A DNA stretch of 62,673 nt, filler included, from Hausera hauseri (Eukaryota), in NCBI GenBank assembly GCA_046269625.1. It is 11 parts of 11 records of this genome, joined end to end, with 100 filler letters (N's around TTAATTAATTAA, not from the genome) between each part and the next. Parts side by side here need not be neighbours in the genome. Positions count along the whole stretch, not along the records: positions 1 to 4,429 come from JBJURY010586667.1; 10 more parts are not named here. One strand, written 5' to 3'. A program made the translations under genes and the position numbers. A model generated the notes under the pieces. It saw only the letters and a program-made list of their open reading frames with translations, was not told the DNA's origin and searched no databases. Within the stretch, counting starts at the first letter, position 1. Every line of letters starts with the position of its first letter. Of this stretch, positions 1 to 62,673 are shown piece by piece.

Positions 1-2
1 GA

Positions 3-779
3 AGAATGTCTCGAAAAGGTTCGATTGCGCGAAGTACGACTGCTTCTTTGAGGTATTGAAAGGTCACTTAGTTGTGATGTGATAGATGAAATTGCTTGTT
101 GGAGCGCATCAAACTGTTTTTGCATTGTCTGCATTTGTTGTGCAAGTAAGGTGTTGTCTAAAGGTGTGTGAATGGTTGCAGCTGCTACTGGCTGTGAATT
201 GTTGGATTGAAGAATGTCGAAACTCTTATCCGCTAGTAGTGCAAGTTTTTCAATGGGTGTAGACTCATCAACTACCGTAAGTAGAGCTCGAATGGATGTT
301 GGCAGGGAAGACAGAAAATAACGACGAAGAAGGTCGGAATTATTGGTAGGAGTCACTCCCAAAGAACTAAGCTGGGAAATTGCGGTCTTGAGGAAATCAG
401 ATGGTTTAAGATTCCCAATAGCATGTTCATTGAAGTACTTTTGGATAATGCTGTCGATTGAAGGATCGGTGATGTGAAGAACCGACTCGTACAGCATGTC
501 ATACGGGCTGGAAGAAGACAAAATATCAGCTAGATTGGTAATCTGCTGCTTGATGTTGGCTGGCAGTAATAAAAGCAAACTGTTAGCACGCAGAAATGCG
601 TCTGTAATGTGATTTGATTTAAGCCACTGTAAATGAAATTGCAACCGCGTGCGAGTAGAGTTTGTTTTGTCGAGAAAGAAGTCGGTGCAAGGGATATTTG
701 GGGATGGTAAAGTAGTGATGTCTGCAAAGCTCAGACCAGATCTGGTTTTCGACAGGTTTTCAGAAGGATCAGGATCTGA
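3..779 (-). mobile_element. gag: Gag N-terminal/capsid region of a CsRn1-like Ty3/gypsy element (runs off window)
   Basis: WLKSNHITDAFLRANSLLLLLP...ITDPSIDSIIQKYFNEHAIGNLKPSDFL...FLSSLPTSIRALLTVVDE..IEKLALLADKS aligns to the Gag ORFs 55885-56214/55337-55921, 37506-38147 and 10964-11215, which lie upstream of pol. Confidence 0.9.
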
Positions 780-3700
780 TCCCCCACGAATACGAAAATG
801 AATTTTAAGATATAAGGTGTATTTTCCGGATGAGGAAGATGGTAGAGAGTTATAAAGGGACAGAGTTAAACCATTGTGAGTAAGACAAAAGTCAGAAAAA
901 TCTAGGAGAAAGATCAATTGTGAATAAAGTTCATGTACCATGATTTTTTTAATGACATTTAATGTGAGAACATGGGTATTGTTGCAGAAAATAAGAAGGG
1001 TGAGGCGATGCGGTACCACGGGCATGGTCGCGGCCAGCTCCCCAGCCGGCAAATCCCTTGTATTTAGAATATGATTTATCGATGAGGAGTAGACGTTCCA
1101 GAATTTAAATGAATAAATATAGAAATGGTTATCATAATTACCTCGTGTTGTATGGTCTGAACTGGTCAAGCAGTACGGGGTAGGAGTGTCTGATAAATCA
1201 ATAATTTCAAACGCTACAAATTCGGTTTGAGTACTGGTCTCATTACGGTTATTTTCTTGAGCTGGGAAATTTATACAGGAAGGACTGTCCAATTCATCGA
1301 TGTCAACCGGCTGATGGGGTATGTTATCAACAGTCTTCAAACAGCAAATATAATTGTCATAATCAACCGGAATATGATTTCGAAAACAAGTGGTACACCA
1401 TTTAAATCGCCGTTGAAGAACAATGGATGAATCGCTGCAGTTGCGCAATTTCAGACACGCGTACGATTCGTCAAAAGATACAGGACTAATAGGACTTTCT
1501 GTATTTTCGTCATCGTTAAGATTCAGATTCTTTGCCAAATTACTGATGACACCAGATACATGTTGACTAAATTGTAATTGGTGGAGATCATCATGTGAAA
1601 GAGAATCTTGAGAAATAAGATCAAATTTCATAGGTTTTAGTATTGGAGTTGATGTACAGGCAGTACAAGTAATAGGAATAACGTCGGAATCAGAATCAGA
1701 TGAATCGAATGAATTACTAGAATTAGAAGAGCTACTAGATGGTTGGCGAATCATATTTGCCTTTGGACTACTATGCGATCGTTTTGTAATGTGATCTAAC
1801 CATCTTTGTTGAATTGATTTTTCCTTAAAATGAATTTGTGTCACTGTGGCCTGTAAAAGATGTAGTAGAATTAATTCATAAGGAAAACTGGTATCTTTCA
1901 TTCGTTGACTAGTAACATGAACTTTGTCTAAGGTAATTAAGGGGAAAATTTTGCACACTTGATTTAAGGATTTAATATTTTTCAATAAATATTTGTCGTT
2001 TTGCTTTGAACATGTCACTAATTGCAATGGACTGTCTTGTTTCACTTCCTTTTTATATTTTATGTTTTCTGAAACAAATGATTTTAATAATACTCTATCA
2101 GGTTTCAAACTGTGAGACTGCTCTGGTATACTATCAATATAATTAAGTCTTGGTCGAGCTTCTTCCGGTAAATTTAAAGCCAGAAGTTTCAAAAGGTCTT
2201 TTTCTATATTGGAAATATTAAAATGTTTATTTTTGAGTGAATAAAACGCAACAAGAAAATTATTCGTTACACCATTGACATGTATCGTAAAACAATTTTC
2301 AATTTCTTGATGGCTCAGAATGCATGAATTGATTTCGTTTGTAAATATTTTTTTTCCATTTACTTTTATCATATCATCAATTCTTCCACAAACAAATAGT
2401 CTACTGTTGTCAATGAAACCCATGTCACCTGTATGAAATGTTGGGCCACATGATAGTAAGACATTATTACCGATAATAATAATTTCATAATTCCCATCAT
2501 TGTCAATTTGCTGCAAATGTACGGAGTTATTTGGAATAGGAAATCCAACTGACAAACAATCATTTTTTGTTAATTTAATAACATCATCATGAGTGTAAAA
2601 TATATCGAAACAAACATCTCCGCAGACTTCCGTTGATCCGTAACGATTGACTAATTTACACTCCAGAGTACCAGATATATTCATTACACGTTGAGCTAAC
2701 TGTGGAGATAACACTTCTCCACTGCTTATCAGCGTTTTCAACGAAGACAAATTTTTTAGTAAATGGTATCTTTCTTCAATTTCATTAATCCATCTCAATA
2801 ACAATGATGGAACACATAGTAGCCACGTAGCATTATAAAATTGAATCAAATTTGCTAAATTTGTTGTGTCACAAGCATCCAACTGAGATACAATCAATAT
2901 TGTTTTTGTAGCCAAAAGGCAACTCAGAGTTTCAATAATATTATCGACAAACATGAATCCGGTCCTGTGACAAATGATGTAGTTTTCTTCAAAAGGCAAA
3001 TACCGACATTGCCAAAAAAGACGATTAAATATTTGTTTGTGAGTCAGAATTACTGTTTTCGGTCGTCCGTTACTACCTGATGTATACAAAAGAACTACGG
3101 GATAATTACAATTGTACGGGATTAAAATTTCATTTGGTAGCAGATTGCAATTGATTATTTTCGATTCATCAGAATGCTGAATACCAGTACACAGAATGGT
3201 ATCGTAAAAGTACCAAAACGTTTCGTATTTTTTGGATTTTATCCAGTTTACAAAATATTTCTTGCTCTTTTCAATACATTCACGATATTCAAATTTGCAA
3301 GCAATTGTCATGACAAATTGGTCTTTCAATTTGTTATTTGTAGTATGGTCGTCTTTTATTCCGACCCACTTAATTTCTTCAAATGGCTTACGTACTAATT
3401 GACGAACATATTTGCTGAATTTCTGCTTAAAATATGGATCGCCAGAAACTGAATTTAAAACGTCGAAGTATTCAGATACACAACGCCAAATGATTGATTC
3501 CTTTTCATTTGGCAAGTATTCAAATAAATCAAAAATTAATTCTGGGTCTTCAAGTTGACCGTGACTAAACGAATAAAATAAGTCATCCACAAATTGCAGC
3601 CTTGATAATGCTGGAATGGCCAAATACTTTGATTGCAACTGGTAGATTATATTCTGCACATTTCTTGTGTCGTATTTGATTCTAAGAAATCCAATTTTAT

Positions 3701-4427
3701 CCGGATTGAATATTATCCAGTCATCAGATTTCATTGGACTCGTTAACGTAATAATACCACGTCTTTTATAAAACCAGTTGATATCTTGACTCTCCAATGT
3801 AGTATCACCTTTTCTGATGCAAGTAAGTGGAACGGGCCACACATTATCAAAATTTTCCTCTGTACTACCATATTGAGTAATGTTCAAATGGTTTTCATCG
3901 AATGTCTCAATTTCCACAATTGGAAATCCAATTAGAATTTCCCATGGTGTAATTATTTTATATACATTTGTGTTGTGAAAGATCCCATCAATGTATAACC
4001 AGAAGTCGCTCGTAGACATTGGCTTTTTTTTCTGATCATCCATTAAAACCTGCATGGCGCGTTGAAAATTCTCAGATCCGAGATATTTTTCTACCATTCT
4101 GATCATTGCATAGCCTTTTAGAAAGCCCACGTCGTCAAAAAATTTCTCCACTTCTTGTGGATCGTGGGGGTACACTGACAAACTATGCGTGCTTTGTGAC
4201 CCATCAATGTACAGACCAAGGATTGTTTCTCTGTAAATTCTGTCAATTTCCACACTTGATCGTCCCTTTGCTTTTCCTTCCATGAAGCATGTCAGAGCTT
4301 CTAACAGCCATAGAGAATCAAACCAATCAATTTTAAGATTATTTCCTATCCACAAATGTGCTATTTCATGTACAATTGTGTTTTTCTTAATCTGATTGCC
4401 TCTCACATCATTTTTATCGACTGTGAG
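3..4427 (-). CDS. Partial chimeric polyprotein: M1 aminopeptidase - Ebony-like adenylation domain - PH-like domain - Ser/Asp-rich linker - UBL(RGG) - gypsy Gag
   Basis: Manual translation of the minus frame with codons starting at 4427, 4424 and so on finds no stop in 1475 codons. It is open at both ends (spacer at 5', window edge at 3'), which is probably why the ORF track omits it. Confidence 0.9.
780..1004 (-). CDS. Ubiquitin-like domain with C-terminal di-Gly (copy 1)
   Basis: 75 aa LTLLIFCNNTHVLTLNVIKKIMVHELYSQLIFLLDFSDFCLTHNGLTLSLYNSLPSSSSGKYTLYLKIHFRIRGG. GG codons at 780-785. Homologous to copies at 11596, 38567 and 56367. Confidence 0.75.
1782..2030 (-). CDS. PH-domain-like fragment, part of the polyprotein
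   Basis: LQLVTCSK..KYLLK..FPLITLDKVHV...YELILL...IHFKEKSIQQRWLDHITK. Beta-strand pattern followed by a C-terminal helix with Trp, as in PH domains. Pattern recognition only. Confidence 0.5.
2082..3101 (-). CDS. Ebony / beta-alanyl-amine NRPS-type adenylation domain (motifs A3-A10), part of the polyprotein
   Basis: LLYTSGSNGRPK, NRLFWQ, FVDNI (Ebony-type FVD), SSGEVL, NRYGSTEVCGDV, VGFPIPN, FHTGDMG, GRIDDMIKVNG, SLKPDR. No N-terminal subdomain start and no thiolation domain. Confidence 0.88.
3165..4427 (-). CDS. M1-family aminopeptidase fragment (zinc site plus start of ERAP1-like C-terminal region), part of the polyprotein
   Basis: HEIAH-x18-E zinc motif (TIVHEIAHLWIGNNLKIDWFDSLWLLE; HEIAH at 4356-4370), plus LKGYAMIRM, GFPIV, WPVPLT, WIIFNPDKIGFLRIKYD and SRLQFVDD. 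No introns. Confidence 0.92.
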
Positions 4428-4429
4428 CA

Positions 4430-4529
4430 NNNNNNNNNNNNNNNNNNNNNNNNNNNNNNNNNNNNNNNNNNNNTTAATTAATTAANNNNNNNNNNNNNNN
4501 NNNNNNNNNNNNNNNNNNNNNNNNNNNNN
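4430..4529. other. Artificial contig spacer (first of ten)
   Basis: N44-TTAATTAATTAA-N44, which has stops in all six frames. Identical spacers at 4430, 8663, 13558, 19338, 28007, 33491, 41401, 47645, 52175 and 56891 (100 bp each). Neighbouring contigs are therefore not physically linked. Confidence 0.99.
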
Positions 4530-4585
4530 ACTTAAAAAAAACATTGGCAACATTAGCAGTGCTGTCTACAATGTTTAAAATATAC

Positions 4586-4682
4586 CTTTCTGAGAAATGT
4601 CGCTACGCAACAGTCCAAGCTCTAAAGTCAGCCCTTCTATCTTCTCCTTCATGGTATCCAGTTCAATTTGCAAGCTTTCAGC
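4586..4682 (-). CDS. DCTN1: Single internal exon, dynactin subunit 1 (p150Glued)-like
   Basis: Bounded by ttttgtag| and |gtatat. Encodes AESLQIELDTMKEKIEGLTLELGLLRSDISQK(G), matching the DCTN1 coiled coil ([33 protein letters not shown]). Confidence 0.75.
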
Positions 4683-5479
4683 CTACAAAAAAATCCAAAC
4701 ATACAGCACTTTAATGAATGTTCTTGTTTGATCTCCACATCACCGAGCGTCAGCTGTTATGGATGAGCCCTGTCATGGGCTGTAGTCCTAAGAAGGACTT
4801 AGGAGTAGTTGTGTTGAGCATTCCTGATGTCCCAGTGGTGTCTAGTAGGGAAGGTCCTGCAGGTTTTAGTGCAATGCTTGGCCTCCTAGAAGTGATCCAC
4901 CTCTCAAATGGGAACCATGGTGATCATTCCAGCATTGGCCAGAATTTCTTCTGTTTCCAGAACACACTGCATGGAAGTGATGAGAGGTCTTGGCCAGTAT
5001 CTTGGCCCTGGCCTTGATGAAGCGATCTCAGTGTCTATAATGAATGTTAAAATATAGCCAATCTGGTTCTGGACAAAGAAGATGTTTACAATGCTACTCT
5101 GCACTTATAAAATTGCTGGAAGTAAGTGCAGAGATGTAAGTGCTATAATATGAAGAAAAGTTAATGTTGCCATTATTAAACACAACATGCCTGAGAAACA
5201 TTCGAAGAGGGATGATTTACGCACAATAAGAAAAAACTGTGAAGATGGATCAGATATGTCCTCAGAAAAGATCTGGATGACATTACCCAGCATAAAAACA
5301 GTGAAAGTAGAGATGAACAAAATGCAACAGACCAAAAAATGTGCTGTTGCACTATAAAACACAATGTGTGCTGAATGATGCCTGCTTTCATACTTTACCC
5401 ATAGGCACATGATGATAAATAACCCATGTTAATTTAAGTGTGCCTGAGCGAAATGTTGGGAAAATCTCTGTATACTTAG

Positions 5480-7700
5480 GTTAGAGTATGCAGTCATATG
5501 TTTCAATTCAGAGATGCAATAAAGAAACATGAGACAGGTCTAGCCATTTGCATCTCTACATCCCTCTAGTTTAATCGTAGCTGTGACCTTGAACTAACGG
5601 ATGTAGAGTGTGTTTGGCTGGAATTGAAACCTCCTAATGTCAAACCAATCTTAATAGGATACGTATACAGAAACCCCGGTTCACCAGCCGTGTGGTTTGA
5701 CTCGTTCGCTAAAATGATGGACAAGGTCTGGGAATCACCAAATGAAATTATTCTGCTTGGTGACTTTAATATAGACCTTCACAAACAAAACACTACATGG
5801 AATAACATTGCGCTCTCATACAACCTCACACAGTTAGTCAAGCAGTCCACTAGAGTTACAGATACATCATCAACACTCATTGATCATATATACACAACAT
5901 GCGCGGAGAACATAACAGAGTGCTATGTCATACAAACAGCAATGAGTGACCACTATCCTGTTTGTTGTACATGGTCAAAAAGGGGATTCAAACCACCTAA
6001 ACAAGAACACACCACCGTGAGCTTCAGAAGCTTCAAATATTTTAATCTACCTTTTTTCTTAAATGACTTACAATGTGCACCTCTATCGTTTGTGTATCAG
6101 CTTCCAGATCCCGATGATGCCATAACATACTGGACTCAAACGTTTCGACGAATTTTTGACAAACACGTTCCACAAAAGCAAGTGCGTGTTAAAAACGCCC
6201 AAAAGTCACCGTGGATCACCAATGAAGTTCTTGAAACCATGAGGGAAAGAGATAAGGCGCACAAACAGAAGGACTTCACAACGTACAGAATGTTGCGAAA
6301 TAAGGTACAATATCTAATTCGTCAGGAAAAGAAACTGCACTTTACAAAGATGGTGCACAATAAAAGTAACAGCAAGAGTGTGTGGAAAGCCATAAATACA
6401 CTGACACATAAAACAAAAACACAGAGTGTGCCAAACAGATGCTCCATTACAGCTGAACAGTTTAGTTACCATTTTAAGACAGAAATAAACAACCTGAAAT
6501 CATCTATAGAACACACTGATTGCGATATGAGTACCGGTAATCTAACAGACTTCTACAACAACAAACACGACACAAAGATACTAGGGCAGATCCCCTTTCT
6601 AACAGTCCATGAGGTCTTTCAACATCTCACGTCACTCAAGAACAACAACTCCTCTGGACTGGATGGGATAAGCAATATAATATTACGCCACGCAGCGCCT
6701 GTCATTTGTGACTCGTTAACGTACATATACAACCAATGTATTGCTTATAACTACTTTCCCGCACCTTTTAAAATTGCAAAAGTGTACCCCCTCCACAAGT
6801 CAGGATCACATAATGATCCAAACAACTAAAGACCTATTTCACTCTTATCGTTTCTATCAAAGCCACAAGAAACACATTTACAACACTACATTACAACACG
6901 TAACAACAAATGAGCTTTTGCATGAAAACCAATCGGGTTTCAGACACAAACATTCATGCCACACTTCTCTTACTAAAATTGTGGACAACTAGCTGTCTGA
7001 TATAAACAATAGTAGAGTATGTGGCGCTGTCTTTGTTGATTTCAAGAAGGCCTTCTATATGGTTGACCACACAATATTGATGGAATAATTGGGGAAAATC
7101 ATGCTAGGCCAGCCACTGTTGGATTTTTTTTAGATCATTTCTGACAGACAGACAGCAGCAAGTATTTCATAACCACTCCATGTCACCACTGTTGATCATG
7201 GTGTCACCTGACAGACAGACAGCAGCAAGTATTTCATAATCACTCCATGTCACCACTGTTGATTATGGTGTCCCCTGACAGACAGACAGCAGCAAGTATT
7301 TCATAACCACTCCATGTCAGGCTGTACCACTGTTGATACTGGTGTCCCCTGACAGATAGACATCAACAAGTATGTCACAATCACTGCATGTCAGGCTATG
7401 CCACTGTTGATACTGGTGTCCCCCAAGGCTCCATCCTTGGACCTATACTTTTCTCTGTATACATAAATGGCTTCCCGCTACATTTTACAGTTTCAACCTG
7501 CGGCCTGTTTGCAGACGACTGCACCATATACACAAGCGAAACAGACTGTCAAACTCTATGAAATTCACTACAGTTGAACATACTTTCCACTTGCTGTAAA
7601 ATGAATCATGTGACTATAAATATTTGAAAAACAAAATCAATGATGATCACGACTAGACAAACGTTTCAAATCAAACTCTACCAAATCAAACACTACCAAT
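5480..7700 (+). mobile_element. CR1/L2-group LINE ORF2 (AP endonuclease plus RT), decayed
   Basis: ORF 5624-6829 has YRNP, LLGDFN, TLIDHIY, SDHYPV and SSGLDGI. Downstream frameshifted QSGFR, GVPQGSILGP (~7416-7445) and FADD (~7508). Ends approximate. Confidence 0.9.
7141..7422 (+). repeat. Four-copy tandem duplication (67-74 bp unit) inside the LINE RT
   Basis: Unit CTGACAGACAGACAGCAGCAAGTATTTCATAA...CCACTGTTGAT..GGTGTC starts at 7141, 7208, 7275 and 7349. Confidence 0.92.
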
Positions 7701-8485
7701 CCTTGGAACTTTACACAACTGATGTATAAAAATAAGGTGCCGGTGTGAGTACCAAGTGAAGCGTGGGAATAGAAATATAAGCGATGACAGAAGTGTTGAG
7801 ATGCTGGTTGACCACATGCAGCCACGGCGTCGGATTCACAGAGTATTCTGTCAAAGCCAGCCTACACGTTAGATGGCATCGTTTCCTCTTGATCGTTCGC
7901 ATGATGAAAGCATTACGTGGATGCACTGAAGGGTCATTATGCTATGAGTGGAAAGGACAAAGTAGACTGCTGGATGGATGAAACATTTTCAATAAAAAGC
8001 ACGTTCAGAACGAATAAAGTAGATACTGAGAGACGTAGCCTCAAAAATTCGTACCAGAGAAATTCTTTGGGAAAGTAAAAATGGCATAGGGTTGTGCTGA
8101 CAATATCATCCACGCATGTGCCGGTGTCGAGGGTAAAAATGTGAACACTAACACCACATTTCCATATACACCTGCCTGTATGCGTGAAATTGACGTTACT
8201 TGATGAGGGTCGTGTGGGAGACATTACAGTTACATAAGAATTCGTAGATGCAGAATGCAAATAAGAGGAGAATAATGGAGATGAAAGAACGAATGATAAT
8301 ACGGAAGGAACTACATCCTGGCATATCATACAAGGCTGAACTTAATTCAATGTGTAACTGGTCAAGGTTAATATGAAAACTCTTCGGTGAATCTAGGAAT
8401 GGCAGCGGAGGAGATACGGCAGTGTCCCAAATGCAGCGAGGTTATGTCCATAACACATTACCACATACACACACACTGAGGTGTA

Positions 8486-8630
8486 CAGTACCCAAAAATT
8501 GTACTCAAGTAAGAGTAGCACTGCTTCAACATATTTTTGCTCAAGTAAAAGTAGCCATCGAAGAAGAGACTCATGCAAGGGTAAAACATTATTTGGTAAA
8601 AAGGCTACTCAAGGATTGAGTCACTGATAA
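8486..8630 (+). repeat. Teleost-type non-autonomous hAT-like repeat fragment
   Basis: Repeated (T)ACTCAAGTAA(A/G)AGTA motifs typical of subterminal repeats of fish hAT elements, from recall. Confidence 0.55.
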
Positions 8631-8762
8631 AGATATTAATGTTTTACTGTATACAATTACATNNNNNNNNNNNNNNNNNNNNNNNNNNNNNNNNNNNNNN
8701 NNNNNNTTAATTAATTAANNNNNNNNNNNNNNNNNNNNNNNNNNNNNNNNNNNNNNNNNNNN

Positions 8763-11595
8763 GTATGTACCGACTCGAAACGGGATGTGCAAGGGAAATG
8801 ATACAGTGGTGGCTTCAAATGCTTGATGGTTTTAAATTTTTGGCAGGCCACACATACTTTGACCCAAGTTTGCACATCAAAACGTATAGTCGGCCAGATT
8901 ACTTGCTGGTGAAGCAAGCGAAAAGTCGCCTTAGCACCAGGATGGTGTAGTGAATGTACGCTGTTGAATGCCTGTTTTTGCAAGGCAGAAGCTAAGATTA
9001 TTGTAGACTTTCCCGGTTTAGATGTGTCGTAAGCCACTTCGTTAATGATATTGTAAGATCGAAAAGATTTAAGCATGTCCAAAGGTGGTTGTTTTCCTTG
9101 CAGCTGGTCTGGTGTGAAAATAGGCTTAAAATGAATAGAGCTACGGATCTTGAAAGAAAGTCGGTGACTAAGTTATTTACACCGTTAATATGTTTGATCT
9201 CGAAATTGAACGTCGATAAGTATGAGATTTGTCGTTTCTGCGGAAATGATAGGTGTTTCATTGTCATTATGTTGATTAAAGGTTTGTGGTCGGTCTGTAT
9301 GGTAAAGTGGATGCGTCTGTAGTGAGGATCAGCTGTGCATCATGCTTGAGAAAAGCTAATATTTCGACAGTTTTTAAACCTTTTCTTAGCTTTTCCAATT
9401 TGTTTACTAGTTCAGGAGTCCATTGTATTGGCTGGTGTTTTTTTCCCACTACTGAGATGAGCAAATGGTGCCGTATGTTCGACGCAGTACGGCACATACT
9501 TGTGGACGAAGTGCAAAGTGCCCAAAAAACTCCTCATTTCTGTTGTTGTACGAGGTAGCTACACGTTTTTTAGGGCTTTATCTCGATCATGCTGAGGCGA
9601 GTGGCTTTCGGAAGAAACAATGTGACCAAGAAAATTTATACGCTTCTGGAAAAGTGACATTTGGCGAAATTAATCTGCAGGTTATGCTGGTGTAAACGTT
9701 GAAAGATTGATCTGAGGTGTTTTTCGTGTTGTTGGGTTGAAGAAGAAACAATCAATATGTCATCGATATAGGGATGAGCATATGGAAAATCAGAAAGAAT
9801 AGCATCGATGTGGCGTTGAAAGGGCTGCTCAGCGTTCCGCAGTCCGAAAGGCATGTACAGATATTCATAAAGTCCAAAAAAAGTAGTGACGGCTGTTTTT
9901 TCGATATCTTCAGGTGTTACAGGAATTTTGCAGTAGGCTTTGGATAAATTAATGTTAGAATAAATTGTTGAGTAATTGGGACGGTGTAAGATATGCTTAA
10001 TGAGTGGCAGCGGTTTGTGTAACGGTTTTTTTAATATCGATTTTAGATTTTCATTCACCCGCACCGCAGACGAAATGGTATCGACATGGTCGAATCGGTC
10101 CTTATTACAACCACTTGTTAAGCAACGTTGTTTGATATCGACAAGGAGATTATAGTTCGAAAGAAAGTCGGATCCTAAAATGGCTGTCTGGATGTTTGCA
10201 ATGGTAAACGTCCAGTGGAACGTTGGAGTAAATTTCGGAAGGGTAAAAGAAAGCCTACATGTACCGGAAACATGTAGCGGTTGTCCGGAAGCTGTGAATA
10301 GAGGTTTATTTTTGGATGAAGTGTGTTGAGTTGGAAAGGTGAGCGGCAGTAAAAAATCGCTGCACCTGAATCGATAAGGAAGTCTATGTGGCGAGTTGTG
10401 GTAACGTAGTTACTACTTTTAATGTAAATACTGTGAAAGGAAGTGTTCAGCTTGTAGAAACTGGAGAATGGCCTTCGCCAGGATTCGCCGTAAGCTCTGG
10501 CTGCTGCATTAGCTTTTTGCCAGTGATGAACATGGGCGGCTGTTAGAAGGTAAGCGAGAACGTCCTACGTTCGTATGTTGATTGTTGCTTCTAAAGGTAC
10601 AACCAGGGGTACACTTATGTGCATCATTCTTAAACTTTGCGTAGTAAATGCAAATAGTGTTATTGATGTGATACTTTTGGATGTAAAAGCGGCACCAAAT
10701 ATGACATTTTTGAGCTTTATGAGCGAACCTGTCATGGTAAAAACAGATCAGCGATCGCACAGAAGGTGACCGACCTCTGGTTATAGAGCGTGTGTGATCG
10801 GAGGCGGAACTCTTTCGTTGAGCCATATATATTTCATTTAATCTACCATTGATATTGTTTACTGTATTGTGTAGAGCTGCGTTTTCGGCTCGCAACTGTT
10901 GTATTTGATATTCTAATATGCTGTCGTTTGATGTAAGTGCTGCAGAATTGACAGGTTGCGTGTTTAGGTGCAAAATTCGTACATTTTGTCTACAAGTTCG
11001 GCTAACTTATCTAGCACCGTCGATTTCTCGACGACGGTAAGCAAGACCCTGATCTGAATCGGTAATGCGTTTAGAGAGTAACGTTGCAACAGATCGGAAT
11101 TATTTTGTTTTGCAACGCCGAGTTTTTGCAGTTGAGCGAGAGGTTCTGAGAAAATCGGATGGTTTTGTGTACCAATAGCGTTATCATTTAAGAATCGATG
11201 GATGATGGAATCCATAGGCGGTTCCGTAAGTTTTAAAACTACATTATAAAGATGGGTATACGGGTCGGATTGTTAAAATATGTCTAAAATATCGTGAAGA
11301 CAAGTCTTTACCGTGTTTGGTAAGAGACAAAGTAAACTATGAGTTATGGCTGAGAGATAAGTAGTGTTGTTAGATTGCAGCCAAAGTTTGTAAAAGTTAA
11401 GCCAGGTTTCGATGGAATTTTCCTGGTCAATAAAGTATTCTGTGCACTGAGAAGTGTGTTTGGATGGCGGAATGGAAGGTGTATAAGTGGTGAAAGTAGA
11501 TTGCGTGGTGACGGTCGCTGATTTTTGTGAAAAGTAAAAGGTGATGGTTTAGAGTTAGTTTTGTCAGTAGTGTGAATGGTGGGCGAAGAATCCAT
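8763..11595 (-). mobile_element. CsRn1-like Ty3/gypsy gag-pol, decayed (family copy 2)
   Basis: Gag with two C-x2-H..C-x3-C knuckles (10509-10973), protease FLIDSGA (~10360-10380), RT (INLSKAY, MPFGLRNA, YIDD; 9636-10064), partial RNase H (TTDAS, TDHKPL, FLSR) and integrase H-H-C-C (8763-9082). Confidence 0.93.
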
Positions 11596-11820
11596 GCCGC
11601 CACGAATATGAATGTGTACGTGAATAATGATAAATTTGGTTGAAGGAACAGAAAGGTTGCGAAAATTGCCATTAATTACAGGTAGGTTGTTATAAGTGAG
11701 GTAAAAGTCAGAAAAATTAGCGAAGTGCAGTACATAATTGTGCAAGTAATGTGCGTCTATAAAATACGTTGTATTGAGTGTGAGAAAATGACAATTATTT
11801 AGGAAGAATAAAAAGGAAAG
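11596..11820 (-). CDS. Ubiquitin-like domain with di-Gly (copy 2)
   Basis: aa 86-160 of ORF 11344-12075: LSFLFFLNNCHFLTLN...FSDFYLTYNNLPV...IIHVHIHIRGG, 75 aa, aligned to copy 1. Confidence 0.75.
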
Positions 11821-12021
11821 AGTCGGTGTTGGCCCTAATGGTTGATGTGGTGATTCAACAGACCGTGGCGTAGGACCCACTGACATGGGACAGACGATCG
11901 TGCAGTCGGTCACGCTGTGATGTACCCGAAACTCAACAGCTTCGTTGCGCGTACTGTGGAGAATTTCTGCCAATGAATCGGCATAACTTCTATTATTTGA
12001 ATAACTTTTAGGGGTCTGAAC

Positions 12022-12766
12022 AATGTCAAATCTTGTTATACATATATTTATTCTCATAAAGTGAGAGATTGCCATAAGGCCTATTGTCTTTGTTATTTTC
12101 GCTTAAATCAAGTGTGATGAGCTGTAATGTAGCAGCAAGGTGTTCAGAAATTGCCATACCGCCTTTGCATGTTAATTTGCAACATGGCAGACACGGCTTC
12201 AGTAATGAACGAATAGTCAACAAACCTGCACGACGTGAATGGACAGTATCACTAGAAATCAGATGGTTGTCAATATTGAGAAACTGTAAACGTTTTGCGG
12301 CCTTTAGTATATCGGCCAACGCTAAAATTCCATTGTAAGGTATGGAGTTGCACCGGGTGCTGAGACTAGTCAAACCATTTCCTAGCCTTTCATATTCGGT
12401 TCCATTATGTGGATGTATAGACTGATCACAAATACCATCAGCTATATGGCCTAACCTGTAATTCCATAGGGAATTATGTTTGATATTCAATAAATCCAAA
12501 TGGCGAATGATATTGAGCAAAAAACCAAATAGGACACCGGTGGACGGAAACATACGATTAAGTGTCAAAAATAAATCTATCAAATGACGATTTAATATCA
12601 GGGCTGAAAAACGTATTAGTGGGTTATATGAACAAAAATCTGAAGTATATAAATAAATCGGCCTTAAATAACAATCGCAAAGGAGAGCTATGTTTAAAGG
12701 GGGTGCTGTTGTGTCAACAACAGACATGTAATGAACAAAAACATGGCAAAAACAAGAAATAGGAAT
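12022..12766 (-). pseudogene. PPP1R37 (LRRC68)-like RNI-type leucine-rich-repeat fragment, intronless, upstream of UBL-Gag
   Basis: LDLLNIKHN...GLLTIRSLLKPCLPCCKLTCKGGMAISEHLAATLQLITLDLSENN, continuing after one frameshift as MAISHFMRINICITRFDI. Matches recalled PPP1R37 sequence GLISNRSVLRLGLASTKLTCEGAVAVAEFIAESPRLLRLDLRENE..MALSLALKVNHSLLRLDL. Confidence 0.75.
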
Positions 12767-12862
12767 CATTAATAAAAGGAATATTAAAAAATGTTTGCCA
12801 GATGAATAGTACACAATGATAAATCTCACCCCATCGTGCACCAGTATCTGTTCAATTCTTTC

Positions 12863-13111
12863 CTTTGGATTTGCGAAACCACTCTTGTCCACGGATGGCA
12901 TTCGAAGGAACGGTCGAATTTTCCATAAAACATTTTCATCATGCCGAATTGGAAGTAGTTCGAATTCGTAGGCACTGCAAAGAAGTTTTAAAAACCCTAA
13001 TATTTGTGAATTGGCCTGCAGTGATTTGCTGAACATTTCGATTGTATCATAATGAATGTAATAAAATGCAGAGATCAGTCCCAACGTGGTCGCAGGTACA
13101 TCAATATCGTC
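12863..13111 (-). pseudogene. Brr2/SNRNP200-type helicase fragment (start of second Sec63 region), fused in frame to the LRR fragment
   Basis: DVPATTLGLISAFYYIHYDTIEMFSKSL...EFELLPIRHDE...FANP versus Brr2 [28 protein letters not shown]...EYENIPIRHHE...FNDP. Confidence 0.82.
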
Positions 13112-13657
13112 CCACTAAATGATGTTGAATAAACTTTCATCGGCATTTCTTCATTGTTGTAAGCCGTATTTTCTGCAATTTCTAAATATGAAAGAAGCAA
13201 ATTCTCGTGGAGAATAGAAACAAGCACTTTCATGGTCTTGATTATACTCAACCCTCTGCAGTTGTTTGATAAGGGAACCCCAGCAGGAACCAGTAATCTG
13301 GCGATAAATTGCGACTGAAGAATGATAACTTGAGTGTTGCAGTCTATAATGTAATATATGTCATCATATACATCGTTAGATTCTGGTACGTTATTATCAG
13401 CACTGTTACTTCTATTAATACTACTGGTACTAACTGTTGAAAATAAAGTTTGTACAGGGTTGCAAATGACACCAAACCATTGGCATTTCGCTAAATCCAA
13501 TTTTAAGGTTTCCCCTGTTTATTATTTGAGAGAAGTTATAGAAACGGATAGAATCCGNNNNNNNNNNNNNNNNNNNNNNNNNNNNNNNNNNNNNNNNNNN
13601 NTTAATTAATTAANNNNNNNNNNNNNNNNNNNNNNNNNNNNNNNNNNNNNNNNNNNN

Positions 13658-16600
13658 AAATAAAGGATCCGAATTCAGGTCAGTTTTACCGAATAAAAGG
13701 ATATCAGTTCCAAAAGGAGGGTTAAAACAGTTAAGGGTATTACCAAAAAGGATGGAAATGGAGAAACAGTTAAAGGAACTAAAAAATGAGAGAGCAGAAA
13801 AACGAAAAATAGAGTAGGAAAAGAAAAGAATATGTTTCGAAGGTCCCAAACTAAGACAGATTATCGTAAAGACAAACCAAAACTTCCCAATCCTTATTGA
13901 TGCTAACGAAATGGAGACTATTAATACATTGAAAAGAAAAATATCCAATATGCTGCATAAGAATAGATAAAGCTATAATATATAAGAATAAAAGATGGAA
14001 CAATGATGAAATAATACAGAAGATCCCACATGGGACGGCTATAAGCATCAATAGTGGATTACAAGGAGGGAGTTTTAGTGAAAGTGAAGACTTTGAGAGC
14101 CGATTATTGGCTAAACATGAATTAAAGTACGAATTGATGGTACAGAGGAAATCGTTAATGAACAGAAAATTAACAGAAAATGAATTCCAATGCCAAAACA
14201 AATATGACGAGAATTTCAAGAAATTATCTATGCAAATCAGTGCACTGAAATTACTCGCTAGAAAATTAAAAAAAGGAGTTAGCGGAACTTATCGACGAAT
14301 CAAAAGACATCGAGGTACAAAATGAAGATATAGTAAAAATTATTCAAACGAGAGGTCTTATGACATTAGATGACAAATCAGATATAAAATCACGGAATGA
14401 ATACCTAGCACCAAAGTTAAAGCGTATCGGGCTTCCGAAATTCGGTGGAAACGTTGCGGAATTCGAGAAATGGCGACAGATTTTCAAAACTTATGTAGAC
14501 AAAACTTCGCTTTCGGATATAGACAGACAGATACAACTTGAAAATTGTTTGTATGGAAAAGCAAAATGCTTAGTTCAAAACTATGATCTCTCAGAAGATT
14601 CCTACAAAGCAGCTGTCGAAAAATTGGAACGATATTATGGAGGAACCAGAGAAATTATGCTTCCCTTATGTCGGAAATTATGAAATTTCAATATATATGT
14701 ACATTATATCAAAGAATTAGATTCCTTTGCAACGTTATTGGACTCAGTCATCATAAGATTGAAATATTTAGACCGTGAAACGGAGCTAGAAGGTGGTCTA
14801 TTATACCAAAATCTAATCCAAAAATTACCCGAAGTTATGGTGTTAACAAGGGAGCGAAGACAAAAACAAAAAACGGAACATTTAGAACTTGAAGGCGTGG
14901 GTAGAAAAGAAGCAGAGTTAAAGCGTATTTCTGCAGAAGGAGTTCATGGAATAAATGTCTTGATGCCAAGCAAAAATAAACATTCCGAAAGATTAGTGAA
15001 AAATTCCTTTTTTACCGATAAAAAACAGGAAAGTATAAGTCAACAAACAAAACTGATTTCGGTACTAAAGAAAAAGGAAATGAAAAAAATAATAATATTT
15101 GGAAAGAAAAAGAGGTCCAACGGAGACTCTGTGAATATTTCCTAGCTGGAAAGTTCCAATTCGGTAAATCATTCACATTTCGACGTGAAAAGAGAAATTA
15201 TAGTGGTTATAAAAATACAAATCAAAAGCCTTGTCCATATTTTCAAAGTGGAAATTGCAGATACGGTGAAAATTGTTGGTTCAAACATGGGACATTTCCA
15301 GACGTTTTAAGACGAAAAGCAAACTGTTTGGAAATCCTTGATGGAAAATTATACAAGGATGAAACTTCCAAAACCTCAATTGATGTTGACAGAACTATAT
15401 CACAATCAAACGATAATTCTTGCCAAACGAAGGAATGTGAATTCTCAGAGAGACGGGCTTATATGACGAAAATAGAGGATGATAAATCTGAAGTACAAGA
15501 TAAAATAGCTTTGAGAACGATATCAGTGTACTTGATCCACGGAACCAAGAAAGTTAAAGTGAATATGCTACTAGATGATGGTAGCACAGACAGTTTCCTC
15601 GAAGAAGACATTGTACGGCAATTGGAACTCAGTGGAGAGGAGGAGAATGTTACAGTGGCCTTAGTCGAAGGTATGCAACAGAAACAGAAAATGACAAGAG
15701 TCCACATGATATTGCAAAGTTTGGACAATAGCATTTGTGAACGGTTTAACGCATTATCCATAAAAAGCCAACAGGAAACATGAACGGTGTAAGCTGGGCG
15801 ATTGAAAAAAGTCGATGGCCCCACTTACGAGGTATTGCATTTGTAGAAGTGAGAGGAAATGAACACGTAGACGGAATCATAGGTGTAAATTACATACACC
15901 TTCACAAATCTATAAAAGAAATTTCAGGAAAAAGCGGGAGGGACAATAGCTAGACTGATTCCCCTTGGTTGGACATGTGTAGGAATTCTAAATGAACGGA
16001 AAGGCAGTTTCGTACGTAATAATTTAGTACGAACATACTGGACTAGGGTAGACGAAATGAACGAAAATATAAAAAGATTATGGGAAATAGAGAATTCGAT
16101 TGAAGAAAAAGAAACCTGGCCGAGATTGGACAAAGAAATTCTTCCGATTACAAAAGATAAAATGAAGAAGACTAAAGATGGAAGGTATGAGGTTTCTCTG
16201 CCCTGGAAAGACAAAAGGAAGAGATACCAAAGTCCAGACATATGACAGGAAAGAGACTCGAGTATCAGGAGAAGAAACTAAGCTCAGATAACTCGATAAA
16301 GGTAGCTTATGGGCAAGTGATTGAAGATTATATTAAAAGGATATGTGGAGTTAGTAGAAAAGGCGGAACATGAAACGAATTATTAGACGTTACCACATTT
16401 CCCCGTTCTGAAACCGGATAGGTCTACCATAAAAATCAGAATAGTGTTCGACGCAGTGAAATGGTAAAAGGGAAAAGCTTAAATGACTTGTTACACTCAG
16501 GACAAAAGTTACAGCAAGATTTAATAGACATTCTAATTCTTATGAGAAAGAATGAAATCGTGTTAATTTGTGACATAACTGAGATGTTCCTACAAATTAG

Positions 16601-18718
16601 TATTTCACCAGATGACAGAAAATTCGTACAATTCTTGTGGAGAAGGAATGGTAAGGTTGAAACGTGTCAATTCACAAGACTAGTATTTGGATTGAATGTC
16701 TCACCATTCTTAGCACCACTTGTGAGTCAAGTAAATGCAGATATGTTTGAGAACAAATACCCACAAGCAGTTGAAACAATTAGACAATCAGCATATATGG
16801 ATTACTGTATAGATTCCATTGAAATAGAAAGTGAAGCTATTAAGTTATATTACCAGTTGAAAGAAATCTGGGGAGTAGCAAAAATTTAGACCCATAAATG
16901 GTTATTGAATTCGGAACAATTGTATCGCGAGATACCGGAAAACGAAAAAGCAAAGGAATACGCCTTCAAAAGTGAGGCCAGTTGTACGTCTCAAACCTTA
17001 GTACTTAAGTGGAGTGTAAAAGAAGACTGTTTAACTTTCGACGGCGTAGTGAATCGCGTAAGTGGATTGACCAAAAGAAATGTCCTAAGTGCCTTAGCAA
17101 AAATATTTGACCCTTTGGGTCTAGTGAGCATTATCATTATAGTAGGTAAATGTTTATTGCAGGAAATGTGGTTAAATGGGTTTACTGGGATCAGGTGATT
17201 CCCGATGAGTTGAAAAAACGTACGGCGACATTGTTGGAGCAATTAACTGAAATGAATAAAATAAAAATAAGAAGGTGGTTAGTAATATATAGTACCAATA
17301 ATAAAGAAATCCATGCATTCTGTGACGCATCCAGCATAACTTATGAATCAGTAGCTTATATTAGGTGTATAAGTGACAGAGAAACGCTAACAAATATAAT
17401 TGAAGCGAAGTCAAAGGACGCCCCTATAAAACCTATATCAATTCCTAGGTTGGAGTTGATGACTGCATGCATAGGAGTGAATCTGTGCATAAATGTGGCG
17501 AAGATTTTACAAGTAACAAATGTAAAGATAACATACTGGAGTAACAGCATGAATGTCCTCTTTTGGATCAAACAATATTAGAAGAGCTATAAATCGTTTG
17601 TTGCTTCATCCAGTCGAAAAGCGAAGGGTCAAAATGGTATTACATCAATACTAAACAGAACCCAGCAGATTACCTCTCTCGAGGAACCACTGTGGAAGAA
17701 GTTACAAAATTGGATATATGGTGGGAAGGACCTATATTCCTAAAGTTGAAAGAAAAACTTTCGCCAGAACAACCAAAAATCCTAGAAAAGACAGAAATAA
17801 AGGAAAGGAAAATCATAAAAGCGTTCTCCATCCAAACAGATAAAAACATAAATACTACACTAATAGACAAGGAAAGAAATTCTGAATTGAGTAGGTATGT
17901 CCGGGAACAGATGTTGAAGGAGTGTAACAGAGACTTATCTAGAGAAGATGTTGTTATCAATATTATAAAGTATGAACAAGAACACTTCAAGAAGGAAATC
18001 AATCAACTTAAAAATGGGAAAGAAATAAAGAAGTAGCAAAATTCAACAAACCGCACCTATATTAGACAGTGATGGAGTAATTAGGATCAATAGTCGTTTG
18101 TCATTGATAAAGTACCTCGACTGGTACGTCAAGTATCCAATAATGCTATCAGAAAAAATGAAAATAACTAAGTTGTTAATAGAACACTACCATGTACAAC
18201 ATAGATATTGCGCTGAAATTAATCACATATACGCTGTGATAAGTAAATCGTATTGGTGTCCCAAACTCAGGAAGTAAATAAAGAAGGTTCAACATGATTG
18301 TAAGGTGTGCCGTAAAAATAGTGCCAAAGGAGTTCAACAACCAATGGCACCATTGCCAGAATTCCGTTTTCAAGAACCACTCAGAGCATTTAGTGTCGTG
18401 GGAATAGACTTTGCAGGACCAATTCCATTTAAGAAAGGCAGAGGTATGTCGAGAGAAAAAAGATACATATGTTTATTTATATGCCTGAAGTGTAGAGAGA
18501 TTCATTTGGAATTGGTTGTAGATCTATACACAGACTTATTTGTACCAACCTTATTGAGATTTATAAACCGTCGCGGAAAACCAAATACTATCGTGAGCGA
18601 CAATGGGACGAATTTCGCATGTGCAAATAAGGAAATTTGGGAAGTAAGAGTTGATACATATGCCGCAAAGCAACAGTTGGAGAAGAGCGAGATCCGATGG
18701 ATATTTAATCCACAAGAG
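13658..18718 (+). mobile_element. BEL/Pao LTR retrotransposon gag-pol, decayed and truncated in integrase
   Basis: DUF1759-like LPKFGGNVAEFEKW, protease LLDDGS, RT (DITEMFLQI, FGLNVSPF), Pao RNase H (FDPLGL, FCDAS, AKSKDAP, IPRLEL) and integrase (GIDFAGP, IHLELV, SDNGTNF). Confidence 0.95.
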
Positions 18719-19337
18719 TAGTGTGAAAATGGAGGTTCGGTCTCACCCGCCAGGGGAGGGGTAATCGATAAATCGGTTTTGCTCATGTGCTGGTCGATAG
18801 TGCACAGAGTGCACTATCGATCCAAAAAGTGTCTAGCAACGGTGCCGCTAGGCACCGTTGCTAAGGGTACTTTTGCACTTTTCACAAATCGATCGCTGCA
18901 CCGTGCAATATTGATCGAATCGATCGGGGCAAAGTGCTAATCGATAGTGCACATCAGTGCACATCGATTGATACAAGTTCAAGTGTGCAGCACATGTGCA
19001 AGTGTGCCAAAATCAATAATATTGGATTTTCGATAACTCTAAAATCGATGATTAGCACTCGGGACCGGGTGCAATCGGTAGCACATATGATGTTCTATGT
19101 GAATGTGCAGTTAGAATTTAAATCAATTGATTGGTTTTCGAATAATTTGCAAGTAGTGTAGAACCGCCACAGGCCTTCCCGCTATAAATTTTAAATCAAT
19201 GATATGAATATGACACATATACTGACGTGTGCAGCACTTGATGTAGTATTGAATAGTGCACTAATCGAGATTGGTATGCTTATTGATCGGTGTGCAGGAG
19301 CACTTTTTCACTTTGCGCACTTTTTGAGTTGTGCAGC
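18719..19337. repeat. Palindrome-rich non-coding repeat abutting the truncated Pao integrase
   Basis: Perfect hairpins at 18794-18820 (12-bp stem) and 18834-18863 (13-bp stem), with dense TCGA and GTGCA words. Confidence 0.55.
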
Positions 19338-19437
19338 NNNNNNNNNNNNNNNNNNNNNNNNNNNNNNNNNNNNNNNNNNNNTTAATTAATTAANNNNNNN
19401 NNNNNNNNNNNNNNNNNNNNNNNNNNNNNNNNNNNNN

Positions 19438-20560
19438 ATGTTTGCAAAACTGTAAAAAAATGCAATTATATGCAGATGAAACTGTATTGTATGTTCATAA
19501 AAAAACAAAAAAATGAAGCTGCTGCTGTGCTTTCTAGTGCCATGATGCCAGTGTCTCACTGGCTCTTGTCTACATCTCAACATTAAAAAAACAGTCTGTA
19601 TGTTTTTCTCTCAGCTGCCAGCGTATAATGAGCAACCACCTGTGTTGGTCAATGGCGAGACATTAGATGTGGTTGAACAATTTAAATACCTTGGAGTCAT
19701 TTTTGATTCCAATCTAAATTTCAAGCAGCATGTAAAGAGAATTTCACATATAATTAAACTTAATCTGGCAAACTTCAAACATATAAGACCTTCTCTGACA
19801 ACAGAATCAGCAAAGGCTTACATGCACGCTATGATATTCAGCCATATAGCCTATTGTCATACTACATGGTCTCATACTTCAGAGGCCACTATGAAGCCCC
19901 TAAAGTCTCTTTAAGAAAACACTAAAAATTTTTGATAAAAAGCTTTTACAGTATCATTATTGTAACATTGTAAAGAAGTACAACATTTTGGATTTTGATA
20001 GCTATCAGATTTTTATGGATGCTTGTCTTATTTTTAAAGTTTTAAATGGACTTGCTCCTCCTCCTTTAATGTATTTTATAAGTAAAAAGACAAGTAATAC
20101 AGTAAACACAAGATCACTGGCCAGAGGAGATTGTAATGTACAGCGGCGCAGGACTAAATTTGGCCAAATGGTGGCGTCCATCAGAGGCACGCAGTCGTGG
20201 AACACACTGCCAGTTCATATTAGGAACTGTAGCACCTACTCCAGCTTTAAAAACTCTTTGAAGCTTTGGCTAAAAACTAACCAGAGGTGCACTCATAAGT
20301 AGATTAATCTGTCTATCTTGTTACGGTGTCATATTTTTATTGTAATTTTATGTTGTGTTATATGTTGTATAGATGATGTATTGTATTATTTTCTGCTCTT
20401 TGTTTTGTGGGATGTTTCTTGTTCTTACCTGCCTTAGGACATCGGATGAAAATTAGCTGCTGTGCTAACTCCGGCATATTTACATTGATGCTTATTGCTG
20501 ACATGTTGATTAATATGCATTGTCCTAATTCAAATAAATAAATAAATTAAATAAATACAT
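19438..20560 (+). mobile_element. 3' part of an L2/CR1-group LINE (teleost-like)
   Basis: QFKYLGVIFDSNLNF, YMHAMIFSHIAYC, FKVLNGLAPP, WNTLP. 3' UTR ends in (TAAA)n. Confidence 0.85.
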
Positions 20561-20574
20561 AAAAAAATAAATGA

Positions 20575-22270
20575 TTTTTTTTAAACATATAAATTGTCTT
20601 CAAAGTTTTTCTGTCAATATCCAGATCATTCCACAATCGTATTCCCTGAATCATGACTCAGCGCTCTCTCACACTTGTTCTTAATGATGGTCTAATAAAC
20701 ATTTCTGTTCCCTTAAGGTTGGATTGATTTTCTTTTTTGATGAACTTTAATTGAATATTTGTGGGCAATGTTCCTTTATGGGCTTTATACATAACCTGCA
20801 AAATATTGTAATCAACCAAATCATAAAATTTTAATAATTTCAACTGAAGAAATAATGTACTTGTTGGGTGATTATAGCACTTCCTACTAATGATTCTTAT
20901 TGCCTTTTTTTGTAATATAAAAATCGGTTTTGTAATTGTTTTACATGCTTTTCCCCAAACTTCACTGCAATAAATCAAATATGGAACAATCATTACATTG
21001 TACAACATATACAAGGCTTTATCATTCAAAAATTCCCTTACTTTATACAGTAGTGCAATTGACTTTGCTATTTTTGTTCTTAAACAATTCACATGAGATC
21101 TCCATGTCAACTTTTCATCAATAATAACACCCAAGAACTTCATTTCATTAACTCTTTGAACTACAGTATTGCCAATGTTTAATGGGATTTCAATCATTTT
21201 CTTTCTATTACTGAAGACCATGTAATTTGTTTTCTCTAAATTTAATGACAGTTTATTTTGTTGGAACCAAATTTGTATTTCTGAAAATTCTGCCTGTATC
21301 ATTTTCAACATTTGCTCAATATCCTCACCAGAACAAAAAAATGTTGTATCATCTGCAAATAATACACATTTCAAAAGCCCTGACACATCAACTAGGTCAT
21401 TCATATATAAAATAAATAATTTGGGGCCCAACACAGAGCCTTGAGGAACTCCACATCCATTAATACAAAACTCTGATCTTATGTCGTTCACTTGTACAAA
21501 CTGTTTCCTATTTTGTAAATAACTAGCTACCCATTGTAGTGCTGATCCTCTAATACCGTATTTATTCAGTTTTTCTAATAGAATGCTGTGGTCAATTGTA
21601 TCGAAAGCCTTTTTTAAATCAACAAAAACACTTATACAGTACTGTTTTTGATCAACAGCCGTTGTTATTTCTTCTATCAGTTCCATAAGAGCCATTGATG
21701 TTGACTTATTTGTCCTAAACCCATATTGACTATTGCTTAAAATATTATGTTTGTCTATAAATTGATCTAATCTAGATACAAATACTTTTTCTAATATTTT
21801 TGAAAATTGTGGTAACAAGGATATCGGTCTGTAATTTGTAAACATACATTTCTCCCCATTTTTGTAAAGGGGAATTATTTTTGCTACTTTCATATTTTCA
21901 GGGAATATTCCTGTCGAAAATGATAAATTGCATATATATGTAAATGGTTCAATAACAAAATTCATTATATCCTTAACAAACATCATGTCCATGTCCATCC
22001 AATCTCTTGATCTTTTATCTGCAAGTTTTTTAACAGTACTCAGTATTTCATCTTTGTTAATGTCTCCAAGAAAAATGCTGTTGGAACAACCCATGATTGT
22101 ATGTCTCACATTACTATTTACATTTGGTATTTTGGCTGCCAGACTCGGGCCAACATTCACAAAGTATTGATTGAATTTGTTTACTATTTCATTTTGATTG
22201 TAGATTGTTTTGTCATTTCTAAAGTACTGTGGAATACCTGATCGTACTTTATGATTTTTAAAAAATATAT
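20575..22270 (-). mobile_element. CR1/L2-group LINE reverse transcriptase, nearly intact ORF2 segment
   Basis: ORF 20658-22445: NYRPISLL, QYGFR, DLKKAFDT, GVPQGSVLGP, FADD, KFLGV. Confidence 0.92.
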
Positions 22271-22294
22271 ATAAATAAATAAAACTTAACGACC

Positions 22295-22770
22295 AGAACC
22301 ACCTTATCAGGAGCCAGCAAAATGAAGTGGAGTTTTCCCTCGAAGATGAGAGGAGTATCCGGCCTTCTTGGAGTCCATAGCGGGGGTGCTGGAAGGTGCT
22401 CCAGCTGGGGGCTCCTTTATTCTGCTGGGGGTCTTCAATGCTCACATGGGTAACGACGGTGTGACCTGGAGGGGTGTGATTGGGAGAAACGGCCTCTCAG
22501 ATCTGAACCTGAGGTGTTCTGTTGTTGGACTTCTGTGCTAGTCACAGTTTGTCCATCACAAACACCAGGTTCCAACATAAGGGTGTCCATAAGTGCACGT
22601 GGCACCAGGACACAGGTCGTAGATCCATGATTGTGTTCCACGACTCAACTGTGGAGGCAGCTGCCCTGGAGCTGTGGCTGCAAGGTTGTCGGTGCTTCTT
22701 ACAGGACGCATCCTGGAACTGGGTGGTGGACACCCCGGGTTAGAGAGACTCAGAGTAGAGCTGCTGCTCC
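22295..22770 (+). mobile_element. Rex3/Expander (RTE-clade) LINE endonuclease fragment, teleost
   Basis: Nucleotides encode YPAFLES.., LLG(D)[34 protein letters not shown], characteristic of fish RTE elements. Confidence 0.8.
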
Positions 22771-22801
22771 TCCACATTTAACAAGAAAAACATCTGCTGG
22801 C

Positions 22802-22848
<47 letters not shown>
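22802..22848 (+). repeat. (GAT)n microsatellite
   Basis: Perfect trinucleotide run. Confidence 0.97.
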
Positions 22849-25800
22849 GGAACTATCAGAATGTGTGAAACAGAAGCTTCAGCTGTCAGACTGTTGAAGG
22901 ACACAGAGTGAAGGTAGAAGCTTCAGACACATCTGTCTCTGCAGCTTTGATTTAGTGCAGAAAGAAGAAGATCAGAAGCAGAAATCTGTTCTCACTTTGT
23001 TTGGGTTTTGGTCTCTCTGTCAACAAGTCTTCACAACAAAATGATCCAATCAGCTCCATTTTCTCTGCTTTTCTCTCTACAGACCTGAAACACTGAAATG
23101 TTGAAACTTTTAGACGTGTTTTAGACGTGTCAGCAGAGAAATGCAATGAAAGCACAACATGTGTGAATAGAAGCAGGTTGTAGGAAGAATAAATATCCTG
23201 CTGAACTCTAGTCCAGATGGAAGAGAAGTTTTCTTACAAATCTTTCTGAGTTTATTTTGATCTTTTGATTTTTACACTTGTCTTTAACTGTCCCATGTAC
23301 TAAGCTTTATTTCATGTCAAGTCTTTTAATTCTAACAGTTGTTTTCTGTAAATGTTGCTCTGACTTTGACCCCAAGACAAGTCAGAAATATTAAACTAAC
23401 ACTACATGTTTGTAAGATATTGTAGATTGTTATTGAGTCTTAAATGCACTTCACATATACATCTTTTTATTCAGATGTCTAGTAGATTTAAATCATCAAT
23501 GGGATGATATTTTCTACATGACTGTGAGTTTTACTGTGTTTTTAGAAGTTTCTGAGTTCCACACCTCACAGCAAACATTAAACACACACGTCATGTTTTC
23601 ATATGTCAGCGCTGCAGGAACTGATGTCTGAGAGTCAAGTCACCTGATAGGAGGAGGAACTTCCTGATCTGCCATCATCTCATCTCTGAGGGCGGGACTT
23701 GACTCTGAGCCAGAAGTCTTTGTGACAGGAAGCTGGTGGTGGTTTCACTCAGGTCTCTGGAGACACAGAGGCTCTGAGGCCTGAAAACACGCTGACAATC
23801 CTTGCATGTGAAAAGAAATATTCAAGTCAAACTCTGAATCAGTTTCCTGTGTAGAATCTGTTCTTTGAACATCTTCTTTCCTGTTGATAAGATCCCACGT
23901 GATGTGACAGTAAACGTAAACTGGTTGAAGACATCAAGTCGTGGAGGCAGAGAACTGGCAGCACAAGCATCATTCCAAACTGCATTTTTAATCATCTGTC
24001 TTTACGAATGTCAAGAAGTCCCAGCAGCATCGTTCCATGGCACACTTTAAGTTGATTTATAATAAAGCATCAACAACATAACTTTATTCTTTCAGCCATA
24101 AAGAAGATGTGTTCAAAGCAGCACAATGAAAACCTGACATCAGACAGAAATGTCTCCTGATGTGAAACAGCTGTCAGCTCCGTCATCATCAAGCTTCAGT
24201 TTCTCTTCTTTCAAGCTGCTCTTCACACTTTTGGACACAAGATGGAGCCAAAGAGGACCGTGCTGAAAAACTTCAAGTCATGAAGCTTTTTTCAAAACAA
24301 GCCTCAGAAAAGCATCATCTGCCCATCACTAGTCCAAACACCAGAAGGAGAATCAGCAAAATAATCATTAGTATCCAGTGTTCCAGCTGTGAGCAGAACA
24401 GACTCAAGTCTTTCCACCCTGGGAGGCTCGGGACTGGAAGGGTCCACAGCTGGTGCTTGGTGGTCCCACCCTGCTAATGAAGAAGCTGCAGAGGGGGAGA
24501 CAGACTGGAATCTCCTCAAGGAGAGCTTCTGATTGGCTCCAAGCTCTGAACAACAAGCTCCAGTTTCCTGTCAGAAAACACCTCAACGTGTCTTTAGTTC
24601 AATGTTTCCATGGATCAAAGTCTGCTTGTAAAAGCAGGAAACTCTTGGTGTTTCACAGACTCAGAGTGCCCACATGTCAGGCTTCACAGCCCACAGGCCC
24701 ACAGGAGGACTGTCTTCATGTCCTCTCAGGAGGAGGTGGGACGTTCTGTCAGTCACACTGAGGGGGACTGAATCCCAGCAGCCAATGAGACGTGAGGACA
24801 CTCAGTCCACAGAGTCCAACAGGACATACGCTTCAGTAAAGTTCTGAGTGAATTACTGAGTGAAGAAGAACGTGGAGTTCTTTCTGCTGCACAAACTAAA
24901 GAAATCAAGTTTCTGTCTGAAGAGTTTCCATCTGTGGAGCTCACATTTAACAAGGAATCACGTCCTGTTCAGGAGATCAGAGTCTTTGTTAGTAAAATAT
25001 CTGCAGCCAAACATTTTCATGTTGCAGAGAAAACTGTGACAGAACGTTGTGGAGATGAAATGAGCTCCATCTTCCCACAGTTGGTGTGAAAACACAGAGT
25101 CTCCGAGTGAAGAAGAGGAACAGAGCAGCAAACATCCAGGATTCATTTCACACAAACAGTCTACTTTCACAATCTGAACAACATGTTGGAAGGATTTTAG
25201 TCTTTTCTCAACTTATTTCAACAGTCAGAAGAATAAAAACTAAGAGGACAGACTTTGTGTTTGAACAGGTTTTACTGTTGAACTAGACGAGCTGTCTGTT
25301 TAAAACTCAACAATCATGAAGATGTTTGAACATTTCCTCCTGAACTCATAAAGTCTGAACAGTTCCTCGTGTCGATGACTTCTAACGTCTCTCTGTCTGC
25401 TTCCTTCCTGTTCTTTACTTTCTCTTTAGCCTCGACGTGACGCAGAGGGTTTTCTCGGAGGAAGCCTTCGTCTGACGGTAATAAGAACAGTTTTTATTGT
25501 TTGACTGGTTACAATCAGCTGATAGCAGCTCAGTTTCAGCAGAAACAGCAGAAATCTGCAGCTCCATCAAAGCAGGGGAGGTTTTGGGGTCTCTGAGCAG
25601 GATTTGATTTGGGGCCCGGTTTAGTTCGGCCCATCACCACCAACATCTTTTTTATGTTTTTGTTTTCAACACAACTGGTTTCATTTAGTGAGCTGATAAT
25701 AAATCCTTGTAGTGACTTTATTACAGAAAGTCTTTTATCTGACACACACGCCTGACAACTTCAGTGTGGCTCCACGTTTGAACCGAGGCTGACGGTGATC

Positions 25801-26934
25801 TGACAGGAGGCTTCATTTCCTCCTGGTTCTTTAAGTCAAAATTCATTTAGAGAACTATCAGGCCTGGTTGTTTTCAGTAGCTCATCCATCCATCTAGTTA
25901 ATACTTTCTGAAGGTTTTAATCAAATATTTTGCTGACAGAGTTGATTCAGATAGTTAACAAAGGTTTTAAACCCACATGTTGGTGCTCAGAGTATGAGGC
26001 TACGTTCACTGCAGGTCTTATTACTCAGTTAGGCTTTGTTCTACTCAGATCTGATTACTGGGAGTGGTTCTTCACATTAGCCTGGATCTCCACTGGCTCT
26101 GCTCTGCTGTGAAGCCCAGTGGTGCTCTGAGAAGCAGCCGGGGAAATGTGGGCTCACACCATAAAGCCAGGTATAAAAACTGAAGTCTCCACAGAACAGT
26201 TCATTCTGTGGAAGTCAGACAGATTTTAAAAACACTGTTCTATAGAACTCCATGGAAGGACTTCAATCAACTGTTGAAACTGTATCGCTGTTTGTCTTTT
26301 TGAACCTTTTGTTTTCAGAATAAAATCTACATTTTGTTTGTATTATTTGTGTGCATAACCATAAATGATACATTTTGACAGCATATATGTATAAATATGT
26401 CCATATTTTATTAACTAGGGTTTTGACAAAATGTCTGTCTTTAATGAATTATTTTGGAAATACAGATGTGCTCGTTCCTTTTCCTGTTGGTGCGGTGTGA
26501 TCTCTGTAGATTGACTCTACACTGGATTCAACATCTGTCAAAAATATAATCAAGTGTAGTTTTGGTGGATGGTCATGTGTCCTGTGTCCTGACAGAGGTA
26601 CTGTAAATGCTCTCATAGACTATAAAGGGTTTGTTTTTCCTGCAGAGTTGGTTCTGTGGTGGAGCAGAGAGGACTCACTGTAAATCTGAGGTCAGAACTT
26701 AAATGTGATCCCCGTCAGACTCCAATGTGACGAGTTTACAGGCCTAAAGTGACCCTCGTGAAGAAGGGGGCTCACCTGTTGCACGCTGTGTTTACAGAAG
26801 TAAATGTGGTTGTCACACATGTCAGTGAGGGTGATGATTTTGAAATTGTGCAATCAGCCAACGGAGTCGACTAAAGACATTAACCCTCTAAGGTCTGGGG
26901 TCTAAATGGTTGTTTTTGAACTTACCCATATATT

Positions 26935-27138
26935 TTCATCTTCCATCCATCCATTATCTATACCTGCTTCTTCCTTTCAGGGTCACTGGTGCCCATATCC
27001 AGCAGTCACTGTGCGAGGGGCGGGGTACACCCTGGACAGGTCTCCAGTCCATCACAGGGACACATAGAGACAAACAACCATTCACTTTCTCACTCACACC
27101 TAGAGACAATTTAGAGTTACCAATCAGCCTAACATGCA
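26935..27138 (-). mobile_element. Teleost SINE fragment with (TGGA)n tail
   Basis: CCATCCATCC...GGGGTACACCCTGGACAGGTC.CCAGTCCATCACAGG...ACAATTTAGAG..ACCAAT, a common fish SINE core. Confidence 0.8.
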
Positions 27139-28106
27139 ATGAGTCAAATCTGATTACTTGAAATGGTTTCCCAATAACTCCATAAACTCGTGAGCAAGAC
27201 TGGCAGTCAAATTAAGACACAGGTTTCCTTTCTGCACAGTTTCTATCTTATTGACAGATGGATTTCAAAGACTCACAGAGAAAGTGAGGGCAGGATAAAG
27301 CTTATCTGCCCTAGTCCTCAGCAGCTTGTAAAACAATGCTGGAACAAGTGCAATCTCTGTGGTGATAGATTACAGCCCCGGTGTTAGCTCAGCACTCATG
27401 CTAGCCAAGCAAGACAATGAGATTGCTCTCAGGCGTATCGTGGACGCCTCACACACAAAACACTCACCTTTAAATCTGTCTCATAATAACCATAGAGGCA
27501 TATTGTAGATTGTCTTGTTAGGGGATAAAAGCACAAGGTATGACTGGGAATGCTGGTATGTTTTCACACAATTCTGTCTTCATTCCTGCACTGAAGCTTG
27601 GCTATGGGATCTTTTCATTCAGCCTGATTAAATAAAATCCCTCTCAGGGTCATCTGTGCAATGGAACTTATTTATATTAGAACATTTAATTACATTTACG
27701 TATACAAGGACACATATAGTCAATTTGTTGTTGAACTGGGTTCGTGCATTGACATGTTTAATGAGTGAGTTCATTCAAACATCTGTTTATCTAAAGCTAG
27801 AGACTTATATGAAAAATACAGCTTTTTAAAAATAATTACATGGCTGGCTGTTATAAGTGGGTTAGTAGGGCTAAGCCCCCTTTGGTGTTTACAATAAAAA
27901 AAAGTCAAAAATTGAACTGAATTGCATTTTGTGAAATGTGCGATAAACAAATGCCAGTCTGGAAAAAATCCTACAGTCTTTCTAAAGGACTAACTTTTGT
28001 TTAATGNNNNNNNNNNNNNNNNNNNNNNNNNNNNNNNNNNNNNNNNNNNNTTAATTAATTAANNNNNNNNNNNNNNNNNNNNNNNNNNNNNNNNNNNNNN
28101 NNNNNN

Positions 28107-31100
28107 CGTAAAGCATATCTTTCACTGCTGAATAATCTCTCGATCACCTCGTCACCCTGGAGATAGTATGGTGAGCTCCAGGATTTTCTTATTTCGAGAA
28201 GTGCACAAAGTTCATGTAAGATTTCGTTCTCGAAGGAACTACTCCTATCTGAATGTATTCCTGTCAGGGATTCCAAATTGCGATATCCACTTGTTGAATA
28301 TGAATTTGCATATCGTTTTGGCAGTTATATTCTTCAGAGGTATCAGTATAGGGTGTTTTGAAAATTTATCGATGATTCCCAAAATGTATCTACATTCATT
28401 TCTGCTTTCTGGAAGAGGTACCGTTACATTGATGGATATTTTTTCAAAGGGATACCAGGCATTTAAAGATTCATGTGCCCTATGTTTGTCTGGCCGTTGA
28501 TTTTTGCGCACTTGGCACTCTTTACATTTTTCTATTCTTATTCTAACATCAAAAGACATCCGACCAGTAGAATTTCTCCTTTAAAAAGCTGTCGTTTTGC
28601 TGACTCCGATATGTCCATTAGGGTGATCCTTGACCATATGCTAAATATCAAAGCTTGCATTACCAATGTTCTCACCCCTCAATATTTTACATATATATGC
28701 AAGTGATTAGCGTCCAAAATTATTTAGTGATATCATATTTAGAGACGGCTGAAGACGTCTGGATTCTGCATTAGTATGGAATTGAACATCATGCATTTGT
28801 TACAGCATATTTATTTATTACAAACGTTACAACATACAGTCAACTTACTTTCGAGATAGATATAGGTCACGTTTATAATAGGTTAGTCAGAATCGTCCAT
28901 TCCACATTGAACTAGTGTCTGTTTTCGACAATCAGGAAACAATTTTGTATGTTTCTGGACAACCTGAAGAAAGTACTGTTTCTGGCTTTCTTTCTTGGTC
29001 ATGAGGCTGTTGTATTCATAAATAAGCGCTACAGCTCTCTGCGTTATCATTCACTACTTCAAGTCCTTTCATTATCCTTAGTCCATATTGATAATGACTT
29101 CTTTGATGCCACATATCAGGATCAGGCTGAACAAAATCCATTGAAATGTTCAAGTGCTGGAAAAACGTCTGCGTGTTTTTGGTGACAAAGTTCTCAATTG
29201 TCAATTTATGGCTGCTCCTTATAGACAATGCACGCCGTTTTGGATTTGAATCTGACCCTTCTGTCTGAAGCTTTTACCATTTCACTCTGTGTTCACTGGG
29301 ATGTCTACATCCAAGAATGATACCCCAACGAGTTCTTCACTGATATACCATAGATGCTTACGAAACTTGTTGCCAACTGCTTCAGCCACGACTGCATTTT
29401 GTTTGTGGTAATCATCAAGATACTGCGTGGGGATTAGATCATTAATAGGAGCAGAAATCGTAACTAGAGCTGTAAAGCAGACTCTAACATGTATTCGGAA
29501 GAGTAAGATGCAAATGTTTCATGAAATGCACTTGTTTCATGAACGGTTAACTTGAACTGTTCCTTGAACATCCATATTTTAAATGCATATAGCGCTTTCC
29601 CCATCCATCTCGCATGATGAACAGCACCAGAACATGAAAAACGAACACCTCTGGGTGACACATTACCAGCAAAAATGATAGCCAATTCTAGTAGCTCTCT
29701 GTAGTCGTCTTTAACCTGATGAAATTCTAGATGACGTTTAGAGAAAGTTATTACGGCATCTCTGCAATCTCTTACTACTTCAGCATCACAACTGTCGTAA
29801 TTGGTTTTGTCGAAAGACTTCCACTGTTTTCTAAATCGATTAAAAATCGCAATATCTGCACCACTTGATGGCCCCATAAACTTGCATCTTTGGATAACAA
29901 CTATTAACATAATTTCCATAATGTGGTGGCGACAAGGCAAATGCAGTAACTGTCTGTTTAACTTTTGCTTCAACAAAACATGCCCCACCATACTTACCAG
30001 TTACTGGCTGTTGTATCGAAGAACATCGCACAGACTTTGTCAGTTAAATTCCAGTCCTGCAAAAAGTGTACAACTGTCTCAGCTTGGGCTTCACCGGTAC
30101 CAGCTGTTAATTTCGGGACACCAATTAACTGATGGACATCTGTACCTGAAATTATTACTGGAACATGCAGTATCTTTCCATCCCAGTTCACAACTAAGGG
30201 AACTGATGGCTGAAACTGATCTTTCAATGAGTTTGCTACTTGAGTACGAGCTTGTTTGATAGAGGAGCGATTGATGGAATAATCTGCTGCACCATGACCC
30301 AGTGTTAGCAGTTTCAGTCAAAATAAATGCTGCTTGGCCATCAGAGACTTTTGATCTATCAAGGGCTGCTGCCAAGTCAAAAGTAATAACAGCTTTAGTT
30401 GCTCTTCTTTTTTTCGTTTTACTGCATTCGATTCTGTAATGCTCGTGTAACTGTCAGCGGTATCAGCACTAGATTCCTCAGTACTTTATTCAATGTCTGA
30501 TGTACCACCAATTGGGAATTGTGACTTATTTAAACTTGTTCAACACTCTTTTATCGTAGTTCCTTTTTAGATCAGATTGACGTTTCTTCAGATTTTCAGT
30601 TCTCTTTTCTTTAGCAGCCATTACATTGTCAACCTTACCCATGCAGCCTCGTCGGCCTGGCTCTCTGAGCATTGAGAAATTCCTTTTTTCTTGATTCTTT
30701 AACATATTCATAGCGTCCATATTCGATATATCAAACAAATTATCTAGATTTTTCATGAAATTAGCTTCTTTACTTTTCTTCTGCATTCTTCAAAAGTTTC
30801 CATCGATGGTTCAACCTTTCTAGCTGTTGAACGCAATGATGCTTGGGACGAATCGGAATTCTTGCTTTTTCCCAAAATTCTATTACTTCTACAACAATCC
30901 TTGCACTTTCATGAACTGTCTGATGGACAGTATTATGTTGATACTTGAAGCGAGAAAATGTTTGTCTGATTGAAGGTAACTTGCACTCTTTAAGTTCATT
31001 CTCTTCTTGGCCTACTAGCCATACGACAGTTGAACTCCTTGCACATTCTTATGTTTTGGCCATTGTTAATTTGATAAATTGATAAAATAGATTCACTTCA

Positions 31101-33490
31101 CTGTGTAAGCAACAGAATGACCGAAGCGTTAAAGCCAATAGTTTACTACTAAGCGCACAACAATCGCATTAAGAAATGAACTGCTACTAACAAGTAACTA
31201 TGACTAAGTCTGTTTACATTTACGCTTTGATGATGGCACCAACCAAGAACGTAACAACAATTTGATTTTGGTATTTTTAAGTGTTTTAGCATTGCAGTTT
31301 ATTAACTAGCTCTATGTCTGACTAGCTACGGACTATAGTAAATCTTTATCTGCAAGTATGTAGTATGACCTTTTTCCGTGATTGAGCCACCTCGAAATAA
31401 TGTAATAATGAGCTGATATTTACACAGAACATCATTGGACAATGTATGCACAGAACTAGGGGATGGGGAGGTACATTTTCAAAATTTCGATTTTAAGGAC
31501 CACCCTAATGTTCATGTAACATATGAGCATGGTCGATGATTTCATACGTTTTATTTTTTGGCAATAGAAGTTTAGTCTCCATGGCGAATTATATATGACA
31601 AATATCTAAATCTCAAGTCCTTCAGATTTCGCCACAGCATCTTGGCTTCTCTATCCGCATTCTGAAGTTCTCCCGGATACTGATCCTCAATATTTTTGTC
31701 TTTCATTAATTTGATCATCAACGTAAGATTATCATCATCCGTCTGATAGACGTTCTCTTCTTCCATTACTACACGACTTCAATAGACAACAGTTTTTTCA
31801 TTTTTATTTTCATTGCAGTATTCCATATTTCTTTTTATTATAGGATTTTCGTGGTTCATTGCACAATGTTGACATTGTTCAGGTGCTCGGGATAGGGCAT
31901 CTGTATTCTTATGTTCTTTCCTGTATTGTATATCGATATCGAAAACACTTAATTCATTGAGCAATGCACTAAATTGGCTTGTACTTGGTGTTTTCCTATT
32001 CATCATCCAACAGAGAGCTTTGTGATCTGCTCTTATGACAAATCTTCTTCCAAACAAATAATATCTAAATATTTTTGCATATTTATAGACACTTAGCAAC
32101 CCCTTTCTTGTCACAATAATGCTGTTCTGCTGCAGACAATTTATGTGAAGCGTAGGTTATTACTTTTTCATATCCACTTTGAACTTTAGAAAGGACGCAT
32201 CTAATGGTATTATCGCGTGCATCTGTATCCAAAATAAAATGGTCATGGTTATTTGGAGCTGGCAAAATTTGAGCTGTTGTTATAGATTGTTTTAAATGAA
32301 GGAAAACGTTGAGCATATTATCTGGTCATTGCAACGGATGAATTTTTCTCGTCTTTGTTTTATTCAAAATGTCTTTACACGGCTCTTCCAATGGCGCAAC
32401 AATTTTGGCGTAATCTTTAATATAATTTTGGTAGTATCCGCAAAGTTCAAGAAATTTTCTTATATCTTACCGAGACTCTGCCTGTGGCATTCTTGGATTT
32501 TATCCTCATGCGTCGAAATTCTACTGTCTGACACTCTATAGCCTAGGTACCTTACATCATTCGCAAAGAAATGGCACTTTGCTGGTGCAATTATTAAGCC
32601 AGCTTCTTTGATTTTATTTAGCGCGTTTCGCAGCCTGGCAAGATGTTCCTCGTTGTCTTTCCAAAAAACTAAGATGTCATCCAAATATATTAAACATTAC
32701 TTCCAGTTTTCCTCGTTCAATATTGTTTTCATAACTCTGGAAAGTTACTGGTGCACCTGCCATGCCAGTTGGCAATTCCCAAAACTCCCAATGTCCTTTT
32801 CTCGTACTAAAGCTGTTTTATCTCTATCACAATCTGCAAGATGTATGTTATAGTATCCCACAGCCAGGTTAATTGTGCTGAAGTATTTCGATCCTTCTAA
32901 AGTATCAAATAGTTGCTGCATATCATGAATAGGAAATGAAGGCACTTTTGACTTTTGATTTAATCTCCGGTAATCCACTGTAAGTCCAGTGTCTCCGTCC
33001 TTCTTCGGCACAATAACTCTAGGAGCGTTGTATTCTGATACAGTTGGTTGAATAATATTTTATTGTAGCCTACTCCTGTTTTTGGCTATTATCTTTAAGA
33101 TCTATTTCATGTTCAGCGTTTCGCGCCAATTCTATATCATATTTAGACAAACTAAATACATCTCTGAATTCCTTCACTAAGCTAGTAATATTATCTCTAT
33201 TACTATCATTTACGCATTGAAATTAGAATAAAACACTCAATTTCGGTTGCTACCGTCTGAGTCTCACAGGGCATATATTGCTTCCGACTTCTCAAACTGC
33301 CCTTTTTAACTGATTTATTGGGACTGTTGTGTCTGCATTCACCTTAGACACAAAGGGAACAAAGATTGCTCCACAATTAACTCCACTTTTATCGAGATCA
33401 ATATTAAGCCCAAGACTTTTCATACTTCGTATCCCAAGAAATATGCCAGGGCTCGGTTCTACGGTACTTGTTCCCGTATCTGTTTCATTT
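28107..33490 (-). mobile_element. Ty3/gypsy pol (RT-RNase H-integrase) of a second family, decayed and interrupted by a hAT
   Basis: VDYRRLN and DDILVF (32460-33011), LDTDA and RADHKAL (31779-32316), integrase HGHIG..CKECQ..PFEKI..IIDKFSK..FGIP (28107-28617). Confidence 0.92.
28619..31507 (-). mobile_element. hAT-superfamily (hATm-like) DNA transposon, full length with decayed transposase
   Basis: TIRs TAGGGTGATCCTT (28619) and AAGGACCACCCTA (31507). 8-bp TSD ATGTCCAT/ATGTTCAT. Transposase motifs WDGK, FDTTASN, CRHH, HHARWM, HLWYI, VVNDNAE. Confidence 0.88.
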
Positions 33491-34082
33491 NNNNNNNNNN
33501 NNNNNNNNNNNNNNNNNNNNNNNNNNNNNNNNNNTTAATTAATTAANNNNNNNNNNNNNNNNNNNNNNNNNNNNNNNNNNNNNNNNNNNNGTGCAATATT
33601 GACTAAAATCATAAGGTTTTCGAAGAGTCGACGAATAATGAGAAATAAGTGATGTCAAAACACGTTCCTTAATGTAAAACACAGATTTTAATGAAATTTG
33701 GTGTAATAACCTTTAAAAAAAAAGAAATACACCATTTGTTCGTTCAGTTTTTGTCATTCCAATAAAATATTGTCAAAAAGATAATTCTGCGGATATATTG
33801 GCACCGTTTACAAGAAAACGATTCAGTATCTGTAAACAAACTGAAATGAATTCATACAACAATATACAGGGAATGGGTCTTTTGAATAACGGGTAATTAT
33901 TGAATTCTGGAAAGGTTAATACTCCGTTTATGACATTTATACAAAGATCATATTTCTCTGGCAAAGTAAAAGAACTGACTTTTATCTCTACGAAATCGAT
34001 GTGAACCGATTATAGGAAGTTTTTTTCTATTTGAGTTGACGGTAATTTTGAAGGAGAAGACTGATGTTGCTGTTCGTAGAAG

Positions 34083-37000
34083 TAATGACTGAGAAATTCG
34101 GTGCAGTTTGATTGTGGTGGCGCTCGAGTCCGCGGCACCACACTACCCCTGTTACAAAAATGACACTATCGGGGCATTAATGCAAAAGAAACAAGAAAGC
34201 ACAGTCAAACGGTTTATGTGAACTATAGAGTCATTGTATGAACAAGACGTTGGACTTTATCGGTATTTTGTTCTCTGCTATATTTGCTGAAAATAACTGT
34301 CTTGCTCTGTTTAACGTTCTGTTTAATTTTCCACCGAGATGATTGGGATGAAGTCAGATTTTGATTTGACATGTAAGCAGCTTGATAACTGGTCGGTATG
34401 TCGTTTAGCGTAGCTTTTTGAGTTGATGCAAATTTTGGAGTAGCAAGTTGTCGTGTAGGTAGAGTGGAAGACGAATTTAAGGAGTAGAGAAAGGTTTGTG
34501 TGGACTCAGCTGAAGATTCCGGTGTGTCATCAACGAAGAATGGAGGCTTTACATTAGTTATGTGCACGTTTTGTTCTCTATCGTTTTTGAGTATTGTAAC
34601 CGTGTGCGAAGTTATATTGAGGACTTAAAGTGGTCCTAAATAGTTTGGTTGGAATCCGGAAGGTGAAGGGTTTTTTAACCACGCAAACTTTGCATTAAAT
34701 ATTGAATCAGGTAAGTATATTTTTTCACCATGTATTATTTTACAGAAAGTGGCCTAGCTTAACTGGACAAAATGATTTTGTGCAAACCTAATGGCTTCGT
34801 CAGTCGGCGTTTTGTCTAAATCTGTTAGTTCGAAAAGTGCACGAATTGTGGTACTGAAAGGTGCTTAAGCGGGTGCGCAACCGGTGGTAGTAGACGGCAT
34901 GTTGCACCACCCGAGTAAAACAAAATGAAGGATGTTTTTTCCAATTCGTATAAGTTGGGGCCAGAATTTTTAGGGAGATTTTAAGTGTGCGATGAATGCG
35001 TTCCAATAAGTTGTTCGACTAAGGATGATATGAAGTTGTGTGAATGTGATTAATGTCCAGTCGATTAACTAAAGACTTGAATAGATTCGATTCAAAATGA
35101 GGACTTTGGTCCGTAATTATATAGCGAGGTGAACCGAACCGGCTAATCCAAATTCTTGTGAATGCATCGGCTATGGAGTCTATATTGATGCAGCGCAGAG
35201 GAACGGCTTTTGGTCAACGAAATGCGTGGTCCATCATTGTTAAAAGGAATTGGTGGTCGTTATCAGAAGGTAAAGAACCGACAATATTTTAGTGAACCGA
35301 TTCAAAGCTGGACATACAGGGGAAATAAAATAATGGTGGTTTAAGATGCTTGGCTACTTTAAATTTTTGGCAAGACACGTATTGCTTAACCCAGCTTTGC
35401 ACAACAGATCTCATTGATAACCATGTCGACGTATCTATGGCTATTCCATAGATGATTTGGGCGGATTTGTACTGTTTAAGAATTTCAGCTAAAGGGGAAT
35501 TTTGGATTAATTGTTCCTTAGAAAATATTGGTGTGACATTAATAGCACCAACTGACCGTCATAAAAAATCGGCTATTAAATTGTCTGTGTCAGAAATATG
35601 ACGAATTTTAAAGATGAATGTTGATAAGTATGAGATATGGCGTTCTTATCGAATTGATGCTTGTTTCATATTCATTACATGAACGAGAGGTTTGTGGTCC
35701 GTTTGAATGGTAAAGGAACGAGCGGTCAGTAAATGTGAAAAATGTTTAAGAGATAAACAATGGCCAGGAGTTCCCTATCAAAGGTAGAATAACGGCATTC
35801 TTGTGGCTGGAGTTTACGTGAAAAGAATTCTAACGGCTCATTTATCCCTTGAGATATTTAATGAAGAACCGCTCCTACTGCTATAGTTGATGAGTCGGTT
35901 GTTAAAATGAAGTCATCATCAGGTTTCGGGTAAGCTAAAATATCGACTGTTTTAAGCTTGTTGCGGAGTTCATCGAACTGGTTAACAAGTTCTGGCGTCT
36001 AATATATAAGTTTTTTCTTCGGCCCTGCTCCTAGTTGAGCGAAAGGAGCAGTTAACTGGCTAAAGTCTGAGACGTATTTATGAACAAAATGTAAAGTACT
36101 AAGGAAACTACGCATGTCAGTAGTGGTTTTTGGTAGACCGATGTTTTGTAACTGATGAATTCTATCAGGCTGTGGACTGTGACCGTCAGGTGTGATGACG
36201 AAGCCAAGGAAATTGACCTTTTTCTGGAAGACGGAACACTTAGAAAAGTTCATTTGCAAATTTTAGTTGTGTAAGCGTTGTAAAACTAGTCTGAGATGTT
36301 CTTCGTGCTGTTTGAGCGATGCTCATGCGACTAATACGTCATCGATGTACAGATATACAAACGGCAAGCCTAAAGGGATTGAATCAATATGCGTTGAAAA
36401 GTTTGTGCTGCGTGCTTTAAACCGAACCGCATAAATCCATATTCAAAAAGACCAAAATGTGTTATTGTGGCCGTTTTTTGGATGTCATTAGGTGCTACCG
36501 GTATTTGGTGGTAAGCTTTTTGAAGATCTATAGTTGGATAAATTGCGGTCTTGTGTAAAAAATGCAATATATCCTTAATCAAAGGTAGAGGACAATCATC
36601 CATGGTAGTAACGTTATTAAGTTGGCGATAATCGTCGCATGGACGGAATGTAACATCTTTTTTGGGGACGACGTGTGTGGTGATGCCCAAGGTGATTTCG
36701 AGCGTTTTATTATGCCAGCTTGCTCGAGTGCAGAGAATTGCGCTTATACTGCCGGTCGACGGTGTGGTGAAAGTTGGCAGAGTTTTTCCCTAACGGTCCT
36801 AAAATTTTCTGTGATGATATGATGAAGCGTCGTGTTAGCCGGTCGAAATTCTGGATCTTTTTTATTGCATGAAAACAAGACTTGAATAAATATTGTTGCA
36901 TTTCTTGGCTAAGCGTAGTAAAGCATGTTGTTGTTACTGCAATGGCTTGATTGAACTTAGTATGAGAAATGGTAAAAATCGGGCCGCCCAAATCGGACTT

Positions 37001-38566
37001 CAACAGAAACGCAGGATTATTCATATTGTATTAATAAGGTTTTTATTTACACTGGTTGATGGTTTCTTTAATATTGATTTTATAGTCGAGGTGGGCTGCA
37101 TGATCGGTTGGTTATTTATAGAGGTCGGCTTTGTTGAACTGTTTTTAATGATCCGACGTTGTTTACAATCTACAAGAAGGTTGTAGAAAGATAAGTAATC
37201 AGACAACGATGAATGTCAAATAAAAATGTAGGAGAATGGTGGTAAAGTGAATGAAACCTTGGACGTGCTGAAAATGCAAAATTCTTGCCCGTTAGCTGTG
37301 TACAATTTGGTGTTAGTTGGTGAGGTGGATGGTGTTTTGATGTATGATGGTAACAAAGAAACGGTAGCCTCTAAGTCAATAAGCAAGTTGATAGATTGAT
37401 TGGACTTGAACGTTAAAGAGGCTTTTAATGTGAAAGCGGCAAAAGTACGGCTATTAGGAAGAAAACCTCTGCCTTTGCCAGAATGTGCCGAAACAGCTGG
37501 CGGCTTCATGAGTTTTTCTGAGGTACGAGATTTGTGTTGTTGGAAGGGGTAGGTCGTGATGGATTAGATCGGTTAACTAAGGTGCAACCCGTAGCGTAGT
37601 TCTGTGCTTTAGAATTGAATTTATTATGGTATATACAGATAATTTCGGATCGTTTGAAATAGGGAGCATAAACTCTGCCACCTAAGCAGCATTTAGTGGA
37701 GTTGTTTTTAAATCTTGTATGGTAGTGGCACACCATTGATTGTGTAGGTGACCTCGCATGCCTTGAATTTTGAGATGAAGTGCGGCTATAATTCGCATCG
37801 AAACGATTTTGTCTAGGCATGGTCAAAGCTTCGATTTTTGACGTGAGTGCAGAAACTGCTTGGTGTATGTTGGCGTTTTCAGAACGTAAAGAATTTATCT
37901 GTGAGTTCAGATTAGCTATGTCGCTAGCTTGATGAGTTTTTGGCGTTTGTAGCGTAGCGGCTACTAATGTGGCTTTATGTGCATGTAATATCTCGTGGCT
38001 TTTGTCAGCCAATTGTGCTTGTTTTTGTAGTGACGATGTGTCCTCTACTATGGTTAACAGTGTCCGTATGTCTCTAGGTAAAGACTGCAGAAATTTTCTG
38101 CGTAGTAAGTAGGTGTTGTTTGCTTGATTAACGCCAAGAGTACTCAATTAAGGTAGCGAGGTTTGAGGAAATTCTGCGGGTTTTAATGTGTCTATGGTGT
38201 TGGCGTTAAAATATTTATGGATAATGTTATCCAGAGATGGTTCCGTGATTTTTAAAATCAAGTTAAAAAGTGTTTTATGGTTCACTGCTTTGGAAAATTT
38301 GAGACAGGTTGGGAAGTTGCAACTTAATGTTGCAAGGCAAAAATATAAGCAAACTGTTTGCTTTAAGAAAAGAGTCGACAATATTATTGGACTTCAACCC
38401 AGCGGCGTGAAAGACCAACCGGAATGGAATGTTGCTTGTCAACGAAGTATTCTACTCAAGATAGCTTTACAGTAGACGACGGAATTAGATGTGAATTTAG
38501 CGGTACGCTTATAGTAGGAATGTCGGCAAAGTCTTATTGGTCCTTAGAAGAGGCTTTTGGATCGGA
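34083..38566 (-). mobile_element. CsRn1-like Ty3/gypsy gag-pol with PPT and start of 3' LTR, decayed (family copy 3)
   Basis: Gag 37506-38500 with two CHCC-type knuckles, protease 37216-37509, RT (DYRQLN, IDLQKAYHQI, YIDD), RNase H and integrase. PPT AGGGGTAG at 34143-34150, followed by TGTGGTG at 34142. Confidence 0.93.
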
Positions 38567-38791
38567 TCCACCTAACAGAGAGTAGTGTACAGTCAGCATA
38601 GGTGTTGAATATGACTGGGTGTAACTTGTTATAATGTCAGATTGTCGGAGAAAAAGTCTATTAAAACTAAGGCGAAAATTTGTAAGCATTGTTTGTTGTT
38701 GTAACGTGCCTGACAATTTTGCAATTGTTGCTGATTTGTGGATGTGGTAGATTTGTTTATATTTATTTTCGAATAACAAGACGAATGGGAC
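38567..38791 (-). CDS. Ubiquitin-like domain with di-Gly (copy 3)
   Basis: aa 102-176 of ORF 38534-39094: VPFVLLFENKYKQIYHIHKSATIAKLSGTLQQQTMLTNFRLSFNRLFLRQSDIITSYTQSYSTPMLTVHYSLLGG|SDP. It has ubiquitin-like TIxxL helix start, xRLxF strand and LxVxxxLxGG tail. Confidence 0.78.
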
Positions 38792-39366
38792 GAAATTATC
38801 ACATAAGGCAAATGTGCAATGTGTTGCATAAGACACGGGCGCGCCCAAAATCCCTGCATTGTAATGATTGATCTTTCTGACCGGGTAGATCATAAATTTG
38901 CTTTGCGATGATTCATCTGGTATATTTTTAACCAACGGTATGGTACCAGATTGTCTACCACAGGCATTAGAATAATTCAAATAAGTATCAGAAAATGATA
39001 TAATGACTAAAATAGGACATAGTTTGGTAGGGGGTTCTTTAATGTTTCTCACACATTTACAATATAGAAAAGGAGTTATCGCGTGGTGTATCACTACTTA
39101 GTTTATTAGGTAGGCAGCCAAATTTGTAAGGCGTAACTGAATTAACTACACTAAGAGATATTGAGTGCAGTGATAGAACTACGTGGTCGGCACTATTTTA
39201 CGATTACGAAATAGAAATATAGCAAAATCACCGACCTTCTTGTTGATCCAAGGCAAGTTGTCCTAACGTTGTTCCTGAAGACACCTACGGGTAGCAATAA
39301 AAGTATGGATTGACACGATACTTTTATTTTGATACCAGACGTTTTAGGTGCACTTTTATGACTCGG

Positions 39367-39612
39367 AAAATATACCACTCGTTCGCCAAGTTCATCGGGA
39401 CCTTTCATGGCCTGGAGATAATTTCGATGACCCTGTATCAAGTTCGATGATTTGAGGATACAATCAACAACGTATTCCAATTGTTGTTCGGTACGTAATT
39501 TACTGAAAATCGGTTCACTCAGTATTAAATCACACAACGTAGTCACAATATTGCTATAAATAGTTTGATCGAGTCCTTGTATGTTTGATTTAATAGCCGA
39601 TTTTGGTTGATG
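39367..39612 (-). pseudogene. Insulin-degrading enzyme/nardilysin (M16A) C-terminal fragment, intronless
   Basis: LCDLILSEPIFSKLRTEQQLEYVV...IQGHRNYLQAMKGPDELGERV versus IDE [24 protein letters not shown]...[21 protein letters not shown]. Same ORF (39193-40107) as the end of the CHD1 fragment. Confidence 0.82.
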
Positions 39613-39888
39613 TGAAGTGATGTAATGGAATACGGAATTGATGAGATCCAACAATTGGTTAATTTTTGCTAAATTCATTTGGAGTAATTTGATGAGTTCC
39701 TGATGCAATGTAATTTGTCCACTAGTGGCTATATGTTCCACAGAATTATTTGTTGCACTGAGATCGGATTCATTGAGAACAGTAAACTGACGTTTGTCAC
39801 CATTAACGAAATATTTCAATGATTCTAATTCAGTATCTGCAAAATTATTATCAACATTAATATGGCCTATTTGACCGTATAAAATGAC

Positions 39889-40880
39889 TTGCAAAACATT
39901 GTGGAAAACATTATTTTTGTTTGCTTCCGCGTGAAGAGATTCGAAATTTTTAGCTAATCTCAATCTGTACAGTTCCTTTTGTTTATGTAACATGCTAATT
40001 TGAAGTATTTGTTCCGATTTTGCAGGAAGAGATTTTTCAAAGTTTTTTCGCGTCGAAAGAAAAACGAACGAATCGATTCTTGGAATTTTTCTAATTTTTC
40101 TCGACAAAGCTTTTCATTTTCTGCTGTACCAAATTCTAGTTCAAAATTTTCAAAATCGTCAAGCACATTAGGCATTATGAAATGAGTCAACGCCCAAAGT
40201 TCTTTTATATTATTCTGGAGCGGAGTGCCAGTAATGAGACGACGACTGTTAGTTTTGAATGGACGAATAGTTTTATACAACTTTGACTCAACTTTTTAGT
40301 CTGAGCTTCGTCTACATCAAGGAAGACCCAATAAAAGTTAGATAATAAACTTTTATCATTCAAAACTAATTCATACGTCGTTAGAATAACGTTAAACTTG
40401 AACTTAACTTACCGTGATTCAGTGTCGCCTGTATATACAACGGTGTAAAGTTCCGGTGCCCAGATATCAAATTCTTTCTTCCAATTATCGATCGTGCTTA
40501 GGGGAACAATGATCAAAATTTGGCCAAAATTTTTGTAACGATGGAAAAGCACATTAATAAATGCCACGGTTTGAACTGTTTTCCCTAAACCCATTTCATG
40601 GTCTAAAATCGCATTTCGCCCAAAAATCCATAGTTTAAGTAACCAATTAATACCATCAACTTGTAGTCACGCAAAAATAAATTGCAATCCGGAGAACCAA
40701 ATAAATAATCTAGCGTGATTGGACGTTGTCGAAGGAATGAATTTTCTGTATTAGGAAACTTTCGGCAACTAAGACCGTCCTTGTAGATTGTTATAGCTCG
40801 TTCGAACAGTGGTTGAACAGCACTTTCCGGCGATTTGGCAGTCACAAAATGATAACCCAACGATTTCAATTTTTTAAAAT
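39889..40880 (-). pseudogene. CHD1-like SNF2 ATPase N-lobe fragment, intronless and frameshifted
   Basis: [74 protein letters not shown]. Confidence 0.88.
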
Positions 40881-42110
40881 AACCTAAATTATCACTTATC
40901 GTACTGATGAAATATAATCCGATCAGCTTGAATTTTTTGATAGCTTAATTCGCTACTTTGTTCTTCGTTAAAAAGCATTTGTTTAAGTTCATCTCTGCTG
41001 CAAGAGTTTTTATCTTTGCATTTGTCAAAGTCATGTGACATTTCTCAGGTTTTTTCATACTTTTACTGTCACCATGGGCCTTTAAACTGGAAACTTTATA
41101 TAGAAAATTAACGTTATATTCCTTTCGATGTTATTTTTCCCTTCACCTAAATAATACACCTTTTATAACATCGAGACGTACAGTTCTCTTCATAAGTTTC
41201 TATCTGGGCCCATTTCCCTTTAAACCCCTTTGTTTTGATACTGATTTACTTTGTTGATCACGCTTGATCGTCCGAAAAATATATCTCCCAACAAACTTAT
41301 TCCTTACACCATCCGCCTTGACTTTCCCGTTCTCAAGTTCCATTCTTCCATTCTTCAATTCCTCTAGTTCGGTTTGACCAATGCACATAACTCCCCCTTT
41401 NNNNNNNNNNNNNNNNNNNNNNNNNNNNNNNNNNNNNNNNNNNNTTAATTAATTAANNNNNNNNNNNNNNNNNNNNNNNNNNNNNNNNNNNNNNNNNNNN
41501 TTGCTAATGGGATCAACTTATGTGTAACCCTTTTTATTTCTTCAATGTTTGGCTTTTCTGTAACTAGTAACGTTTGTAAGAAACTAGGATGATTCTTGAA
41601 AGCATCTATCTGCTTCTCTCAATTATTATCTGTACTCATTTACTGTGACTCTATTTTCTGAATGGTAGTATTTATTAATTTGTGTCTTTGAGGTTCATAT
41701 AAATCTCCGTCAGAATCTGATGATATTACTACAGTGTCTGATTTCTTTTCTTCAACCTCTTCCATGGGTATTCTTTTTGATGTGATAGTTTCTGATTCTA
41801 TATCAGTTTTATCTAGATCAATACCGAATAGCATATTATTTCTAATTTCATTTACTGTTACTATAAATTTCTCCAATTTTTGTTCCTTTTCAACATCAGG
41901 TTAGATACCTAATTTTATAATTTCTTTGTTTACATAATTTCTTTGCCAGATTTTATGCAGATTCAATGCATTGCTTCTAATCATGTTAAGATATAGATTA
42001 AATCTATTTGATTCAGGTTATCGGTCTTCCTTGTTCGAACCATTGTCATCAGGTAATCTCTCCTCTTCTGGTCCTTTAAATGTTCTTCTCGACATTAACA
42101 TTATTGTAGC

Positions 42111-42287
42111 CAATTTGATTCCCATTCCATCTATCACCTGGGCATATTTCCATTGTCGGACCGTATCAGAGATAATTTAAAATGTAATCATGTATTTCAA
42201 TTTGATTCCCATTCCATCTATCGTTTGGGCATATTTCCATTGTCGGACCGTGCCCAAATTAATTTAAAATTGTAATCGTGTGTTTCA
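42111..42287 (+). repeat. Two-copy ~87-bp direct tandem repeat
   Basis: CAATTTGATTCCCATTCCATCTATC...GGGCATATTTCCATTGTCGGACCGT starts at 42111 and 42198. Confidence 0.9.
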
Positions 42288-45200
42288 GGGATATATGACA
42301 TCGCAACTTTCGGTGAGTATCTGTATTACAAAACTAAATATTCTAACAGATTTTTATTCTCAACTTTCCGTAGAGTATTTCCGATAATTCGTCGTCTAAT
42401 TCATGTAATATCAATCAAAATTAATCAATTTAATTATTAATGGAACTCATCTATAACTATTCCCTAATAAACTAATTATTAGGATATCCCGTTATTATTG
42501 CCTGAGTATCATCAATTGTAACGTGCATTATCAAATTGTCATCCAATAAATAATACTCATTAATTTCTTTACTCACTTGTGTTTCATGTCTCATCTAAAT
42601 CCCTTCCCAGTTTAATTATATTAACGTAATGTCATAGATCACCTTTAGGTAAAATCAAAATCTATATGTTGACAATATCATTCAACCCCGAAGTATACTA
42701 ATAATAAAATGACTTACTCTCTACTACTCAGAATAAGTAAGGTTTTTATCGACTTACATAACCCTTATTAATTTTCATAAGCTCATTTATATCAATCCGA
42801 TAATCCGTTGTAATTACTATAATCATACCAATAATCCTTTATCCCCTTTTTGTTTAGTATCGATAATTCGTACTTTGTCCGTTCATTAGTGTTTATCCAT
42901 AACTCAACACAATGTATCCTCAATCTTCCAGTTTATCCCTTTAAAGAAATCGAGTAATTACTAAATAATCAAATGCCACTATACCCCCGTGTATTAACCA
43001 ATATTAACATATAACATTATTGATCCTTCTACCTTTTCGAATTTATCCTCGACTGTCCACTTCTGTCTTCATATTGAAAATATAAACATACAGTTGTGAC
43101 ACAAATAATCATATAACTACTTTCCTGTATTAATAGTAATCATAGAATTCTTTCGTTGACGAATGGGGTCGGCTCTCGGTACCTCGAAACCTTGAATACA
43201 TTGATGTATCGCGTTCGATAGCATCATAATATATTGCTAATTGGCGGAGATCCATATTCAAAACTTTATATTGTGTTAAATTTCTTTAACGATGTCTGAA
43301 TGTTGCAATTATAATGCTCCTATCTATTCCTCATTAATGATTTTATATTTCTTCCGCCTTTATCTTTCAGTGGCGAACATACATTTCCTATAATTGCTAT
43401 TATTGAAACGATTAACTTTATAGTTAATCTACCAACACTAATTCGCCATAATTACGTTTCTGTACTATCCTACCATTGTTCGCTCGTAAGTTCAATTTCG
43501 ATATTACTACTTAATACATCCGTGATTCGGTTTGTTACGAGTTGCAGCTAGCGATTGTATATACAACCTTTTCTGAATAATGCAATCGTACCTATTCTCT
43601 TCCACTATCACTCATGAGTTAATTTTCGTTTATAAATTTTTTAACGGTCACAAAACCCAAAACAAAACTGGAATTAAAATAAATCCATGCATATGAAATA
43701 AGTTACTTTATACTATATAGTATTGAATTTTATCGGTACACTCGTCCTTAAATACATCTATAGTCCTATACTTTTCGGTAAGTATTAAGAGATTATGTAG
43801 AACTGCCGTATAGATCGAATTCTGAAATTGAATATTAATTTCATCCGAATATTTAAAACAGTTAACACTTAAACGCATTAAAGTCTATGGTAATAAAAAT
43901 ATTTAAATAATCGCATTATAAATTATACATAAAGTTGATCATACTCTGATGTTTTCTAACATACTTGATAAAATGAACCATCAAATATAATAAACATTCA
44001 ATCTCCGAATTTATTCATCTCGACCATATATATAACTTAGTTACTTGTAGTAATTACGATCAGATATTTATCCGAACCATCCCTTCCATTATGTATCTAG
44101 CTTCATAGCTCAACTGGTTATCACGGATTCTGTTTCCACTTGCAGACAATTTTAATGAAGTCGACCTTTCTTACATGAACTTCACCTTCGATGGTATACT
44201 CAGTAGATTTCGGTAGAAAATTCTCGAATACCCTGTATCGGCCCCTGACACTGACCGCATCTCAATTGTTGCTTTCTCATTTCGTAATTTCATATTCGTC
44301 CATATTTTGGTCTTTTCTATATAAAATTTAACAAAACGAAATTCGAGCATCTTCATAACATCGGCTCGGTTGTATTTATTATATTTAACATTTATTTATA
44401 CCACAATCTCTATTACAAATCATGAAACGAATACAGGCGGTGGTGTATAATATTTAGAATCGTGTTCCAACAATAAAAATCATGTATATACCTGGGTTTT
44501 GCTTAAGCGTTGCTGGAGTACTATTCATCTTGTTAGCCATTGATGCTTGCGATCAATAATGACTTCAATTTCGTGTACTGCTGATAGTATTTTTTCGTTA
44601 TATATTCTTTACTGCGTTTCCTGAATTCCGGCTAGTAATATTTTGCTGTCGAGTTTTCTCGAAATCGATAAATAATTTACTGATGATGAAACAAATTCTC
44701 GTATTTGAGATAAAAACAGAATTGGCGTTAATCTTCGTAAGTATTCGTAGCAGGTTCTCTATAATATATTCGAACGTCACTTCTAAGAGTGATAATATAT
44801 TGAAACCTACCCTCAGGCTTCTTTAAGTTGTGATTATCAACTAAATCTGCGTCAAATTTATATTATGTATGTTTTTGTACATTTTGTTTTCTGCTTATAT
44901 ACATCTTCAGATCTACCTATTCATTCATTTCTTTTAGTTGTCTGATTTAGAAAAAGTACTATTGTGAATTAATATGCTTATAAGTTACATGTGAACTGTC
45001 ATCTTCAATTTTCACAATTGATTTTTGTTATTGTATCTTTTGTTATTGAACTCTTATCGTTAGTCATACAGCATTACTTTGTGCCGCTTAGCTGCGTCAA
45101 TTTTAATGTCAACCATACCATTCTGAAACTTTTAACAAACTTTTAATGATTTCTAACCAACCGCCTGCTTGGATCACAATGCTACAGTACATGGGACAGG

Positions 45201-45442
45201 TATCGTCAATAATGCCCATCAAGAGAGGGTTTAACAAATCACACTGAAGAACAAGACACATAATAAAAAATGTATTGGTACTACACTGTATAAATTTGTC
45301 AAATGTTTTTTATCAAACGTTCTCCATAATTGTCATCATTCCTGGGTTATATTGTTATCACAAATTGCTATCAGAGATGTCACAAATTGTTCACAGATAT
45401 GTCAATGTCACAAATTGTTCACAGATGTGTCATTGGTATTTT

Positions 45443-47554
45443 AAGGGATCTCAACATCTTCAACTTTCTGTATCTTGGGCATTAATTGCCTCATCTTCTC
45501 ATCACTAATTTCTGCCATTTCCACCAATAAAAAGGCTAACCCATACATCTCATTTATAACCTTTGAGTCAGGGTCCATTGCATTCGACAATTTCTTTACG
45601 AACTTATGTTCCTGAAAACTAAAATGTGGATCGTCTCTGCTCTGATCCGGCCATCCATTCTTGTGGTTTGTGCAAGAATTTTATTGCGTCCGTTAACGTA
45701 TCTCGATGTCCTGGACAAATGTCTAAGATTTCAATATCTTGGGCAGAGATTTCGTTAATCGGTTTTTCCGTTAAGTACTGGATTCCTTCTAGCCGAACAA
45801 CCCTTAACCTTGAGTTTACATCGTGAATCATATTCCGCTTTTCCGTAAAGTTCGTCTCAATCAGTTTGTAGATCTCCTCCAATGTCGACGCTTCTTGTTC
45901 CTTCTTCATAATTTCTAGCCGTCGCAACGCTTCGGATTGAGTACGAGTGTCTATCTCTATTCGCATTGTGCCTAAGTCGTGTGCACTTTCGTCTAGTTGT
46001 TTCTTCACCATTGGCTCACTTTGCGGAAATTCCTTTTTCCGATCTTCTAATTTGCTTAATCGCATTACTAATTTTGATCATTCTGACAGTTGATTTGCGA
46101 TAATTGGTTTAGCTAATATAGCTTTGTCTAACATCTTATATGCATCTTTTAACTCAGCGTCCGGTCCTCTTAGAAAATTCATAATCCGGCCAACATAACT
46201 AAACTCGTCCTTATACTCATCCAATTCTACGATACAAGCTTTTATTACATATTGAGTTTCCTCATGATTTGGGGACATGATTCGATTCCTCAAGCTATAA
46301 GTCTGCTCGCTTTTTATTTTCTATCTTAATTCGATTTTCTAGGCTTGTATATTGTTTGGGCGTAGCAAATGCGATATTTATCATTTCCGTTAATGGAGGA
46401 ATATCTAATAAATCTATACCCATTATTTCTAAATCGATCTTACTGCGATGGTTAACCGGTTTTTCCTTAAGCCGGTTGATCACTACGTGACGAATTTCAT
46501 CCATCATACGTTCTAAGTTTCGAACCACTCTCTTCAATTTTGCATTTGCTTCTAAGGTTGACAATAACGTTTGAGCTTTAGTGACTTTTGCGTCGACACT
46601 ATCTTTATTTTTACCCCATCCTTCCGAAAATTCGTTTCCACTTTTAATCCATGATTCTAATTCATGCTTCCATTTTAACAATATTTCAGGTTGTGTTACG
46701 TCGATTGCTTCAGCAAGTTTTCCTTCGCTACTTAGTATCAAACTTTTATATAACCTCTTGGCACATTGTTGCTCATTTCCGTATATATCGACCTGTTCGC
46801 TAATCTGTTTAAGCCGTTCTAAATTTTGCTGTAATATTTCTGGATCGCGGCATCTAATTCTCATTTTCTTTAATTTATCGGCGTTTTTCCACGAACGTCG
46901 GACTTTCCATTTCTTTGAGTCGAAATCATCATTGTTTGCCGTTTCTTCCTCATTAGTGGGAAGTGGACAGGTCTCGTTAATTTCATTAATTGACTCTATA
47001 GACTTTGTTACTCCGACAGGTGTAAGTGAACCAATTCCCGATGTATTCAAACTATGATCCATGTGGCTTTCTACAACGACTTTTGGATTTTCTGTATATT
47101 CAATTTTCTCTCTAGTTACTTTGGAGCGTGAGAGACTTCTACGTTTCGTTTTTAAGGAGGGGCTACGGCATCTATTTTTCATAATTTTAAGTATCAATGG
47201 TTCCATGAATTCTTTTTCTGCTACATCGTCTTCCGTAGGCTTATCTACTTTTTCTACTGTAAACTCAGGCTCTACATCTAAGTCGACTTCTGCCGATGTG
47301 CCTGGTTTATTAGATGGTTTATTACTTGTCGGAACACTTTTTTTTCGTGTCATATCAATTCGCTTAGGTGCTATCGCGTGCTTATATACAGTTTCTGGTT
47401 CTGTTAAACCATGATATACTTCTAGTAGTCTCAACTTATCTCCGTATTCTTTTCTAGCCATTAAAATTTGCAAGTTAGTAGTATTAGGCTGAGCATCCAA
47501 GAATTTCCTAGTCCTGTATATCGATAATAGTACTTGTATCTCCACGAACGCCAT
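45443..47554 (-). pseudogene. Large charged/helical orphan ORF (~700 codons) broken by stops and frameshifts, probably TE-derived
   Basis: Consecutive same-strand ORFs 46295-47554, 46078-46293 and 45619-46065 with similar K/E-rich composition, continuing to ~45443. No domain recognised. Confidence 0.5.
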
Positions 47555-50177
47555 ACTTTGCTTCTAAATTCTCATTAATTCTAATTATACTAGTCTTATT
47601 TGGCTCAGTAAATGAGACGCTACGTGGGTTTGGACATCACCTTGNNNNNNNNNNNNNNNNNNNNNNNNNNNNNNNNNNNNNNNNNNNNTTAATTAATTAA
47701 NNNNNNNNNNNNNNNNNNNNNNNNNNNNNNNNNNNNNNNNNNNNAGCTTTATCGATGTCAGTACCCAGAGTGATCTGGGGGACCAAATCCTTTTTCAAAG
47801 GGGGGAGAAATGTTACGGTTTGTTCCATTTCAGTTACCAATTTGAACATCAAAACGTTACCAGTTTGAACATCAAACCAAACCAAAAACGCAGACTTCGA
47901 TATAGAATTAAAACCCAAACATGATATCCAGTTATCCAGCCACCACAAAAACTTTATAATAACTTCGACTTTATTTGATTTTCCAAACATTGATTTTTTT
48001 AAACATTATAAACTGTGACAATGTGGGTATTGATGTCATAATTAATAAACCCTTTGTATATAAATGTTCTGTCTTCTTGAACTATTGTTGAACTCCTGAT
48101 GGGTATCTTTATAATATCTGTCCCGTGTGCAGTCAGTGTTATCCACGACGGTTAAACATTAACAACGACCCAATGCATAATGTAATATAACAAATCTAAA
48201 GTAAGCTAAATCGTAATTAAGAAATAAATCCAAACAAAAGCATATATGTATGGTAGGTTGAGAATACAGTCAAATAAAACAAATATTAATAATCATTAGC
48301 CTAGCCTAACCACCCGAATATCAAAAACAATTTCTGGTTTAGGCGATTAAATTAAGTAGTAAATCTTGTTTGGTAAAATTATCAGCATTTTGGAAATGAT
48401 TAATTTGAAAAATCCAAAATGTTACAAGTGACTAATTTGGAAAATCCAAAATGTTGCGAGGGTGACTAATTAATTGTTAGAAACACCTATTCAATTTGGA
48501 ATACATGTATTAGTCAAATCACATGTCCAATTCTAGAATCTAAACACATATTAGTCAAATCGTATACCCAATTTTGGAACTTAAACATAGACATTAATCA
48601 GAATTTTGGAAATCTCAAAATTCAAGGAACACCTATATAAATCATTCATTCGCACAGAAAAACAAAAACACAAAAGACCAAAATTTTTGCAATTAATAGA
48701 TCGTTTTATCAGAGCGTAGAGGTGAATTCTTTTGTTAGAGAACTAAATTTTATCATTAATGATAATTAAGTTAGATATCTCAGAACATTCAGAAACTATT
48801 TACAGTAGAATCTATCAAATCCATTATTATTCCTGTAATCATCCCCCCATTGAAATTCAATTCATATGGCCTCTCGTGGAACCAACGGTTCGGAGTCACA
48901 AGAAATTGCCAATGGTAAATAGTTTTATTATTGTTATCACCACATGTAAATTGATAATACGATGTACATAATGCATAGTAGTTCACCGCCTCATTCTCTT
49001 GTATTATTTGTTTATAGAATAAATTTTCATATAAAAAATTGATGGACAATTAGTTTATGTTCCCTTATTTTTATCTTTTATTCAACTGCCAAATCCTGAA
49101 CGAAGTTAATGAATTATAAATAAACTTAGAGACGTTGACAAATGGGTATGTAAGACTGAATTGCATGGAGTATAATATTATTAACTGACGGACTAGGAAT
49201 GCCTCTATATACATTCCCCGGTAAAGAAACATCCCTGGTTTCGATTATCTATTTTTGAGTGTGGGCAGTATTGGTTGTTATCAATTAAATAGTAAGTGTC
49301 GAACCATAAGAATAATTTTATTACATTCAATAGGAAAAGTAGAAGGATATACCTAATGGAAAGTGCAGCATAAATAGCAATATGAAGCTGTAGATTATCA
49401 GCATTAAAGAGAACCCGACCCGTTAATGCAAGTAAACTGGTGTATAATTATTAAATGATACAAATAGGATGCATCGACACTCCTTTCTTAAATTCCGTTA
49501 TGTTAGTGAAAGTTATTATTAAAACCCATCAACGTATCCGACTTAATTTTCGAATGTCTCGTCATTATCAAGCGTATAGTGAATCTATCGTGAAATTATT
49601 TGTTGTTGTCAAAATTGAGAGGTACCTTTTCTCTGACTTGACCGTATTTGATCCCTTTGAGAAGTTGATGGAGGCAGTAATATTGACTTAATGATTTTAT
49701 TATAATGAAACCAAATATGTACTCTGTGTTGATAATTGTATGTTATTCGGAGAAATTATTATAGAATTGTGAGTATAACGAAAGAACGAATAGTGGTCAT
49801 AACAGAGTTATTCAAGATACATAAGGAATTAAAGTTTAATACCAAGGGACTCAAGAGAAGACTAATTGAAGAATCAAATCTAGAATACCCAGCAAATTTT
49901 ACCATGAAACAAGATTATTAAATGAAATATCAGGACCATAATAAATGAGATATCATACCAATCAACTGTACAAAAGGTAACGGGAGAGTAAATATTCTGA
50001 GGAATAACAATACGAAAATATTAATAGGAGGCGCAGGTAATGTCAAGTTACCCCACCGCCGAAAGAACTCAACCTTCAGATATTTTATAAGTATTGAAGA
50101 AATATTTTATATGTTGATAGTGAACTCGAATAACGAACTATTCGATTTAAGATACAACATCACTCAATATATAAAAC

Positions 50178-50195
50178 TGGTGCCCCGAGTGAGGA
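50178..50195 (+). promoter_or_regulatory. Putative LTR-retrotransposon primer-binding site (elongator tRNA-Met)
   Basis: TGGTGCCCCGAGTGAGGA is a near-perfect complement of the 3' end of eukaryotic elongator tRNA-Met (..TCCTCAC(A/C)CGGGGCACCA). Confidence 0.65.
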
Positions 50196-50292
50196 AATTC
50201 AATCGATAGATAGAATAAATTTATGCAATAATGACGTCTTGGACTGTCATTACGTATATTTAACAGATAAAACCAGACCAAATGTGACCAAA

Positions 50293-50412
50293 TGAACCAT
50301 CTGTTTCGAATCCCTAGACATGAAGTATGTCCTATTCAGGCGTACACATATTATGTGTACTCAATGTGCCGACCAGTGTCTACGGAGTAGCCAAACATGC
50401 CCTTTCTGTCGA
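50293..50412 (+). pseudogene. Degenerate RING-HC finger
   Basis: *TICFESLDMKYVLFRRTHIMCTQCADQCLRSSQTCPFCR, with the first Cys changed to TGA and the third to Arg. Not in the ORF track frame. Confidence 0.7.
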
Positions 50413-51100
50413 AGGAAAACGACGGTATATCAGTGTTGGGGCACTACAGTGGTGGTCTTGTCCGATGATGAAAACGAGAAGAGACGAAAACTTTAACCCA
50501 GTTTTTTTGGTAGGGCCTGGTGGCATTTTGAATATGATACTGTAAAGCAATAACTATGGATAATTACGACTAACGTTATTTCTTTGATTTGTAAGGTACA
50601 ATAAATTCTTTTGATTGTTGAGGGTGATTAATTATGAAAGTAATAGATTGAAGATAGAATATAGGTGAATAAATTATTGTATCTCTTAATAAAGATATAC
50701 TGATAGGGGTAGTCGATTAGTAATCAATTTGGGTATACACTAATAGACATTGCTTTTAGTATGCATTATATGTCAAAAACGCCCAGCAACTCAAATTGGA
50801 GGACAAAACCCCTGCACACTATGCCAGTTCATTAAAGAATTAGGACAAGAAGATTCCCAATTCAGCTGTGGCTACTGTGGAGAAACAGTTGGACTGGATA
50901 TTGCTACTATGGATGAAAATTATTGACTCTTATGCCCGATCTCTAACCCCGTTGGATCTTGAGGAATTAAACTCTGCTTGCATTGAACGGATGTTAAAAT
51001 TTTTTTGTGATATTGAATAGATGTGTATGTTGATTTGCCGAATCAAAAAACAGGAATGTAAATTTACTAAAATGTTATAAACACTCATCAACGATTTAAT

Positions 51101-51410
51101 ATGACAACTAATCACGTATATTTTGCAGATGGTTGCCCAATTTGCTTTGACGACCTAACAACTGACCGAATTGTCTTGCCATGTAATCACCAATATTGTC
51201 AATCTTGTATAAACACCTGGTTGACAGAACAGCCAACTTGCCTGAGTCGTAGAAGAACATGCGGAATTTGTACAATACGCCCAAATCTGGTGACACATAC
51301 CTTAGCGACACTTCCTTGTCGACACACGTTTTCCAGAATTGTATGAACGGGCACTTGGAAAATATTCGATTCTGACTTATGCTTTGAATATGCAAATATT
51401 TACTTTTTGG
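51101..51410 (+). pseudogene. Tandem RING-HC finger protein, degenerate
   Basis: CPICFDDLTTDRIVLPCNHQYCQSCINTWLTEQPTC followed by CGIC...LPCRHTF, then a frameshift. Confidence 0.8.
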
Positions 51411-51585
51411 GATCATTAATTGCATATATGGATATACATGATAGACCATCAACTACTCTAATAATAGACGAAGATGAAGAGGAAGGCCAGATGAATGGAG
51501 AAATCCTCAACCATCCATGATTTAAAGAACAATATGTGTGTGTCCTCATGACTATCACTGCTCATTGTTATTTATTATTGTCCAG

Positions 51586-51851
51586 GTGAACCTGGTACAC
51601 CTGGAATACCTGGCAGTCGTGGGCCACCTGGATTACCTGGGATTGGTTTACCGGGACCTGCAGGACCCCCAGGACCTCCAGGACCAGGGTTCAGATCTGT
51701 GAGTTTATTGGTTTAACCCTAGTATTACATTGTACAAGACTCATGCTGTAACAGCCAAGATTGCCTTTCTGTCAAATAAATCTTGAAATTTCCATTTCAG
51801 ACCTTTGAGGACATGGAGGCCTCTGGATTCCCTGAACTGGAAAGGGTTCAG
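51586..51851 (+). CDS. Two spliced exons (51586-51698, 51801-51851) of a collagen XV/XVIII (multiplexin), vertebrate-like
   Basis: AG/GT-bounded Gly-X-Y exon, then [17 protein letters not shown] (compare COL18A1 TFIDMEGSGF). Exon phases are compatible. Confidence 0.82.
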
Positions 51852-52888
51852 GTGAGAAGATTCTTCTCTGTGACATACTCAGCAGCTCAGGACTACATCT
51901 GTTCTTTTATGGCGGGAAAAATTAAAAATTATTCAGCTGGACTTTTATTCTTCAATAATTTACATGAATTGATGTCAATATCAAAGTCTGTATGATGATA
52001 TTTTTTTTTCTTAATTCCACAAATGGTGGACACCATTTAGCCTATTTTGTTTTTAGCTTTTCTTTAACAAATGTTTGTAACTTGCGTTCCATCGTCTCTG
52101 TGTTTTTCCCAGTTTTTTGGCCCATAAAACAATGCTGCCACAAATGGTCCACCGGGGTTTTTTCATTGCGAACTNNNNNNNNNNNNNNNNNNNNNNNNNN
52201 NNNNNNNNNNNNNNNNNNTTAATTAATTAANNNNNNNNNNNNNNNNNNNNNNNNNNNNNNNNNNNNNNNNNNNNAATCAACAAATCATTCATTCAGTCCA
52301 ACGTGTCATTAATCGGATCGGCAGGTTCTTCATGTGTATGATCGGCGCGTTCATCATCGGCTTCGGCAATTTTTCAATCTCACCTTGGAATATTCATCAA
52401 CGATGGCTTCAAACCGTTGAATTATGACCCAAATTACACGTATAACATTAAAGAATTATTTCAGGTAAATTAGTGCCTAAAGAGATTTGACATGGTTTTT
52501 CGTCAGTATCTTCAAATTTCTCAATCGCCGTTCATCTCTTTTGACGGAAATATTTTCGATCCATGTAACCGGAGACGCTTTTTTATGCATTAACTGTTTG
52601 ACTGGCTTATTTTTCTGAATCTTTTTAACCAAGTATTCAAGGGAATGAAGTAGATATTGTGCGGTGATCATTACGAAATACCGATTACTAACTTTCATAA
52701 ACGACCTTTGGTGAATAATTCGGCAGACAATGCTTGCATTGCGACGATATTTTAAACGTAGAATCATATACAAAACACGTTCCTTTAACAAAATGAAATA
52801 TTATTCAGAATAACGTTAGCGAATCGGGGATCAACCATTCCGGAAGATAATTCCACGTTTGTGTTAAAATCTGTAAAGTTCAATTCCA

Positions 52889-55800
52889 TAATGACTGCTG
52901 AATTAGGTGCAGTTGGAATATGGTGGCGCCCGAGCCCGCGGCACCACGCTACCCACCGTTACAAAAATGACGCTGTAAGAAGACAAAAGGTAGAAAGGGG
53001 AAAGTAAAGAGATGAAGCAGAACGGTGTAAGCGAACTAATGGGTCTTTGTATCGACGAGACGTTGAATTTTATCGGTATTTTGGTCTCTACTGTATTTGT
53101 TGAAAGTAACTGTCTTGCTTCGTTTGACGTGCTGTTTTAATGTCTGTTGAAGAGATTTGGGTGAAGTTAATTTTTGATTTGAGATTTCAGCAGGTTGAGA
53201 ACTGGTCGGTATGTCACTTAGTGTAGCTGATTGAGTTATTGAGGGTTTTGGAGTAGCAGGTTGTCGTGCAGGTAGAATGAAAGAAGAATTGAAGGAATTA
53301 AGAAAGTTTTGTGTGGATTCAGCTGAAGGTTCCTGTGTGTCATAGACGAAGAATGCAAGTTTTACGTTAGTTATGTGTACGTTTTGCTCTTTCTCATTTT
53401 TGAGTATTGTAACCGTGTGTGAATTTAGGTTGAGAACTTTAAATGGTCCTACATAGTTTGGTTATAATCCTGCAGGTGAAGGGTTTTTTAACCAAACGAA
53501 TTTTGCGTTGAATAGTGAATCAGGTAAATATGTTTTATTGCCATGTACAATTTTGCAGAAAGACTCCTGACTTAACTGAATAAAGTGATTTTGTGCGGAC
53601 CTAATAGTTTCGTCAGTTGGTATGTTGTCCAAATCGGTAAGTTCAAAGAGTGCACAAATTGTGGTACCAAAAAGTGCTTTAGTGGGTGCGCAACCAGTGG
53701 TAGTAGATGGCGTGTTGAGCCACCCGAGTAAAACGAAAGGAAAGATAGTAGTCCAGTTCGTATAAGTTTCGGCCAGAATTTTTAGGGAGATTTTAAGTGT
53801 GCGGTGAAAGCGTTCCAATAAGCCGTTCGACTGGGGGTGATATGGAGTTGTATGTATGTAATTTATGCCCAGTCGATTAACTAAAGACTTGAATAAATTC
53901 GATTCAAAATGAGGACCTTGGTCTGAAATTATATAGCGAGGTGAAAGGGATCCGGCTAATCCAAATTCTTATGAATGCATCAGCTATGGAATCTATATTA
54001 ATGGAGCGCAAAGGAACAGCTTCAGGCCAACGAGATGCGCAGTCCATTATTGTTAAAATGAATTGGTGGCCGTTATCCTAAGGTAATGGACCGACAATAT
54101 ATAGATGTACAGATTCAAAACGGGACGTGCAGGAAAAGTGGAATAAAGGAGGCTTGAGATGTTTAGCTACTTTGAATTTTTGACAAGCCACACATTGCCT
54201 AACCCAGTTCTGTACGTTAGACCTCATTGATTGCCATGTAACGTGACGTTTAAGAAGGCGAAATGTAGCCTTCGTACCTGGGTGATGTAACAAATGTATG
54301 TAGTTAAATGCCATTTGTTGTAGGGAAGGTGCCAAATGTTTCCCAGGTGTCGACGTGTCCATGGCTATTCAGTCGATGATTTTGACGGATTTGTACTGTT
54401 TAAGAATTTCAGCTGAAGGGGAATTTTGGATTAATTGTTCCCTAGAGAATATTGGTGTGGAACTAATAGCACCAACTGACCGTGATAAGAAATAAGCTAT
54501 TAAATTGTCTGTGCCAAAAATGTGACAAATTTTAAAGTTGAATGTTGACAGATATGAGATATGGCGTGGTGAAAGTGGGCAGAGTTTTGCCTAACGGGCC
54601 TAGTATTTTCTGTGATGATATGATGAAACGTCGTGTTAGCCGGTCGAAATAGTGGGTCTTTTTTATTGTATGAAAACAAGACTTGGTTAAATATTGTTGC
54701 ATTTCTTGGCTAAGCGTAGTAAAGGTTGTTGTTGTCACGGCAGTGGCTTGATTTAACTTAGTGTGATAAACGGTAGAAATCGGGACGCCTAAATCGGACT
54801 TAAACAGAAACGTAGGATTATTTATTTTGGTATTAATAAGGTTTTTATTCACATTGGTTAATGGTTTTTTTAATATTGATTTTATAGTCGAGATAGGCTG
54901 CATGACTGGTTGGTTATTTGTAGATGTCGGCTTTGTTGAACTGCTTTTAATGATCCGACGTAGTCTACAATCTACAAGGAGGTTGTAGAAAGATAAGAAA
55001 TCAGACCCAAGTATCGGAGATTGTGTGTCGGCAACGATGAAAGTCCAATCAAAATTGTTAGAGAATGGTGGTAATGTGAATGAAAACTTGGCCGTGCCGA
55101 AAACACGTAAAGCTTGGCCATTAGCTGTGTACAACGTGTGTTAAATGGTGAAATGGCTATTGTTTGGATGTAAAGTGGTAACAAAGAGACTGCGGCCCCT
55201 GAATCAATGAGGAAGTTGATTGATTGATTGATTGGATTTGGAAGTTAAAGAAGCTTTTATGTAAAAACGGTATAAGTACGGCTATCATGATGAAGACGTT
55301 TGCCTGTGCCAGCAGGTGCAGAAACATCTGGCGGCTTTATGACTTTTTTGGAGGCACAGGATTTATGTCGTTGGAAGGGGTAGGTCGTGATGGATTAAAT
55401 TGGTTAACATAGGTGCAACCTGTAGCGCAGTTCTGTGCTTTAGAATTAAATTTATTATGGTAAATGCAGATAATATCAGATCGTTTGAAATGGGGAGCAT
55501 AAAATCTGCGACCTAAGCAACATTTAGTAGAGTTATTTTTGAATTTGGTGTGGTAGTAACACACCATTGATCGTGTAGGTGACCTTGCATGCCTTGAATT
55601 TTGAGATGAAGTGCGGCTATGGTTTGCATCGAAACGATTTCTTCTTGTCATGGTCAAGGCTTCAATTTTTGACGTGAGTGCAGAAATTGCTTGGTGTATG
55701 TTGGTGTTTTCAGAACGTAAAGAATTTACCTGGGAGTTCAGATTAAATATGTCTTTAGCCTGAAAAGTTGTCGGTGCTTGTAGCGTAGCTGCTACTAATG

Positions 55801-56366
55801 GGGCCGTATGTGCATGTAATATCTCTTGGCTTTTGTCAGCTACTTGTGCTAGTTTTTGTAGTGACGATGTGTCCTCTACTATGGTCAACAGTGCACGTAT
55901 GTCTTTAGGTAAAGACTGCAAAAAATATCGGCGTTGTTTGCTTGATTAACGTCAAAAGTACTCAACTGAGTTAGTGAGGTTTGAAGAAATTCCGAAGGTT
56001 TCAATGTGCCTATGGTGTTGTCGTTAAAATATTTGTGGATAATGTTATCCAGAGATGGTTCAGTGATTTTTAAAATCGAGTTAAAACTTTTGTATGGGTC
56101 ACTGCTTTGGAAAATTTCCGAAAATTTGGGAAGCTGCGACTTAATGTTGGAAGGCAAAAGTATAAGCAAGCTGTTTGCTTTTAGAAAAGAGTCGACAATA
56201 TTATTGGACTTCAACCAAGCCGCATAAAAGTCAAACCACGTCCGACTGGAATGTTGCTTGGTAGGTTTACAATAGACGACGGAGGTAAAGGTGAATTTAG
56301 CGGTACGCTTATAGTACGAATGTCGGCAAAGTCTTGTTGGTCCTTAGATAAGGCTTTTGGATCGGA
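52889..56366 (-). mobile_element. CsRn1-like Ty3/gypsy element lacking RT and most RNase H, with PPT and start of 3' LTR (family copy 4)
   Basis: Close nucleotide match to copy 3 across gag, protease and integrase. Deletion junction at ~54566. PPT GGTGGGTAG at 52949-52957. Confidence 0.93.
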
Positions 56367-56580
56367 TCCACCTAACAGACGGTAGTGTACAGTCAATATA
56401 GATGTTGAAGATGAGTGGGTGTAATGTCGGATTGTCGGAGAAAAAGTTTATTAAAACTAAGGCAAAAATTAGCAAGAGTCGTTTGTCGTTGTAACATGCC
56501 TGACAATTTTGCAATTGTTGCTGATTTGTGGATGTAGTAGGTTTGTGTATGCTTTTTTCGAATAACAAGATTAGTGGAAC
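56367..56580 (-). pseudogene. Ubiquitin-like domain with di-Gly (copy 4, two frameshifts)
   Basis: VPLILLFEK / KHTQTYYIHKSATIAKLSGMLQRQTTLANFCLSFNKLFLRQSDI / LTVHYRLLGG|SDP. GG codons at 56367-56372. Confidence 0.75.
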
Positions 56581-58678
56581 GAAATTGTCACATACGTCGG
56601 GTGTGCAATGTGGTGCATAAAACACGGGCGCGCCCAAAATCCCTGCGGTGTAATGGCTGACCTGCCCAATCATGGTGGTATCCGGAACATTAGATCTAGA
56701 TATGACCTGGAACATTCGATCAGTTGTTTCGGAAAACAATAAGTTAAACCCGGGATCATTGGGTTTATTCGCTCGAATTCAGCGTACAAATGTCGTTGAT
56801 GTTTTTACAGTTCACTATTTGCTTTGGCAAAATCGATATTCGTAGAATTGCACCGGATTTCCAAATAAAAGTCAACTCTGTAAAAAAATTNNNNNNNNNN
56901 NNNNNNNNNNNNNNNNNNNNNNNNNNNNNNNNNNTTAATTAATTAANNNNNNNNNNNNNNNNNNNNNNNNNNNNNNNNNNNNNNNNNNNNGTAAATTACA
57001 CATTGATTCTTTAATGACATAATGTCATTTTGATTGGATGTTTTTTCTATCCCTTTTCACACGATATTTCTATTAAAAGTATCAGTTTAGGAAATAAATG
57101 TAACGGTGGTACTTCAATATCCATTTGTTTAGTTTGTAGTTTCTATACTTGGTCATATGAATATATGAATAAAAAGTATTTTGAATTAAAAATCAATGCG
57201 TTATCGTTATATTTGAGCCAATTATTAGACATTCTCGAATGATTCCTAATTAAAATTTATTCAACGGGTCTAAATCAATCCTGCTTTGGTAGATAGCCCC
57301 TTCAACATCACAAGTTCAACCTTTAATCTACGTAAAACAATAGTAGGAGGCCGGTGTTTTTCCTGAACCGAACTTACACAGAAAGACCAATTAATTGCAG
57401 AATAAATAGTTTGTAGAAATTAAGTATTGCAGTCGAATGACCCAGTCCACATCTAACATCAAAATTCAACACATTTCCACCAACTAGGCATTTGACTGTG
57501 TGCTTCTATAAGGCGCTATAGATACGTGTTCATTGATTATATTATCCTAACTTTCTGTAAATCGGTTCCATTTTAATTTTCATGTATCTAGATCAGTGTC
57601 ACCAGGCACAGTTTGTCTTTACAATTAAAATTATACATTTCTGGTGCAGAACTTAAAATCCACTGTGTATGAATGGCGAATTTTGTTGTGCAAACATTAC
57701 AAACATTACCAAAACTTTCGAATTTACAAATTATTATTGTCCTAACCGTTTCTGCTCAGCAATATAAAACACTTGGAGTCTTCCACAGAAACGGCATTTG
57801 AAGTTGAAATTACATCCATGGATTACAAATTTTCCCTCAAATATCTTTCGCATATAAACAACAGCTTTTGCTTCAAAATTTGGTCACCGGTACGACGTAC
57901 TTTCATTAAATTCCTTTCTTAATGTATCAAGACCAATTTCTGTTGAAATTAAAGTACTCGTCTTTTTACCTTTGCTTTTGATGGATCTCGATTCACTATA
58001 ACCTTTACTTAGTGACTTCGACGATTTTTTCCTTTTATCATTTCTATTGAAAATGGTAATTTTGAGTTACCAATTCTTATGGAAACCGAAAAGATTACGA
58101 CCAAAAATTAGATCACATAAACCTACTTATCATCGCTAAAGACAAATTAGGACTTACCCACAAATCTCAATACATTTGTAACAACTTAAATATTTTCCTC
58201 TCTAATACAATATGTCCAAACAAAATATAGGAACATCTATCATTGATAAATAATTTTATACGCATCATTACAAAATTTTTTACACGATTTTAATCAACAA
58301 ATAAAAAGAACTTCACAATCTTTTTATTCTTCTCCAATTTCTGATCATTTAGAGTTGGAAATGAGAAACACGGACATTTCCATTTGTTGTCAATTAATCA
58401 CACAAATTCATTAAATAAACTAAACATGATTATTATGTAACAAACAAACGAGTTGTTTCCGCAAACAAACACACAAACAAGTCGACATTTATTGTCATCT
58501 GGACAAAAACGTGTCAAATACTACCGTAATACAAATCCGTCTAAAACAGACAATAAGGATAACCCATTCATTCAATGTCACTGTGCATCCTCACCGAATA
58601 TTTGTATCTGTGTGGCAAGGAATTTCCAATGAACTATCTAGGAACCGACAAAATAATCTTTATTGAAACTCCATTTGT

Positions 58679-59873
58679 TTATTTACAAAGAAAAGGATGT
58701 TTTATCACCTCGCTAGCAGTCAGACGATTTTTAAAATTACATTGCAGCATTTTATTCTGTCAAATCGATGGCATCAGAGAATTGATAATATTTACATAAA
58801 CTTCTCAATGGTTTTAAATCAACTGAACCACCGAAATTCGTCTTCCTCAATGTGTAATCCCCATGGAAATATTTTTTGCGGATATCTTTCGTGCACCGGT
58901 CAACAACTGATTTGGAGAAACCGCCTAAAAATTGATGGATTAAATAAAGATGTTCGGCGGTATCATTTGGCATAAAAATCGTATCGCCCGTGAACAACTC
59001 GTATAATATACAGCCAATCGACCACATATCAATGCCGAATGACCACTCCTGTTCCAAAATCACTTCCGGCGCACGGTAATGTCTTGTCTGGCAATGATTT
59101 TTCTGTACGCTACCACAAACTGCCATTCCAAAATCGATGATTTTAATTCGTAAATTTCGTAGCTTTTTAAATTTGGATCTGTCTCGTGTGCAGCAATCGG
59201 TTGTGTCGTCAACAAACAAAATATTTTCTGGTTTAAGGTCGGTGTGTTTGATGTGCAATGAATGGATGAACTCAACGGCTTCCACTAATTGAACCATGAT
59301 TTGTTGCGTTTCGTATAAATTAAATGGGACAAATCAATTACGCTTTAAAAAATCGTATAAATTGCATGAATACAAAGGAAAAACAATGCAGTGCTGATTA
59401 CTAACGGAATCACAGAACAGATCAATTAACTGAATGATGTTCTTATCACCGTGCTTATCTGCTTCTGCCAACTTTCTCAGTATCGATATTTCATTGAGTG
59501 CCGACTTGTCGTCATCCAGATATTTAAGGAATTTAATGGCCACTTTCAAATTGGCTGTCGCTACATCCGTACAAGAACAAACGAATCCAAAACTGCCTTT
59601 GCCCAGCTGTTTATCAACACGATAGCGATTCTCGACGATCAACCCAATTTCCGGTGCATTCTCCACTTTTTTATTTTTATTCGTTCCGCGTCCCCTATCG
59701 CCGTTCACAAGTCTATCATGGTGATTCCTAGTTCCGCCCAACCTCAAGCTTTTTGACAAAATGGGATTTGGTATGACTTGAGAACGCAGAGTTTTGTGCT
59801 TACTCTGTTTGCTTTCCCTGTTAATTTTATCAAAATATATAATATTGCATTTTAAGTATGATAATAATAACAT
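58679..59873 (-). pseudogene. Divergent CLK/LAMMER-family protein kinase, intronless, with one in-frame TGA and one frameshift
   Basis: LGKGSFG, VAIK, HTDLKPENILF, DFG, QTRHYRAPEVIL, EHLYLIHQFLG. ORFs 59334-59873 and 58752-59297 share a frame. The tail KMLQ..RLTASEVIKHPF* is in a shifted frame ending at 58679. Confidence 0.85.
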
Positions 59874-62059
59874 TTTTTATAAAATAAAACCAACTAGATA
59901 AAAGACAAAAAAATGAATCGCCTCCTAGCACATACCTTTCAGATGGTGACAGTTTCATACATTTTGACGAAGAATAACCCGATGAATCGCTCATTTTTCG
60001 CTTCATTTTATCTTATGAACTGACTTCAGAAAAATAAGATTTGTTTACCAACCGTTCTAGAAAGTAAGAGAATTAGAAGATTCCATATCAATATATATTT
60101 TGTTTATATAAATGACATTATTCAAACAAATTATCCCATATTTTCTAACTTAGAATAAATGGATTGCAAAAAATGATTTATTAAAACAAAATAAAATAAC
60201 AAGACGGGATTTCTGAAACATTTTTATTTACTGAAAACATCGGGTAAATTCATCTAGCTTGCCATACACAACTTTTTGTAACGTGTAAAATAAGGAAACG
60301 AAATTTATAAATTTTGATTTAAGAAATTGTTTTCGTAATCTTTCTTTGTAAGATCGGCAAAAATGAGCTATATTTTTATGTTACAAATTTTCATGACGTG
60401 TAAAATAAGCGCACAAATTTTTCTTCTTTTTAGCTATTGACTCCGCAAATGAAGAAAGAAATTAATTATTCTTGATTTTATTTGATTATTATTTATTCTG
60501 TAATAATTTATTGGTTAATGAATTAATTTGGATTGTGCTTTATTGGTTTAAATACAGAAAATTACCAAATTTATGAGTGTATATACACCTATTGTTTTGT
60601 ACATTGAGACATAAATCTTTCCCTAACAATGTTAAAAATACGCCTTTGTAATGTAATTCTTTATATTCTTGGAGGCAAATTCATAATTATTTGATACGTA
60701 TCTAAGTTCTTGTACATCCTGAACACTCATCAATAAATAGTGCAACATATACTAAATTCTACATTGACTTAATAACGAAAATAGGATTAAATTAATGTAA
60801 TAGCTTAAAATCATACATTGTATGCATGAGAATTCTTTCACGGAACTAGTTTCCTTTGTCAATATTTATTGATTTGTCGCTCAATCAATTTAACGGAATA
60901 TTTTATTCTTTTTCGTTATTAAATTTTTAGCTTATTATGTTATATAGTGTTTATACCTTTAAATAACTGCGTGAGGTATATTCACCCAATAGTATTTGAG
61001 ATGGTTTTATAATTGTTTACAAGTTAATTAATTCATTTGGTGCATTAAAACAATAAATGTCATACGAAGTGTACATAAATTTTTACAAAAAACTTTGAAT
61101 TCTGAGAAATAAAAAATGAAAATAGACTTATCTTGTACCAACAAAAGTATATAACAAATTTAAATTATTCCTGGTTTGAAATTATGGGTTCCATATTTTA
61201 TGAATTACCAGCGTTTAATGATTAAATTTTTTTTCATTACATTATCAATTTTATTCAATTCTGAAATTTTATTTTTGTTATGGAATATTTTGTGTGGTTT
61301 AGATAAATGTACAAAAACATAATGTAAAGAACAATTCAAAATTGCCTTATACAATACAATTTCTTTAGAATTTTTGTGCAAATTAACACATTGTATGCGG
61401 GAAACAGGAATTACACTCATTAGGGCTCCACTCGTTGTAATTTCTGTTTATGAAAAACTTTGTGATAGTGGGTGACTGTTATACATGTTTATTATAGTAT
61501 GTTCTTGTAAATTTATAGAAGAAATGTCATTAATTTTCATTTTTGCTCATGGTAGATTTTATTTTTAGTGTACATATTAATGTATCTAGTTTAGAAATAA
61601 ACTTCATGGGAATACAGGTGTTGGTGTTTTCTTTTTAAAACAATTTGAAAAATCGAGCTCGAACGATTTAATATGATTGAACCGATTACGCTCCGACGCT
61701 AATATCTTATCCCGTTAGCAAGTCACATTCAACTAGCCCCGCATATAATGTAAAATTAAAGAATTAATAACCGATGATAGGTTACAAATTGTACGACCAA
61801 TATTAGGTCACTATTGAAAGCGAATTACATTTTTTATTTCCTTGCCCTCAAAAAGTTTATAAACCTAAGTCTTTATTTGAGGTAATTGAATTCAAAATTC
61901 ATTGAAGGATCAAATCGTCATTTCATTACACAGTAATTTTATTGTAGACAATAAAACTAGGCTGAAACATTACCGGCAACGTGCCAGAAATTAAATCCAG
62001 TTAGGCTTATATTACTAAAGCTTGTTTAACCACATTTTCTGGTAATAACCCCTCTACAG

Positions 62060-62605
62060 ATTCTCCATGAGAGTCGTTTTGGGCGGTATAACCTATCCCC
62101 CTGGCGAGGGGAAAAAGAAGAGTGATGCCAAAAAAGCTGCAGCTCAGAATGCCCTAGATTGTCTGAATGGTCGTCAAAACTTGGTAAGATAATTTCTCTT
62201 TTTTTACTCAATTTAAATGTGAAAGAAAACATGCATCGATTAATGTTTTAACAGGCGGAAACCTCAGTTGAAGCTTCAGCTCTGGTTGGTAATTCAAGTG
62301 TGAACTACATATGTTGGCTCAATGAATACGGTCAGAAGAACATGGTGGAGGTAAAGCCGACGGAGACAACCAGACCTGGACCCCATAATCAAACTCAGTA
62401 AGTCTCCACCATCAATCAAGTTTGACTACAGGGAGTAATCATTAGATATTTATCAAATAATTATGTGTTTAATTAAACTAGCTGGTGTAGGTTTAAGGTT
62501 GGTGACAAGGAATATCCAGAGGTTTGTGGGAAGACGGAGAGAGAAGCCAAGGAGAAGGCAGCCAAGTTGGTGTACGATACGATCAACGGGAATGTAGCCG
62601 CAGAT
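62060..62605 (+). CDS. eif2ak2: Three spliced exons (62060-62183, 62255-62397, 62482-62605) encoding dsRNA-binding motifs of teleost PKR
   Basis: Canonical AG/GT sites with compatible phases. FSMRVVLGGITYPPGEGKKKSDAKKAAAQNAL; NYICWLNEYGQKN; FKVGDKEYPEVCGKTEREAKEKAAKLVY. Confidence 0.82.
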
Positions 62606-62673
62606 GTAAGTACTGAAACACGCCAGGGGTTGTACTACGATGCGAGTTCAACACAGCTGGGCTTCTTTTTCAT

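What the first reader, a model, noticed from the sequence alone, without database searches (positions are those of the whole stretch)
3..4427. Cargo-UBL-Gag: a gypsy retrotransposon family that strings host-gene fragments in frame ahead of a ubiquitin-like domain and Gag
Seen: contig 1 is one stop-free 1475-codon frame joining an M1 aminopeptidase fragment, an Ebony-like adenylation domain, a PH-like fragment, a linker, a 75-aa domain ending FRIRGG, and Gag. The same UBL-Gag unit occurs in contigs 3, 7 and 10. In contigs 3 and 7 the upstream DNA is again made of intronless, co-oriented pieces of unrelated cellular genes, different in each copy. Known: linear ubiquitin/UBL fusions (ribosomal fusions, Sde2, cellular ubiquitin inserts in cytopathic pestiviruses) are cut after GG by host proteases, and LTR elements can pick up mRNA by template switching. 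Inference: ribosomes read through the cargo to reach Gag, which selects for in-frame captures, and cleavage after GG releases a constant Gag whatever sits upstream. That would make the element a tolerant exon-shuffling vector. I know no description of this architecture, but I could not search.
Basis: partly seen in the sequence, partly recalled or inferred. Interest (0 to 1): 0.95.

Follow-up and report, generated by a model that had tools for sequence, protein, structure and literature searches.

The report
Host-gene fragments fused to ubiquitin-Gag
One unbroken 1475-codon reading frame joins intron-less pieces of at least three unrelated cellular genes to a ubiquitin-like domain and the capsid (Gag) protein of a very abundant Ty3/gypsy retrotransposon. 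Relatives in this genome and in other assemblies show the same "cargo, ubiquitin-GG, Gag" layout, for which I found no published description.

Summary

It encodes, in order:
- an M1 aminopeptidase fragment;
- an adenylation-domain fragment lacking its first ~160 residues;
- two further modules, one a PH-domain remnant;
- a 60-aa leader;
- a ubiquitin-fold domain ending FRIRGG;
- a retroviral-capsid-like Gag.

The Gag belongs to a Ty3/gypsy family with thousands of copies here.

The M1 piece is a processed copy. Its intron-bearing parent lies on other contigs, with GT..AG introns of 39 and 48 nt. The M1/A-domain joint is mid-exon, at a 9-nt microhomology, and an independently assembled contig spans it.

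Other copies carry different cellular fragments ahead of UBL-Gag: RNB, helicase, RasGEF and dynein here; Rrp44, CNOT1, histone H2A, cohesin and RING in relatives from other assemblies. The terminal GG was present in 17 of 17 relatives, never followed by proline.

Template-switch capture is well supported. Cleavage after GG and selection for in-frame cargo are well-motivated inferences, not shown. No 5' LTR, PBS or target-site duplication was found, so cargo membership in a mobile unit rests on indirect evidence.

Verdict: real, a new variant of known kinds, high interest.

The parts
3162..4427 (-). Cargo 1: intron-less fragment of an M1 aminopeptidase (ORF aa 1-422). It includes the HEXXH motif region and the first 183 of 318 positions of ERAP1_C. 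It is cut at the contig edge on its N-terminal side.
   Evidence: Pfam. PDB hits. Parent exons with GT..AG introns on L032, L034, L035 and L039 at 95-98% nt identity.
3163..3171 (-). Joint J1 (M1 to A-domain): a 9-nt microhomology, mid-exon, in frame. It reads TGATGAATC in the window, TGATGAGTC in the M1 gene and TGGTGAGTC in the A-domain gene.
   Evidence: L034 continues the M1 ORF past this point. L041 holds the A-domain's upstream part (AMP-binding profile 19-100). A 470-nt contig of run X1 spans 2909-3378 with 1 mismatch (record 4).
2008..3161 (-). Cargo 2: fragment of an NRPS-type adenylation (AMP-binding) domain protein (ORF aa 423-806). It lacks about the first 160 profile positions.
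   Evidence: Pfam AMP-binding 163-357 of 384. PDB NRPS hits. Single copy in the assembly apart from the 87-nt overlap with L041.
1739..2007 (-). Cargo 3a (module X1): C-terminal part of a PH-type domain from a larger ORF seen on L043 and L049. Joint J2 at about 2007 shows imperfect microhomology.
   Evidence: (PH_16 hit on L043).
1187..1738 (-). Cargo 3b (module X2): Ser-rich sequence of unknown family, also found on L044. Joint J3 at 1738/1739 is shared with L043, so it predates the window's copy.
1005..1186 (-). Element-derived leader beginning 'PTPYCL...'. Joint J4 at 1186/1187 is a recurrent breakpoint. Close copies (L045, L046, L047, L048) share everything downstream of this base, and three different upstream partners are seen among them and the window.
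780..1004 (-). Ubiquitin-like beta-grasp domain ending FRIRGG (ORF aa 1142-1216).
   Evidence: AlphaFold model with pLDDT 76-88 over this part. Foldseek top hits are ISG15, ubiquitin and SUMO with TM 0.65-0.77. VIA-align Z 9-9.8, rmsd about 2-2.7 A. Profile hits to a redesigned ubiquitin and the SDE2 UBL. Pfam ubiquitin at the same position in relatives. GG in 17 of 17 relatives.
3..779 (-). Gag: disordered linker, capsid-like helical domains (window 171-701) and a long helix (window 60-152). The C-terminal Cys/His boxes seen in relatives lie beyond the contig edge.
   Evidence: more than 7000 candidates in the genome. (pLDDT above 90). (MLV CA Z 9.4-9.6, PEG10 CA-like Z 9.1, Copia capsid Z 8.8). 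DUF7041 in relatives. Followed by RT, RNase H and integrase in longer copies.

Best explanation
The window is a copy of a Ty3/gypsy-type LTR retrotransposon whose normal Gag precursor is 'short leader, ubiquitin-like domain ending GG, capsid'.

In this copy the leader has been extended by at least three to four pieces of spliced cellular mRNAs: an M1 aminopeptidase, an adenylation-domain protein, a PH-domain gene and a Ser-rich gene. I infer that reverse transcriptase stitched them together by switching templates at short microhomologies during cDNA synthesis. All pieces are therefore sense-oriented and intron-less.

The pieces are in the same frame as Gag. I infer that translation starts in or upstream of the cargo and runs through it. 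I further infer that a host ubiquitin-specific protease cuts after the GG, as it does for natural linear ubiquitin fusions, and releases an unchanged Gag (N-terminus SDPDPS...) whatever lies upstream. That would make the 5' coding leader tolerant of insertions as long as they keep the frame open. It would explain why different copies, and relatives in other organisms, carry different cargo in frame.

Shown: the ORF, the domains, the intron loss, the microhomology joints, the ubiquitin and capsid folds, the conservation of GG, the diversity of cargo, and repeated copying of cargo together with UBL-Gag.

Inferred: template switching as the joining mechanism, read-through translation, cleavage after GG, selection for frame, and that the cargo lies inside the transposing unit.
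For: ORF and domains.

Processed origin of the M1 piece:
- GT..AG introns of 48 and 39 nt, plus two more exon edges, are present in the parent (L032, L034, L035, L039) and absent in the window, at 95-98% nt identity.
- A contig of run X1 carries the 39-nt intron (table 5c).

Joints:
- J1 is mid-exon at a 9-nt microhomology and is bridged by a 470-nt independently assembled contig.
- J2 to J4 have 2-10 nt of shared bases. These overlaps are shorter than the word lengths (21-31) that, to my knowledge, de Bruijn assemblers typically use, so mis-assembly at those points is implausible.

UBL and Gag.

GG conservation: 17 of 17 relatives, followed by S, G, N, M, A or T and never P. Among genome copies, 11 of 16 keep GG and the rest look decayed.

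Cargo diversity in frame:
- L045 has a 543-codon open contig.
- L047 has a dynein fragment and a DUF547-like piece, with 1 stop in 542 codons.
- L050 has 561 codons open.
- L046 has 1 stop.
- Long contigs carry RNB, Helicase_C and RasGEF fragments.
- Relatives carry Rrp44_CSD1 plus CNOT1, histone H2A, SCC3 and RING inside single ORFs of 700-1320 aa.
- 9 of 17 relatives have more than 120 codons open ahead of the UBL. Chance gives about 2e-4 each at a stop frequency of 0.068 per codon.

Frame-keeping: all four joints of the window are in frame. All indels of 6 nt or more between sister copies and in run X1 are multiples of three (18, 6, 39, 153, 105, 78, 66, 192, 402).

Cargo copied with the element:
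- The RasGEF cargo plus UBL has further copies at 83-89% identity that span the same joint.
- L045 and L047 share one cargo-to-leader joint.
- The P0021 and P0004 clusters have second members on other contigs.

No conserved Met sits at the start of the UBL in the window's subfamily. UBL-Gag can therefore only be made from an upstream start.
Against: - No 5' LTR, PBS or target-site duplication was found upstream of any cargo. The contig ends inside the M1 fragment and no contig continues it.
- The putative PPT and LTR-head motif is nearly always preceded by the G-run, so I could not demonstrate 5' or solo LTRs.
- Substitutions between sister copies are near neutral, about 1 synonymous to 2-3 non-synonymous. 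The open frame of this one copy could partly reflect youth: at 0.5-1% private divergence, P(no stop) is 0.12-0.34.
- The window was flagged because it is a long ORF, and the relatives are gene-caller ORFs. Both favour in-frame examples.
- Some in-frame indels may be inherited from host gene paralogues or arise from triplet-repeat slippage. The X1 'skip' joints are marked 'between: not known'.
- No RNA run holding the stretch was found.
- Cleavage after GG is untested.
- Most other copies have stops within about 100 codons upstream of the UBL, though they are old and decayed.
Confidence: 0.55

Rival explanations
1. Dead-end chimeric retrocopies. These are ordinary products of LTR-mediated retroposition (template switching between element RNA and cellular mRNAs) that landed once and do not transpose further. 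The open frame reflects youth plus the way the example was picked, and the UBL has its own role unrelated to cargo.
For: The mechanism and multi-gene chimeras are documented in animals (PMC5131818). Substitution patterns are near neutral. The window's M1 and A-domain cargo is single-copy in the assembly. No LTR was found around the cargo.
Against: Several cargo-UBL units exist as multiple diverged copies sharing the same joint. Four of four joints and nine of nine long indels keep the frame. The same architecture recurs as 700-1300-aa ORFs in other assemblies. In the retrocopies of PMC5131818 the cargo replaces internal ORF sequence, whereas here Gag is kept whole behind the cargo.
Confidence: 0.2
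2. The cargo sits inside a very long LTR (in U3, just upstream of R). The recurrent breakpoint at window 1187 would be the 5' end of the genomic RNA. Minus-strand strong-stop DNA that jumps to a cellular mRNA instead of the 3' R would place cargo exactly there, and it would be copied into both LTRs. Frame continuity into Gag would then be incidental, or needed only if transcription starts upstream of the cargo.
For: Three different upstream partners join the element at the same base. In five long contigs the order is integrase, G-run and conserved head motif, 3.1-4.3 kb of variable cargo, then UBL-Gag, with nothing else conserved in between. This fits 'head + cargo + R-U5' being one LTR.
Against: The PBS expected just downstream was not found. 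The only conserved block has no matching tRNA and has diverged in the window's subfamily. On contig C81102 the sequence upstream of the first UBL-Gag is unlike the sequence upstream of the second. This model does not explain the frame-keeping.
Confidence: 0.15
3. Domesticated host genes. Cargo-UBL-Gag proteins without pol would be expressed by the host for its own purposes, and the open frames would reflect ordinary purifying selection.
For: Contigs with long open cargo-UBL-Gag frames end before pol could be seen (window, L045, L046, L050). Gag domestication is common (my knowledge; compare PEG10 among the fold hits).
Against: The enzyme fragments are truncated and unlikely to be active. Amino-acid changes accumulate at a near-neutral rate. 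The window's Gag segment belongs to a family with thousands of decaying copies and very high read depth. The cargo differs from copy to copy.
Confidence: 0.07
4. Assembly artefact: a short-read assembler joined unrelated contigs.
For: The assembly is extremely fragmented (909,086 contigs) and rich in repeats.
Against: An independently assembled contig spans J1 at depth 28.8. Overlaps at the joints are only 2-10 nt. J3 and J4 recur in diverged sister contigs. Mis-joins would not keep the frame four times.
Confidence: 0.03

Closest known systems
LTR-mediated retroposition / chimeric retrocopies (Tan et al. 2016, Genome Res, PMC5131818); maize Bs1 (Elrouby & Bureau 2010, cited in PMC5131818 and PMC7264820)
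   Same: Intron-less, sense-oriented fragments of cellular mRNAs are embedded in an LTR retrotransposon. The joints lie at short microsimilarities. [quoted passage not shown] Such units can undergo secondary rounds of copying.
   Different: In the Drosophila cases of PMC5131818 the retrocopy replaces part of the element's internal ORFs. Here Gag is intact and the cargo sits N-terminal to it in the same frame, separated from it by a ubiquitin-fold domain. The phenomenon is family-wide, with different cargo in many copies and in relatives from other assemblies, and the frame is kept.
Natural linear ubiquitin/UBL fusion precursors cut after GG by host proteases (ubiquitin-ribosomal protein fusions, FUBI-eS30, Sde2) and cellular ubiquitin inserts in cytopathic pestiviruses (my knowledge, except where noted)
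   Same: A ubiquitin-fold domain ending (R/L)xGG sits directly in front of the protein to be released. The residue after GG is never proline. The family profile's best PDB sequence hits include the SDE2 UBL aligned up to its ...RVRGG, and eS30.
   Different: Here the fusion partner is a retrotransposon capsid protein, and the UBL usually carries an N-terminal extension, which may be hundreds of residues of unrelated sequence. Cleavage is not demonstrated.
Gag-onc fusion proteins of acutely transforming retroviruses (my knowledge)
   Same: Cellular coding sequence captured by a retroelement through recombination during reverse transcription and expressed in frame with Gag.
   Different: There the cellular part follows a truncated Gag and the virus becomes defective. 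Here the cargo precedes a complete Gag, with a predicted cleavage module between them.
LTR retrotransposons with additional ORFs (PMC7264820; bdelloid rotifer elements, PMC5408684)
   Same: Extra coding capacity in LTR elements beyond gag and pol.
   Different: Those are separate ORFs, often conserved within a lineage. Here the extra sequence is heterogeneous host-gene debris fused to Gag.

Membership tests
Ty3/gypsy (Metaviridae) LTR retrotransposon | pol domain order RT, RNase H, integrase, located downstream of gag | tested here: met
   Pfam RVT_1, RT_RNaseH, Integrase_H2C2 and rve, in that order, downstream of the Gag match on L055, L057 and L058. The same layout appears on eight or more long contigs. 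pol is not in the window itself, because the contig ends inside Gag.
Ty3/gypsy (Metaviridae) LTR retrotransposon | Capsid-like Gag | tested here: met
   Model residues 113-289 match MLV CA (Z 9.4-9.6), the PEG10 CA-like domain (Z 9.1) and the Copia capsid (Z 8.8). Relatives add two Cys/His boxes.
Ty3/gypsy (Metaviridae) LTR retrotransposon | Long terminal repeats with TG..CA ends, PBS, PPT, target-site duplication | tested here: inconclusive
   A G-run (PPT-like) followed by a conserved TG-initial motif lies 700-900 nt after the integrase core in 7 contigs. No LTR 3' end, PBS or TSD was found. The assembly is too fragmented to resolve this.
Ubiquitin family (beta-grasp, PF00240) | Beta-grasp fold of about 75 residues | tested here: met
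   AlphaFold model (pLDDT 76-88 over residues 12-81). Foldseek hits to ISG15, ubiquitin and SUMO cover the whole targets with TM 0.65-0.77. VIA-align gives Z 9-9.8, rmsd 1.9-2.8 A.
Ubiquitin family (beta-grasp, PF00240) | Sequence membership (Pfam gathering score) | tested here: inconclusive
   The window's own domain gets no Pfam hit, and its family profile hits a redesigned ubiquitin only at E = 0.012. The homologous position in relatives passes the threshold: P0019 81.5 bits, P0026 31.1 bits, P0134 27.6 bits.
Cleavable linear ubiquitin-fusion precursors | C-terminal GG directly followed by the released protein; next residue not Pro | tested here: met
   FRIRGG followed by SDPDPS in the window. 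GG in 17 of 17 relatives, followed by S, G, N, M, A or T.
Cleavable linear ubiquitin-fusion precursors | Actual proteolytic processing after GG | not testable with these tools
   Needs expression and protein analysis.
LTR-mediated retrocopies (template-switch chimeras) | Intron loss relative to a parental gene in the same genome | tested here: met
   Four intron positions of the M1 parent are absent in the window. Parents of the A-domain and X modules were seen only as intron-less sequences, so intron loss is not shown for them.
LTR-mediated retrocopies (template-switch chimeras) | Microsimilarity at fusion points | tested here: met
   9 nt at J1 and 2-10 nt at J2 to J4. No simulation of chance overlap was run.
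LTR-mediated retrocopies (template-switch chimeras) | Retrocopy flanked on both sides by LTR-element sequence | tested here: inconclusive
   The downstream side is met (UBL-Gag). The upstream side of the window's cargo is beyond the contig edge. In five other contigs, cargo lies between the pol tail plus head motif and UBL-Gag.

The most novel reading that the evidence does not exclude
A widespread clade of invertebrate Ty3/gypsy elements (Gag = DUF7041) uses a host-protease-cleaved ubiquitin module as an N-terminal 'insulator' for Gag. Because cleavage after GG restores the same Gag whatever precedes it, the 5' coding leader has become a free-for-all landing pad for reverse-transcribed host mRNA fragments, filtered only for an open frame. 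The elements would then be natural, self-propagating exon-shuffling vectors. They would also express a changing repertoire of host-protein fragments tagged C-terminally with a ubiquitin-like domain.
Probability: 0.4. Interest if true: 0.9.

Novelty: new variant of a known kind. Interest (0 to 1): 0.8.

Why it matters
If the model holds, it adds a new solution to a standard retroelement problem: how to tolerate sequence inserted ahead of Gag. The solution borrows the cell's ubiquitin-precursor processing.

It would also give LTR-mediated gene capture a built-in filter for translatable, in-frame chimeras. Captured fragments would be expressed, joined to one another, and copied around the genome. 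That combination is what exon shuffling needs and what most retrocopies lack.

The UBL-GG-Gag design is directly testable with simple reporter constructs. It also offers a natural analogue of the laboratory 'ubiquitin fusion' technique.

Even the minimal result is new annotation. An uncharacterised Pfam family (DUF7041) turns out to be the capsid of a gypsy clade that carries a ubiquitin domain.

Tried and rejected
1. Plus-strand reading of the stated frame: full of stops. The ORF is on the minus strand.

2. LTR search:
- Direct repeats on six long contigs gave no LTR pairs. Only a 4.67-kb pol duplication on L053 and a 79-nt tandem repeat on L057 appeared.
- A search for an inverted copy of the head motif and for other repeats in four inter-regions found nothing convincing.
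- Comparing sequence after the head motif with all loci showed no shared LTR body between subfamilies.

3. The GC-rich conserved block (TGGTTGAGGGACC...) as a PBS: no tRNA with a matching 3' end exists in the genome. One pattern hit was not a tRNA by ARAGORN. A looser acceptor-stem pattern gave 29 hits against 23 for the control, none tRNA-like. Rejected.

4. Counting LTR heads not preceded by the G-run gave 1 site. This cannot show 5' or solo LTRs. It may reflect contig breaks at repeat edges.

5. First AlphaFold run on the UBL alone with 16 in-genome copies gave pLDDT 48, which is uninformative. It was superseded.

6. Extending the window's contig beyond 4429, using the parent's neighbouring exon and the contig end: no further contig.

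7. Other searches:
- The search for homologous proteins gave only 3 hits.
- The search for related loci in metagenome contigs found nothing.
- The Atlas search for taxonomy via an M1 paralogue was uninformative.

8. Literature searches for a ubiquitin domain in retrotransposon Gag, and for DUF7041, found nothing. This library lacks most subscription journals, so absence there is weak evidence.

- Read laying allows one call only, so joints J2 to J4 could not be checked in reads.

10. The Bs1 paper (PMC2899935) is not held.

Full report
**1. The observation**

On the minus strand, window:3-4427:- is one stop-free frame of 1475 codons. The other five frames have longest open stretches of 51-85 codons. 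At this base composition a random codon is a stop with probability 0.068, so 1475 open codons have a chance of about 7e-46. The frame runs off both ends of the contig.

**2. What the frame encodes**

- Pfam finds Peptidase_M1 (aa 11-162), ERAP1_C (aa 237-422, only profile positions 1-183 of 318) and AMP-binding (aa 442-642, profile positions 163-357 of 384).
- PDB sequence hits are M1 aminopeptidases over aa 7-420 and NRPS adenylation domains over aa 444-643.
- Both enzymes are therefore fragments. The ERAP1_C domain is cut in the middle and the A-domain lacks its N-terminal ~160 positions.
- FRIRGG lies at aa 1211-1216, window 780-797.

**3. The C-terminal part is a very abundant retroelement Gag**

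- The last 279 aa gave more than 7000 first-look candidates in the source assembly (869 Mb in 909,086 contigs). All 139 scored candidates match at E below 1e-96, at 61-83% identity, and most have one or more stops.
- On longer contigs the match is followed by RT, RNase H, the integrase zinc-binding domain and the integrase core. The family is Ty3/gypsy-type.
- By contrast, the M1 and A-domain pieces are single-copy apart from short fragments on other contigs.

**4. The M1 piece is a processed copy of an intron-bearing gene**

- Contigs C270320, C847476, C181151 and C475024 (L032, L035, L039, L034) carry exons 95-98% identical to the window.
- Those exons are interrupted by a 48-nt GT..AG intron (window 4352/4353) and a 39-nt GT..AG intron (window 3222/3223). 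They are bounded by splice sites at window ~4250, 4115 and 4048.
- A contig of run X1 also carries the 39-nt insertion (table 5c).
- The window lacks all of these introns.

**5. The joints**

- **J1 (M1 to A-domain).** It lies inside an exon. L034 continues the M1 ORF beyond it. L041 holds the upstream part of the A-domain (AMP-binding profile 19-100) leading into it. The three sequences share a 9-nt microhomology, TG(A/G)TGA(A/G)TC. A 470-nt contig assembled independently from run X1 (depth 28.8, 1 mismatch) covers window 2909-3378 and so bridges J1.
- **J2 (~2007).** It joins the A-domain tail to the middle of a larger ORF found on L043 and L049. The L043 version hits Pfam PH_16.
- **J3 (1738/1739).** It joins that module to a Ser-rich module found on L044. 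J3 is shared with L043.
- **J4 (1186/1187).** It joins the cargo to the element.
- Overlaps at J2 to J4 are 2-10 nt. These are shorter than the word lengths (21-31) that, to my knowledge, de Bruijn assemblers typically use, which argues against mis-assembly.
- All four joints are in frame and all pieces are in sense orientation.

**6. J4 is a recurrent breakpoint**

- Contigs L045 to L048 are 82-95% identical in DNA to the window downstream of window 1187.
- Upstream of that same base, three different partners are seen: the short form of module X (window), a form of X 105 nt longer (L046), and a DUF547-like sequence (L045 and L047; in L047 a dynein heavy-chain C-terminal fragment lies further upstream).
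- The 'PTPYCL...' leader that starts there is also present in other subfamilies (L050, L051, L056, L008, L019, L023). Some of them share additional upstream sequence with one another.

**7. The UBL**

- Across diverged copies, the ~75 residues before Gag are conserved and end in (F/L)R(I/L)RGG followed by SD.
- A profile of 16 copies hits a redesigned ubiquitin (E = 0.012), the SDE2 UBL aligned up to its ...RVRGG (E = 0.064) and eS30 (E = 0.91) in PDB. These are marginal but concordant.
- An exhaustive phmmer search of 1.84 billion representatives found 471 relatives, 33 of them at E ≤ 1e-10.
- In relatives, Pfam's ubiquitin family hits the homologous position: P0019 81.5 bits (full length), P0026 31.1 bits, P0134 27.6 bits, with P0025, P0027 and P0031 below the threshold.
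- In all 17 relatives whose match covers this region, GG stands at the predicted end. It is followed by S, G, N, M, A or T and never P.
- With these relatives as the alignment, AlphaFold models the window's own UBL-Gag at mean pLDDT 80. Residues 12-81 form a beta-grasp, residues 93-111 a disordered linker, residues 113-289 helical domains at pLDDT above 90, and residues 296-326 a long helix.
- Foldseek's top hits are ISG15, ubiquitin, SUMO and Hub1 over their full length, with target TM 0.65-0.77 and probability 1.0.
- VIA-align gives Z 9-9.8 and rmsd ~2 A for ubiquitin-family chains. For the helical part it gives MLV capsid (Z 9.4-9.6), the PEG10 CA-like domain (Z 9.1) and the Copia capsid (Z 8.8).
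- The Gag matches Pfam DUF7041 in relatives.
- The nearest ESM Atlas clusters are DUF7041 proteins, mostly from arthropods. Their scores of 0.83-0.85 make this a lead only.

**8. Cargo is general**

- In five long contigs, the end of integrase is followed by ~850 nt of conserved pol tail, a G-run with a conserved TG-initial motif, 3.1-4.3 kb that differs in every contig, and then UBL-Gag, all co-oriented.
- The variable stretches contain plus-strand ORFs of 100-390 aa. They include fragments of an RNB exoribonuclease (profile 106-325 of 326), a helicase C-terminal domain and a RasGEF domain.
- The RasGEF stretch with its junction to the UBL has further copies at 83-89% identity.
- In relatives from other assemblies, single predicted ORFs carry cellular fragments ahead of ubiquitin-Gag. 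P0004 has Rrp44_CSD1 plus a CNOT1 fragment, P0021 histone H2A, P0031 a cohesin SCC3 HEAT fragment and P0134 a RING finger.
- P0004 and P0021 have second cluster members on other contigs.
- The extension ahead of the UBL ranges from about 0 to about 876 residues. It exceeds 120 residues in 9 of 17 relatives.

**9. Is the frame kept on purpose?**

For:
- Four of four joints in the window are in frame.
- Sister contigs found by homology, not by ORF length, are open over 218-561 codons with 0-1 stops.
- All indels of 6 nt or more between sister sequences and in X1 contigs are multiples of three: 18, 6, 39, 153, 105, 78, 66, 192, 402.
- The window's subfamily has no conserved Met at the UBL start.

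Against, or as caveats:
- Substitutions between copies are near neutral: 6 synonymous to 12 non-synonymous for M1 against its parent, 7 to 15 for module X, and 6 to 16 for UBL-Gag. Amino-acid sequence is therefore not conserved.
- 4.9% of random substitutions would create a stop. Survival of this one ORF is unremarkable at 0.5% private divergence (P = 0.34) and unlikely at 1.5-3% (P = 0.04-0.002). Its private divergence is unknown.
- The 18- and 6-nt indels lie in a Ser-codon repeat.
- The X1 skips are flagged 'between: not known'.
- Indels in module X could be inherited from host paralogues.
- The window was chosen because it is a long ORF.

My reading is a filter for an open frame at each round of copying, followed by neutral decay. 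That fits the data best but is not proven.

**10. What I could not establish**

- I found no LTR 3' end, PBS or target-site duplication.
- A GC-rich block conserved at nucleotide level at the start of the UBL region begins with TGG. I tested it as a PBS and rejected it, because no matching tRNA exists.
- Head motifs are nearly always preceded by the G-run, so 5' or solo LTRs could not be demonstrated.
- Nothing continues the window beyond 4429.
- No RNA run holds the stretch.
- Joints J2 to J4 were not checked in reads, because only one read-laying run is allowed.
It is an AT-rich eukaryote with 39-48-nt introns and a dynein heavy chain, and the DUF7041 lead points to invertebrates, perhaps arthropods.

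**11. Comparison with what is known**

- Template-switch capture of mRNA by LTR elements is described in animals, plants and yeast. This includes multi-gene chimeras with microsimilarity at the joints and secondary copying (PMC5131818; Bs1 as cited there and in PMC7264820).
- Host-protease cleavage of linear ubiquitin or UBL fusions after GG is textbook knowledge (my knowledge).
- I found no description of a ubiquitin domain encoded in front of a retrotransposon Gag, nor any paper mentioning DUF7041. The searchable library is incomplete.
- I therefore rate this a new variant of known kinds, not a new category.

**12. Handling**

Because this may be a retroelement of an animal, I only compared and described copies. 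Majority lines printed by alignment tools were used only to describe conservation.

Noticed in passing
window 1-386; runs X2, X3, X4 (table 8): Runs labelled as three other organisms, from three other studies, contain contigs 99-100% identical to the window's last 386 nt of Gag (0-3 mismatches). Ten differently labelled organisms share 8-64% of the window's 31-mers. This could mean sibling species, shared contamination or a shared symbiont, or recent horizontal spread of the element. The names are coded, so I could not tell which.
   Followed up: partly
L032:801-849, L034 (rc 107-145); window 4352/4353 and 3222/3223: The host's M1 aminopeptidase gene has canonical GT..AG mini-introns of 48 and 39 nt. 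This is a clue to the unnamed organism's identity.
   Followed up: partly
L041 (C256533) versus L049 (C900337): L041's open frame looks like an L049-type ORF with two large internal in-frame deletions at short repeats (KWD..KWD, GKSE), joined to the N-terminal part of the A-domain gene. Mosaics of cellular coding sequence therefore also occur without a visible UBL-Gag on the same short contig.
   Followed up: no
about 130-170 nt upstream of the UBL's first strand in many copies, e.g. L005, L007, L013, L015; window ~1010-1050 (diverged): In an AT-rich genome, a ~40-nt GC-rich block is conserved at nucleotide level across all subfamilies, exactly where inter-subfamily homology begins. It is conserved even in copies whose frame is broken. 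It is not a tRNA-complementary PBS. It might be a packaging, dimerisation or other cis-acting signal.
   Followed up: partly
L053 (C903534) 375-3049 and 5039-7721: Two co-oriented pol regions lie 4.67 kb apart at 81-92% identity, with about 2 kb of other sequence and no Gag between them. This is either a tandem array or a recombinant element.
   Followed up: no
L057 919-1099: A 79-nt unit is repeated at 102-nt spacing just after the putative LTR head. This is typical of enhancer-like repeats in U3.
   Followed up: no
P0003 (397 aa, ENA): A predicted protein joins a bacterial-looking signal peptide and a DUF (PF19089) region to the C-terminal half of this Gag family. It is either a metagenome assembly chimera or another odd capture.
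   Followed up: no
window 2073-4429 versus intron-bearing contig in run X1 (tables 2 and 5c): Summed word depth over the intron-less M1 and A-domain cargo is about 10-50, against 6.4 for the contig carrying the parent's 39-nt intron. This hints that the cargo-bearing unit is present in several near-identical copies collapsed by the assembler. The tool warns that depth is not copy number.
   Followed up: no
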